NCBI RefSeq assembly: GCF_041146345.1
Contig: NW_027191411.1
Coordinates: 1,860,001-1,924,000 of the forward strand
Reading direction: 5' to 3'
From: Neodothiora populina
Lineage: Eukaryota
Length of the DNA stretch: 64,000 nucleotides
Shown here: positions 1 to 64,000 of the stretch, piece by piece
Position numbering within the stretch: the first letter of the stretch is position 1
Layout: each line of letters begins with the position of its first letter
Position numbers and translations under genes: made by a program
Notes under the pieces: model-generated
What the model was told of the DNA's origin: nothing
Seen by the model: only the letters and a program-made list of their open reading frames with translations
The model's database searches: none

Positions 1-151
1 TCAGCTATTGGATCAATCCCATGAAAAGACGTAGGATCATCTTCTTGTGGACCACTGGTATCCACCTCATCAACTAAAGCCAATATTCGTCCACACGACA
101 GAAACACCGAGAAGTCATGATCAGTAGAGATGAAAACATAAGCATATCAAA

Positions 152-247
152 TCCGATGTGGTCTAGTGGCTAGGATTTGCCGCTCTCACGTTTCTTCTTC
201 GAGACAGAAAATCCGGCAAGGCCGGGGTTCAATTCCCCGCATCGGAA
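152..247 (+). tRNA. tRNA-Glu (anticodon CTC) with a 24-nt intron (189-212)
   Basis: Acceptor stem TCCGATG/CATCGGA. Anticodon stem TGCCG/CGGCA with CT-CTC-A and an intron after position 37. T-arm CGGGG-TTCAATT-CCCCG. Followed by T-runs (Pol III terminator). Confidence 0.95.
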
Positions 248-925
248 TCTTTTTGTTTTTTCCTTTTTCTCTCTCTCTGCTTTGGATATTATATCTATAT
301 TCAACTTTTTGTCCTTTATTGTTTGGATGTAGATGGGTGGGTTTTTCCTTAATCCGTATGCTTTTCGAGTTGCTTTATTGGCTTGCGAGTATTGGCTTTC
401 GTGAGTAGGGTATGAAAGTTTGCAGCAGGTGGAAGGTAGGAAATACAAGTAGTAGGAGGTTACATAGCAAAAGTGTATAGACAGCATATATGTGGGTACA
501 TGTATAATTGAGTATGCCAGCGTGCGGTGCAGTGTGGATGTACAGGGCTATATATGGGTATGCATGCGTGTGGAATCGTGTCCTGACCTGAATAGGTATA
601 TACGTGAACAGGATATAAGGACTCCTCATAGGGGAAATTATGAAGAACGGGAGAATATATGTGCCATAGACAGTGCTGCATGTCTTTGACTTTCGAGTAC
701 TAATGGCAACAGCAGCAAGAGTAGGAGCGGGAGCAGGAGCAGGAGGGTTTTTAGCATAACCGTTCGACTATATGCCTTTTTCTCTTACCTCTCATATCTC
801 TTCGTTGCTCTCCAAGCCGCCGCTTTCTCGCTCTCCTACTTACTCTGAGCTGAGATTCTTTCACTTCAAATCAAAATCATATCTAGATACATCAATCCAT
901 TTCTTTCCTCTCTCTGCCTCTCTTC

Positions 926-3292
926 TCACCGTCTGTGCAATACTTCCTCTAGATCCATCTTTCTCCTTTTCCGGGGACTCCTGCCACTCCCCGAGTCGTC
1001 TCCTCCGCTGTCTGAACTTTGTCTTGAGCGCCTCTCTCCTCCGTCTCCGGTCCCGCCGCCGACACCGCCTACTGATGTTCCTCCTGATACACCTCCCGCT
1101 GGGCCTGTGTGCTGTAAGGTTTGGGCTTGTAATTGTGGTGGACCCTGTTGTCGTCGTTGCTGATGCTGCTGCTGCTGCTGCTGCTGTTGTTGTTGTTGGA
1201 GAAATTGCTGATGATGTTGTTGAGGCTGCTGCTGTTGTTGTTGCTGCCAATGTGACGCCGATGCAGACGTGGACGAAGAACCCAATGTCGTGACACCACT
1301 ATCCGCCCGTAGTCTACTCTGTACATGACGGCCCAACGACTCCATGGTCTCGGAGCGTGGGCGCGTGGCGACAGGCGACGTCGAAAAAGCCTGAAGATGC
1401 GACGAGCCGCGTGGCGCCATATATGACGATGCCGATAGCGGCTGTCCGGTCGCTGAACCGATGGATGTCGACGAGTCGGAAGGGGTGGGACGATGACTGT
1501 GGAAACTCTGGCGGCGTCCTGCGCTTCCCGGTAGTGGGCGCGGAGGAGGTTGTCCAAAGTAGACGGGCTGTTGCTGCTGCTGCAGCTGTGGAGGTGCTAG
1601 GGGCGGTGGAGCAAAATGCGTTTGCAATGGTTCGAGCGATGGGAATATTCTTGAACCTGTATGTGTTGGGGGAGGAGGACCATATACTACTCCTGTTGGG
1701 TTTGATGGCCAGGACTGACTGTACAGAGAAGGTGATGCTGGTGGGAACGCTTCACGTCCGGGAGGGTAGAACTCCTGAAAGTGTGAGGGACTGCCATGAA
1801 AAGACGACGGCTGGCCAGGAATCTCAATTGGTGTCTGAAAAAGTGACGTAGAGGGTTTAGTTTCGGACAACAAAATCGTCTCTGTTGGTGACTCTGGCAG
1901 TGGTGGTAGGAACAAAGTGACAAAGTAGAGCGACGTTTTTGCCAACCGCATTCTCACGTCAAGTGAGCGTTCGACCCCTCCCGCTAATCGAAACACCCAG
2001 CTATAGTGTTGATCGTCGAACCCTCTCGTGATCTCGTCAATATCTCGATCAGTGATACCACTGACTGGATCCAGTCCGGGCTGGAAGATAGGAGGTAGAT
2101 ACGACGGCTCCTTGGCCTCTCGCTCTGCCCGCAAAGCGTTTCGTGTATTTTGAAAGCTGTCTCCTTCTATCGTGCGAGCAACCTCACTCAGTCGACGACC
2201 TCGAATATCTTGAACGCCCATTAGACTGTTGAAAGCTGAATTAGCTTTCATAATGACAAGGTCCATGTCTAGAAAAGCTATGGGAGTGACCGGTCCTGGT
2301 ACGGGCTGCGATGCCCGCGGCCCAGGCGCAAATGCAGGACCGAGAGGGTGTCGTGAAGGCACTATAGACGTCCGGCTGGCTTCAGGGGCGTCATGGTAAG
2401 AACGAATCGTACGGAGAGACCCAGTCCGCCTGTGTCTTGGGCCTTCCAGGGCTCGTCCACCACCCGCGAGTATAGGCTCAGACCCGACAGGCACTGCCAA
2501 CGGGACGACAGAACTCAGCTGCTGCGCCTTCGTGTGCCCCTCTTCACGTAGTCGTGGTCTGCCGCGTTTCTTGTGGGGCACGTCTCGACAGGAATCCTGC
2601 GGAAGATTAGGCATAGCCGTGGCGAATCAATAACGATGTGGACGACATACTGCTTTTCCGGTCTGCACGCACCGGTTGCATGGTCTCTCTACATCACAGC
2701 TCAAGTGAGCGCGTTTACAATTATTGCACGCATTTGCAACGTGTGTTTTCGACCTTCTCCCACCACGCGTCGAGGCAGCTGCTGCCGATGTACTAGATTC
2801 AGCAGTGACAAAGACCTCTACAGTCCCGCTGAGACCTGAAGTTGACTCTGTCCGCAGAAGCGGAGCCTGACCTTCACTCGACGCGGTCGATGTCTGAGTG
2901 GTAAACGAATGTGGTGGATTACTGGTCGTTGACGCAGACGGCAACGGATTGATGCTTCCGTACGTAGGTGGTGCTGAGATTGTGTCCTCGGTATAGACAT
3001 TTGTTAGTTCTATGGCGACGCTTGTGCCAGGAGCAGCACTTGCGGCTACCGTCGTTTCTGGATATACAGCAACTACATCAGAGTGGTAGCTTGACGTTGT
3101 TGTTGGTGGATTAGTGGTATGCTTCCGCCGTGGGGAAGGCGGGCTAGACATAGGCGGTGAAGGGTAAGAGAGTCCGGTTTGCCAAGACAGAGTACGTCCT
3201 GGGAGCTGACGTGGGATCAAATCTGGCAGACGTTCGAATCCCCGTCGAGGGTAGAATGTTTCGTGGGTTGGCTGGAGCAATAGAGCTTTCAT
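926..3292 (-). CDS. Zn(II)2Cys6 transcription factor with PAS-like region and poly-Q tail; exons 3292-2651 and 2596-926 (start codon uncertain)
   Basis: Removing the GTATGT..CTAAT..CAG intron (2650-2597) joins ACNNCKRAHLSCDVERPCNRCVQTGKA to DSCRDVPHKKRGRPRLR and completes the six-Cys binuclear cluster. PIAFLDMDLVIMKANSAF resembles the start of a PAS fold. Confidence 0.85.
1145..1247 (-). repeat. CAG/CAA trinucleotide tracts encoding poly-Q in the transcription factor
   Basis: (GCT)n and (GTT)n runs on the + strand. Confidence 0.9.
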
Positions 3293-6284
3293 ACTTTCTT
3301 AGACGTGTCAGACGAGGAGTTTGTGTGGTATAGAGTAGTCAGACGAGGTCCCTAGAGCAAGCCACAGATTCGCAAGCACACCGCGTAAGAGTGTACCGCA
3401 CTTTCGGATGCATCAACAAGGATGTCAATTCGACCTCTCAGCGTCGGTGCTCATTCCCCCCTTTGGATGTGCAATTTGCTCGCAGCACGAGTGGAAAGTG
3501 GTCGCAGTGGGTATTGGTAGTGATGACAGTGATATTAATGAAATGTATGAATGCCGGTCGTACTATCGAGCTTTGTTCGCTGACTGAAATGTCGACGTGG
3601 AAAGAGGAAATCAAAGAAAAGCGAGGCGTTTCGAAGTAAGATCCGATGCGACAACTCGGAGCAAAAGGACGAATCGAAATGTGATAACAAATGAAATCGG
3701 GAAAATGTAATGACGATGACCGGTGAAATGGGAGGCCCTTCGGATTGAAGGTATAGATGTGGGATATGGTAATGACAGATGCAACGAGGACGAGGATACA
3801 GAGGAGACAGAGGGGTAGTATTGCTGCGCTGATCCTAGAAAAGCATGGGTTCGACAGGTCCGTCCCCCTCTGAGCAACAAACAGGCGTTTTACGTTTTAC
3901 GATGCCGGAGCTCAGTCGGTCATGGCGTAATCGGCCAGGACCAAAGTTGAGTGAAGAGAAGGAGAGGGTAAAAAGAAACTCCATGCAAGAGCAGCACCCT
4001 CACCAAAATCTAATCTTGCTCCCGCACAGCTCTACGCTGACACGCCAAAGCGGTGACTTCCAAACGCCGTGCCGTAGACAGATTAAAGAGCCAGCTCCTG
4101 AACGATTATGCTTGGACTTGGCATCTATGGATACAGCGATGGGCATGGGTAGGATTGCGGAGCTTCCAACGAGCAAAGTGAAAGGACCCGGCGTATGCAA
4201 CAAAGCATGCAAGTTGCAACCTTTGGCGACGCTGGTATGAGATCGTAGCTCTATTCTGTATAGACTACAAGTAAGCTCCCGCCGCTCCGCCAAACCTTCC
4301 AGGAATCTGGCGCCATAGGGACAGTGCCTCTACTAACCAATAGCACACACTGGGTTCATCCGTACCGAAGCATGCAGAGTTAGAAGAGGCGCGGATCTCC
4401 CGGCGGTACATGTTGAAACGTAGCTGTAAGGTTTATTCGGCGAAGTGTTACAGTGTCGACCCAGCGCTCTTGATGGTAAGGAGCGTGGGGCCGGATCGAC
4501 AGCCTACTGTGAATTCATCAACTCGGTGCGGGACTATCGCCCATTATAGAATGGTCAAGACGATTTTTAATGGGCTACAGCTATTCTCCCCGAATATTCC
4601 GGCCACGGACAAGAAAATAACGAGCTTTGCCTTCGACGCCGTTCCAGATCGCCGGGGAGGATCTCAATACTGGTGTGGATGCTTCTGAAAATACACATAC
4701 CAATGAAGCCATTGCAAAGGGAACGCCTTGGCCATCAGTTTGTTCCCGCCGAAAGAGCACACACTGGAAGTCTGTAACATAGTCCAGGCATCTGTGCAGG
4801 CAGAACAGTGCCGTGGTCGAAGGCGCCCCAGGGAAAAACCCGATGAATCACACCAGCATCAAGCGTACGTGAGAGTCGTGCAGGTCGTACATCGGACAAA
4901 TCCAGAGGTCCTGCGGACTCCGGATGAGGCTGTATGAAACACAAGGAATATTTTGATGCAGGAACAAAGGTTTTTTCGGCACGTGCTATTTGTTGACAGA
5001 TCATGCTGGTCTCGCCGTTACGTGACTACTTACTCTTGGTAGGCCTCCTCGGTAACAAGAGAGAGACCTTCGAGTAGAATGTTCAAATTGCAAAAGTCCA
5101 GAACTTTGAGCGGGATCGGCCGTGACATAGATGGGGTGCAGGTATCATCAGGGCATACTGTACAGAACCTGCATGATGCACGACTGTCGACAGATGGCGG
5201 GGCTGAGATTGTCCGTAGCGCCTTCGGACATGAGTGGTCAGACATTGAGGAGAGTGCGAAGTCTGGAGGTAGGAGGAAGAATAACATGGATTTTGAGGGG
5301 CCGAGCCCGATGTCTGAACGTCGCTTGCCAAGCCGTGAGCCGGCTGCAAGCGAAAGACATCATTGACTATCTAGGCAAGACTGACAGACATTGCTCCAAA
5401 GTCGTCTATTACATTTCACATCATGTTCGACTAAGTATGCTTGTAGCCATTGTGACACAGGCGTGAGTATCTGTTGTATCGTGAGCGTAGATGGTGCCAG
5501 AAATAGCGTCGACGACCGCGGTACGCATGCACATTGATTCCGTCGGTATTGCTGTAGTGCTATTGGATGCAGATCCACCCATGCTTGACTGCCCGGATCT
5601 TCACACTCGCAGGGCTAATGAGAAGATGTGACCTCGTTTCGCCACGAGACTCGAGGGTGTGTATATGCAAGTTGTGCGTATGCCGATTCTGCAAACAGGG
5701 ATATGATTGCTGGTGATTGGCAAGCCACCATGTTGCCATGGTGTTGTTTCTTACTTGTGCATGTTCTTGGCTTCAGATGCTTGTCACGACGCACTTGTGT
5801 CCGGAGTCGGCTGCGATCCCAATCCCCTGCATTAGTTCCTTGTGTGCGGACATCTCTATCTTCGACCAAAGCCACTGCCGTGGACTCACCATGCAAAGTG
5901 CTCACCAATGCTTACAACTTTAGCCAGTCGAGACGCTATGGTGATGTAGACTAAACCATATACTGGGATCGTAACAGCAAGTTCACCATTGAGATCTTAA
6001 ATTATCGTTGTATTCCTAGATAGAAGCACATGCGTACCTACTACCAACAACGGATTTGACAAAAGCCAATCCTGTGACATCACCTATGTAGTTGTCAGAA
6101 AGTTCGGCTGGTGGAAGCCACCTGAAATTTCCCATTATACGAATGCTGAGGAATATAAAGTATTTGCGAGCGAGGTGGCGTTCAAGCGACCTGGTAGACA
6201 TCTCACGCCCCTGTAGACTGGCAAGACCGACAGAGCCGTGTGGGCTGACACCCGTTCAATCTATATTCATATCTCTCACACAAT

Positions 6285-7119
6285 CTACCTGCCTTTTTTA
6301 GATGGCCTGGCGTTCTTGTCTTTACGCTGTTGTTGGAGCGCCCTGCTCTTCCGGACATCTTCCACGCCCTTGATCTCGTTCTTGCCCCTACCGTTGGCGA
6401 ATTTACCGATGCGCTTCTCCTTGGCCTCCTCGACCCTCTTCTTGCGCTCGTAGTAGTCGTCCCGATACTTGTCAGCCTCCTTGGGCGCCTTCTCAGCCTT
6501 ATGCTTGAAGCGTTGTCCACCGGTCAAGCCATTCGCAGCACGTCCGTTGCCAGCTCGCTCTATCTCCCCGACGCGCGGCAGGACGTCGATCTTGTTCGCC
6601 TTCCTCCACGCGTCAAATCGTCCACTGCGGAATGAGGCTGCGATCTTGAGACCACTCTCGCCTTGTATCATCTTGGTGCCTTTTGATCCGTCCTCGTCGT
6701 TTGCGCGAGAGACATAGTTCTTTGCCTTCTTGTCCCACCGGAGACCGCCGCCTGCTTTGGCCGAGAGACCAAAGTTTTTGGTCTCATCGTTGGTAAGATC
6801 CATGGTGGCACCCCTCGCCGCGGACAAGAAATTCGAGTCACGTCCATCAGCTCCGGTGTGAACACCGTATCCGCGGTCCTCGGCCATGTTGATGGTGCTC
6901 GGAGTATAACCCATGAAATGCTCTGCATCCTGCCATGAATTTGCTTCGCGCTTGGCCTTTTTCGAGTTGGGCTGGGAGAATGTGACCTCCAGCTCATCCT
7001 CGGAAGCCTCATCGAGGTCAACGCTGACATCACGGCCGGGGAGATCTTCATCTTCGGTGTCCAGAGCGTTATCATCCTTGGATCCGACCTCTGTGGCGTT
7101 CGCAGATTCACGTTCTTCG

Positions 7120-7153
<34 letters not shown>

Positions 7154-9047
7154 GCATTCGTGGCTTCACCTTCGCCCTCCTCTTCTTCATGATCTCGGCG
7201 GCTTCACTAGCCTGCTGTCCCCGTCTGCCGACCTCGAAGATTGTCTCTGAGGGACGGAAGCCACTCACTCGAGCAAGCATAGCCTCTCTTTCCTCCTGGA
7301 TCTTGCGTGTGCCGGAGTCGTCGCCGAAGAGCATGTGCGTTTCTTTGAGATGCTCGGAGGCTGCCAATGTCTTGGCCCGCTTCGCGCTCTCCGCAGATGC
7401 TGAGTTACGAGTGCGGACGTATTGCTTCTCGCCTTTGGCAGCAACATCACGCATGCTAGACAAGTCAACATCATCCTCTACCAGTCTTCCGACCTCGGAG
7501 ACGCAGTTCTCGACGAGATCTCTGACCAGAGACCCGATCACAATGGACTCTGCATAGTTGGGAGTGTCGGCTGACTCTCTTCCAAGGATCAGTTTCCTGC
7601 CGAGAAAGAGCTGCAGGTCGAGCAAGTATGGCATGTCTTTGTCAGTGATGAGACTGTAACTCCAACCCCTTCGTCCCGCACGGGCAGTACGTCCGACGCG
7701 ATGGACGAAGACCTTGGGCTGCGGAGGGAAGTCATAATTGATGACGTTTGCGAGGATAGGGATGTCTACACCTCGAGCTGCGACATCCGTGACAACCAGA
7801 ATGTTGGTCAGACCACTGCGGAAGTTTTGTACCTGTATTTTTCTCGCGGTCTGGTCTAGCGCGCCGTAGACGTAAGACACGGCATATCCCAGAGTATCCA
7901 GTAGTGTGGCTAGGTATTCGACGTGATGTTTCGTAGCAGCGAAAACGATGGTGGAATGTTCAGTGGGAGAGTCAGTGTTTGCACTGATGTGAACTCCGTC
8001 TCGCTTCCTCTTCTTGCCTCCCTTTCTGCTATCTTCTTGGTTTTGAGCCCTGGCGGTGAGTCCAGCGGGCATCTTGATGACGTCGCGGAGCACGTGGAGC
8101 AGAGCGCCTTCCTTTTCCTGTGAGCTCACGGTGAAGAAAGCGTTCTCGAGGTCAGGCGAGATCTTGCTCTCACCGTCGAGTCGGACGAGTTTTGGCTCCT
8201 GAAGACCGGCGCGGGCGAATTCGACCAGGGACTTGGGCAGGGTAGCGGAGAACAAGAGTGTCTGACGGTTATCAGGAAGCGAGACCATAATCTCGGCCAG
8301 CTGAGCAGCAAAACCCATCTCGAAAAGTCTATCGGCTTCATCGAAGACAATGTACTTGACCGAGGACAGATCGAGCTTCATCTCGACTTTCAGGTGCTCG
8401 AAACGACCGGGAGTAGCGATGATGATATCGGGATTCGACGCCATAGAGCTAAACTGCTCTTCCAGACTGTCACCACCGACGAGTAGAATAGTACGGAGAT
8501 CTGTGCCTCGCCCCAGATCCTTGACAACCTTGAGAGTTTGCAGAGCCAATTCTCTCGACGGTGACATGATGACTCCTCTGGCGCCGACCTTGGCGCTGTG
8601 TGTGCGTAGTTTTTCTATCATGGGAATGACAAAAGCCGCAGTCTTTCCGGATCCTGTTCTGGCCATGCCAACCACATCTTGACCCTCCAAGATGAGGGGG
8701 ATTGTTTTTCTCTGGATAGGCGTGGGAACAGAGAAACCCTTTCTGGTGATAGCTTTTAAGAGATTCGCGTGAAGACCCATGGACTGGAAGGCGCCGCTCT
8801 TCTTGTTCGGTTTGCCGTTTGCGGCGGTTGCCTTCCTGTTGCTCGCTGCCTGAGTGGCCGCAATGAATGCCTCGTCGCCATCGCTGTCATCATCGCTCAG
8901 GCCTGCGCCTTGCTCGGCATTGGTCGGGGGCTGCCATCCAGCAAAGGTGTCGTCGTCGCCATTCTCTGCTGAGTCGCCTTGGAAGAGACTGTTTGTGATG
9001 TCAAAGTCGTTCTCAGAGGCAGCAGGCGAGGCTGCTCTACGGCCCAT
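6285..9047 (-). CDS. DBP10: ATP-dependent DEAD-box RNA helicase Dbp10 (60S biogenesis)
   Basis: 920-aa single ORF with Q motif, [21 protein letters not shown] and [13 protein letters not shown]10-type C-terminus WDKKAKNYV...[19 protein letters not shown]. Confidence 0.95.
7120..7154 (-). repeat. (CAA)n microsatellite encoding poly-Q inside DBP10
   Basis: Perfect (TTG)n run on the + strand. Confidence 0.9.
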
Positions 9048-9352
9048 ATTTGTGATGATGCGATATCGACCAGCGACACCAGTGGGGTATTATTATCCCG
9101 AAATATTGATGGTTTTGTTGGGCAAACAATTATTCTGGGTATAGGCAGACGATGAAACTCGGACTTTGCAAATTATTCCATTATTTCATGATTTCCTCGT
9201 CAAAATAAACTCCGCCATTCTCCGTGCAAGGGACTTTCTGGAGAAAGCATGGCGCCAAGACCCAAGGATGTCCTGACTCGCGCAGTCCACACGGACCCAG
9301 GTCCTTATCGATACGAGTGCTGTACTATAGATGCAATTTTGATTTTGGCAAG

Positions 9353-9414
9353 ACGCGTCGGATTAACGCGACATTCTGGGAAAGCACGCGTCTTTGTCTG
9401 GACTTGCCCCGCGT
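9353..9414. promoter_or_regulatory. Cluster of MCB (MluI cell-cycle box) elements upstream of RPA2
   Basis: ACGCGT at 9353 and 9386, ACGCGA at 9366 and CCGCGT at 9409, about 210-270 bp before the RPA2 ATG. RPA subunits are established MBF targets in yeasts. Confidence 0.7.
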
Positions 9415-9624
9415 CAGCCTGACATGCAATTTCACACTTTCCTAAAACAAAACATCTCCGAGACACTATCACACCTTACCATAAGCTACCTATCCGGACT
9501 CAGTCCATTCTGCAAGCATTCTAAAAATTGTCCTTCTCTCGAGGGCGAATTTGATTGATAAAATAAAGGGAATCAACCAGTACATCTGAACTTTTTGAGT
9601 TGAGATCAGTCTCGATACGGCGCC

Positions 9625-10503
9625 ATGGGTAAGTCGCGCTCTGCCATCTCTGCTCCATCGACTGCACGAGAGACTTGCTGACCTGTGTCAGATTACGGAT
9701 ACACGACATCATACAGCGCCCAAGGTGGAGCAGGCGGCGGCGGCTTCATGCCAGGCAGCCAAGCTGACAGTCCGAGTGGAAAGAAGCAATACGGGAAAGA
9801 CACGCTGCGTCCTGTCACGATCAAACAACTCATCGATGCCCAACACCCCAATCCGGATGCCGAGTTCTTCGAAATCGACGGCACGGAAGCTTCACAGATC
9901 ACATTCGTCGGCCAGATCCGCAACATCAGCAAGCAAGTCACAAACATAACCTATCGTCTGGACGATGGCACCGGCACCTTCGAAGTCAAAATGTGGATCG
10001 ACACAGACAGCGCAAACGACGAGAACGACGTCCCGGCGCAGAAGGGTCTGGTGGAGAACGCATACGCTCGCGTGTTTGGAAAGCTCAAGACTTTCGGCAA
10101 GAGACACGTCGTCGCACATGCCATCAAGCCAGTCACGGACATGAACGAGATCAACTACCACCTGCTCGAGGCCACATACGTGCATCTTTACTTCCAACGC
10201 GGTCCTCTAGGTCAGAAAGCCGAGGGCGGCGCGAACGGCCAACAAGACGGCGGGTACGCAGCGACTGGCGGCGCTTCAACAGGAGGAGGCAAGTTGCCTG
10301 CATCTGCCTCTTCGGGTGCAAGGAGAGTGTACGAATGTATTGCAAACACACCACAAACAAACGAGGGTCTACACATGCAGGATATCGCTGGCCGTACCGG
10401 CATGGACACAAATGACGTCTTGAAGGCCGGTGATGAGTTGCAAGGCATCGGCGTCATCTATACCACCGTCGACGACCACACATGGGCTCTGTTAGACGTG
10501 TAA
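9625..10503 (+). CDS. RFA2: Replication protein A 32-kDa subunit; exons 9625-9628 and 9692-10503
   Basis: ATGG|GTAAGT..CTGAC..CAG| gives MDYGY. OB-fold TLRPVTIKQL...YRLDDGTG...NEINYHLLEA and C-terminal winged helix GVIYTTVDD. Confidence 0.93.
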
Positions 10504-11223
10504 AAATATGGCGACACCATTGTCCTCGAGACTGATGAAGCTACGAATACAACTCTGGTGTCAGAACAAACCTCTGTGGCTGTATACTCTCAAGAACTTA
10601 CCGTGTGCCTCCGTCCGAACAAAATTATTTCAGATTGGGATATGACAAGTAGCATTCGCAAAAAGTACGATTGCACACACATGCAAGACTACAAAGAGGG
10701 AAACCCTCTCAGCTGCAATGTCCGCTTGTGGGATACCTTGATCTCAAGTCCAGTGATAGGAAACGAATGCCAGTGAAGCACATCTAATCAAGAATCAAAG
10801 ATAGTTTTATGACCCTGGCTTTATTGATACGTATCATCATCTTCGATTTCATCGTTTCAGTGGCCATGTTCAGCACTTCGTCCTCTAGGGAAGGCGACCC
10901 TGTCCGAAGTCGACCTGGATAAGGAGTCTGCTTCACTCAACATAGATAGGCAGGAGTCGCGACTGCCAGCTTCGGTAGCACCTGCCTTTCCTGCATCTGA
11001 CTAGAAGGGATGGTCGAAATTTGGATAATGATAAGGTGGACACTATGTAGGGTCATCTTTCATCCTCAATTTACTTGATGTAGTTGATGGGTAGCTGAGA
11101 CACATTAACCCCTGGAGTACGTTGGTTATCAGTGTAGGTATGATTGGCAATATAGTCAGCTCACGCCCTGCCATTCGGTTACCCCATCGAGGCCGCCCGT
11201 ACCTTGCGACTGCTCGACCTTCT

Positions 11224-13458
11224 TCATGCTCGCACCAAACAATCACAAAGATACGCATCAACCGCCTCAACACCCCCAACCAACGAACTCATAACCCCGA
11301 CGTACCCATCCGGTCTCACCACCAGTACAGCGCCTTCTTCTTTCGAAACGCCATAGACCTCGTACGCATCCTCTGTCTTCGAAGTACCGTAGACTCTCAT
11401 CTCGGCGTGTTGCTTGACTTCTGCGGGTAAATCGGTCCATTCGAAGTGTCGGATTAGTGGTGGGTGTATTATTGCGAGATCTATCGTGCCCGCCGGGTAG
11501 GTTTGGTGTGTGTCTATGCATGAGCTGAGGATTTTCTGAGATATGCCGTCGCGGTCAAGAAGGTCGTTGGAGGTCAGTATGATTATCTTGTAGCGGCCGT
11601 GTGATGGGAGTTCTGGATTCCCGTGTCAGCTGCATTTCTCGGTGCGCATCGAAGTGCTTGACTTGCCGTCATCGAGATGACGAAGATTCGCATCGGCGTA
11701 GCGCTTCAGTTCGACGCTCAGGAGCCTCCTTCCTGGAGTGAGAGCGCCGTGCAAGGGGTCTCCTGTTCCCTTTATTTTGTGATCGTTCTTCACGATTCTG
11801 CTGGGATGATACTCAAGGCCGCATCCGCTCGTGAACCCACTACCTTCGCTGAAGACGCGCACGAACTCCTCATGTGTCAGTCCAGCCATGTCTGGGTCAT
11901 TCGAGCCAATCTGACCGGAGAACATGTGAGAAAACTTTGCATCGAATTCAATCAGCTGGCGGGCATTCTCTAGACGTTCGGATTCGAACGTCTCAAGGAC
12001 GGGGTCAAATGTTTCCGAGGCAGATTTTGGAGTCAGTCCATTGATACTGTGTACTAGCTTCCAAGCCAGATTGTATGAGTCCATCATCGAGACGTTCATA
12101 CCTTGGCCGGCTTTGGGGCTATGGGTGTGACAAGCTGGTCATCGTTAGCTCTTTGCCAGCGGGGCTGCAGCAGATAAACTTACCATCTCCCACGATGAAA
12201 ACACGATCGATGCCGTCCGGAGTCCGGGAAATAAACTTTGGTGTCATTCGTTGACCAATCTGATAAGCTGCCCACCAGTCTGGAGCGGTACCCTCTTTGA
12301 TACCGATCTTGTAGGGTGCGAAGGCTGCTCGCGCTTGCTCAAAGATATACTCGATCGTGACTGCTCCTCGCCTTGACTTGCTGGCAGTTTTCTTATCTGT
12401 GCTAGTCGTCGTAACCTCCGTCTCTGGGGACATCTCACCCGGCACCTGCAAACATTAGAACAAACGAGAGGGCCATGTCACTATGGACCGTGACTGACCT
12501 GGACATAGAGACGCGTAAGGTATTCACCTGATGCAATTTGCTCTCTGGGAATGACCATGACCGAGCCGGCATTGGAGTGCACTGCACATCGCTTTCGGAT
12601 GTCAGGAAAATTAGTGTCCGCAACAAAGTCACATACTCCCCAGATATGGTCGGATGTTTCGCCTTGGAGGTCTAGGCCCATGCATCTTCGGACCAGCGAA
12701 TGCGCTCCGTCTCCTCCGACCAGATACTTTGTTCGCAGCGAGCCCTGCTTGGCTGTGCCGTTCTCGGTGTCGTAGTCATATTTGACAACCAGAGGATATT
12801 CTGGGTCACCTTGATCGTCATAAACGTACTCCACAAACCGATGAGATCTTCGGATTGTATCTGCAGGTGCATATTGTGCAAGATTCTCCTGTAGGATACG
12901 CTCAACTCGGCCTTGATGAATAGTAATCTCGAATCCGTATCGAGCGGTAACGTTGACATCTGGCACGAAAGACGTCCGCTCAATGCCACTCACGGGCTTA
13001 GTACCATCCGTCTCACTGCCGTTATTGGTCACAGGGTTCCAGAATGCGACCTCCTCCATGTGACACCCTTCACTTAGGATTTCCGACGCTATACCTAGAC
13101 TCTGGAAGACCTCCATGGTTCTAGGCTGCAAGCCGTCCGCTTGTCCTGCTTTCAGAGTGCCTGGTTTGGCGTCAAGACACAACAGAGAGGAACCAGTGAT
13201 GCCATATCTCGCAAGTAGAAGTGTCAAGAACAGACCTGCGGGACCCGCCTATCGATCCCGGTAATCAGACATTGCCATTGACTCGCAACATGCATTAAGA
13301 AGGTGACTCACGCCTATAACCACAACCTCTCGTCGGTCAAGTCCATTGGTCGAAAGACCTCCATTTGGTATCGGTGTCACCCTAGGTAGTGGTGATGCGC
13401 GCGATGGCAGTATGCGCAGATCTCGAGCCGCGCTGGATGTTTCTTGGAAGACTGGCAT
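11224..13458 (-). CDS. Phenol 2-monooxygenase-family FAD hydroxylase; exons 13458-13312, 13248-12499, 12445-12184, 12134-11667, 11612-11224
   Basis: The spliced product has [62 protein letters not shown] and the C-terminal thioredoxin-like VVRPDGYVG. The last intron requires a GC donor. Confidence 0.9.
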
Positions 13459-14379
13459 ACTAACCAAAAGTTCTGTCTACGATTTCTTTCGTGACAAGGA
13501 AGCTTTATGGATTATAGTATCTATTCACAATATGTGCAAAGAGAAAGAAGAGGGGGAAGAGTGATAGACGACGGCAGAGGATACACCTGAAGCTGCATCT
13601 GCAGGATATATGCTCGGGCTAAGCGACCACGGTTCAGATACATGGACAGGCCGACCACATACCCAACCCTGGATCGTGATTGACCAGTGACCTTGGAACC
13701 CTATGGTCTTTACAGATGTATATCATTGGCCATTGATTGAGCATAACTATTGCTTGATATATGAGAACCACAGCATCACAGCTATGTACACGCTTTCAAC
13801 AGGGGGAACAGCGAAAAGGCAATGCTAACTCCATGATTCGGGACTCGATATATTGCGGAGTAATTAGTGAAAGTTTGTATAAATGAGTCCCCGCCCTCTT
13901 CCCCACCTCTGTTTGTTTCCGGGATTTCCCCTACGGCACATCTCGTGCATAAAGGCATCTGCATTTTGGAAGGATACAAATTACTGTAAAGCTTTAGTCA
14001 CCTTATTCATGATTACTTACCTTACCTGATAGATACTAAGAGTCACGGCACGGAAGGAGTTGATATGGGGTAAAAGTGTGGGCCGAAGGAAAAGATGGAG
14101 TAAGGTACCTGCTAGTTGTCCGGGAAATGTGATCGGCAAGGTCACTTTAGGTGTGTACATCCCATACTCTACGTAACGCATTGAGATCGTTTCGTTTCGT
14201 TTTCTTGTTTGATGTAGGTATGTGTGAAATCCGCTCTTGTCACAAGTTCAAGATCTCTGGGTATCGACATTGCTTAATTATCCAGTATTCACATGTATGT
14301 AGAAATATCCACATGGCAAATCCATTCATTCCCTCCTCCTGGCTGGGTCTTCCATACATGCCGTATATACAACTCTCTC

Positions 14380-15518
14380 TCAATCGACATCTGGCACAGG
14401 CAAATCATCAATGAATCTATACTTGAACCCAATCTTCCTCATGGCCTCCTCTGCCTTTTCGCGCCGCAGATCCGCCGCCGCCTTGTCCGTCACGAGCACG
14501 AAATCATACGTCATGAGCGCAGAGCCGAGTTCGACGCCGTACGTGTTGGCCATTTCTGGGTCTTGCACGCGCTGGATGTCGACTAGCAGGGAGTTCTTGA
14601 CGCCGAAGACTGCGTCGGTGGATTCGTAGGGGTCGTTTCGCAGGTAGAGCGCACTGTTTCTCGAGAGATTAGTTCGGTCTCGATGAAAAGAAGAAGAAGG
14701 GAGGAGAAGGAGACGTACGTGATCAGGGGGTCGAAGCCGTCCTTCTTGAACATGAAATGCATGTGGCTGGGTCGATACGGATGTCTCTTGAGATGCATCA
14801 ACAGCTTGCCGACGGGCCCATCGTGCGGAATGGGATACGGCACGGGCACGATCGCCTTGAACCAGAAATCGCCCTTGTCGTCGCTCGTCAAGACCGCTCG
14901 TCCGTCCGGCCCGTTTCGATCCGCGTACTGCACGTCGTAGAAGCCTTTGCTGTCTGTCTCCCATACGTCAATCATCGCCCCGGGGATCGGGTTGCCGTCC
15001 ACGTCTTTTACTGTGCATAACACTAGCAGTTTCTCGCCTTCGGGGTCGTGGGAGATTGTGCCGCCAAGGGATTCGTGCTGGGCTTCGTGCGTGTGGAAGG
15101 GGCCTAGTACTGTGCCTTCTGTGCTGCCCTTGGGCTTGGGGTGGTCGATTGAGTCGACTAAGAGCGATAGACCGAGGACGTCGGACAGTAGAATGAATTC
15201 CTGTATTGAGGTTTCTCCGAATCAGCCGCCGCTGGGCATTTGGAGTGATATTGTCCAATGGGCAGACGTCGTCTGGCAACTCACCTGTCTGACATCACTG
15301 CATATTTGTCCCACTTGGGTCAGGAATAGTATTGCTGTCATCCATTCATCTGTCGTGAGTCTCGTTTCTCGTGCGAGATCGTGCAGGTGCACTACTGTCC
15401 GCTCCAAGATGAACTTGAGTCGTAGATTGGGTGTTTGGGAATTGATGGCGTGCACATTCTCCGTGATGTTGTCGATTGTGAGGTCCTTGAGACTCGGGGG
15501 TGCGGCGCCTTCTGCCAT
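14380..15518 (-). CDS. Intradiol ring-cleavage dioxygenase, hydroxyquinol 1,2-dioxygenase type; introns 15284-15201 and 14718-14654
   Basis: RQEFILLSDVLGLS, STEGTVLGPFH, GFYDVQY, PVPYPIPHDGPVG and RPSHMHF (Tyr/His iron ligands), plus DAVFGVK. Confidence 0.92.
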
Positions 15519-16589
15519 TGTCAAGTAAACTTCCTCCTTGAATTGACTATATTTTTTTGTTTATCTCTGATTGACCGTCTGTACGACAAACAAGAGAGAT
15601 TGGCAAAACACGGAAAATTGAACCTTGTACTTGTCTACCTCAAATCTTGGAACCTGCATGGAGATTATGCCAAAGGAAACCTACCTTAGGCAGCGATAGG
15701 CCCAAAAACAGCGCATGTGTCACGTTTGACACCAGTGTAAGACGATCCGAAAGTCACCACATCTGCTATGCCGAATGCCGACCAGCAGCCGTCTAAAGTA
15801 AACACAGCAGACCTGTCCTTACAACAATCGAGCTTCGCCCCGCGTTTATGCGATGTTATTCGAGGTCAGCAGCGTGCTCATTGGTGCCCTCATATGCGAT
15901 AAGTCGGAGTTACTGAGGGGTAAATCTTTCGCGATGTGCGGTAGACGGCGCGGCAAGCTTCGGAAGTCAGGGCCCGCACTGCGGATATACAATTATATCT
16001 TCTCCACTTGCATCCGCTGAGTGATTTACATGGACCGTGAAGCTGTGATGAAGGGGTTATGAGTAAGTGGGGTCTCCCTGCTGTGATGACTGACAAGCCC
16101 CAGAAGAAGACAATGATCTGGAAGCACTTGTGCCAATTGCCGAAGCCCTCATACTTGCAGACCGAGGGGCCTTCTTGGTGGGGAAGCCAGCGCCAGTGGG
16201 GGTTTCCCCAGGGACTGAATCTCCAAATGACTGCCGCTAGTCATTTGCTTCATTTGTGCAAGCAAGTTCGGATATACTGGAAGGAGAAGCGTAGCGAGGC
16301 ACGGGGAAGCAGAGCCAGCACCCCAGCACGAGTAGAATATATTCGACAAGACCTCGAAATGATGTCAATGTTGATTGTTGTCGGAAGTGGGACTCGGAGC
16401 TCTTTGCCTGACTTACCTCACCTTACGCATTAATTGCAGCCAAGTAATATTGCCACTGCATCGGAGGTCGTGGCACGTCGGCGACGAATATTGTGTCCTA
16501 GTAAGCGCTTGAACTCTCCATTCCATGACCATTGCCTTGAACCGCCCGCGACAATCCTGTACCAAGCACACCGTTACAATCGCATCACA

Positions 16590-17672
16590 ATGAATACTTT
16601 CGAATACAATGTCCTTGCTAGTAGAGTCATCTTTGGCCCGGGAACTGTGAAGCAGCTGCCTGCTGAATTGAAAAGGCTTAATGTCTCGTCTCCGTTGCTT
16701 CTGTCTACGCCTAGAGGCAGCAAGCAGACGGATGAGTTGGTCGAGATTCTCCATGGAGACTCCATGCAAGCCGCTGGAGCATTCAACAACGCTGTCATGC
16801 ACACACCTACGCATGTGACAGAGAATGCGTTGCAAGTCCTCAGGTCCAAATCAGCGGACAGCGTAGTATCCATCGGCGGCGGCTCAGTCGTTGGACTAGG
16901 AAAAGCCCTCTCCATTCGCGCTGGCATTCCTCACATCAGCATTGCAACTACTTTCTCTGGGTCGGAGATGACTCCAATTCTTGGCGAGACAGATCAAGGG
17001 AAAAAGACGACACGCTCCGACCCTAAGATCCTACCTGCGACTGTAATCTACGACGTGGATCTAATGATGACTTTGCCACAGAAGACATGCACTGTATCAG
17101 GTATCAATGCAATCGCTCATGCTGTTGAAGCTTTGTATGCCAAGAATACCAACCCTGTCATCACCTTGCTCGCACTGGAGGGCACGAAAGCATTGGCGGA
17201 AGCTTTGCCACAGATCAAAGCCGACCCGTCCTTGAAGCCCGCGAGAGACAGGGCACTCTACGGCGCCTGGCTCTGCGGCGCCTGTCTAGGATCGTCGTCG
17301 ATGGCGTTGCACCACAAATTATGCCACACGCTCGGCGGCTCAATCGGGCTGCCTCATGCCGAGACACACACGATCGTCCTGCCTCATGCGCTTTCCTACA
17401 ACGCGCCCGCGATCCCCGAGCAGATGGCCAAGTTAGCAACCGCGCTTCCTGATAGCGACGGTGATGCGACCAAGGGTCTCAATCTACTTCTGGACAAGCT
17501 AGAAGCCCCAAGAGCGCTCAAAGATCTCGGTATGAGCGAGAGCGATATCGATAAGGCGACGGAAATCGCGATGGGCACACAGTATCCTAATCCGAGACCG
17601 CTGGAGAGAGCCGCTATTCACGAGCTGATTCGACGAGCGTGGGCAGGTGAGCCTGCTCGAGCGGACTTGTAG
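16590..17672 (+). CDS. Maleylacetate reductase (iron-ADH fold)
   Basis: RVIFGPG, SIGGGSVVGLGKA, TTFSGSEMT, NAIAHAVEALY, MALHHKLCHTLGG and LPHAETHTIVLPH. Lies next to the hydroxyquinol dioxygenase. Confidence 0.93.
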   Translation: MNTFEYNVLASRVIFGPGTVKQLPAELKRLNVSSPLLLSTPRGSKQTDELVEILHGDSMQAAGAFNNAVMHTPTHVTENALQVLRSKSADSVVSIGGGSVVGLGKALSIRAGIPHISIATTFSGSEMTPILGETDQGKKTTRSDPKILPATVIYDVDLMMTLPQKTCTVSGINAIAHAVEALYAKNTNPVITLLALEGTKALAEALPQIKADPSLKPARDRALYGAWLCGACLGSSSMALHHKLCHTLGGSIGLPHAETHTIVLPHALSYNAPAIPEQMAKLATALPDSDGDATKGLNLLLDKLEAPRALKDLGMSESDIDKATEIAMGTQYPNPRPLERAAIHELIRRAWAGEPARADL

Positions 17673-18939
17673 GTCTAGATCTTTCACCATTTCCATAATC
17701 GGGCCATGCAAATTCATACCCACTAGGATAAAGATGTTGAAGGGAAAGACGAGCCGAGATGCTACACTTATCGAGTTCTTGCAATGCTATGCTCCTTGCA
17801 TCACCTTATTCTGAAGTCGTTGGTCATCGTTGTGAGTGATGTCATTCTCTGAGACCTGCATCAGGCCCCTGTCACTTCTGTGATCCTGGCAGCTTCCATA
17901 TACCACCTGCCAGGCGTATGGAATATTACCGAGTGAGACATGTGGACGCGGCCTGCATGCAGTCTTGTCTGATCGTGGAGGCAAGCTGTTGGTCGATGTA
18001 CCGTCTTGCCTTTTGTCTTCATGGTAAACGGCCAGACTCGTGCACTTGCCGATTTACCATGCTGTAGAATTGGCCTTCCTTGTTATGCCCTCCATGCCCT
18101 TATCACATGAACCCTAGCCAGACTGACACCCTTTCTTCAGAACCGTCGGATACCTGCTGGGTTAGTTGTTATGCCGCCAGTCCGCGGTGGCAGATCGTTG
18201 CGTGGCCAGCATGGCCGATGTCCGACTCCTCACGTGAAGGTCGAGAACTTCCAGTGCTGCTCGGGATCTGACCCAGCGGGCATGCTCGGGCTGTCTAGCC
18301 TAGCAGATGTTGTCGGCTATGTGACCCAGCGGGCAGTCCGAGGCATCCAGTGGTGCAGGACGTGTGCGCGATCTGACCCAACAGATGGCCTTTGGTTCTT
18401 TAGCTGAAGAATCGATCTTGATCTCAGAGATCGCCACCGCGTGTTACGACGGGTGCTTGCTGTGCTCTCAGCATGGCTGTCAACGTTGCTGCAGTCTCTG
18501 GATGTAGATGACCCCGCTTCCATTGCCACTCTGCATAATGGTATCCACTCAAGTGTGTAGCAAACTTGCAGGCTTTGAAGTTTAGGTGAGGAGATTTTGC
18601 CTGATGTTGCTCCTTCCATTGCAATTTGCAATTTGCTAAGGCAGATGATTGAAACGATGGCTCAGTCTCAGGTTCACACTACGTGACAGAACCTGCTGCA
18701 CCGCTCCTACACTGTGCTGGTACTGAAGTGTACTTGTACTGTACAGCACCTGACTCGTGAATAGTTTATTCAATGCTCAATTTCAAATGTTTATGTACAT
18801 AGATATGCTCGCTAATGTCGGCCAATAAAAAGTCATCACACCATCACACCATTATACAAAAGAAAGCTGATGTATTGCTCAGTTATTACTCTTTGTACTG
18901 CAGGTCTGCGCGATCAAGAAATGAATCAAGATTGATAAA

Positions 18940-20412
18940 TTACTCCTGGTTGTCTGCGCAAGACCAACTCTTTCCTGTCGTGTCGATAGACATCTGGTAA
19001 CCTGAAGCATAGAGACCAACACCACAGATGATGAAGCCCAATATGATAAGTACAAGGTTGCACATAGATAGCCAGATCTTCTTGGCAGTGTTGAACCATC
19101 CATCATGCCAGTTGAGGTAGAACCAGCAAATTCCCGGCAGTCCATACGAGAACCATGAGGCGAAGAGGGCTGAAATTATTCCGAGAAGATCAGAGAAGTT
19201 AGGGATGGACTCGGCAATGATCCATGCGATGACCCAGACGAGGGTGGCAAGACCGATCCAAGAGCCAGTAGCGACCAATCCGCGAGAGTGTAGATACTTG
19301 GAGCCTGCAAACATACGTAGGTAGACGTACTTTGCGGTGACGTGCGCGAAGATGACTCCTGCAATGATGATAGTCGGCAATGCGATACCCCAAGCGACCT
19401 TGCGCACGATGGGCGAGTTGCTGCTGAGTGCCGGGCTTGTGACATTCTCACCAGCGTAACGGTAGATGACGGTAGCCGCAACAATGTACAAAGAGATATC
19501 GACTGTCTGGAGAAGGATCAGGGACTTGGGAAACTCCTTAGGATCGCGGAGCTCGGAAATGAAAGAAATCCATGCAACATGGCCACCATAGGCGAAGACG
19601 ACGTTGGAGATGGAGTTGAACGCCGAGGAGAAAGTTGGGTGGTAGCTCGCTTTCATCATGTTCTGAGCAGCTTGTGGAGAGACGCCGAGGGCGACCATGG
19701 TAATCATGACTGCAGACACAATACTTGTGAAAGAGATGATCGATAAAAATGACACATTTTTCAATGTACGGGGGATCGACAGGATAGTGAAAATCACCAG
19801 ACCGACAACGCCCCAGACGATAGTACACGTGGCGTGTTGGGTGAGCACATTCATGGCGATGGTGAACGTGAGCAAATGCGAAGCCATGCAAAAGATGCAA
19901 TAGATGATGTAGGCGGCACCGAACACCTCTTTGCCAATAGGGCCTAGTAGCACCCCGCCGACGTCGCCGTAGTTAGTAATATGAGGATATCTCATCCTAA
20001 ATTGCCATAGCACGTAACCAGAGTAGGTTGTGACAATACCAAGGGCCACGATGGAGATGAGGCCACCGACCAAGCCAACTTTGGCCAGGACTCCGGGTAA
20101 TGAGAGAATACCTAGTGAGATGTTCTCTGCAATCATGACTAGAGCACCCTGTATCCATGTCATGGTCTTGTCTGATGAAAGGTATTAGTCACCAACAACA
20201 GCAAATGGCGTATGCATATGGTTACGGAAGCACTCACATTGAATCTCGGCGCCTTCTTCGTTGCCATAGGCGTCCAGGACTTCAGTCTGCTTCATATCGG
20301 GCAAAGACTCCTCGTCAACAGGCACAGAGTCGGCAACGGCCACATCATCCGGGCTGTGTTCAGCTTTAGGCTCTCCGCCATTCGCTGGGACTGCCCTTGA
20401 TTTGAAGCCCAT
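18940..20412 (-). CDS. Neutral amino-acid transporter, AAAP family (Neurospora Mtr-like); intron 20237-20172
   Basis: Spliced EIQYKTMTWIQGALVMIAENISLGILSLP, plus FAYGGH...SELRDPKEFPKSL and many hydrophobic helices. Confidence 0.9.
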
Positions 20413-23400
20413 CCTTCGTGGGTGATGAAAAGCGAACTGAAGGAGGCGAGAACGTGAAGTATGGTCTACTCCAGTAGATTTCCAAAATGATTAAAGAGGT
20501 CAATACACGAGTCTACTACGCTCCTTAGAGTTCACTCAATATGACGTGGTGATCACAATCAAGGTGAGAGAACAGCGATGCGAAGGATTCAAGAGAAGAA
20601 AGGAATATTGGTAAGGTTGCATATCTGTGACCATGACCCTTCTAGTGGGTACCTACAATAAATATGCCCTCATCCCGTTTGCAATGAATTTCTGTAGGAT
20701 TCAAGCTAATTGTGGGCGAAGAGTTCTCAAGACGTAATGACATCCCAATAGTGCGGATGTTTTGTAGCACTACCTGTTGGATCGGCTGAGCTACGGTCAA
20801 AAGTTGAGCAATTATCCAATACCCCGAAAAGCCTATGTAAGTGTTATGATGCAAGAGACGTGGGGACGAGCTGTCAGCAACAAGAGCTCGCAGTTCAATG
20901 GTTGAGGCCACTTTCTGTACTACCAAGTCATTCAGGTCGTCGTCGTCGTAGACGCTATTTAGACGAGCGAAGCGTAAGAGGGTCCAACGTGCAAGACTTT
21001 GATGTGGATGTTCGAACAAGGTTACGGAAGGGTCACGGAGAATACCTATGTAAGATTTCTCTGACTTACCGAGCCGATCTCGGCCTATATCCGTTATCGC
21101 TCTGCTGACATATGCACCTAATCGCACCTAAATTATCGGATGCCGCCGTCTCCGGATTATCAACAGAATTGCCGGGCTGACTCGACCGTGGACCTATTCA
21201 TTACTACATAACTTGGAAAAATTATTGCTATGCGCTATCTTCACCTCGTATATTGACGCGGAGCACTCAATATCGTCTCGGTCGTAGTCTGTTGCATTCA
21301 CTGCTCGCTTCCTCGTGTCGACTGCTGACTTGCTTCGCGCACAGTGCACCACCAGTTCTTGGATCTGGGTCCACTCTGGGTGTCCCAGACAGTATCAAGC
21401 TTATCGTTCTTATAATCTCCTTGCAGCACAGCAGTCAATAGGCGTGCAACGCATCAAAGGAGTCAATGCCAGCCAATCCTAAATATTCGCGACGAGTCAT
21501 TCGAAAGTATGCCTAAGGGTTGTAAGGAGGACTTGCAGTGCGTCTTCGCCATTGAAACGACTGCTGCCAAATGATCAAATGGATGACCACTCCACCTCGT
21601 AGTCACACTGATTGGCATTGCGCTGACGCTTAGCTCTGGAGTAGATGGTGGCCAGCCTTGGTGAATGGCCGTTCGCATCGAGTAATTGTCCCCACCACGG
21701 ACTCACGAGCGTTCCGGGTCCCCATATTAGTGGAGAGCTTCGTCATGACTTGTGTTCCTGGTAAGTATTTCTAGAATATTTCTGTAATGCATTCCACGGC
21801 CTGTATCTTTCTTATCGCCTTTAGTTCTCCATACTCCGATCTCCACGGCCAACAATTGGCACGTGTGGCGTGATCGCATTTCGTGCTTTGGCCTCTGAAT
21901 ATGCACTAAGGTTGATTCTCACGACACGTTATACCATCTCCTGGTTGCATAAAAGTGTCTAATCAAGAGCGATGTATTGTAGTGAGGTGATTTCGAGACA
22001 GCATGATACTACCTTCCTGCTTGTCTGTTCCTCGTCTCGTTGCACACTCTAGTCCACTTCAGCCAGGAGCGAACCAAGATTACGGTGACCTCTGCATTTG
22101 CTACTGTACTTGTACCCCTGCCCAATACAGCCGCACAGACAGTGATTCTCCGTGCTGTCATGGGGTTCAGCCGTCGTCGACATAGCATGTTGTACATTCA
22201 GACATCCAGAGCAAGGCACATGCCAACGGGTTGTCCTAGAGCAAATAAAAGATTGAGATGCAGTCGATGAGGCTTGCATTGTACGCCAACACGTCATGAA
22301 TGGTAGGACAATATCTTGAAGTGTTTCCATTAGCCAGATGGTGGTCTGCTGCCGCAGAAATGCTTCAGTCCCCAAAAATGACAGACTCCGGCGCCATCGA
22401 AGCAGAATGCTTTACTAGCTACGCCACATCTAGGAAATAGACAGTATCCATACATTGTGAGAGGAAAACGATCTAACCAACTAGAGTGGCACAAGTCTAT
22501 AAGAACTTTATATGCTTTAACGCCGTACGACGAACTCTCTTCCACTGCTTCTCAGTATGTTCTACCCCAAGGACAGATAAGGGTAGATTCCCACAGGTGC
22601 GGGCCGTCTCCCGCGCGGATTTGGACGGAACTTAGATGCCTCACAGTACCTAGAGATACCTTACACAGAAGCCGTCGAACATACAGTATGGCGCACCAGA
22701 CTCGTAAACCACAGCACAGCGCCGTTCGTTGCAAATGTGTGCATTTTTAAAGCCCAAAGAGTGATCCGATAGAGGTGTAACATCGGATTGTGTGCACTCC
22801 ATAGCATGGTGCAGACTCAGGCATTTCTCCTGTGACAAACGGTCCATCGTGTATTTATTTTGATATATCACTATCGGGGTAAAACTCCCATTCGCACTCA
22901 GTTGTCGGCAGATATTGCACTTTCGGGGCGCTGTATTGAATTCTAGGCGTCTAGACCGATAAAGGGTCAATGAGCAATAGCTTTCCCACCCTAGTCAAAC
23001 AAGTCAGCCTTCTCAGGTAGTTTGGCGTCCCGTTTAGGAGGGTCTGGGTAAACGGGTTTGCCGGATGCGAGGAGTGCGCCCCTGCCAAGAGCCGATCAAA
23101 CCCTCTCTATCCTGAAGGAGTATCTACAAGTACGTTGAAACGTGAATGCGGTGTTGCCCTTGGGCCGTTATACCAGAAGGTCTCCGGGTGCAGACGGCCC
23201 GTTTGCGTCGGGGGGTCTGTAGCACTCGTACAGGTTTACTGGTAGGGAGGTCCGAAGCCTGAAGAATCATGCTCTTGTGTCGGGCGTCGTGATCACAATA
23301 CATGATTACTTACATGCCTATAGGACATCATCGGGGATAAGTGGAACAAGAATAGTCCAGACTGCGACGACTATTGAACAACAGAGTCATTTGATCGGAT

Positions 23401-24590
23401 TGTTGTCGCCTTAGCATCATGTGTCAGGCGCCGACCATACCATGGAGAACACAACGAAGCAATACAATCAGTACAAGTGCGAGTGATGAAACTTCTCAAC
23501 TCCACCGAGGCAGTCGCACACGATTGTACAATATCACCTCGTCATGTCGGAGTATTATTCGCAGGGTAAATATTGCTCCAGGTCAACTACTCATATCGCT
23601 TTACTAGATGGAGCGGTTCTTTGTGGCGACACCCACCTGTGTAATACATCCTGGGCCAAGGCAACGGGCTCGTATATCCGGTGATTGGCCTTACTGGTAG
23701 TGACGAGTTTGGCGCTCAAGCTCATCGTCTTCAGTGACCGTCGCAAAGATTCTACCATTGATCCCAAGGGAGGCGAGCGACTCAGATAGTACGAAGGTCC
23801 GGCCCGTTGCCGGCCGAGCCTTGTCTCAGTGTCCTCGGATGATAAAGTAAGGTAGATTGCTATGGACAAAGCAATCGAGGCATCTCCAACCGCATTAAGA
23901 ACTGCTGCCGCGCTTAGAATATACACACTGATACCTTAGCTAAAGAACGGGAGTGATCCTTTGGAGGAGTTCTTTCGGGGGGCTTTCAGTGCCAGAGAGC
24001 GCCAGCAACTCTCCATGCCAAGCAATTCGGCAAACTCTGGCCCCTATACCATTTACCCTCGTGAAATAAAGCCAGCATAGTCGTGGATGCCACCGAGCCG
24101 TACCTCTTAGAAAGCTGAAGGAAAATGGTAATTTTTGGCTTGCAGCCACTGTCCTTTGTCTTCAGCCACCCTTGAACACTGGTTTGTTTAGTGCGGAGAA
24201 ACCTATATGGAACCAAAAAACATGTAATCGGCTTAAGAAGTACAAGCCGTAAGACCTCGAAAATCCAGGATACAATGTATTAAGCGCCGTGTTGCGCGTT
24301 GGCTCTCAGACACGTTGACGGCGTCTGTGCAGGTGTTTCTGAGATGTGAAATGTCCGACAGAGTTTCTGCATTGGAGGGTAGTAACCGCCTGAGACAGCT
24401 CAATAGTCGTAGTGGGGTCTTCATTGTTCTAGTTGCTCGCCCCTAGTACAAAGGCAGCTCGACGTTGAAGAACGTTAGCACAGCATGACGCGGGTAGTAA
24501 TGAACAACGGCAGCATATTAACGGCAAGTATGCCCATCTTTTTGAACATTTCAAGCTCATCTCAATTTCTCTACTCACCTGTACATCATC

Positions 24591-26668
24591 ATGGTGTCTT
24601 CAGTATCTCGTTACCTTTCTCAGGCTTTGTCTGCTGCTGCGGCCTTGTCATACCTAGTCACACCGGCACAATGCCTGAGCTCTGCCCAGTGGCGCTCGCA
24701 ATCCATTTATCAGGTCGTCACAGACAGATTCGCCAGGACCGATGGATCAACCACGGCTGATTGCGACATTGCCCACTATTGCGGAGGATCATGGAGGGGT
24801 ATAATTAACAAGCTCGACTACATCCAAAACATGGGCTTTACTGCCGTGAGTATCCAGAGGTGATGCTTGAGAGAACAATTTCACTGATATCAGGTCAGAT
24901 TTGGATCAGTCCTGTTGTGAAGAATGTCGATGTATCTAAGAGTAATCCAGATGGACAAGCCTACCACGGATACTGGGCGCAGGATATCTACCAAATCAAC
25001 ACCAATTTTGGACCAGCTTCAGATCTTGTAGCACTATCCAGTGCTCTCCACGCTCGGGGCATGGTGCGTTAGATGGGTTTTATTCTGCCGAATTCAAGAG
25101 CTAACATCGATGCGTAGTACCTCATGGTCGACGTCACACCTAACCACATGGGCTACAATGGTGCACGTAACAGTGTCGACTATAGCACTATCAACCCCTT
25201 CAACCAACAGACTTATTTCCACTCAGCCTGCTCCATCGACTATTCGAGTCAGACTAGTATTGAGACATGCTGGGCCGGGGACAACACGGTTGCTCTGCCA
25301 GACTTGCGAACCGAAGATACTAATGTTGTGACTATGTTCCAGACCTGGATTAAGCAATTAGTCTCCAACTACACCATTGATGGCCTCAGAATTGATAGCG
25401 CTGCTCACATCGATCAAGCCTTCTTCCCTCCGTTCGGTGAAGCTGCTGGCGTTTATACCATGGGTGAAGTTTTCAACGGCAACGAATGGCAGTATTGCGA
25501 GTACCAGGATTACATGGACGGCATGCTGAATTACCCGGCATACTTCTGGATCACGCAAGCCTTCAAGGCCCCCGGAGGCAGTATAAGCAGTCTTGTTAAC
25601 GGCATCGAGATCATGATCGGCCAATGTTCTGATACCACTCTTCTTGGCTCCTTCATTGAGAATCATGACCAGCCTCGATTTCCCTCATACACCTCTGACA
25701 CAGCACTAACAAAGAATGCTGTCGCATTCAGTATGCTTGCCGACGGTATCCCAATCATCTACCAAGGTCAAGAGCAATCTTTCAGCGGCGCGTCAGTGCC
25801 AGCCAATCGTGAGGCCTTGTGGACATCGGGCTACTCCAAGACTTCGAGCATGTATACCTACATCACACGCCTCAACCAGATCCGCAAGCGCGCAATTGGC
25901 CAGGATACTGGTTACTTGCCCTACAACGCCTACCCGGTATATTCTGATGACTCGACCATCGTCATGCGAAAGGGTGCGACGAATGGTCAAGTAGTCGGCG
26001 TGTTCACAAACAAGGGCTCCTCGGGCAGTGGATCATTCACACTCTCTTCAAAAGCCAGTGGTTTCACGGCTGGACAGTCCGTTACTGATTTGCTCACCTG
26101 CAAGTCACAAACCACCAACTCGAACGGCGACCTGGCTGTGACCATCGTTGGCGGTCTTCCTCAGGTTTTCTATCCTTCTGCTCAACTATTTGGAAGTCCC
26201 ATCTGTGGATCGTCAGCAATGTCGGCATCCTCGGCATCCGCGACATCCTCCGGCAACGGTAGGGTCAAGAGCACTCTTTCCACATCCGCCACAGCATCCG
26301 CTTCCAGCTCCGGCAGCTCAGCATGTGCCACACCAACGTCGGTCACAGTCACTTTCGAAGAGGCAATCAACTCGACGAGCGGTTTCGCCTCGGGATCCAT
26401 CAAGATTGTTGGCTCAGTCTCTCAACTTGGTTCTTGGGATCCCAAATCAGCCATTGACCTAAAGGAAGATAATTCTGACGAGTGCGATGACTACTTTTGG
26501 GGCACGGTCTCTCTGCCACCTGGCAAAGTTATCCAGTACAAATACATCAGTATTGGTAAGGATGGCTATGTCAGCTGGGAGGCAGATCCAAATCACACCT
26601 ACTCCGTACCATCAGGGTGCTCAGCTACCGCTGCCCCGACTGTCTCCGACACCTGGCAAACCAAGTAA
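24591..26668 (+). CDS. Secreted alpha-amylase (GH13, Taka-amylase type) with Ser/Thr linker and C-terminal CBM20; introns 24846-24898 and 25064-25117
   Basis: Signal-like N-terminus, [21 protein letters not shown] and [10 protein letters not shown]. Catalytic motifs DGLRIDS, GEVF and FIENHD. CBM20 motifs [16 protein letters not shown] and WEADPNH. Confidence 0.95.
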
Positions 26669-29600
26669 TTAGCCTCCTCTTGCAGCGCCCTTGGATCCTC
26701 TTCAACTGAGCTTTACAGTCAATCTACTCTTACTGGAAGTATATGATGCATTGCGAAAGTGAAGAGCAGGAGTATCCGGGTTTGATTTTCTCACGATTCC
26801 CCTTCTTTCTTTTCTATTTCGTGTTTTCACAACAAAATTTGGACTTATGTATGAGACTTGTTTGCGATGCAATTCAGGTTACGGTGGAGCTTCTTGGTTA
26901 TTAGATTCAATTGGCAAAGTACGGTCTTGTTTTCTTCTGCAAGCTTTGCTTTATCTTTTCAGCTGTATACCGTCTGTATCATTTTTTAATTCTTTTGTAA
27001 ATAATTCGGATGCTATAATGTAACTTTCCATTCACAATTCTCGATACCGTGAACGATGTCGATGTCAATCTCGTGTCCTTCGTCGATCCATGTAGCGGAT
27101 AGTACTCATTCTTCCATTTCACGGACGAAACTAAATTCTAGTTCTCCCTTCCAGCAAATACGAGCCTGCAGTGGTACGAACATGGTTTATCCCTGCCCAA
27201 TCTCGCATATGCCCACGTTCTCCATGTTGAATTTTACGCTTGTCTGTCTCCTCCCTTTGCGTCTGCCTCGTGCTGAACAACGGTGTCGAAGCTGTGCCTC
27301 CATCAATTTTGCTTTGACAATCCAATTCCAGATCGATCGTCAATTATCTTGCGCCTATTCGCCAATCTGTCATATTGCATCCTCTCGAGTAGTAAAATGT
27401 AATCAATCATAGGTCTAAATGGCTTGGTTTCATCATGGATCGTAATGATCTGAAGAGACGTGACTCGAAACGGCTATGACGTTTCAATTGTTTCCCTGCA
27501 TCTCTGTCTCAGCTTATCCAAGGCTGAAGTGCATATCGTTTTTGATCAGCTTACTGTCTCATCTCATGGAATGGTACATTGCATCTCTTTGTTAGTGGAG
27601 CTTCAGCACACCACAGGCTCATCGGTGATGAGTATATGCATCCCTTGCATTTCTATTACTTCTTCTGTCGAGAGCTGTTGTCACTCTTCGTTCGTCCTTC
27701 AGGTCATGTAAATTGAATGGTGACATCGTGAGGTATCATACCAAAGGCAAGCACCACATTCTAGGAAGCCCCTCATATCCAGCCATACGGTTACCGGAAC
27801 TCACTATACATCATTCCGCCTTTGGAGGATCTGCATCTTCTGGTGATCAATCTGTCATACTTCATCCTACCTCACCGTTATACACCTTCGACTCAGCTCC
27901 GGAAGTGTATTAAAAGGATGACGTAAATACTGCGAAGCTTGAGAGTGCTTACCTACTGTACATAGCAGCTCGACATGGATCGTGATATCCACGTCACTGC
28001 CTCTCGAGTAATTATGACTTCGATCCACGATGCAGCCTTAACGAAGAGTTGACAAATTTAATCTTTCAGCGCTCAAGACCATCTTATCAGATTTTTTACG
28101 ATGATCCGTTCCAACGATATCCTTCGAATGCTGCGCAGCCATAGTCACAATTCCGTAGTGTTGTTAACGCTTCTGTAATACCTGTGTCGTAGCGCGACCT
28201 CCTATATCTTCCAAGATCAACAGAATCCGTTATAAAAATAGTCATAGACATGAATCTTGTGCCATTCAAACATGATACTGCAGCCTCTATCCTTCTCCAT
28301 ACTGTGATACAATCGGCTCTCTTGTCAGAATAGTGCCTCTGGCCATGGATGTGTGGTATGCAGTACGTGTCTTTGAACGTTTCATGTTTGTCTTGTCTCT
28401 TCCCCACGTCATGTCGTTGAGACTACATCACTCACCACACGACCATTAGGTTTTATGCCAGGGTTTCGGGTCTTATGCAGGTACGTGAAACCCCAACGAC
28501 AGTGGACTCACTCTATGGAAGAGAAAAGAAGGCGGGAATACAGGAAAGGTCTAAGTCAGTTGGCTACTTAGGTACGAACGCTACTGGAAAATACACGTAT
28601 ACATTGCGACTTCTTACTCGACGGCTACAAACGTAGGAAAGTGTGCTAATGCTTTATCCCTCTTTTCTGCTAAAACTCCTTACCAGAGATTTGGGAGCAG
28701 ACTGTCGTAGACACGTTCCGATCCTCTGGATTTGCCTATCTCGGTCATTCTCATACAAAGAATCGAAGATGGGGGCGTTTGCTTTGTTCATTGCAACGTC
28801 ACGGTTTCTCTATTGCATCCTACAACATCACCACCACCAGATGTGATGAATTCTCCACTGTGGCCGATCGTCGTCCTCGTGCTGAGAGGGGGATTTCCAC
28901 CCCACGTACTGACATCTAGATATTGTAATAGACGGTTGAAGTGGCGTTCAGTCAGTGATAGCTCGAGCTACTGGTATGTATGTCTCGATTTGCTAGCCGT
29001 CTAAGACGTGGTCTTCTCGACATGACTTCGTCGGCGACAACGCGGCGTAACTTACCAGTCAGATGGTTTTCGATTTGGTCATTCGGTGCGTAATAGTCAC
29101 ACGTAGTAGTCACCACTCAAGCTGTCTAGGCTAATGCTTCACGCACACTCGGTGATGAGGTAAATTAATGACTTGACAATACAATGTGGACTTTGAAGAG
29201 CGAAAAAGGTACTACCATTCACGGAAAAACGCACCGCTCTCTTGCTATGATCGAAAGAGGGTATCGGTCTTTGGTAAGGTATCCAAGAACTTGTCCGCGT
29301 AGTATGCTTGTCCTCAAAACTACACCGTCTTATGACCTCACCGTAACCTAGTCTAGAGGGTTTATATGGCCAAGCACCAAGTAGACGGGCTGTACCATTG
29401 ATAAGTGACATGAAATCATGTATTAGAACATGTCGCTGAGGGAGACTTGAAGACTATATACACTTTGTCGAGATCTCTGTCATGATCATAATCAAAACCC
29501 AGCAGACCCCGGCCTTCAGAACCAAAGCCCTCTCGAGTCTCCCGATGTGATACCATAGCTTTTCCTTGCTTGTAATCCGTTGCGCTAGTCTCTTCATCTA

Positions 29601-30644
29601 AGCAATTTTCCTATATGGCGAAGCGCACTATCATATTATTACATTTTGATCTACATCTCTCTATTGCACATTTCCTTTCGATCTCTCCCTCCCAATCAAA
29701 CCTATTCATCGAAAGTAGATCCCACTTCTGCACCAAAACGCCAAGTCAGGCGTGCGAGTCTTTTGACACCTGTACACTCGACAAAACAGCGCAATCGCAA
29801 AGAGGAAAGGGTTATATACATTGCCCTACACTATGGTCCTGCAACGGGTCCGTAGTAGTGTGTCAGAAACAAGCATGTTTTATGTACCACAGACTTTCGC
29901 CTCTTTCCCAGGCGAGGATCTCTAAGCATAAGTACCGTGAGGATAAAGGAGGAGCAGAATAAGAAGAAGCATAGGGCAGGACTATGAAAGATTTTGCGGG
30001 GACTCCGATTTGGTACTGTTGTCGCGATATTGCTCCGTGTCATGCATCGCCTGATCAAGCTGCCATTTATGACGATCCGAAGCTGAAATGGGGGATAACA
30101 CTACTAGGCAATCGGAAGAGGCAGAGACGGAGAGCAGGGTAGGGAAGACACTTTTAATTCGAGATATCGAAGTTTCGCGCGTGCTGTATAGCTTACATGA
30201 TAGGCGAAATACTACTCTGTTGGTGGATATCAAACGGAAGAAAGGGTGAAGAATAAGAAAAGAAAAGGCAACAAAAACCGCACTTATAGCCCTATCAATT
30301 AATACGACAAGGATTTATTTGTGCTCGAGAAGAAGCCATAGCGAAACTCGGAACTTTCCCACCCAAGAACAAGAAGAACAGGGAAAACAAGGAGCTCCAA
30401 AAAGTAGTCAAGGAAAAAAAACACTATCGCATGTGCGCACGCGCGTACGCACGCATGCACAACCAGAACGGACTGGTTGATGAAGGGGTGGGAACAAAAA
30501 TCCTCATCTATCTGCTCTCTTTACGTGTGCCTTCGCTTCCTAATGCCCCTTGCTGCGCTAGTGGTAGTGAACTCCGTTTTTTTTTGGTCTCGTTATGCCT
30601 CGTCTTTCTGTCCTCTCCTCTCGGTTGATGATAAATTTACGTGA

Positions 30645-34449
<3,805 letters not shown>

Positions 34450-35300
34450 CTTGTCGGATTTGATTTGATTCTGATATATGCCGAGAACTACTGTAGTGAA
34501 TTATCTATCGGGCTTGAGACGCGTCTTGCCGTGCCATGCACATGCACATGCACAGCGGACGGCCGGGTCGACGTGTTTTTGTTGTTGTTGCTGCTGATAA
34601 TATGTATATACGTGACTGTCTTCCGGGTGGGACAGAGTATATGAGATTGGCAAAGCAGTCGTGATGGCGCCGTAAAGGTAAATATTAGGAAGCCCTGGGA
34701 GTCGGAGGTTAGAACCAAATGGCGGCAAAGACGACAGTAGTGCTTGTTGATGATGACTTGTCCAGGGAAGAGAAAAGGATGTCACGAGAGAAACAAAAAT
34801 CGTCAGAGACGGCGATACTTGTCACGGATCAAGAGTAGAAGACAATATGGAAGGGTGGAGGAATGAGTGAGGGGTGGAATTGGTGGTGAGTCTGAATGGG
34901 TGCGGCGGATTATTGGCAGATGTGATGGGCGGCCGAGGGGTAAATTCGTACCAAGAAAACAACAAGTGACAGCTCAGGGCAGCAGTCAAGTCGAGCCAAA
35001 CAGAACAGTCAGAGAAAGCAGAGAACACGGAAAGCAGAGAGCGGTGGGGTGGGCGCGTGCGTGCGTTTCCTGCCTGACTGCGTTCGTGCGTACTGTACTG
35101 TACACTGCCAGCAAAAGGCGGGCAGGCAAGAATAATGCCACAAGAGAAAGCAGGAGAACCGAAGCCGTGAACAAGAGCTTAGACCAGAAGAGAGTATCGT
35201 CTCCTATACTCCGCGACTGCGCCCCGGTGCTGGTGGTGGCTAGTGCTCCTGTATAACGGGCACAGGGAGATTGTGATGACACAGCCCGCAACTGGGCAGA

Positions 35301-35350
35301 TAGAGAGAGAGAGTTTGGGGACAGAGAGAGAGAGAGAGAGGGGGGGGGGA
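35301..35350. repeat. (GA)n microsatellites and G-run upstream of PKC1
   Basis: gagagagagagag and agagagagagagagagag followed by a G homopolymer. Confidence 0.85.
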
Positions 35351-36639
35351 GACGGATAGACGGAGTGGCGGAGAATGATTAGAGGCCAACGATAGGATGG
35401 GGTGGGTGAGTGGGTTTGGCTTGTTTTGGTCCAAAGACTGCTGCTCTGTTGCTTTGCTTTGCTTCCACTTCCACCAGATATGGGAAAACACGAAAAGAGC
35501 CAGCTAAGGTTCTTGTGAAGTACGGTACACGATACGCACTACTTGCAAGCATTCAACTGTTGCTCGTGCCTTGCCGCCCTTACCCGTGTGCAGAGTACGG
35601 TAGGATGGAGAGAGCGGCGAATAAGGTAGCCTGGAAACACAGCTCGACTGAAGTGGGCTGCTTCGTGTTCGATCGACTGTTTGTTCTCTGATGTCAGAAC
35701 GCAAATATACGCTGTGACGGGCAGGACTAAGGCCAAGGCAAGGGTAAGATAAGGTAAGGTAGGTAAGGTGGGTAATTATTGGTACCTTTAGGGGAAGATG
35801 GAGGCTCGGGAGGGCTTCGCTACTCAGCCACAAGTGGAGTGGAAGGGATCCGAAAGCTTGACTCGAAGCTTTGCCAAATCAAATGCACACTTGCCCATAT
35901 GCACAGATGCACACAAATGCATAGATGCCCCCGTCTAAGTCTGTGCCACGTCGCCGAATAAGACAGCGACTTACCTGAGGCTCATATCATCACAGCTTGC
36001 GAAAAGAACACAGAGTTTCAAGAAGCTTCGGTAGCAGTCTGGTGTCTGGTGACTCTGTGTGTCGGGTGATGTCCCGAGCGCACCGTCAAGAGCAAGATAA
36101 CAGATACCACTTGTACGACCTTACATTGTGATAGGTACATCATGATACCGGTTGCAGGACACCTTATCCACAGATTTATGCTGCAAACTGCTTCACATGT
36201 CTATAGTATGATTGCAGGCAGGTGGGGCGGATGTGAGTACCAATTAACGCAATCACCTACATGACTGTGCGCCCATTCTTCATACCTATCTCGCTTCAGG
36301 TCATCATCTCATCGTTACCATCGAGCTGCATTGTCAGGCTGATGATTAGTATCCTTGTCACTTGAGAAAGAACATGCCTTAGCAAGAATCTTGCAATGGT
36401 AATGTCCAGCGCATTGATCCATCCATCAGTGGTGTCCGCGCTGATCGCGATCCAACCAAAGTTACCCGATCCTATTGGGATTAATGACAGGGACATTCGC
36501 CAAGAAGGACCCTTGTGAGTAATTTCAAAGCCTTCCCCCGTGAATGCCTGCTGTGAACAGCACTTCAGACGGTGTCATGAGCTATTCGGTGATCAGGATG
36601 TGCCAATGCTCTTTCGCTCTAGACATCTGCCTCAGTGCT

Positions 36640-37966
36640 TTAGCACCAGGCGTACTTCTCATTACCAATCCACTCCACCTCCTCAGCTGGATTTTCGTGA
36701 CCTGCTCCGTACCATCTCAAGCTTGAGATACTGTCCTTCTCCCTGTGGACTACATCGACGGTCTCTTCCAACATACGACCTGCCGTTATTGTCAAATGAC
36801 TAGGATTCCTGTTGCTTCACGTCAGTCTCAGCCTTCTACTGTACGAGCTCTTGTTTGTGTGTGAATACCATATGTCTACTTCCCCCATGTTCCATTCGCT
36901 TGCTTGTGCTTGTGCTGCAGCAAGTAGAGCAGCAATTGCTGCGGCAACTTCTTCCTTCTTCGGGCCCGCTATCTTCGCTTCGCTGTCAAGCAACCCTTGG
37001 TCGTCGGATGCAAGTCGAAGAATGTGAAGTGTGTTGCCCTTAGGATCGGCCGGATCCGAATTATACCACATTCTCGTCCAGATGCACCACACTCGTTTGC
37101 CAGAGTCCAATTCGACCACGGCACCCTTGATGTCTGGAGCTTTGCCATAGAGCTCTTTGCCAACAAAACCTTCGCGTGCATGGTGCCATTCGAGCGTGAC
37201 GACATCAGGCAAGATCGCCACCGTGGTCTTCCCGCTGGTAGACTTCTGTGCTACGCATTGACGCATCAATTGCGCATCCAAGGCACAAAGTTCCTCTAGA
37301 TCCGCGATTTTCAAGGCTCGGGTCGAGGGCAAGCCTGTTTTAGAAATGTTCGTCTTGGAGGGATGGAGTGATATGTGTGCAGATGGGAAAGGATGCCTGA
37401 GTTCAGTCAGAAGAATATTTCTGGCAAACGACGCCGGAGACTAACCATCCTCTGGCTTTGTAGAATTGCTTCTCTGATGTCAGCTTCAGTCGAATTGTCG
37501 CCTATAGGAGCTCGTATAGTACCTTGCCAATATCTGACCACAACACGCTGAACGGTGAATCAGACTCTTCGGCCTGCCAGGTTCGCAGCTTCTCGCCGAG
37601 ATCTGTGATCATGCGCCCGGCATATCCTTTGCCACGGTAGTCAGGTGGACAAAATACACTACAGACGCCATGACATACCACTTCTCTGACTTCACCATTC
37701 ACAGCAACAAGCGCTTTCTTGTTGATGGTTTCGCAGCTTGATAGGACTGTACGACCATCACCATGCTCGTGAACAAGGACCCAAGGGGTCAACCCACCGT
37801 CACGAGTCAAGCGCTCTTGAACAAGCATGGCCTCTCTCCTCAGATATGCCTCCAATGGGAGCGCTCCTTTCCATTCATCACTGTTCAAAACTTGCTGCTC
37901 GTGCACCTCCTCTGGAGTTGCTACAACAAGACTAACGCTGGGGTCCTGACGATCTGGGAGAGACAT
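36640..37966 (-). CDS. LYC1-like GNAT lysine acetyltransferase; exons 37966-37523, 37468-37446, 37396-36869, 36808-36640
   Basis: SVFCPPDYRGKGYAGRM (acetyl-CoA motif A), SVLWSDIGK-QFYKARGW and C-terminal SISSLRWY...WIGNEKYAWC, typical of the family. Confidence 0.85.
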
Positions 37967-38933
37967 TCTCAATGATTTGATGAGATTGACGAAGCTTGAA
38001 TTCAACCACTGATGAAGTCAACCTTGCAGTTCAAGGTAGAGGTCTATAAATACTGATCCAGGAAACGTATGCTCGTGCTCCATACCGCTCAAGGTGACGA
38101 GGAAACCCGTGGTTAAGCGAGATGGACTAGAAGGTTGGCATATTTTCCAACCAATGGCCATTTGAATCGCGTAATGGCGCTGCTGAATCATGATCATGAG
38201 GATCCAGGGCGCGGGGTGTCCGTCCACTTTACCTGCCGAGAAAGGCTGGGCGGCAGCTTACATTCAAGTATGGGTAGGAGGTACCCACTTCAAGGGTCCC
38301 TTACCTTACCTAAGGTACCTCACCTTATCCACACATAATTAGCTCGGCGTCATGTGTGGTATGCCGATGTACACCTAAGTCAGTCCATACACTTTTACTT
38401 ATCCACGTTCGTTCATGCAAGACCGCCTGATGTGACACGAGCAACACGCACGAGTGATCACTCGGAGAATAATGTTTGATGAATCGTACAATTTCTTTCA
38501 ATCTACCGCTTCGGGCAAAAAGTGCCTAGGCAGCGCCTGCCAGGCACAGTACTGCAACTCCAGATGCCCCAATATTCAGACTGTTGACTCTAGCTCTGCA
38601 CCTTGACAAGAACAAAGCTATCTTACCACGTAGCCGCCCCCACTCGCAGTGAGAGCATGTTAGCAAAAGATACATGAAATCCGATGAATACACGCTTGAG
38701 GTGCACGCCTGGCGGCATTTGACACTCAGCCTCACCTCTGAACAACACTCTGGTGCTTCGAAGTGCTCATCGTGCAAGACATAGCATACTAGCCAACCGT
38801 GCCCACTATTCCTGCTTTCGTTGAACTTCTAACAGCTCTGCTACTACAAGTTGTCCTCGTTTTGCTTTAGTCATTCGCTAGCGCGAGACATTCCTTGGAC
38901 TTGTTCCACGTATGAATCGATCAAAAGTACAAC

Positions 38934-41651
38934 ATGACTACGGAACAGAGCACAAATCAGGTCATTGATCTCACAGATTCTGTCAACAGTTCACCACCAC
39001 ATACTTCGCATGGCAAAAGGATGTCTACACCAGGCGCCTCTGACGATCCCATAAATATATCAGATTCCGACAGTGACATCATTGAAACTCTCCCCCATGC
39101 AAAACGCAGACGAGGTAATCTTAATAAATCGACTTCAGAGGTAAGGGAGGTACATCGAACCCTTCAGCCTGCTGGCCAGGATGCCAGATTACTAGTGAGC
39201 GCAAAGGAGTATACTGTCGCCGATTTTGATCAGTTCTGGGACAACGAAGAAGTTCTGCCTGGCCACTCCAGCCGTAACAAGAGCCCAATCCTGGACAGCT
39301 ATCTTGGTAATGGCGATGACTACGATACCGAAACCGCTGCTTGGTCAAAAGGCCCAAAGAACGGCCGGTACAAGCATCATCGTAGAGCCGAAGAAAATCA
39401 TCCAAGTACAGATATAGGATTGCTGCCAAAGCCAGACTCGGTCGTGAAAGCCAACACGGTCGAAGAATGCTTGTCTACCGTCCTTGAATTGTTCCCAGAT
39501 ATCTCCCACGATTACGTCTCTAGACTCTTCTGCGAGTTCAACGGCTTCATGCAAGCGGTGTTAGGCAAAATCGTTGATGAACCAGATTATCCCAAAGAAC
39601 GAAGTCAGAACGGTAAAGCGCCGGAAGAACCAACCACCATCGTCGAAGACGGAGATGCCATGTACATGGGTCAAAATAGGCATGTGGTACGTGGTAAGCT
39701 GCGCAAAGCAATGTACGTAAGAACCTCTCCTTTGGCAAAGAGACTTGTCCTATTCTGTATCACATGACACCCGGCCTATGGTTCATACCACAATACTACA
39801 AAACGCGTCTGATTGCACATTCTAGTCTCGAAGCGCTTATCAACGACTTCCCAAATATCCCGGTAACACATATCGAGAAGACCCAGATCGAAAAGATTTA
39901 TCTTTTCCCTGCATACATTGCCCTTGTAGAGATGCAGTGGATGGATAGACTCCCTTATGGCTCTACTAAGCCGAGACAACACCGTACCGCTAGCCTTAAA
40001 GCGCTTGCAGAGCAGCACAAGGATGCAGCAGTCTCTTTGGAGGCTGAGTACGAGGCTGCCAAAAGAGCTCGGTCAAGACTCGAAACTCAACGCGAAAGAA
40101 TGTTGGCCGAGAAACAGGAAGAAGAGTTGAATAGTGTCAGAGCTAAGGCTAGCGGAACTGTTGCGGATTGGTATGTTGGTGTTCCTCAACGCACTTCCTT
40201 CACATGGCTAATGACAGAGCAGTTCCGCTTGCTTCGACAAACTCCCTCTGAATCGAATGATTTGTTGCAGCGGAGAGGACCCCCACTACACATGCTACGA
40301 ATGCGCTAGCAACTATGTCAGTGCTCAGGTCGGTGATTCGAAAGCTGACCTTGCCTGCCCATCTGGGTGTCAGAGTGCATTCACGGAGGTTCAGTTGCGG
40401 TTGCTTCCTGACACCAAGCTCGTGGAGAAGTTGCTCAAGATGCAGCAGGACAAGGATCTCGCTGTGGCTGGGGTCGACGATGTGGTAGAATGCCCCTTTT
40501 GCGACTTCAAGGCTGTCTGCCTGCCTATGGAACATGATTTTGAGTTTCGCTGCCGAAGTAGCGATTGTGGCATAACAAGCTGCCGACGTTGCCAACAGCA
40601 CACGCATATACCTAAAACGTGTGAAGAAGCGGCACAGGAAAGGTCAGAAGACGTGATACTCGAACAAAGGCACAAAATCGAGGAAGCGATGACTCTTGCC
40701 TTGGTCAGAAAGTGCAACAACTGCAAGAAGCCCTTCATCAAGGAGCTGGGTTGCAACAAAATGACATGTACCAGCTGTGGGAACAAGCAACGCTACGTGT
40801 GCTCTGAATCTGTCACGGACTACAACCACTTCCATAAGCCCGGTGGATGTCCACTTCATGACGATGTCGAGGAACGGCATGCGAGGGAGATCCAGAAGGC
40901 CGAAGATGCTGCCAGGGCCGACGCTGTGGTGGAAAATCCATCTATCGACAGCGAACAGCTCAAATTTGAGATTCACGAGAGGGACAGAAAGGCAACGGTT
41001 AAAGCTGCGGACCGCCGGCGCAGGCATTTGGACGAGCTTAGAGGTGAAGCATTGCCACGACACGTGCCCGTAGAAGGCGATATCCGGCATCAGGCCCTGC
41101 TCATGCAAGCGGCGCGATTGCGCGTCGAGCAACAGGCGAGACATAGGAGACAACGTCCGGACGAAGTTGGAGCTGTCCTAGAGGCAGACAGGCCGAATGG
41201 TATCCCTCCATTCAACGCTTTGAACGACGTTGCTGGTCCAGGGATGCTTTTTGCGCAGCGACCTCACGCGATGCACGATGACCTTGCCAGGGTACGTGCT
41301 GGAGGTCGTCAACCTCCTCATCGTGCCGAGACCGAAGCGCTGCAGCCACTCGATAACCTTGCGTGGCGTGATCGAGCAACTCGTCTGTTAGCGGAACGTA
41401 TGACATGGCAGGCTCGAGAAAGTGCAGCGACACATCCAACAACGGGCGGAATATATCGTATGCCTGGCGCGCCCGCCCAGAGGCACTCTCAAGGTGGTAA
41501 TGGCATGCCTGTTATTGGTGCGGCATTGCAAGACGCAGCTATCGATGCCCGAGCTCGTTGGCCGGCTTTGCATGACCCCTTGGAAGCAAGGAGGGCTCTC
41601 ACAGAGGAACTGCGACTGTTTAGTCAAGACGTCGCCAGACGTGGAATATAA
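38934..41651 (+). CDS. RBR (RING-IBR-RING) E3 ubiquitin ligase, RNF216/TRIAD3-like; introns 39713-39825 and 40171-40222
   Basis: CUE-like ELFPDISHDYV. Spliced RING1 CSACFD..CCSGEDPHYTCYEC..CPSGC, IBR CPFC..FRC..SCRRC..HIPKTC, RING2 CNNC..FIKELGCNKMTC. Confidence 0.85.
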
Positions 41652-42083
41652 TATTTTATCAAGGCCATGAGTCTTACGGAAAAGTGGACCGCGCACTTTG
41701 CGAACACGGCCTATCATCTGAAGTATCTCTTGCTATTCATTTCGTAAGAAGTCTCAACAAGAGACGACGACTGAGACACACACACAACATAGATTGCTTT
41801 CTGAGATAAGGGGTCCTCAAGTCTGCTATGGTATGGGCAAGACGGATCGGAATGGAAGAAGATATTGTATTAGAGATATCTCTAGGTAGTTTGCAATAAT
41901 GGACAGGGTCCCCGTCGATCTGAATGTTTTGGATCGATGACGTCGTGAAGACAGAGAATCCCCAGATTCCACTAGGTACGGTATGGAGCTCCATCCACTT
42001 CTAATTATCCATCACCTTCCTTATACCTCAGGTACCTTGTTAACCATTGTATAGCTATCTGCCTCGTCGATATATCATATAAT

Positions 42084-43547
42084 ATGGTTCTACCAGGTGC
42101 AACATCGGACGATGCTGGCGGCGACTCGTTCACGCCTGATCACCGGCCGACTTCAGACATCGACCCGTACGCCTCGTCCTCTTCGTCGTCGTCGTCGTCC
42201 TCCCCTCGCGCCAGCAATGGACAACAGTACAACATCCGCATTGACCAGCTGCCGAAGCCCTTCTTCCTCTTCAATCTCTCGAGCAACGACAATGACCGCG
42301 CCATGTACCGCACCATAGTCGAGAACTGCGCCCATGCCCAGAGCATCCTGCACCGACCCCTCCGTCAAGACGAAGTCGACGCCATCGGATTCCACTTTGC
42401 AAAGTCAATTCGGATAGTGTCGTATGGACTGCCGGCAGGGTTCTTGATGGGGGGCGTCTGGGCGTACCGCGGCATGAAGGACTTCAGTTTCCCCTTCTGG
42501 ACTCCGAAAGAGGGCAGCAAATTCAACCCGGAAGTGTTTGGACCTATCAGAGGAGGGTTGGCAAGAGCAATGTGGCAGGGATTACGCTTCAACATCTACG
42601 GCTTCATTGGAGGAGTAGCCGGCACTTTGTTCTTCAGCACTTACGCCACCACCGTCAACGCCGTCGGCACAGGCACCGATCCCAGACTGCACGACTACAT
42701 CGAGGCATACAGGAAGATGAGCGCAGAGCAGAGAGGCCAGGTCATGCAGAGACCAGTCGGCCAGAGAAACCCAGTAGAGAGCCAAGAGGGACAGATGGAC
42801 AGGCAAGCCATGGGCGCTGCCAGGCGTGTCGGCGCCGAGACAAGCTACTCCAGGAGTGACATCCAGAGAAGAGCAGACGCCTACGGTCGTCAATCCACCA
42901 GCAACAAGTACGGCGACAGTGACGACGACGCGAGTCCGACCGGTGGCGCTTTCACTCAGGATTTCAAGTACTACGAGGAAGGCGGCAGCCCTACCGACTC
43001 AGGCCTTCTGGATGACGCACAGACAGAGCAGAGAGCCAGAGACATGCAACGACCGGATCAACGATCAAGGCGCGCACAAGAGTCGTTCACGAACTATGGC
43101 GACGATGACGCATCCCCGACGGCCGCATCCTCACCATTCACCGACAAGTCTTCTGCGGGACCAGGCGGCAAAGGAAGCACATGGGACCGAATAAGATCCA
43201 ACGCCGCGCACTCCTCTCCCTCATCATCGTCTCCAGCTTCCCGCGCTCAAGCATGGCCCACCGCCGACGAGACCAACAGATCCGGACTTCCCCAGTCGTC
43301 GAGATCTTCGATCCAGCGCGAACAAAACGAAGGCTCCACCTTGGGCGACAGTTTTGCCTTTTCGACTTCCGACGAGGAAAGGCAACTGGCCAAGAGTGAA
43401 GCACAAAAGGACTTTGACGCCCGTGTCGAGAGGGAGAGACACGGCGGAGACTTTACTCAGTCTTCTGGCGGCGTTGCGAGCAGCAGCAGCAGCAGCGGTG
43501 GCAGTGGAAGCAGCGGCCAGAGCGCATGGGAGAGATTGAGAAAGTAG
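42084..43547 (+). CDS. Hypothetical fungal membrane protein (two hydrophobic segments, long low-complexity C-terminus)
   Basis: 487-aa uninterrupted ORF with C/G-ending codon bias. Hydrophobic stretches near YGLPAGFLMGGVWAY and FNIYGFIGGVAGTLFF. Confidence 0.8.
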   Translation: MVLPGATSDDAGGDSFTPDHRPTSDIDPYASSSSSSSSSSPRASNGQQYNIRIDQLPKPFFLFNLSSNDNDRAMYRTIVENCAHAQSILHRPLRQDEVDAIGFHFAKSIRIVSYGLPAGFLMGGVWAYRGMKDFSFPFWTPKEGSKFNPEVFGPIRGGLARAMWQGLRFNIYGFIGGVAGTLFFSTYATTVNAVGTGTDPRLHDYIEAYRKMSAEQRGQVMQRPVGQRNPVESQEGQMDRQAMGAARRVGAETSYSRSDIQRRADAYGRQSTSNKYGDSDDDASPTGGAFTQDFKYYEEGGSPTDSGLLDDAQTEQRARDMQRPDQRSRRAQESFTNYGDDDASPTAASSPFTDKSSAGPGGKGSTWDRIRSNAAHSSPSSSSPASRAQAWPTADETNRSGLPQSSRSSIQREQNEGSTLGDSFAFSTSDEERQLAKSEAQKDFDARVERERHGGDFTQSSGGVASSSSSSGGSGSSGQSAWERLRK

Positions 43548-45367
43548 GTAGGCTTGTAAAACACAGACTACCTTATGTAACACACCTGATGTATATATCC
43601 TACCTCTTCATATCCGCGCCCTACATCAAAACCCTACCAGAAAGATCTCTGGAGCACAGGTACATAATCAAGAAAAATAAGCCGTCATTCCACGTACGGC
43701 CACAGGCAGCTGAGAACTGGGCATCCCGTCCGCTCTGCCAGACATAAGCAGTTGACCGGCTGATTAGTACTACGGTGGGTGACCACGTGGGAATCCCAGC
43801 TGCTGTACGTTTTGTTTTTCCTTTTTTACCCCTCTATCTTCCTTTCTTCCTGAATTTTGTATCAGTCTTCTGCTTTTCGGCGTTCTCTTATTGCCTGGTT
43901 TTTCCTTTTTTCCTGTTATGCTTCTGCTGGTTGATGTTATACTTTTGTGTGTTTCGTCAGGTGCAATCCACTGGACAGTACCTTGGGTTCATGGTGAATC
44001 CCTCTTTTCTCCATGTGCGGATATGCGGTATAACCGGAACAATCACATATTATAATGCATACAAAAAGCAGGCAATAGATACTCTATGCCAGAGCACGTG
44101 GATGTACAAAATTGCAACAGCAGAGAAACGCAATGAGATTCTCCGGACTGACACCAGGGGAATGGATATGTGGACCCAGCACTGTCTAGGCTCTGTGACC
44201 AACTCTCCTCGACTCCGGGCGAGGTCGCTATTGCTTTTCACCTGTATGTCGCTCGTGCGTGACTTTCCATTCACCACTTGGTCAGCTTCGCGCATTACGA
44301 CAGAGGTGCAGTACAGTAGATCGCGCGCGGACTTTCCTCTTGCAGTACAACTTTATTGAAGGTCTGTCATATTGTATTCTAACAGCATGCACTACTCTGC
44401 CCTACCACACAAGTACAAACCTTGATCTCGAGGCTTATGGCCGAGGTGCCCACATGGACCTGAAGTCGGCTCCCACGGCAGGGAACTCGGCAAGCCCTGT
44501 TGTTCGGTATCCGCCGATAGACTAGACTGACGTCAAAGAAGAAGATCGGGCCGGCGGGGTGTGTCGACGAACACAGCCAGTTGGCCGTCTATCGATTGGT
44601 GCTCTGCCAGATAGGCTGGACAGATAGGCCTGCCTGCTTGGTCTGTAACCTGTGACTAAAGCAACGCTGTCCCCATGTGTAAAAGCAACTCGTTCTTCTT
44701 TCCTCTCTGCTTCGCAAAAGAACGTCGACGATGTTACACGCTTTGGCGACTCCCGCCCTGAGAGCGCAGCCATGCTGTATGTATCGCGGTCGACGCAACA
44801 TCCGCACCGCGTCTGGTGAGCACGCGCCAGCTATTCTGTACCACTCTGGCCCAAAACTACAAGTACCTGCATTCACCAAAGTTCGAGGCAGGGCTTAATC
44901 CCGCCAAGCCCGTGCCTTGCCGCCACCGAGCGGCGGGTCGCGAAACCGTAACACTTACAAACACGGCATAGAGCAGCAGACTTTTCAATTGCCATCACGA
45001 AATTTCTACTGTTTAGTGGGCCAACAAGAGTCACTGCTGCTATACGAGGGCCACCACCGACGTTGGATCTTACGTACATATAACTCATGCTAGGTAGGTC
45101 TTTGTGCGGGTATACTTTCGACTTGAGACAACTCACCAAGTACTCTCAATCTACTTGTCGCTGCATTTCACATCTTTTCCAATCTTCTCACAGACCCTCT
45201 CTTCTCTGCCCATTTTAGTGTGTCGTACTGTGTGATTTGTGTTCTCGGTTCTTTTTGACCTTTCGCTTTTGGTTGATTCGTTGCCTCTCTCTGTTTTGCC
45301 CTTGGTCACTGCATTTCTTCTTATAAATCCTTTCATCATTTGAAGCGGGGAAGAACAAGAGCCCCAT

Positions 45368-45375
45368 TGAGTCAT
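45368..45375. promoter_or_regulatory. Gcn4/CpcA response element (TGAGTCAT)
   Basis: Exact TGASTCA core about 85-90 bp upstream of the permease ATG. Confidence 0.45.
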
Positions 45376-45458
45376 TTGTGCTCGAGGACTACTTACTTCA
45401 GCAACTGCTGTGGAAGCACAGGAACACCTACCCACAGGACACCTAAACATACATAGCT

Positions 45459-47154
45459 ATGGCGGACAAGATTGAGATCGGCCCAAAGGTCGACCCCGTC
45501 GAAGAGAAGCCTGAGGATTGGAACTCTCGATCGTCATACGATGGTGAACTCGAGAAGCAAGTACAGAAGGGCACCACGGTGCAACTCAAGCGTCGTCTGC
45601 AATCAAGGCATCTGCAGATGATTGCCATTGGTATGTTTCGACTGCTACACGCCAACTACATCCATTGGTTGACAAGATATGAAAGGTGGTACTATTGGTA
45701 CTGGTCTCTTCATCGGTTCCGGCGAAGCCATCGCCAACTCGGGTCCTGCTGGCGCTCTCATCGCATATGCTTTCGTCGGTACTCTCGTGTATAGCGTCAT
45801 GGTCGCTTTAGGAGAGATGGCCACCTACCTGCCCATCACTGGTGCTTTCACCGCCTACGCTGCTCGCTTTGTCGACCCTAGTCTTGGATTCGCCATGGGC
45901 TGGATCTACTGGTTCTCCTGGGCCATCACTTACGCTCTCGAACTCACTGCGTCCGGACTCATCATCCAGTACTGGCGACCGGACCTCAATGTCGGCATCT
46001 TCATCGGGGTCTTTTGGCTTGTCATTACCTCGATCAACTTCTTGCCCGTCTCGTTTTATGGCGAGGTCGAGTTCTATTTTGCGCTCATAAAGGTCATCAC
46101 CGTTGTGGGTTTCATGATCTTCGCCATCTGCATCGACGCCGGAGTCGGACAGCACGGATACCTCGGATTTCATACTTGGGGCAACCCTGGTGCCTTTGCG
46201 CCTTACCTCGTCGGTGACGGCGCTCTTGCCAAGTTCGTAGGATTCTGGTCTGTCCTCATTCAAGCTGGATTTTCTTACCAGGGAACCGAGCTTGTTGGTA
46301 TCGCCGCTGGTGAGACTGCCAACCCTCGCAAGACGGTGCCTGCTGCTATCAAGAAGACCTTCTACCGTATCTTGTTCTTCTTTGTCCTGACCATTTTCTT
46401 CATTGGTCTTTTGGTACCTTATGATAACCCTCAATTGCTTTCTGGAAACACCGACGCCAGCTCTTCACCTTTCGTCATTGCCGCCAAGCTTGCTGGTGTC
46501 TCTACCGTTCCTGGCTTGATCAATGGTGTCCTTCTCTGTGTCGTTCTCAGCGCTGCCAACTCGAACGTTTACTCTGGATCTCGTATCATTGTCGGTCTTG
46601 CTGATTCCAACTGCGCCCCTGCTTTTTTCAAGAAACAAACCAAGGGTGGTGTTCCGTACTACGCTGTCGCCTTCACAGCAGCGATTGGTCTTTTGGGTTT
46701 CCTGAATGAGAGCTCTGGTGCAAGCACCGTCTTCGACTGGCTAATGAACATGTCCGGTGTTGCAGGATTCATCTCCTGGACATGCATCAACATCTCGCAC
46801 GTTGCATTTATGCGCGCCCTCAAGGCTCGCGGCATCCCTCGCGATTTCCTGCCCTACAAGGCCATCCTGCAGCCATACTTTACCTACTACGGCATCTTCT
46901 TCAACGTCATCATCATCCTCACACAGGGCTTCACCGCCTTCATTCCATGGGACACATCGAGCTTTTTTATTGCTTACGTCTCGCTGATCCTCTTTGTGGT
47001 CTTGTACCTCGGCCACAAGATCGTTTTCAGGACCAAGCTCGTCAACCCCAAAGATGCCGACCTGGACTCTGGCCGTCGCGAGATCGACGAGATGCACTTT
47101 GAGGAAAAGGAGCCGACGACGGCCTGGGGCAAGTTCTGGGCCTGGCTCGGATGA
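45459..47154 (+). CDS. APC/YAT amino-acid permease, Can1/Lyp1-like (probably arginine/lysine); intron 45631-45685
   Basis: [36 protein letters not shown] and FSYQGTELVGIAAGE. YWFSWAITYALEL closely resembles the YWFSWAITFALEL segment of yeast Can1/Lyp1. Confidence 0.92.
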
Positions 47155-47266
47155 TCGAGTGGGATGCTCGAGGTTTTTGTTCGCTGCTTTTGGTTTTTTC
47201 GCTTTTGCTTTTGCTTTTGCTTTGCATACTCTGTTCTTTTTTCTTGGAAGAAAGAACAACTAAAAG

Positions 47267-47334
47267 TTTCCGGCGGACCGGAGATCCTGAGAGCTGGATC
47301 AGGGCCTTTTTCCTAAAAAGGTCAAACACTGAGG
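47267..47334 (+). ncRNA. Structured RNA motif, copy 1 (candidate 3'-UTR cis-regulatory RNA)
   Basis: TTTCCGGCGGACCGGA - stem GATCC/GGATC - AG - stem GGCCTTTTT/AAAAAGGTC - AAACACTGAGG. Confidence 0.7.
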
Positions 47335-47354
47335 TGATACTGAAATATTTCGCA

Positions 47355-47457
47355 TTTCCGGAGGACCGGAGGGCCCTTGTTCGTTTTCTACGAACATCGG
47401 TCCAGGGCGTTTCATGCAACGAAGGAAAAGAAAAACATGAAATGTCAAACACTGAGG
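47355..47457 (+). ncRNA. Structured RNA motif, copy 2
   Basis: TTTCCGGAGGACCGGA - stem GGGCC..TGTTCGT/ACGAACA..GGTCC - AG - stem GGCGTTTCATG/CATGAAATGTC - AAACACTGAGG. Confidence 0.7.
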
Positions 47458-47536
47458 TGACAAAGGAAAGAACGAGGAAAAAGAAGAAAAAGAAGAAAAA
47501 GAAGCTTTTTTTATTCTACATACCATGTACTTTGTT

Positions 47537-47727
47537 TTTCCGGAGGACCGGAGGTTGTTCATTGTCGGTCTATGAGAACCGACGAGGATGACCAGGACAA
47601 GTCCTCTTTCCCTCTCTTAAGTGTCTTCCATCTGTCGTTATTCTCGCCCTTTGTACATTGAAGAGAATTATTGACCTTGGAGCGCAAGAGATGAAAAGAG
47701 GAAAAGAGGAGTTGTCAAACACTGAGG
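47537..47727 (+). ncRNA. Structured RNA motif, copy 3
   Basis: TTTCCGGAGGACCGGA - stem GGTTGTTC..GTCGGT/ACCGAC..GGATGACC - AG - long stem GACAAGTCCTCTTTCCCTCT/AGAGGAAAAGAGGAGTTGTC - AAACACTGAGG. Confidence 0.7.
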
Positions 47728-48818
47728 AAAAAAACCATATACTGCTCGTTAATATCTTATGGAGAGTTGTTTTTTATCGTACAAAAAGCATACACTGTAC
47801 ATATAGATTAGATTTTTTGGATCGAAAGTCTACATTACCTTACTGCTCGCTCACTACTCTTGCTGCTGCTTTCCGAAAAAAGTTCTGAACAGTGTTTGAC
47901 TTTTTTCTTGGATCTCATCTGTGTTCACATCACCTGTTCTTGTCATCATCCTTTTTTCCTTCTCTGGATGTCCTCGAAATGCCTTGCTGCAGTCCTTTGA
48001 GCCCTGACTGATTAATCCGGCTATCGATGGGTCTCGGGCATCTTGACGATCTTATGCTGTCCCTATGCCTCCCACAAGGCGGACTGTACCGTCATCGAAG
48101 TCGCTTCTGCCCCACCCCCCGAAGCCTTCGAGCTTGCCTTGCGCGGTGTCTCTGTGCGGGGTCTTGCCTGTCTCTGGTGCCCAAGTACACGTCATCACAT
48201 CCAGCGTCGCCAAAGGCTCAGCACTCCTGCAAAGAATAAGCCAGGCGCGAGCTTGATGCCTGACCCCCCCTTGACTGGAATTCTGCGAGCTTCGGATGGT
48301 GTCTGGTTCTCTCAAGGTAAAAATTCTGCAGGAGGCGGCCAGATAGTCAATGTCGGTTGAAATGGCGGGGTTGGACCAGTGGTACCTTAGCTTGGCCCCC
48401 TGTGACTTATGCGTCGCTGTTGCAGCGTCATTAGTGATCTTTCGTGGGTGGATCATTTGGGTTGGATCAAGCATAGCTCTTTAGTAAGGTAAGTAGTCGA
48501 TGATTAAGCCTCGGCTAGTGCGGGGTTGGTTGTGTGAGGCGAGTAAACAGAACTTGTTCTAATCACTTATCGAGACTCCCTCCATAGTAGGTGAGTCATG
48601 TTACGGTTCAACAATCCTGCGGCAGGCTTATTATATTGATAACAACAGTCAAGCGACCCGTTGAGTGAACACTTTGGTATAAGATGTTCAAGTTCGCAGC
48701 CACTCTTTCTTAATAGCTACAATAGAGGATATGTATTTGTATTCACTTAGCTTAGTTGCGTGGAAACCTACCTTACTTCGCCGTCTTGTATCCAACACCC
48801 AACATTGAGCATAATAGC

Positions 48819-49810
48819 ATGTCCACCCAACTCGACGCCGCCTCGATCGCGCGCACCTCTCTACATGACCCCACCCACTTCGACATCCAGCACTCGCAGA
48901 CCCTTCACCGCCTCGAGCTCCTGCGGCACTGGGATATTTCTACCGGCGCCAAGGTGCTAGAACTGGGATGCGGGCAGGGAGACTGCACGACTGTGCTTGC
49001 CTCTGCTGTTGGCGAGCAGGGGAGGGTGGTAGCGGTCGATCCAGCGGGACTGGATTATGGTGAGTCTTTTTTTTCGCCTTCTCTGTACTCTGCTGCGTGT
49101 CACACCTGGCGGGTGGTGAGAGCGGAGAAGCAGCCGACTGATAAATGGCTTATCCTGCAGGTGCCCCGTATACTCTCGGCCAAGCACAGAATCACATTTC
49201 TCAAGGTCCGCTAGGTAGAAGGATCACGTGGGTGCAATCATCGCCCTTGGACTACCTTTCCTCTCTCTCTTCCACATCTCCCGTCAGCGACAGCAAAACC
49301 TGCGACGCAACAGTGCTCGCCCACTGCCTGTGGTACTTCTCCTCCCCCTCACTGATCCTCTCCACCTTCCGAGCCATCAAGCAGCATAGCAGGCGTCTCC
49401 TACTTGCTGAGTGGTCATTAGTAGCGACGCACCCGTCCGCCCAGCCTCACGTGTTAGCGACGCTCACTCAGGCAGCGCTCGAGTGCCGCAAGCCCGCGGG
49501 CAGCAGCGTCTCGAATGTCCGCACGGTGCTGAGTCCAAAGCGGCTTACCGAGCTGGCTCTGGCTGCCGGGTGGCAGCTAGAGAGCGAGACACGTGTGCAA
49601 GGTGGCGAGGGGCTGTTGGACGGACAGTGGGAGGTCTCTGCTTGTCTTTCTTCTTCTTTCGAAGGGGAAGTGCAGGAGCAAGTGAGTGATGAGCGGGAAC
49701 GGGCGATGGTTCTCGCGCTGAGGGATGCATGTGAGGCAAGCTTGGAGGTTGTACAGGAGGGTCGCAAAGGGGTCAGGGCGATGGATGTCTGGGTTGCTGG
49801 TTTTGTCTGA
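48819..49810 (+). CDS. Class I SAM-dependent methyltransferase; intron 49060-49160
   Basis: Motif I VLELGCGQGDCT, VVAVDP, spliced LDYGAPYTLGQAQ, and VLAHCLWYF. Confidence 0.88.
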
Positions 49811-50309
49811 TCGGGCAGTGCTGAGTGGGTGTGCAAACAGATCCACGACATGAGTCAAGGTAAAGATGAGAGAAGAGATGACAGTAGACTTCGTCCAAAG
49901 CGGAAGCAAGTACTCTTGTCTACCTTGGTGTTAGCAAAATGCTACTTATCTTGTAAGGATACAATAGATTAGAATGGCGTAGCGTCACCAAGTCCTCACT
50001 GTCACAGACGACGGATCCACGAGGATCTGTGGCCATCATGAACAGAGGACTCGGGTAGTATCTCACGAGTGCATGTAAACAACTGGTGGGAGTATCCTTA
50101 TAGCTTGCTTCTGTATCTACCTTTTCTACCTTTTCTACCGAGGAGTTCTTCTCGATCCATGCGGCAAATTCTTGACTCAAGAAGGGCGGGGATTGGTGGC
50201 GAGACATGAGTCGAAGGATCACCAGAGACTCTCTTGGCAGGGTCTCGAGCCTCGCTGCGTCTTTCTTTCTCTGTGTGCTTCGGACTTGACGATCCATCAA
50301 TTCTATCGG

Positions 50310-50360
50310 TTCAACCATCAATTCAACCATCAATTCAACCATCAATTCAACCATCAATTC
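50310..50360 (+). repeat. 12-bp tandem repeat (TTCAACCATCAA) x4.25
   Basis: Perfect copies at 50310, 50322, 50334 and 50346, ending 12 bp before the ATG at 50373. Confidence 0.95.
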
Positions 50361-50372
50361 GGCGATTCAATC

Positions 50373-51830
50373 ATGGCAAAGAGAAAGAGAAACACTCAGG
50401 CAGCAGCCGAGCCGACAAAGAAGCAGAGCAAAGCTTCGGACATAGCCACTCCTCCCCGAGACGATGACACGCCGGAGATCAAGAACGCCCACTCGATCAT
50501 CTCGCCAGAAGAGCTCGACATGACCGTCGACACCCTCCACACGCTGTCTCGCTACCCGGGCATCATCAAGTCAAAGACATGCAAAGACCTGAGGACCGCC
50601 GTCTACGACTTCCGCCAAGCCTGCACCACGGGGCTCAACACGGCGGCCGAGGGCAACAACCTGACTGCTCGCATCTCGGCCGCCCTGACCGATGCCAAAT
50701 ACACCGACGCCCTGATCTCCTTGGCCGAGATGCGCATCCGGGGAGAGACGCCGAAGCTGGGAGCCCTCTGTCGGTGGGTCAGGGATCTGGACGTGGTCAG
50801 TGGATTGTCCATGCAGGTCGACGGCGTCAGCAAAACCACGGCCGCTCGCTCGGCAAAGGATAAAGAGTTGCTGAGAGTTCTGGATGCTGTGCTCAGAGTC
50901 ACTGGTCCGACAGACACCAACGCCGAAGACACGTGTCGTTCATCAGACCCAATCGCCCTGCAGAAGGCGTGGAACCTGCGAGACGAGAAGCGCACGCTTC
51001 GCCACATCCACGAGAGCGTCGTCGACAAGTCCATCCTCAACACCTGTCCGCCCGATGTCAAGCAGAGATTCAGAGTCGTCGAGACAACCCCCGCCCTCGA
51101 CAGGAAACCGCCGAATTTGTATCCCGCAGTCTTGTACGCCTCGAGAGATGACGCCGTCCTTTTGGGCCAAGCGCCACACACCACCGTCCACAAACACCCT
51201 GTCGTGCCCAATCTGCGACTCATCAAGGATGTCTTGTCGCCAGAAGAGTGCGCTTCAATCATCGCTGCTGCCGAGACAATGGAGTTCATTCCGGACGCCC
51301 CGATCAGAGATCAAGGAGAAGAAACAAGTGTCCTGGCCCACAACTTCTACTGGATTGTCGACCAGGCCTTCCATGACAGGCTCTGGCAACGAGTCAGCCC
51401 GTATGTGCCCGAGGCATCGTCCGGAAAGACAGTCCGCGGCATCAATCGCAGATTCAGAGTCTACAGATACGTCCCTGGCGCCGAGTACAGATGTCACATC
51501 GACGGCGCATGGCCGCCCTCCGGCATCAATCCCGTCACAGACGTCTACCAATACGACTCATCACCCCCGGCTGCCCGCCAGTCATCTCTGTTTACCTTTC
51601 TGATATATCTCAATGACGAATTCGAAGGCGGCGAGACCACCTTTTTCATCCCCAGTGTTAGAGAAGGAGTCATGAATGCATACCCCATCAAGCCCATCAT
51701 GGGAAGCGTCGCTGTCTTTCCCCATGGCGAGGCCCAAGGCGCATTGCTTCATGAGGGGACCGGTGTGACCAAGGGAGCCAAATATGTCATTCGGACTGAC
51801 GTCGAATACGATGTCGATCCTACGCCCTGA
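50373..51830 (+). CDS. 2-oxoglutarate/Fe(II) dioxygenase (prolyl-4-hydroxylase-like) with N-terminal extension and basic NLS-like start
   Basis: VLSPEECASII, RFRVYRY, CHID (HxD), TFLIYLNDEFEGGETTF, LLHEG and KYVIR. Begins MAKRKR. Confidence 0.88.
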   Translation: MAKRKRNTQAAAEPTKKQSKASDIATPPRDDDTPEIKNAHSIISPEELDMTVDTLHTLSRYPGIIKSKTCKDLRTAVYDFRQACTTGLNTAAEGNNLTARISAALTDAKYTDALISLAEMRIRGETPKLGALCRWVRDLDVVSGLSMQVDGVSKTTAARSAKDKELLRVLDAVLRVTGPTDTNAEDTCRSSDPIALQKAWNLRDEKRTLRHIHESVVDKSILNTCPPDVKQRFRVVETTPALDRKPPNLYPAVLYASRDDAVLLGQAPHTTVHKHPVVPNLRLIKDVLSPEECASIIAAAETMEFIPDAPIRDQGEETSVLAHNFYWIVDQAFHDRLWQRVSPYVPEASSGKTVRGINRRFRVYRYVPGAEYRCHIDGAWPPSGINPVTDVYQYDSSPPAARQSSLFTFLIYLNDEFEGGETTFFIPSVREGVMNAYPIKPIMGSVAVFPHGEAQGALLHEGTGVTKGAKYVIRTDVEYDVDPTP

Positions 51831-52801
51831 TCTTCTTATTTTGAGTACTTTCTGAACAAGAAAAATGGAAAATCTACATCAAAAGGGGTTGATTAGAGGG
51901 ACACACAGGTGCTTAATCCAGGCAACATCCGTCACCTAGCATACACGATTTGTACTTTGCTCGTATCTTGATACAGACCGAGAAGCACGTCCAGCCTCCA
52001 TAACCCCCAGTCCCGATGGGATAAGCCTTGGATTGCAAAAGCAGGAACACCCAGGAAGGAACGAAGAAGCGCCGCCAAGACTACTTGTTGTATATACATC
52101 TTACATACCATAACGACATGAAACGACAGATATGTTAACATACATGTATATGCTAGCAAAATCAAAAAGAAATACTCAAAATGATTTGCACTTAGACAAA
52201 ATGAAAAGAGGAGGATGAGTTTGGTCTATATGGGAAATACACACCTTGCACACCTTATACCTGCGAAACCGGTCAGCCTACAGTACCTTACGTGACGTCC
52301 GGCTAAGCTTAAGCTGAGGTACCTGCCTCACCTTACTGATCTAAAATACCTTACCTTCAGGTTACTCTTCCCGCTTTTCGTTATTCTCTTCGCGTTTCTG
52401 TCTCTCGAAGCTTTTATACCTACTCTCAAAGCTCTTGTCCTCGAGAACCTGAGATGACGGCTACACGTCCAAGATACATATAGTCTTCACTTGGTATCAG
52501 GAGCACGTGCAATTGATTTTTTTTTTCATGGTATGTCATGATACCTTATGACTGCATATATGTGTACAGATATCCCGTTCCTGCCCCCTCTCCTTTCCGA
52601 GTAATACTGGGGGTCTGAATGCTATGCGATGCAATGCAATGCATACATGAACTTGTCTTTTGTTCCTCTTTTGCGATACCCTTCCTCTCTTTTTCTTGAG
52701 TCATACAATCTCGCGCTCTCTGCACCTCCTCCTCGTCCCGTTATTCAGCTAGTCCTGGGGTGTTGCATCACTCGACAGCAGCAGCACTAGCAACAACAGA
52801 A

Positions 52802-54610
52802 TCAAGTAAAACTACTGACAACAGTGACGCCGGTAGTGTAGACCATGGCGACAACCCCCAACCCAACAAACACCAAGTCTCCCCACTTGGCCTTGTTCGT
52901 CTCCGCCACGCCCCAGTAATGCAGCAGAGGAGGATAGATATACACGAGCGGCACGCATGCAAACGACCCGATCAGCGCCACAAACTTGTCCAGATTCGAC
53001 GCGCCAGCGATGGAAATACCGCCGCAGAGCACGACGAGCAAAGCGCGGAAGGCGTTCTTCTTCCATTTCGTCAACGGCGACTTCTTGCCCGATGTGTGAT
53101 GGCCGAAGATCTTGCCCTCGAGGATACGAATGGCCGGGAACAGCTGGACCGGATTTCCGAAGAGCACAGCCAAAGAGTAAAGAAATTGCACCGCGTTGAC
53201 GAGTTTGTTGTCTTGCGGGTAGTTGCTTATGATCTCTATCGCCGTGTTCTCACCGAATGTCGCGTAGCACAGTGCGCCGACCGAGGTGAAAATCACGGTG
53301 ATCAGCAGCATGACGACACCTAGTAGGTACTCGAAGTTTTGGGGAGCTTTCATCGATGATTGGATGGGTAGGATGAGTCCTATTCCTTCGAAAGTGAAGA
53401 TTGCGGAGCCGATTGTCAGCGTGAAGTGCTTGGGGTTGAAGAGCTGCACCGATGGGTCGATTCCGCCGCGTGTGACTATCGTTGCAATGTCAAAATAGTA
53501 GATGTAGGTTAGTCCGATCATGATGAAGACATCGGCGAGAAGAGCCGCGGGGCCTAGCTTTGAAATGTCTCTGATGAAAGATAATGGAATCAAAACTACC
53601 AATTGGATTGCGATGAGTGCTTGGATGGGCAGAGGCACAGTCGGTCCTTTCGACACGGCTTCGGAAAATGCGTACAGATTCTCTGCCACGAAGACCATTC
53701 CTGCGCAGACGAATCCGAGTTGAGACAACGTGATGGATCCGAGGATCAAGGCACGCAATTTGGGTCCTCCGATCGACTTTCCCAAGTCTCCGTATCCGCC
53801 GCCGTACGCGCTACGGCATTGGAGAAGCAGATGGAATGCCAGCATGGATACCGCCGAGACAGCCAACATGGTCAGAGAAGAAAACAAGATACCGCCGTTG
53901 TTGAAGGCTTTGGGCAAGAACATGATTCCGGTGCCGATGAATGCCTTGAGAAGAGTGAAGAACGACTTGACCATTCCCGCGTCGCCCTTTTTCGCTTGTC
54001 GTTTGGTGGACTTGCGACGGCCGAGAAGAGGTCGCTCTTCGCCAGGCCTATGTCTCTCTTCTTCCGCCGCACGTTCTGTCTCGTCTTCGGAGTCGTCCGC
54101 AATGGCTTCGTCATCGGATTCATGGAGATCTTCGCCGGCAAAACTTCCATAGAGGTCCAAGAATTCAACAAAGTTTCTCGTCACGGGCAAATTCGCAGTG
54201 TCGAATCTACTGCGCATTTTCTGTTGCACAAATTGCCGGCGAAAGCCACCGGGCACGCGCTGCTGAGAAGGCGCCAGAGCATCGTCCTCCTCATCGTCGT
54301 CCCAGTGATTTCTCGTGGGCGCCGAGAAGGTCGCTGACCTCTGTAATGATTGATTGGCGGGATTGTTCAACCGGAACAAATCACGATGTATGTCGCCACC
54401 TTGTAGCGTCAAAGATGATTCTTGCTCCAACGACGAATTGCCGTTGTCATTGGCAGCGCCATTCGTACCAGACGATGGCTTCTGGCCCTTGGAAGCAGAT
54501 CCATTTCGTGTGTTTGTATGAAACTCTCCGGTGTAGCCTTCTGGTAGATGCTCAGATACCACTTCAGCTTGGCGCTGTTGGTCTGATAGTGACGCCGGCC
54601 TGTCCGCCAT
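52802..54610 (-). CDS. Vacuolar amino-acid exporter, Avt3/Avt4-like (AAAP family)
   Basis: LQGGDIHRDLF, PGGFRRQF, FVEFLDLYGSFAGEDL, LLKAFIGTGIMFLPKAF, AIFTFEGIGLILPI and LDKFVALIGSFACVPL. Confidence 0.92.
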   Translation of the reverse strand: MADRPASLSDQQRQAEVVSEHLPEGYTGEFHTNTRNGSASKGQKPSSGTNGAANDNGNSSLEQESSLTLQGGDIHRDLFRLNNPANQSLQRSATFSAPTRNHWDDDEEDDALAPSQQRVPGGFRRQFVQQKMRSRFDTANLPVTRNFVEFLDLYGSFAGEDLHESDDEAIADDSEDETERAAEEERHRPGEERPLLGRRKSTKRQAKKGDAGMVKSFFTLLKAFIGTGIMFLPKAFNNGGILFSSLTMLAVSAVSMLAFHLLLQCRSAYGGGYGDLGKSIGGPKLRALILGSITLSQLGFVCAGMVFVAENLYAFSEAVSKGPTVPLPIQALIAIQLVVLIPLSFIRDISKLGPAALLADVFIMIGLTYIYYFDIATIVTRGGIDPSVQLFNPKHFTLTIGSAIFTFEGIGLILPIQSSMKAPQNFEYLLGVVMLLITVIFTSVGALCYATFGENTAIEIISNYPQDNKLVNAVQFLYSLAVLFGNPVQLFPAIRILEGKIFGHHTSGKKSPLTKWKKNAFRALLVVLCGGISIAGASNLDKFVALIGSFACVPLVYIYPPLLHYWGVAETNKAKWGDLVFVGLGVVAMVYTTGVTVVSSFT

Positions 54611-55385
54611 TGACGAGAGAAAACGTGGGGCAAGGACGGTAATCCTTTAGTTCCGTTTTATGGTATTATGCAGGTCCTGATCGTAAAGAACGAAGCAGCT
54701 CCTGTCGATCTGATATTTAATCTGCACCGAACAGATCGCACGTTGTGCGTAGCCCAAGAAGAGGGAAAAATATTTCTTCGTAAATAAGGGGCGCCCTGAG
54801 GTCCGGGTTCATTGATGTTTTCCTCTAGAGCGGGAAAGGAAAAGAAGGGGTCTGCTTCGGTGTGAAAAAACATATTATTGACACACAAACTTGTTATGCG
54901 GATGCCGCCGATGTTTGGCAAAACCTTAAAATAAACATGATGTCAGTCATTGTGGGGATGCGGATGCAAAAAGTCGGGGGACGGCCATCGAGGCTTTTTT
55001 TTTTTGGGCTTGTATCTTCGCAACGCAATTGTATTACAACACAGGTTCTCAGCTCGAAACTTGTTTCATTCGGGAACCTGTGCATTGCCGATGTTCGTGT
55101 AGCCTGCCAGCTGCGCTCCTGTGTCGTACTCTGCTCTGCCTGCACTCCCGTGTGACACGGACAATCTTGCGCAGCACCACCAACTTCTCGCATCGTTAAG
55201 GCAATAGATATATCTCAGATTCTTTCCGCACGACAGCAATGTCTTAGACGAGACAGAGAGTTCTGGTGTTGGACATTAATGTGATTGTTCAAGAAAATAA
55301 AGGGTGAATTGGTATACACCTACTCAGAAGATCTGGATCTAATATGGCTGAAAAATAAAATAAAATAAAAAATCATATCTGAGGC

Positions 55386-57420
55386 CTACACTTTCAAGAA
55401 ACCTCCATAGTATTCATCTAGCCACTGTGAAGCAGCCGACGGATCGGTAACAGGCCAGTACGCCGCGGCGCCAACATAGCCATCCGGACGGACACTCAAC
55501 ACACCGACCTGATCCTTTTGTAGTTGAGGAGCCCATTTCTCGAGACATGCTTGACCTCTGGTGTCTTGCTTGGCGACATCATCTAGATAAACCGTCCATT
55601 GGCTGGCCTGGAGAGGACCCGGTAGATCCTTCAACTCGAACTCGGCCTTCGGTGTGGAAGTGATTAGTGCCAGCGTCATCAAGTCACTGGCAGCAGTGTA
55701 TCTTGCTGGTTGCACAAATGAATCGGACTCGGTTGCACTGGGTCCTTTTGTTTTGTATGATGCTGATAGTGCGGCGCTCGCTTTGCCCGTGACAGATGAA
55801 GACGAGACGAGATTAGCGCAAATAGTCTCGAGGAAGGGTCGAGCTGCCTGGATGTCGTGGCAAAGGAAGTACACGCGGAATTGCCCGAGCATGGGAATGT
55901 CCAATTGTGCATCGACAGGGTTGGCGTCGATGTATCTGGTCAATCTTGCCGGTGGAAGTAAACAGCCTGGCATCACATCTCCCTCCACCTTGGACTGTAT
56001 GTTCAGGACGTTCGTGTCGTACTCAGCGCCCACTCCCGAGATGAAGCGAACGTTCTTGAGAAAGTTCTGGGCCAATGCTTTCGAATCGCCATCGTGGAAT
56101 GCGTTTGCGTGCTCGTAGTCAAAGTCGATCAGGTCTTTGCCAATCTTCCGTCGCTCCTGCTGATATGTAGCGAGAAGACTAGGCTTCGATAGTCCTCGGA
56201 CTGCAAGGTTGAGTTTCCAAGCCAGATTGAGCGTGTCGTGCATTGACGTATTCATTCCTTGGGCTGCCTTTGGCGAATGTGTGTGACTGGCCTGCATTGT
56301 TCGTCAGCTTCGCGTGCATTTAGATGGTAGTCTATCGAGACACTTACATCTCCAGCAATGAAAACCCGTTGCTCCTCGTCTGAGAAGCGGTTGGCTACTC
56401 GCTGGCCAATTTTATAGACGCCGAACCACTCTGTCGCTATATCAGTATTGCGACATGAACATTGGTAAGTACTCGACGCTGCTTACCGACACTCTTCCAG
56501 TTCAGGCGGTAAGGCTTCATGATCTGTCTTGCCCGATCCATCACAAATTCTTGTGTAGCTTGAGCCTTAGACATTGGCGCGGTCGCGGATTCGGATCTCA
56601 GCTCGATATACAACCTGGTCATGTTACGCTCCCGAGGAATGCATAACACGTTTCCGGCCTCTTCAGAGTACACCACGACCTTGCTCCAGAGATCGGGGAA
56701 GTCGGTGTCTATCACACCATCCAGCACACCCCAGGTGGCTTCCGAGCTCGAACCCTCGGCGACCACATCAGGTATGCATTTTCGCACTTGCGAATGGGCT
56801 CCGTCGCATCCAACAAGAAATTGAGTCTGGACTCGGTGGCTACCGCCGCTTCGGGGATCTTTGCTGGTGATCTCGAGAGGTAGGTCGGAGTTGCCGGTCT
56901 GAGTATAGTTCACGAAAGCCGAGTTTCTGGTGACTTCCATGCCTCTGGCTGCCATATCGTCCAAGAACAAATCTTCTACCATACCCTGGTGTACCAGCAG
57001 GATATATGGGTCTAGTAGGTCGACTACGGGAGGATAGTGAACTTCTCGCCCTGTACGTTGTAGCGAAGCATCTTGGGTTGAGCTCTGCGGTCATCCATCA
57101 GCCTGTGTCACTTTCCCAGTATCATACATAATGCAGCGTACCCAGAAACAAATATCGTAAATTCGAACACCGCGTTGTAGTAGAGGGTCGGCCAATCGCA
57201 TTTGTTTGAGCGTCTCGATTGATTTCGGTTGCAAGCCATCTGCTCTGCCAGTAGCAGTCTTGTCTGCCCGATCGTCCAGGACCGTAGTCTTTATACCGAA
57301 GCGAACGAGGTTCGCAGCGAGCATGAGACCAGCAGGACCTGCGCCTACCACCACAACATCTTGTGGTGAAGATGACGCACCGTTGACTGTGCTGTCCTCC
57401 ATAACTCGAGCTGGTGACAT
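55386..57420 (-). CDS. Phenol 2-monooxygenase-family FAD hydroxylase (second, divergent member); introns 57141-57085, 56486-56431, 56347-56292
   Basis: [55 protein letters not shown] and VRPDGYVG. Confidence 0.92.
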
Positions 57421-57966
57421 AATGATTTATTCACAGAAGACAAGATAATTGATTCAGGGATGCGAAACTTGGGAGTTTTGAAAAGAGCGATAATTGTAGT
57501 TGGCTATACCGCAAACTTAATACACTACATGGCCTCTCCTACACTATACAATCCATCTGCCTGTGCAAGGAAGAAGCCCCATTATTGAACCTCATGTGAC
57601 AATGTACACAAAAAGTGGATGAATGATATTCTCGAGTCCCCGACTCTTCCTCTCTAACCCCCATGGAGGAGCAATTGTCAGCTCCCCCACTCTTGATAAG
57701 ATAAATGATAAACCCCTCCTTCCTTGGACACTATACCCGAAGCAGGAGTTTGACAACACTTCGCCGAGGCGCCCACCTGCCCTACGCTACCTACTCATGC
57801 TGAAAGTGGAACCACGCTCTACTAGGAGCCTATCGATAAGATACAGCAGTCGTTGGTTGCGTGGGACTTGCAACACATGATAGCGAGAAGCAATCGTAGA
57901 CATGGTTCCAGCATCTCTTCTTGACCTTGACGGATATTCATGTTGGTAGTGTACAGTACATACACC

Positions 57967-59802
57967 ATGACCATTCACAAGCCCCAGCCGCAATGGCTCG
58001 AAATAGTATCTAAGAAGAAGCAGGCGCAGGCTGATGCTATCGCGCATTTTCTCGATGTCAACGACAATGGCCCTGAAGGTGCTGAGGAAATCACCGGAGT
58101 GACTAGCATAGAGGAATTGGCTAAACGTATCGCGGATGGCTCGTGGACTGCTACCGATGTCACCAAGGCATACTGCTTCAAGTGAGTCGGCAAACTTTGT
58201 TCATACTAGTGGTATGCGAGCTGAACTCTCAGGGCTGGAGAAGCTCACCAGATGGTAAGAAGTCGCAAGATTCGTCACGAAGATAGTATCATGCTGATCA
58301 TAGTTTAGACCAACTGCTTGACTGGTAAGTCATGGGAACCGATCTCAGCCTTGTAGCACCCATCTGATTATTATTGTCGTAGAGGTGTTCTTCGACCAAG
58401 CGATTGCTCGTGCAGGCGAACTCGATGAATACTACGAAACCCACGGCAAGACAGTTGGCCCACTCCACGGTGTGGTTATGACCGTCAAGGACCAATTCAA
58501 CATCGCTGGATTCGACACTACTCTAGGATATGTCGGCCGAGCCAACAAGCCAGCGCAAGATGATGCTCTTGTCGTCTCTATCCTCCAGGACCTGGGTGCC
58601 ATCTTTATTGCGAAAACTAATTTGCCACAGTCTATCATGTGGTGTGAGACCGAAAACCCCCTGTGGGGTTTGACGAGCAATCCTATGAGAGAAGGGTTCA
58701 CGCCAGGAGGATCGACTGGCGGAGAAGGAGCTCTGCTATCTCTAGGAGGTTCCGCGCTTGGCTGGGGCACTGACATCGGAGGCAGCATACGTATTCCGTC
58801 TCACATGATGGGTCTGTATGGTCTCAAGCCAAGTAGTGGCCGCCTTCCGTATGACGGCGTCCCAGTTTCTACCGAGGGTCAGGAACATGTTCATTCTGTG
58901 ATTGGGCCCTTGGCACGTAGTCTGGAATCTCTCCATGTAGTGACCAAAGCTGTGATTGACACTGAGCCGTGGCTATTGGATGCAAGGGTACACCCGCTTC
59001 CATGGCGGGAGAGTATGTACGAAAGTACCTTAAACAAGCCTTTGGTCATTGGGCTGCTCGTTGACGATGGGGTCGTAAAAGTGCATCCTCCTGTAGCGAG
59101 AGTGCTGTCAGAGCTAGTGTCCAAATTACAGGCTGCTGGTCATGAGATTGTGCAATGGAATGCGGACGGCCACAAGGAGTGCGTCGACATCATGGTAAGT
59201 GGCAAAGCGTTCTCTGCATCGATACCATACTAACATAATCTCAATAGGACCAGTACTACACAGCCGATGGCGGCGAAGACATCAAGAGAGACGTCGAAGC
59301 CGGCGGCGAGCCCTACATACCGCACGTCCAGAACCTCGTCTCTCGAGCGCCTGCGATCAGCGTCTACGAATACTGGCAGCTGAACAAGCGGAAGATCGCC
59401 GCCCACAAAGTCTGCCTCAACAAATGGAAGACCATCACTTCGCCGGCGGCAGGTAGACAGGTCGATGTCCTCCTCACGCCCACCATGCCTCACTCGGCTG
59501 TCCCACATGGATCGTGCAAGTGGGTCGGGTACACAAAGGTCTGGAACTTCCTCGACTACTCTGCTCTCGTACTGCCGGCGGGCAAGGTGGATCGGCAGGT
59601 GGACAAAGCCAAGACAGACCCCGAGGTGCAAGGATACGTTCCACGTAACGAGATGGATATGTGGAATTGGGCACTTTATGACCCGGAGACGATGGATGGA
59701 CTCCCACTCAGTGTACAGATTGTTGGCAAACGTCTCGAAGAAGAGAAAGTGCTGGCGGCCGCGCAAGTCATAGAGCAGATATTGCGGCCAGTAGAAAAGT
59801 GA
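57967..59802 (+). CDS. Amidase-signature family amidase; exons 57967-58181, 58233-58254, 58309-58324, 58383-59194, 59248-59802
   Basis: Spliced AHQMTNCLTEVFFD, GPLHGVVMTVKD (catalytic Lys), GGSTGGEG and GTDIGGSIRIP (Ser-cisSer-Lys triad), GLPLSVQIVG. Confidence 0.92.
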
Positions 59803-59832
59803 GTAAGATAGATGTATATAGCCTCCGAGCAT

Positions 59833-61238
59833 CTAGAGTTTAGACTTCTGCAACGCCTCTGCCTCGCTATAGACTGCCTTCTCAAAGTGCGTGATCACCT
59901 TCATGCATTGCTTGTCGCCTGGTGGCAACAACTGAGTCCCGAACACGCCACAGATACCAGCTTCACGATCGATGAACTAGCCCAATTGTCAGCTACAACA
60001 TTCACTCGTTTGGAAGAGAGCATGGACTCACCCAGAAGACGTTGGGCAATCCACTCCAGATCATCCGCCCCTTTCTCCTCCAGCCAGGCAAGTCCTGACC
60101 GATGAGTAGGCCACCAAGCCCCCAATCATAATCGCCGGTATCTAGAAACTCGCCAATAAACAAACTATCCTTCTTGCCGGTCTCATGGCTCAATGTTCGC
60201 TTGCTCTCCTCCGCAGAGAGCTGCGGGCTGAACAGCTGCGCCGTGGTCGACTTTTTCAACAACTTCTCATCGTCGACAAGCAACGAATACAGAATCTCGA
60301 TATACTGACTCAGATCCCCGAAGCCTCCATGACCGCCGAAGCAGTCCTTCAGACCGTCAGTTATCAGCGGTCCGTTGTAGTCCGCAGCTGGACCAGTGGG
60401 CTTCGGATATCCAGACCGTATCGTCATCTTGGCCAGCCGAGACTTCATGTCTGGGTGCTTGTCGATCCAGAAAGTGAAGTCTTTGATGCCCAAAGGAGCG
60501 AGGATGTTGACTTTCGCGTACTCGTCTAGCGACTGACCGCTGAGATTCTCGACAATCCTACCAACCCAGTCGATACCAGTTCCATACTCCCAAGACGTGC
60601 CCGGCTGGAAAGCAAGAGGCTGCACAATGCGTTCTTCGAATGTGCCTCCTGAACCGACCGCTAGGCCATTTGCCGCACGCCAGGTGTCGATCCTGGGGTT
60701 CATTACTGAATACGCGCAGCCCGCGCTATGTGTCAGGAGCTGGCTGAGTGTCGTCGATGATCAGTCATGTCCGTAAAAATCATATAGCTCGTCGCAACAT
60801 AACTAACCGAAGTGTTATTGGGGTCTTCCTCTTCTCTGTAGTAGTGTCTTTGTTATCATCAGCAGCAACGAAGACCTCCTGTTGAGCCAGCAAAGGTACG
60901 ATATCCAACACATCATCGTCTAATTTAATGAGACCACGCTCTACAAGCTGTAGTGCTGAGATCGAAGTGATCAGTTTGGTAGCCGACGCGATCGCCAACA
61001 CCGTATTCTCCTGCATCGGTTCGTTTGACCCTTCAGCCAACGACCTTCTACCGACCGCATTGGAGTAGCGAAGTGTGCCTTGATGTATCCTGTGAGCTCA
61101 AGGCTGCAATCATGCAATCCATTACTTGACGAAGACATTCTTACCACTTTTGTTACGGGCGAAGAGGTTCGCTCCAGCAAACACACCGTCGTCGACAGCT
61201 TGCTTTAACGCTTGATTGAGACTCTCAAAGGTCGCCAT
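59833..61238 (-). CDS. Serine beta-lactamase/esterase family hydrolase (LovD-like fold) with C-terminal SKL; three introns
   Basis: SATK (SxxK), LLTHSAG, PLAFQPGTSWEYG and WSGLPNVFW. The last exon reads FIDREAGICG...QKSKL*. Confidence 0.88.
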
Positions 61239-61691
61239 GTTCATTAAGTATGGTAGGGCAGGAGGTAGATAAAGCTAGCTAGAAGGCTACGGCGCTAAAT
61301 AAATATATATCGTTCTTACGATGAATACGAATGAAAATCAATTGTGAATAAAATTCAGAATACAACCATACAGCGTCGTAACATCAACATAGGAATTCTA
61401 ATGTTGCTGATTAATAGGGACCGAATATACGTGGACTCTTCAGGCACCAGCAATTGAGTGTTAAGGCCGAGGGTTTGAAGGAGGCAAGGGGGCCAATGGT
61501 AAGGTCCGGTGTTGGATTGACCGAGGCGAAGGATGCGGGGAGCGGGCCGCGATGACATGACACTGTACAGTACAAGCAAGGTAGCCAAACCATACCTTAA
61601 ATACGCTTTTTTATCTCCGTGTTTTGAGATTGAGGATCAAATATGCATCGTTGGAAGTGAAATGGATTGGTAATGTAATAAATCTATTGAA

Positions 61692-63160
61692 TCAAAGGTG
61701 AGCTCTCACTTGGTCCTGCTCAGCAGAACTCTCGTCTGCAGGCCACCTTCGCTCGACGTCGGCCAGACAGTCGAATCGCATCAACCATCTGCCTACTCCG
61801 TTCCTTCGCCAAGCCAATGGATCATCCCCCTCTAACATTCCTTCAGGCAAGGCTGTATCCTCGACCTCGCCTTTGATGACCTTCTGCTCCCATTCACCGA
61901 ATAGGCGGTATCGCGCATCTCTTGCGTTGCGCTCCTCACCATCATCAAGATGGTAAAGTACCTGCTGGACGTTTCCTCTCTCCACGATACTTTCCGTGCG
62001 TTGTCTTCGAGAGTCTTCGAACACACGTAGCGCGAGACTCTTCTCCTCCTTTGAGCACGACTTGATCTTACTCAAGCAGAATCCGAGCGTAGCCCCGTCC
62101 TCAAGACTCATTCCTGCTCCTGAGGCCAGATAGGGTAGAGTTGCGTGTACAGCATCGCCAAGCAAGGTAAACGTTGCTGACTCGTGCGACCAAGAGGTAT
62201 CCAGTCCAGCACGGTAGCAAAGCTTCCACTTCTGCACAGATTGACAAAGGGCTAGCAGCTTGGGTATCCGGGGATCCCAATCCTTGTATAGTAGTCGCAT
62301 CTCCTCCACGTTACCATCTAATGTCGTTGCATCGGCGGGCATGTCATCTGGTACCAAGAGGACCATGTTGAATAGGTCGCCGTCACGTAAGACGTAGTTG
62401 ACGGCATGAGCGCCAGGACCCATCCAGTATCTGACCTTGTGTGGGTGCTCTAGCAGGGGAGCAAGATCTGGATCTTTGGCCATTTCCTTTGTGTTCAAGA
62501 GCATACGATAAGCAAGATCGCCAGTCGGGGTAGGCGGGCTCGGCTTGCCTAGAAGAATCTCTCGGCAGGTTGAAAATATACCATCCGCGCCAACGACCAG
62601 ATCCGCAGTCAGACATTCGCCGTTTTGCAAGAAGATAGTGGCAGTATCTTTGCCGTCTTCTTCGCATTTGATGTCAACGACTCGTGAGTTGATTTTGAAT
62701 GTTGCGCCCAGTTCTTGCGCCCTGTCTAGCAGTGCGCGGTGTAGATCGGCTCTGTGGAAGTCCCAGAAAGGAGATTGATACTCGGCAATGGCGTCTGGGA
62801 AAGACATGGATGAAAGCACCTTGCCTTTCCAATCAAGCATCATACAGTCAGTGGGGAATGTTGCATGTTTCAGCAAGGTCTCCTCCAGACCCCATTGTAT
62901 CAATACTCTCGAACTATTGGGAAGGACTTGGATGCCGGCCCCAACTTCGGCAATCTTGGATGCACTCTCGAGGACATGGACTCGGTGGCCAGCGAGTAAT
63001 ATTGAGATGGCGGCTCCAAGACCTCCAAGACCAGCACCAATGACTATGACCTAATATATGTTCAGAACTCATCTTCAAATCAGCGAGCAATAAGACTCAC
63101 GTTCAATTGGTCTGCCTCAGCTCTCTCTTGCTTTACCAAGATTGGGATATGTGAAACCAT
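61692..63160 (-). CDS. Salicylate-hydroxylase-like FAD monooxygenase; intron 63100-63051
   Basis: VIVIGAGLGG, EVGAGIQVLPNS, FHRADLH, DLVVGADGIFS and LLGDAVHATLPYLASGAGMSLEDG. Ends in AHL. Confidence 0.92.
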
Positions 63161-64000
63161 GGCTTGTGTAAGATAATGATGCTATGAATCGTTGTTCGAA
63201 TTATCGAGGTCTCAAGCCTTGATGATATTTGTGCTCTCCTACACTGAACAAAGTTCTTGTTGAGAGTCTGATACCTGCATAATCAGACATCGTTCGGTCC
63301 TCGACTTATCAGTATATAAACAGATTACACGTCATGTAGCTACTACTGTATCGATGACCCTGCAGGCAAGGAGAGCAATGGTGGGCGTGTAAGGCCAGAT
63401 CGAGCCTACGCCAAGGATGGGGGTGGTTCCCCATTCCCCTCATGTCCATCCAACCCGATATCCCGGGAATTCAATATCGATCATAGGCAGATAAATGAGC
63501 CATGAGCAGCACTATCATTGATTTTTGTAGAGGTCGCATACTTCTCATGAGACAGGTTCGTACGTATTCGATCGTGAAGGGACAGATATGCCCAACCCTT
63601 GAATGATTGATTATTGTCAAGGGTCTACTGTGGCATACCTTCGAAGGGTCCTGTCAGTGCGCCGTTGCCTGCCGATCAACTCCCCCCTCAGCCCTGTCTC
63701 TACGCTGACTTCATGTGCTGCTACGTACAAAGTTCAATAATGTACTACCTGCCTAATCCTACCTCGGGTGAATCGAAATAGTAAGGTAAGTTAGTTTTCT
63801 GACCGTCGTTGGTTTCACGGTAGATCCGCCTCGTGTACTGGCTGAATATCGAGGAGTGGGGTACCTTAGCTCCTATCATGCACCATACACCGTAACTATG
63901 CACGCTTTCATGCAATTGGTTCGCCTGTATATGCATATCTGACCTATCAGATACGCGGCATCTATTGCTTACATACCGGTTTTCAATCATAAAGCTGATA

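Follow-up and report, generated by a model that had tools for sequence, protein, structure and literature searches.

Three hairpin units with identical ends behind an amino-acid permease gene of Neodothiora populina: a candidate plus-strand RNA element

The locus and its neighbourhood

The window, that is, the whole 64-kb stretch of DNA that was analysed, contains an amino-acid permease gene that is followed on the same strand by an array of three hairpin-rich units. The permease reading frame is 100% identical to one protein of Neodothiora populina (Dothideomycetes), and its identity to the other 119 proteins listed is 72–90%. About half of these relatives are unnamed, and the named ones are called arginine permease CAN1, lysine permease, generic amino-acid permease or transporter, or hypothetical protein. 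Judging by these names, the assignment to the CAN1/LYP1 type is reasonable by annotation, and so is the description as a basic amino-acid permease given in the earlier note on this DNA. The array occupies the positions 112–573 nt behind the permease stop codon. About 1.1 kb beyond it lies the next recognisable gene, which encodes a methyltransferase and has its likely start codon near 48819; a 2OG-Fe(II) oxygenase gene comes after it. Both genes that flank the array are on the plus strand. The 1.67 kb between the permease and methyltransferase genes hold no open reading frame with a homologue; the frame at 48055–48474 on the minus strand was rejected as a gene, as it has neither a homologue nor a Pfam domain. 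The features of the array and its surroundings are the following:

45679–47154, plus strand: amino-acid permease, last long open reading frame (Pfam AA_permease, E 1.8e-139); stop codon 47152–47154
47267–47334, plus strand: unit 1 (68 nt), with hairpin A 47269–47282, P2 47283–47300, linker AG, P3 47303–47323 and tail 47324–47334
47355–47457, plus strand: unit 2 (103 nt), with hairpin A 47357–47370, P2 47371–47403, linker AG, P3 47406–47446 and tail 47447–47457
47461–47512, plus strand: purine-rich (GAA/A-rich) tract after unit 2 with a T7 run at its end, read from the sequence
47537–47727, plus strand: unit 3 (191 nt), with hairpin A 47539–47552, P2 47553–47593, linker AG, P3 47596–47716 and tail 47717–47727
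47728–47734, plus strand: A7 run after unit 3, read from the sequence

Contigs from two DNA runs (one sample, one study) that cover 46900–48300 show no base differences across the array, and the sole differences in this stretch are single-base length changes at 47901, 48115 and 48264. The stretch directly before unit 1 is A-rich and could be the poly(A) site of the permease, in which case the units would be located outside the mature mRNA.

Three units with identical ends

Each unit begins with the same 17-nt 5' block, TTTCCGGNGGACCGGAG, and carries the same 14-nt 3' block, GTCAAACACTGAGG; coordinates and blocks were exact when checked against the sequence. With up to two mismatches allowed, the 5' block has three matches in the 64-kb window, all of them exact and on the plus strand, where 0.06 would be expected by chance and none of 100 shuffles reached three. 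The 3' block has three exact matches in the window, each downstream of one 5' block, and a further match at 5237 with two mismatches is at chance level. Within the blocks a single base differs, the first one in the loop of the 5' hairpin, which is C in unit 1 and A in the other two units; the earlier note had also placed the difference in this loop (that of the TCCGG/CCGGA hairpin). Identity extends slightly beyond the blocks, since three extra bases behind the 3' block are common to units 1 and 2, and one extra base behind the 5' block is common to units 2 and 3. The claim of three units with one architecture and near-identical blocks thus holds, as coordinates, block counts and folds agree, and the repeated module is a real and unusual observation. 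The spacings between units (88 and 182 nt) are not multiples of three, and a coding repeat was therefore rejected.

A fourth unit was found in the 64-kb window neither by a pattern search that allowed 3–4 mismatches nor by a covariance model of units 1 and 2 run with filters off on both strands. This same model recovers unit 3 just as two partial matches (23.7 and 12.2 bits), and its remaining eight matches in the window have E values of 0.92–8.6. The block sequences were also searched for in larger collections, giving at least 118 loci for the 5' block in metagenome contigs, at least 120 for the 3' block in viral contigs and at least 120 for the 5' block in prokaryote genomes; these collections are poor in fungi and hence uninformative on the fungal distribution of the units. 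Both blocks occurred within 450 nt of each other in none of the 358 loci listed from these three collections, in which fungi are few. Two AT-rich metagenome matches to the 5' block look bacterial from their sequence. Complementarity of the units to the rest of the window is at chance level, with five matching 12-mers observed and 3.45 in shuffles. Searches of literature full text for the block sequences returned unrelated primer matches only, among the matches listed, and the available portions of two surveys of fungal structured RNAs (PMC5640933, PMC8216456) describe no permease-linked or tandem motif, the words "permease" and "tandem" occurring there 0 times.

Hairpin architecture

In the MFE folds every unit is one open chain of hairpins, and the layout is the same in all three: two unpaired U, hairpin A, a 0-nt linker, P2, the linker AG, P3 and the unpaired tail AAACACUGAGG. 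Hairpin A is 14 nt long and consists of five base pairs (U-A, C-G, C-G, G-C, G-C) closed by the 4-nt loop NGGA. The tail, 11 nt in length, is single-stranded in the MFE folds and is the same in every unit. Between these two elements the stems vary widely, P2 measuring 18, 33 and 41 nt and P3 21, 41 and 121 nt in units 1, 2 and 3, respectively; helix order and linkers (0 nt, AG) are the same in all three units despite these 3- to 6-fold length differences. This architecture and its repetition are established. Some pairs within the variable stems are fixed as well: the first P2 pair is G-C in all units, and the basal P3 pairs are G-C, G.U and C-G in units 1 and 2 and G-C, A-U and C-G in unit 3. 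The folds therefore bear out the G.U to A-U exchange at the base of P3 (GGC/GTC, GGC/GTC and GAC/GTC) that had been read from the letters. When the 806-nt stretch behind the permease is folded as a whole, P2 and P3 of all units persist, and hairpin A does so in units 2 and 3.

The earlier note had taken the conserved bases for junction nucleotides, a view that the folds contradict, because with no closing helix there is no closed multi-helix junction. An enclosing helix (P1) is absent from the MFE folds: at best three A-U pairs are available, which are used in one unit of the three, and a 4-bp GUUU/AAAC helix is found in unit 3 only. By reading, the loops of P2 and P3 showed no sequence that could pair with the tail or with the NGGA loop, and no pseudoknot is apparent.

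Folding stability was compared with that of dinucleotide shuffles for the units with short flanks. On the plus strand the z-scores are −1.40 for unit 1, which is not significant by itself, −3.80 for unit 2 and −4.46 for unit 3, the last being inflated by a P3 that is mostly polypyrimidine against polypurine, a kind of run for which shuffling gives no control. P3 of unit 1 also pairs polypyrimidine with polypurine, and the locus is full of such tracts. Part of the pairing in units 1 and 3 may come from low complexity.

On the minus strand the corresponding z-scores are −0.77, −1.88 and −3.05. The plus strand is also the more stable one by MFE in each of the three units (−23.2, −37.4 and −71.7 kcal/mol, against −19.4, −28.4 and −61.5 kcal/mol on the minus strand). 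The basal pairs next to the linkers need G.U pairs on the plus strand and are absent from the minus-strand folds. Over all pairs the asymmetry is modest, as G.U pairs make up 12 of 109 on the plus strand and 9 of 104 on the minus strand; the previous assertion that many G.U pairs work only on the plus strand was thus too strong as to number, while MFE favours the strand it had chosen in all three units. The predicted folds support the view that the architecture looks like a structured RNA that is better folded on the plus strand, and we infer both its RNA nature and its strand from them.

Change between the units

Units 1 and 2 can be aligned with MAFFT over the whole of unit 1. In this alignment the blocks are identical at 33 of 34 positions and the interior at 20 of 37, and the insertions of unit 2 (15 and 20 nt) fall exactly in the loops of P2 and P3. 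Among the 12 basal pairs of P2 and P3 that were compared, three have exchanged both bases and remain paired (A-U to G-C, U-A to G.U and C-G to G.U), and none is broken. Unit 3 shows further pair exchanges, e.g., U-A to A-U. The strong excess of conservation in the blocks and the persistence of pairing through two-sided changes are therefore established, whereas the description of P2 and P3 as almost completely different in sequence and yet pairing in every copy goes too far in its first half: pairing is kept, and units 1 and 2 share 20 of the 37 interior positions. The pattern is what selection on both the blocks and the pairing would be expected to leave, its base being three paralogues in one genome. 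With these three paralogous copies no covariation statistic is meaningful. The far higher conservation of the blocks than of the interior speaks for the proposal of a new plus-strand RNA element.

Comparison with known RNA families

A scan of 46800–48300 against Rfam with cmscan, at E values up to 10, gave 14 matches, all of them far below their gathering scores and none to a riboswitch or ribozyme, and at gathering score the only match in the whole window is a 5S rRNA gene. This agrees with the earlier note, which had recognised no known family, as this check matches no family to the units. A tRNA-like reading was rejected, ARAGORN having found no tRNA in the window. The layout of box H/ACA RNAs was not found, for the hinge consists only of AG and the stems of units 1 and 2 are continuous and have no pockets. 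ACA occurs within the tail of the units.

In the original interpretation the array is a tandem riboswitch, with arginine, lysine or a related metabolite as its ligand and the permease mRNA under its control. Its structured-RNA look, its strand, the lack of a known family and the permease context all stand; the riboswitch or aptamer itself does not. The gene context would fit such a sensor, given that several of the named permease relatives are called arginine or lysine permease, and conserved blocks, variable stems and tandem copies would fit it too; with no match to a known family, no other identity excludes it. Tandem glycine aptamers and the eukaryotic TPP riboswitch resemble the array in that structured units stand in tandem near a metabolically related gene and combine conserved bases with stems that vary; the units differ from both by lacking an Rfam match, a closing P1, a pocket formed by a junction or pseudoknot, and an expression platform. 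What the folds predict is three local hairpins and a tail, in which no closing helix, multi-helix junction or pseudoknot could enclose a ligand, no expression platform is recognisable, and the largest invariant element is a plain hairpin of five base pairs with a 4-nt loop. As they show neither a closing helix nor visible complementarity between tail and loops, the modelled units are not junction-type aptamers. The prior is low as well: the fungal 3' UTR candidates GLY1 and MET13, whose comparative support was better, gave evidence against a riboswitch role when tested, and TPP is the only eukaryotic class named, according to the portion of PMC8216456 available. A riboswitch at this locus therefore has a scant chance of being the correct explanation.

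It could also be argued that the units represent a new class of RNA, self-cleaving or otherwise processing, with a core of invariant bases and with P2 and P3 as stems at its periphery. By cutting downstream of the permease, such an RNA would contribute to the end of transcription or would set RNA fragments free, and a site between two genes of the same strand might suit such an aid to termination. The general look of a small ribozyme is there, with about 33 invariant positions around two freely variable stems and tandem copies, and fungal genomes harbour many unannotated ribozyme variants, as stated in the available part of PMC5640933. The classes considered were hammerhead, HDV including its fungal variant, twister, twister-sister, pistol, hatchet, hairpin and VS. 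No ribozyme family appears in Rfam at E up to 10, all the helices are local hairpins that leave no long-range helix or pseudoknot for a core, and the nested double pseudoknot of the HDV type, which the fungal variant shares (PMC5640933), cannot form. This makes the ribozyme very improbable. In the broader form of the same idea the units would be founding members of a new fungal class of catalytic or sensing RNA, either a small self-cleaving ribozyme or a switch triggered by a ligand or a protein, with a core made up of the invariant hairpin, the AG linker and the AAACACUGAGG tail. In its three copies this RNA would set the 3' end and the lifetime of the permease transcript and shield the next gene from read-through; so phrased, the idea is quite improbable.

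A snoRNA-like sequence on the opposite strand

Beyond unit 3 the locus holds two overlapping features, a lead that the earlier note had missed:

47890–47906, plus strand: 17-nt partial copy, in inverted orientation, of the 3' block together with the 3' strand of P3 of unit 1, 94% complementary to 47315–47331
47876–47957, minus strand: box C/D-snoRNA-like sequence of 82 nt, with C box, terminal stem, CAGA and GUCAAACACUG

The inverted copy lies 165 nt beyond unit 3 and is complementary at 11 of 11 positions to the 3' block of all three units. The C/D-like sequence, read on the minus strand, has a perfect C box (AUGAUGA, 47949–47943), a 7-bp terminal stem (47957–47951 with 47882–47876) and CAGA at the position of the D box (47887–47884), and at 47900–47890 it carries the GUCAAACACUG of the units. 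Its best resemblance in Rfam is to snR67 (RF01177), a weak match of 19.3 bits where the gathering score is 55, with an E value of 0.044 in 161 nt and of 0.41 in 1.5 kb. According to the sections available of PMC2780460, the N. crassa equivalent of snR67 is CD49, in which the D guide ACACUGAAAAUC precedes CUGA; this guide is printed there as 5'-ACACUGAAAAUCCUGA-3', with 26S-Um2682 as target.

These features raise the question of whether the units are snoRNA-derived or snoRNA-like small RNAs that are related to the sequence on the opposite strand, either as decayed duplicates of a snR67/CD49-type gene or as an atypical family in which a D-box-like CUGA and part of a guide have been retained. The 3' block has GUCAAACACUG in common with the C/D-like sequence and CAAACACUGA (10 nt) in common with the Rfam consensus of snR67, and the ACACUGA within it equals the start of the CD49 D guide as that part of PMC2780460 gives it. 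The tail of each of the three units contains a D-box-like CUGA that is followed by GG, while in the 5' block CC is followed by GGAGGA, which keeps both GA steps of the C box; the consensus of this box is RUGAUGA in the relevant part of PMC5640933. A terminal stem could arise, convincingly in unit 3 only, from pairing of the flanks UUUUUCC and GGAAAAA. Against this, no unit has a C box, since units 2 and 3 read CGGAGGA at this place and unit 1 reads CGGCGGA, in which the first GA has become GC, and up to an E value of 10 no snoRNA family matches the units on the plus strand. Hairpin A has an invariant second half that is complementary to its first half, which a C/D reading leaves unexplained, and the interiors of the units are closed hairpins instead of free guides. 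The letters that the units share with snR67 and CD49 belong to the guide and not to the D box, and the minus-strand candidate itself, besides its low score, lacks four consensus guide positions and has CAGA for CUGA. In short, the units are like snR67/CD49 in 10 nt of the consensus guide region, 7 nt of the CD49 D guide and a CUGA near the 3' end, and unlike them in having no C box, no free guide and no match to the covariance model. A snoRNA origin or nature is thus quite unlikely for the units as a whole, while their tail may descend from, or mimic, the guide region of a snR67/CD49-type snoRNA.

Mobile-element and DNA-level explanations

A rather unlikely alternative, on the balance of the evidence, derives the array from a short non-autonomous element, mobile or retroposed, or from a small RNA spread by retroposition, with each unit being one copy and none having a function for the host. 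Such an element would conserve its termini for mobilisation and leave its interior free, and new copies would have landed beside older ones, e.g., in A-rich tails. Non-autonomous elements typically have conserved ends and a variable interior, A-rich sequence stands behind two of the three units (the purine-rich tract at 47461–47505 after unit 2 and A7 at 47728–47734 after unit 3), and a direct repeat surrounds unit 3 and its A-run (47522–47531 and 47734–47743, 9 of 10 positions). A second direct repeat, of 13 nt and exact (47236–47248 and 47900–47912), lies outside the array. The flank repeat and A-run of unit 3 and the inverted partial copy would fit mobility or rearrangement at the DNA level, but the flank repeat is not significant, as 230 of 2000 shuffles were as good, and no repeat was found at flanking positions of units 1 and 2. 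For unit 1 the best flank match is of 10 nt with one mismatch (66 of 2000 shuffles) and has its right copy inside unit 2 (47378–47387), and for unit 2 the best match was reached in 1983 of 2000 shuffles. Other features of this kind of element are also missing: the 5' and 3' blocks are not complementary, i.e., not inverted repeats of each other as in a TIR transposon or MITE, the sole inverted match to the 3' block being the one at 47890, outside the units, and both the pattern search and the covariance model with filters off found no other copy in the 64 kb. The terminal hairpins of mobile elements are normally constant within a family, unlike those of the units, which vary between copies, and three independent insertions within 460 nt would be needed. 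A multi-copy precedent in the same fungal class is offered by the introner-like elements of Dothideomycetes, spliceosomal introns in genes with selected stable structure and fast length change (PMC3609843 and PMC4457414, in the parts available). The units share with them the fungal class and the nature of short multi-copy elements with stable secondary structure, but they lie behind a stop codon and outside any open reading frame, and have no donor, branch or acceptor sites. They start with TTTCC and end with CTGAGG, and no consistent GT...YAG frame was found on either strand, so that introner-like identity is ruled out.

Another explanation places the function in the DNA: proteins, e.g., zinc-cluster factors, would bind to the palindromic 5' block and to the 3' block, and the threefold repeat would serve a neighbouring gene as a control region on its upstream or terminator side. 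The 5' block is indeed a perfect palindrome with inverted CGG/CCG triplets four bases apart, which are the kind of half-site pair that fungal zinc-cluster factors bind, and the array is located in a 1.67-kb gene-free stretch upstream of the methyltransferase and 2OG-Fe(II) oxygenase genes. Nevertheless, binding sites in DNA leave unexplained the arrangement of all the sequence between the blocks as two self-complementary hairpins, whose linkers (0 nt and AG) are the same in all three units, the changes on both sides that preserve pairing, and the advantage of the plus strand through G.U pairs, and the explanation is decidedly improbable.

Proposed function and parallels

The best guess, which is tentative and to which a probability of roughly one third can be given, is that the array is a modular plus-strand RNA element of no described family, in which a factor acting in trans would dock onto the fixed hairpin and tail, P2 and P3 would be spacers, and the permease 3' end would be the target. 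The current model proposes that the functional parts are the invariant ones, namely the hairpin UCCGG-NGGA-CCGGA, the first P2 pair, AG, the three basal P3 pairs (GRC/GUC) and AAACACUGAGG, and that P2 and P3 are tolerated as structural spacers. Because both stems fold on themselves, the fixed hairpin and the fixed tail would stay adjacent at any insert length (18–41 and 21–121 nt). Together they would offer a composite site at which an RNA-binding protein or a complementary RNA could dock, and three copies would raise its occupancy. The array stands 112–573 nt behind the permease stop codon and about 1.1 kb ahead of the next plus-strand gene, and therefore it would most likely act in cis, on the permease transcript at its 3' end, by affecting stability, the formation of this end or termination ahead of the next gene. 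We infer the existence of such a factor and the effect on the permease from this arrangement. The protein-binding alternative that the earlier note had mentioned is close to this proposal.

Although no described family was matched, repeated recognition modules behind an uptake gene have precedents as a kind. The 3' UTR of the transferrin-receptor mRNA contains an array of iron-responsive elements, and the factor bound to them sets the fate of the mRNA. As in the Neodothiora array, several modules lie behind an uptake gene and fixed bases sit on stems of free sequence; unlike the iron-responsive elements, the units have none of the defining loop and bulge features, and each module comprises three hairpins and an 11-nt tail. 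Ascomycetes are not known to us to use the iron-responsive-element system. We consider a mechanism of this type, in which a bound factor would set mRNA fate, the most likely one. The decoy RNAs CsrB and RsmZ also repeat a short hairpin with a GGA loop within one RNA, but in the units this hairpin is always coupled to two more hairpins and a fixed tail. To our knowledge, the CsrB/RsmZ system is bacterial and its protein family has no known fungal counterpart.

As far as we know, eukaryotes have few families of cis-acting structured RNA outside introns, and a single riboswitch class. In the array, 33 invariant positions combine with stems that vary up to six-fold in length and with three copies behind a gene for nutrient uptake, and signatures of this kind have led to the discovery of new RNA classes in bacteria. 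If the array is short mobile DNA, it would be a new small family with hairpin-dependent mobilisation, and would bear on how structured multi-copy elements of the introner-like kind spread in Dothideomycetes. If it is transcribed and conserved in relatives, the modular RNA element proposed here would be a tractable new regulatory element of Dothideomycetes, of RNA and protein or of RNA only.

Sequence features flanking the three-unit array

The array consists of three structured repeats on the plus strand (unit 1, 47267-47334; unit 2, 47355-47457; unit 3, 47537-47727), each ending in a fixed 14-nt sequence, the 3' block, and lies downstream of an amino-acid permease ORF (45679-47154, plus strand). 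Three further features are found around or within it:

43692-43811, plus strand: a single, dispersed 5S rRNA gene that scores 79.2 bits (E 3.8e-15) and lies 3.4 kb upstream of the array
47461-47512, plus strand: purine-rich GAA/A-type tract of 45 nt with a T7 run behind it, lying between units 2 and 3
47876-47957, minus strand: sequence resembling a box C/D snoRNA, in which the C box is perfect and the terminal stem has 7 bp

The snoRNA-like sequence shares an 11-mer with the 3' block of the units, its D-box position reads CAGA, and its match to the Rfam family snR67 (RF01177) is weak, at 19.3 bits. A snoRNA of the type of snR67 and its N. crassa equivalent, CD49, either decayed or atypical, is one possible identity for it.

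Read on the minus strand, the tract between units 2 and 3 presents GTATGT, which resembles a splice donor, and then a long run of pyrimidines that terminates in CAG at the unit border; these splice-like signals were not found again at the other units.

Repeats shared within and around the array

The 13-nt sequence CTTTTTTCTTGGA occurs as an exact direct repeat on the plus strand, with one copy on each side of the array (47236-47248 and 47900-47912), the second of which overlaps an inverted copy of the 3' block. This repeat may mark the border of a rearrangement or insertion, or may be a chance product of low complexity. Unit 3, together with its A7 run, is bracketed on the plus strand by a 9/10 direct repeat (47522-47531 and 47734-47743) that looks like a target-site duplication and is not significant, an equally good repeat being present in 230 of 2000 shuffles. 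An exact plus-strand 13-mer is also common to the permease coding region (46586-46598) and the 5' strand of P2, the first variable hairpin, of unit 3 (47559-47571); taken over all 12-mers, sharing does not rise above the chance level.

The GC-richer stretch upstream of the methyltransferase gene

The next recognisable plus-strand gene downstream of the array encodes a methyltransferase, with a likely start near 48819. Between 47900 and 48500, GC content (0.53-0.58) exceeds that of the rest of the AT-richer intergenic region. Long ORFs run on both strands of this stretch, and the minus-strand ORF that was tested has neither a homologue nor a Pfam domain. The stretch could represent an unannotated RNA, or else belong to the methyltransferase gene as a long 5' UTR or a promoter.

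Follow-up and report, generated by a model that had tools for sequence, protein, structure and literature searches.

The analyzed stretch of fungal DNA, 64 kb in length and referred to as the window, contains a gene for a CAN1/LYP1-like basic amino-acid permease on the plus strand at 45459–47154 (Pfam AA_permease, E 2.5e-139). The gene consists of exon 1 (45459–45630), an intron of the form GTATGT...AAG (45631–45685) and exon 2 (45686–47154), which closes with the TGA stop codon at 47152–47154, and these exon borders agree with the consensus ...MIAIGGTIGTG in an alignment of homologues. The top homologue of the encoded protein is 100% identical to it, with Neodothiora populina as the named source, and many further proteins from Dothideomycetes and other Pezizomycotina are 72–90% identical, a good share of them being designated arginine permease, CAN1 or lysine permease by their sources.

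The permease gene is followed on the plus strand by one for a SAM-dependent methyltransferase, whose ATG lies at 48819. Pfam, tRNA and Rfam searches of the spacer between the two genes yielded no gene-like reading, no tRNA and no credible Rfam RNA. Open frames are present in this spacer at 48016–48360 (plus strand) and 48052–48480 (minus strand), neither with a match to a Pfam family, and the same applies to the open frames of a GC-rich island (0.53–0.63) that interrupts the otherwise AT-rich spacer midway, at 48050–48350. At 50310–50360, directly 5′ of a putative gene start, the 12-nt sequence TTCAACCATCAA is repeated perfectly in tandem (4.2 copies); the gene 3′ of this repeat contains a 2OG-Fe(II) oxygenase domain (PF13640, E 4.8e-08).

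Three repeated units behind the permease gene

Directly after the permease stop codon and on the strand of this gene, three units were found, all of which begin with TTTCCGG[C/A]GGACCGGAG (at 47267, 47355, and 47537) and finish with GTCAAACACTGAGG (at 47321, 47444, and 47714). Folding of the single units gave a common layout in which P1, a CCGG-NGGA-CCGG hairpin, is followed by another hairpin, P2, then by the junction CAG and finally by hairpin P3, with the GUC of the 3′ block supplying the last three pairs of P3 and AAACACUGAGG remaining as a tail. Unit 1 (47267–47334) comprises the 5′ block TTTCCGGCGGACCGGAG, P1 (CCGG-CGGA-CCGG), P2 (GAUCC/GGAUC), CAG, P3 (GGCCUUUUU/AAAAAGGUC) and the tail. 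Unit 2 (47355–47457) carries the same blocks together with P2 and P3 helices of different sequence (P3: GGCGUUUCAUG/CAUGAAAUGUC), and unit 3 (47537–47727) combines these blocks with a long P2 and a P3 arm of ~120 nt with the closing helix GACAA/UUGUC. A MAFFT alignment of the three units misplaced P2 and CAG of unit 3.

The units measure 68, 103, and 191 nt, and their P2 and P3 helices are wholly different in sequence and length while occupying the same positions. Folding z-scores were -1.53, -3.26, and -3.92 for units 1, 2, and 3, respectively, and none of 200 shuffles folded as well as unit 3. Three features make the units look like real RNA structure: the invariance of the blocks, the P2 and P3 helices that have diverged in sequence but not in position, and the z-scores of units 2 and 3. 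We read the units as a genuine element of the 3′ flank of the permease gene at the level of RNA, and we infer that they lie within the mature 3′ UTR. As the three units are wholly diverged outside the blocks, the array is old. Within the 64-kb window no extra copy of either block was found at up to three mismatches, except for an inverted 3′ block at 47890–47900.

The 5′ block of units 2 and 3 is itself an internal direct repeat, CCGGAGG-A-CCGGAGG (47355–47371 and 47537–47553), and the one of unit 1 (47267–47283) reads CCGGCGG-A-CCGGAGA. Its CGG/CCG half-sites presumably resemble those of zinc-cluster transcription factors. Just 5′ of unit 1 lies H0, a 12-bp hairpin at 47232–47258 with the sequence UGUUCUUUUUUC-UUG-GAAGAAAGAACA. 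Its predicted energy of -11.8 kcal/mol (z -3.58) was equalled in 2 of 200 shuffles. The 5′ arm and loop of H0 contain CTTTTTTCTTGGA, which recurs exactly at 47900–47912, adjoining the inverted 3′ block. Both copies include UCUUG, which in yeast is a Nab3-type termination motif.

Short tandem repeats accompany the array: (TTTTGC)x4.5 at 47197–47223, just past the stop codon, (GAAAAAGAA)x3.1 at 47468–47504, between units 2 and 3, and (AGAGGAAA)x2.8 at 47689–47710, inside the 3′ arm of the unit-3 P3. Additionally, the spacers behind unit 2 (47507–47530) and behind unit 3 (47770–47800) both contain a T-run followed by TACA, CATAC, and TGTAC in the same order (86%), with an alignment score that is not above that of shuffles. 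It is conceivable that transcripts end alternatively behind unit 2 or behind unit 3.

A search of 44000–50000 on both strands against Rfam 15, with E up to 10, yielded no match at gathering score. The nine matches returned were all far below gathering and belonged to unrelated families, the best being SpF44 with 28.7 bits against a gathering score of 70; the families without a match in this region include TPP, lysine, guanidine I–III, IRE and hammerhead. A reading of GUC...CUGAGGA as hammerhead-like was dropped because no Rfam ribozyme model matched.

A metagenome scan with GTCAAACACTGAGG returned at least 117 stretches, with single matches among the matches listed. None of the listed matches had a 5′ block upstream on the same strand in the arrangement of a unit, and none of the stretches listed encoded the permease. 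One stretch (L106) had a 5′-block-like match on the opposite strand only, and 8 of the 117 listed matches had a loose CCGG-type match upstream, none of them unit-like. We read the metagenome matches to the 3′ block as chance. Among prokaryote genome contigs, the C-terminal half of the permease as query yielded no relatives and an alignment of 20 permease sequences recovered two bacterial loci with 40% identity, and the permease-guided search of viral contigs yielded no relatives; the scans of prokaryote genomes and viral contigs thus contributed no fungal orthologue locus. In the literature searched, which was covered at the level of abstracts, the unit motif and the sequence strings are not described in this context, and the passages searched of PMC5640933 (Li and Breaker, 2017) and PMC8216456 (Gao et al., 2021) contain no mention of a permease, a transporter or a tandem arrangement.

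The complementary strand and its predicted folds

The first-pass annotation of this DNA had drawn attention to a short strand downstream of the units, the anti-motif CAGTGTTTGAC at 47890–47900, and had described it as the exact reverse complement of the core of the 3′ block, GTCAAACACTG, in all three units. This was confirmed, as a search of the 64-kb window for GTCAAACACTG with up to one mismatch gave just four matches, all of them exact: three on the plus strand (47321, 47444, and 47714) and one on the minus strand (47890–47900). The anti-motif is 165–558 nt away from its targets and ~930 nt 5′ of the next ATG. A repeat finder likewise recovered the proposed 17 contiguous pairs with unit 1, its arms being 47315–47331 and 47890–47906 (94% complementary) with G47320 against T47901, a G.U in RNA, as the sole non-Watson-Crick position. 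The extension to 17 bp is due to the T6 run at 47901–47906. For unit 2 the arms comprise 15 nt with one mismatch (93%), and for unit 3 they comprise 11 nt without any mismatch. The target in unit 1, 47315–47331, consists of the 3′ strand of P3 and the first 8 nt of the tail. Since 47315–47323 form the 3′ strand of this P3 (GGCCUUUUU/AAAAAGGUC), the long helix would replace P3, as had been claimed, and both structures are mutually exclusive.

How unusual this complementarity is was assessed with dinucleotide-preserving shuffles of the spacer 47731–48800 (1070 nt). Of 5000 shuffled spacers, 24 contained an exact complement, 11 nt or longer, to the conserved 5′ or 3′ blocks (about 0.005; a test framed after the fact); with any part of the units (47265–47730) allowed as the target, 104 of 1000 did so. 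What makes the match nominally unusual is solely its position on a conserved block, a criterion that was set post hoc. The longest complement of the spacer to the whole unit region coincides exactly with the invariant block.

The predicted duplexes of 47884–47912 with the ends of units 1, 2, and 3 have energies of -24.9, -20.3, and -23.7 kcal/mol, and the P3 hairpin of unit 1 alone has -7.1 kcal/mol. In a model of 47155–47960 the minimum free energy was -237.4 kcal/mol, and forcing the 17-bp helix with unit 1 cost +1.1 kcal/mol, compared with +5.3 and +5.4 kcal/mol for the 11-bp helices with units 2 and 3. In the ensemble of this model, the anti-motif paired mainly with 47727–47748 (~0.61–0.68), then with unit 1 (~0.19) and with the local A-run (~0.10). 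The first of these partners lies just after unit 3, and the repeat finder gave arms of 21 nt with 76% complementarity for it.

For transcripts that stop short of the strand, at 47760 or 47880, the predicted probability of the unit-1 P3 was 0.92 or 0.91, respectively; with the 3′ end set to 47915, 47960, or 48100, it became 0.48, 0.75, or 0.41. When 47881–47915 was shuffled (n = 24), it ranged from 0.73 to 0.94, with none of the 24 as low as the native 0.48. The P3 helices of units 2 and 3 remained at 0.98–1.0 in all transcripts ending between 47760 and 47960; in the transcript ending at 48100, the one of unit 2 falls to 0.0 and the one of unit 3 stays at 0.96. The folds hence show that, in the model, the anti-motif specifically opens the weak P3 of unit 1, with units 2 and 3 remaining folded.

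The interpretation offered by the first-pass annotation thus finds partial support in silico. Its mutually exclusive folds were recovered in that the alternatives are near-isoenergetic (+1.1 kcal/mol) and P3 falls from 0.91 to 0.48 once the strand is included, but up to 47960 this is confined to unit 1. The ensemble favors 47727–47748 over unit 1 as the partner of the strand (~0.65 versus ~0.19). Taken together, a switch exists in the thermodynamic model, it is specific for this strand and it is limited to unit 1. Long-range fold predictions of this kind are weak evidence about the cell.

The anti-motif is also enclosed by an imperfect palindrome of 41 nt at 47872–47912, in which UCCGAAAAAAGUU pairs with GACUUUUUUC..GGA. 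The corresponding hairpin has a predicted energy of -10.9 kcal/mol, with CAGUGUUU in the loop region and the T6 run in its 3′ arm, and it does not stand out from shuffled sequences (z -1.59; 10 of 200 folded equally well). The arms of the palindrome resemble P3 of unit 1. Were this hairpin to form, docking of its loop on the unpaired AAACACUG tail of one or another unit, with P3 kept closed, would be a second possible mode of action.

As for a riboswitch-like aptamer, which had also been suggested, two mutually exclusive pairings that compete for one strand of this core were found in silico only, the core being the conserved one of the units, and no Rfam family matched. In the model the strand works like the expression platform of a riboswitch, yet it is no member of a known family.

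Putative signals of 3′-end formation and possible roles of the strand

The region 47155–48100 contains no GTRNGT splice donor, the sole loose GT[AG]NG being located at 47159, and control of a splice site by the anti-motif was rejected because GTRNGT is absent. Neither AATAAA nor ATTAAA is present in the same region. An AT-rich stretch in front of the strand, put forward earlier as a possible place for a poly(A) signal that would lead to 3′ ends with or without the anti-motif, is real: the GC content reaches its minimum of 0.31 at 47750–47849 and rises above 0.5 only past 47950. Inside this minimum lies TACATA (47798–47803; also found at 47517), a possible UA-rich 3′-end efficiency element if the yeast consensus is assumed to apply. 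It is followed by A6 (47876–47881), CA (47890) and U6 (47901–47906), which we take to be the order of a yeast-type poly(A) site, consisting of efficiency element, positioning element, cleavage site and U-rich element. By this analogy, it is possible that the T6 run serves as the U-rich element 3′ of the cleavage site. The anti-motif would then overlap the cleavage region, so that it may be missing from mature mRNAs while being present in the nascent RNA, a picture that departs in detail from the one first drawn but keeps its spirit.

The reading we tentatively prefer, although we would give it somewhat less than an even chance, is that 47890–47900 competes in cis for GUC-AAACACUG, the conserved 3′ tail with which the units behind the permease gene end, and is tied to 3′-end formation or stability. 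The strand would toggle between the local hairpin (47872–47912), which would tie up A6 (47876–47881) and U6 (47901–47906) and hold CAGUGUUU in its loop, and a long-range helix with a unit tail, comprising 17 bp with unit 1 or 8–11 bp with any unit. Since the flanks resemble a yeast-type poly(A) site, the likeliest output would be the efficiency or position of 3′-end cleavage of the permease mRNA, or the stability of the latter, and this output might be coupled to the occupancy of the unit cores by a putative ligand or protein. Viewed as an inverted unit fragment, the putative copy retains 11 of 11 positions of the 3′ block and has no 5′ block within three mismatches; selection on the complement would give just this pattern of an intact 3′ block next to no recognizable 5′ block. 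We read the anti-motif as a plausible switch strand, a role we consider tenable but fall short of expecting.

Several observations speak against a competitor strand. In the ensemble of 47155–47960 its pairing with unit 1 is far below that with 47727–47748, only one of the three units is affected, and the helix with unit 1 has to close a loop of 558 nt after P3 has already folded. Furthermore, the local hairpin does not exceed shuffles, the extensions through A/T runs are low-complexity sequence, the test was framed after the observation, and an inverted duplication could account for the non-randomness even if the strand had no function.

Among the alternatives, a functionless chance match is the one that survives best, and we regard it as rather unlikely: an AT-rich and run-rich spacer would happen to contain the complement of one conserved 11-mer, with the extension being noise. 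This is in line with the 104 of 1000 shuffles that contain such a complement to any part of the units, with an observation that was picked after reading, with a predicted main partner that lies elsewhere (47727–47748), with a local hairpin that is not significant and with the many near-isoenergetic folds that long AU-rich RNAs hold. It is at odds with the low count obtained for the conserved blocks alone (24 of 5000) and with two further features of the 43-nt segment around the strand: 13 nt of it recur exactly and in direct orientation in the unit-1 region (a shared word of this length arose in 4 of 1000 shuffles), and flipping of 47884–47898 creates a match of 21/23 to P3 plus block of unit 1.

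These last features lead to the second alternative, which we hold to be unlikely, that the strand is an unused relic of an inverted partial duplication of a unit 3′ end, most like that of unit 1. A fragment with P3 loop, 3′ strand and block would have been copied in inverted orientation or flipped between the inverted repeats GAAAAAAGT/ACTTTTTTC. Segment 47870–47912 relates to the unit-1 region through the inverted 11-mer, through the 13-nt direct repeat, in which CTTTTTTCTTGGA at 47900–47912 exactly repeats 47236–47248, and through the flipped stretch TTTCCGAAAAAAGTCAAACACTG, which is identical to TTTCCTAAAAAGGTCAAACACTG of unit 1 at 21 of 23 positions; given the palindromic nature of the segment, a reading of the minus strand shows this similarity with no flip needed. 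Similarity statistics of this segment are inflated by its A/T runs. The location inside a 41-nt palindrome and the growth of unit arrays by duplication also fit a relic, and together these sequence relationships suggest that the anti-motif began as an inverted partial copy of a unit 3′ end. A neutral copy, however, should decay like the missing 5′ block, yet its 3′ block is intact at 11/11; moreover, the run-based similarities are overstated, dinucleotide shuffles not preserving homopolymer runs, and an origin as inverted copy is compatible with a present function as competitor strand.

A more far-reaching version of the competitor strand would make the units sensors of a second, non-TPP riboswitch-like class in eukaryotes, with the anti-motif as expression platform, which we consider doubtful at best. 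An empty unit core would free the tail for pairing with 47890–47906, a stretch that would overlap the region of poly(A) cleavage. Nutrient status would thereby set 3′-end formation of the transporter mRNA, and the strand would have arisen by inversion of the 3′ end of a fourth unit.

We deem it very unlikely that the 11-mer, perhaps as CCGG-N4-CCGG, is a DNA-level element, i.e., an orientation-independent transcription-factor site for the permease or the methyltransferase gene (48819). Its presence in both orientations, its position ~930 nt 5′ of the next ATG and the CCGG-N4-CCGG itself, which in our estimation recalls the CGG-half-site motifs of zinc-cluster factors, would fit such a site. 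It is opposed by the three full units, all in the orientation of the gene and directly past its stop codon, by hairpins of different sequence at the same positions, which a DNA site would not need, and by the lack of other copies in 64 kb. Hardly credible is a sense element of an unannotated convergent minus-strand RNA carrying GUCAAACACUG, for although the stretch reads AAGAAAAAAGTCAAACACTG and resembles the end of unit 1, that strand has no 5′ block within three mismatches, the frames at 48016–48360 (+) and 48052–48480 (-) have no Pfam family, there is no tRNA, the only local Rfam match is snR67 (19.3 bits against a gathering score of 55), and the fold of the minus strand does not exceed shuffles (z -0.84).

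Comparison with known systems

To our knowledge, TPP is the only riboswitch class established in eukaryotes. If the competitor reading is true, the array behind an arginine/lysine permease gene, together with a complementary strand at the likely poly(A) site, would represent a possible new eukaryotic RNA switch, and this candidate can be tested by mutation. Even if the strand is a relic or a chance match, the unit array would stand as an undescribed 3′ UTR element.

In bacterial expression platforms of the anti-terminator or anti-sequestor type, two exclusive helices likewise share a strand of the conserved core, as they do in the model presented here with its small energy gap. The strand described here differs in that it lies 165–558 nt away, after three complete units and in a eukaryote, with neither a terminator nor a ribosome-binding site as the target of control. 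Tandem riboswitches such as those for glycine and guanidine-II resemble the array in the repetition of one conserved module in a single transcript, whereas the units of 68, 103, and 191 nt match neither their sequences nor their models and have a eukaryotic 3′ location.

The 3′ UTR of the transferrin receptor contains several hairpin units, the IREs, which control mRNA stability via a binding protein. The permease array similarly places several hairpin-based units behind a nutrient-uptake gene, presumably in the 3′ UTR as well. IRE arrays, however, have no dedicated complementary strand, and the units found here are three-hairpin modules with two invariant blocks and do not match the IRE model of Rfam.

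Eukaryotic TPP riboswitches are located in introns of the fungal NMT1 type and in the 3′ UTR of plant THIC, where the riboswitch alters 3′-end processing, and their conserved strand can pair with a short complement tens to hundreds of nucleotides away. In contrast to these, the permease array shows no match to the TPP model and no GTRNGT in 47155–48100, consists of three tandem units instead of one aptamer and is associated with a gene for a basic amino-acid permease. What both would have in common is a structured sensor in an mRNA whose conserved strand meets a short, distant complement.
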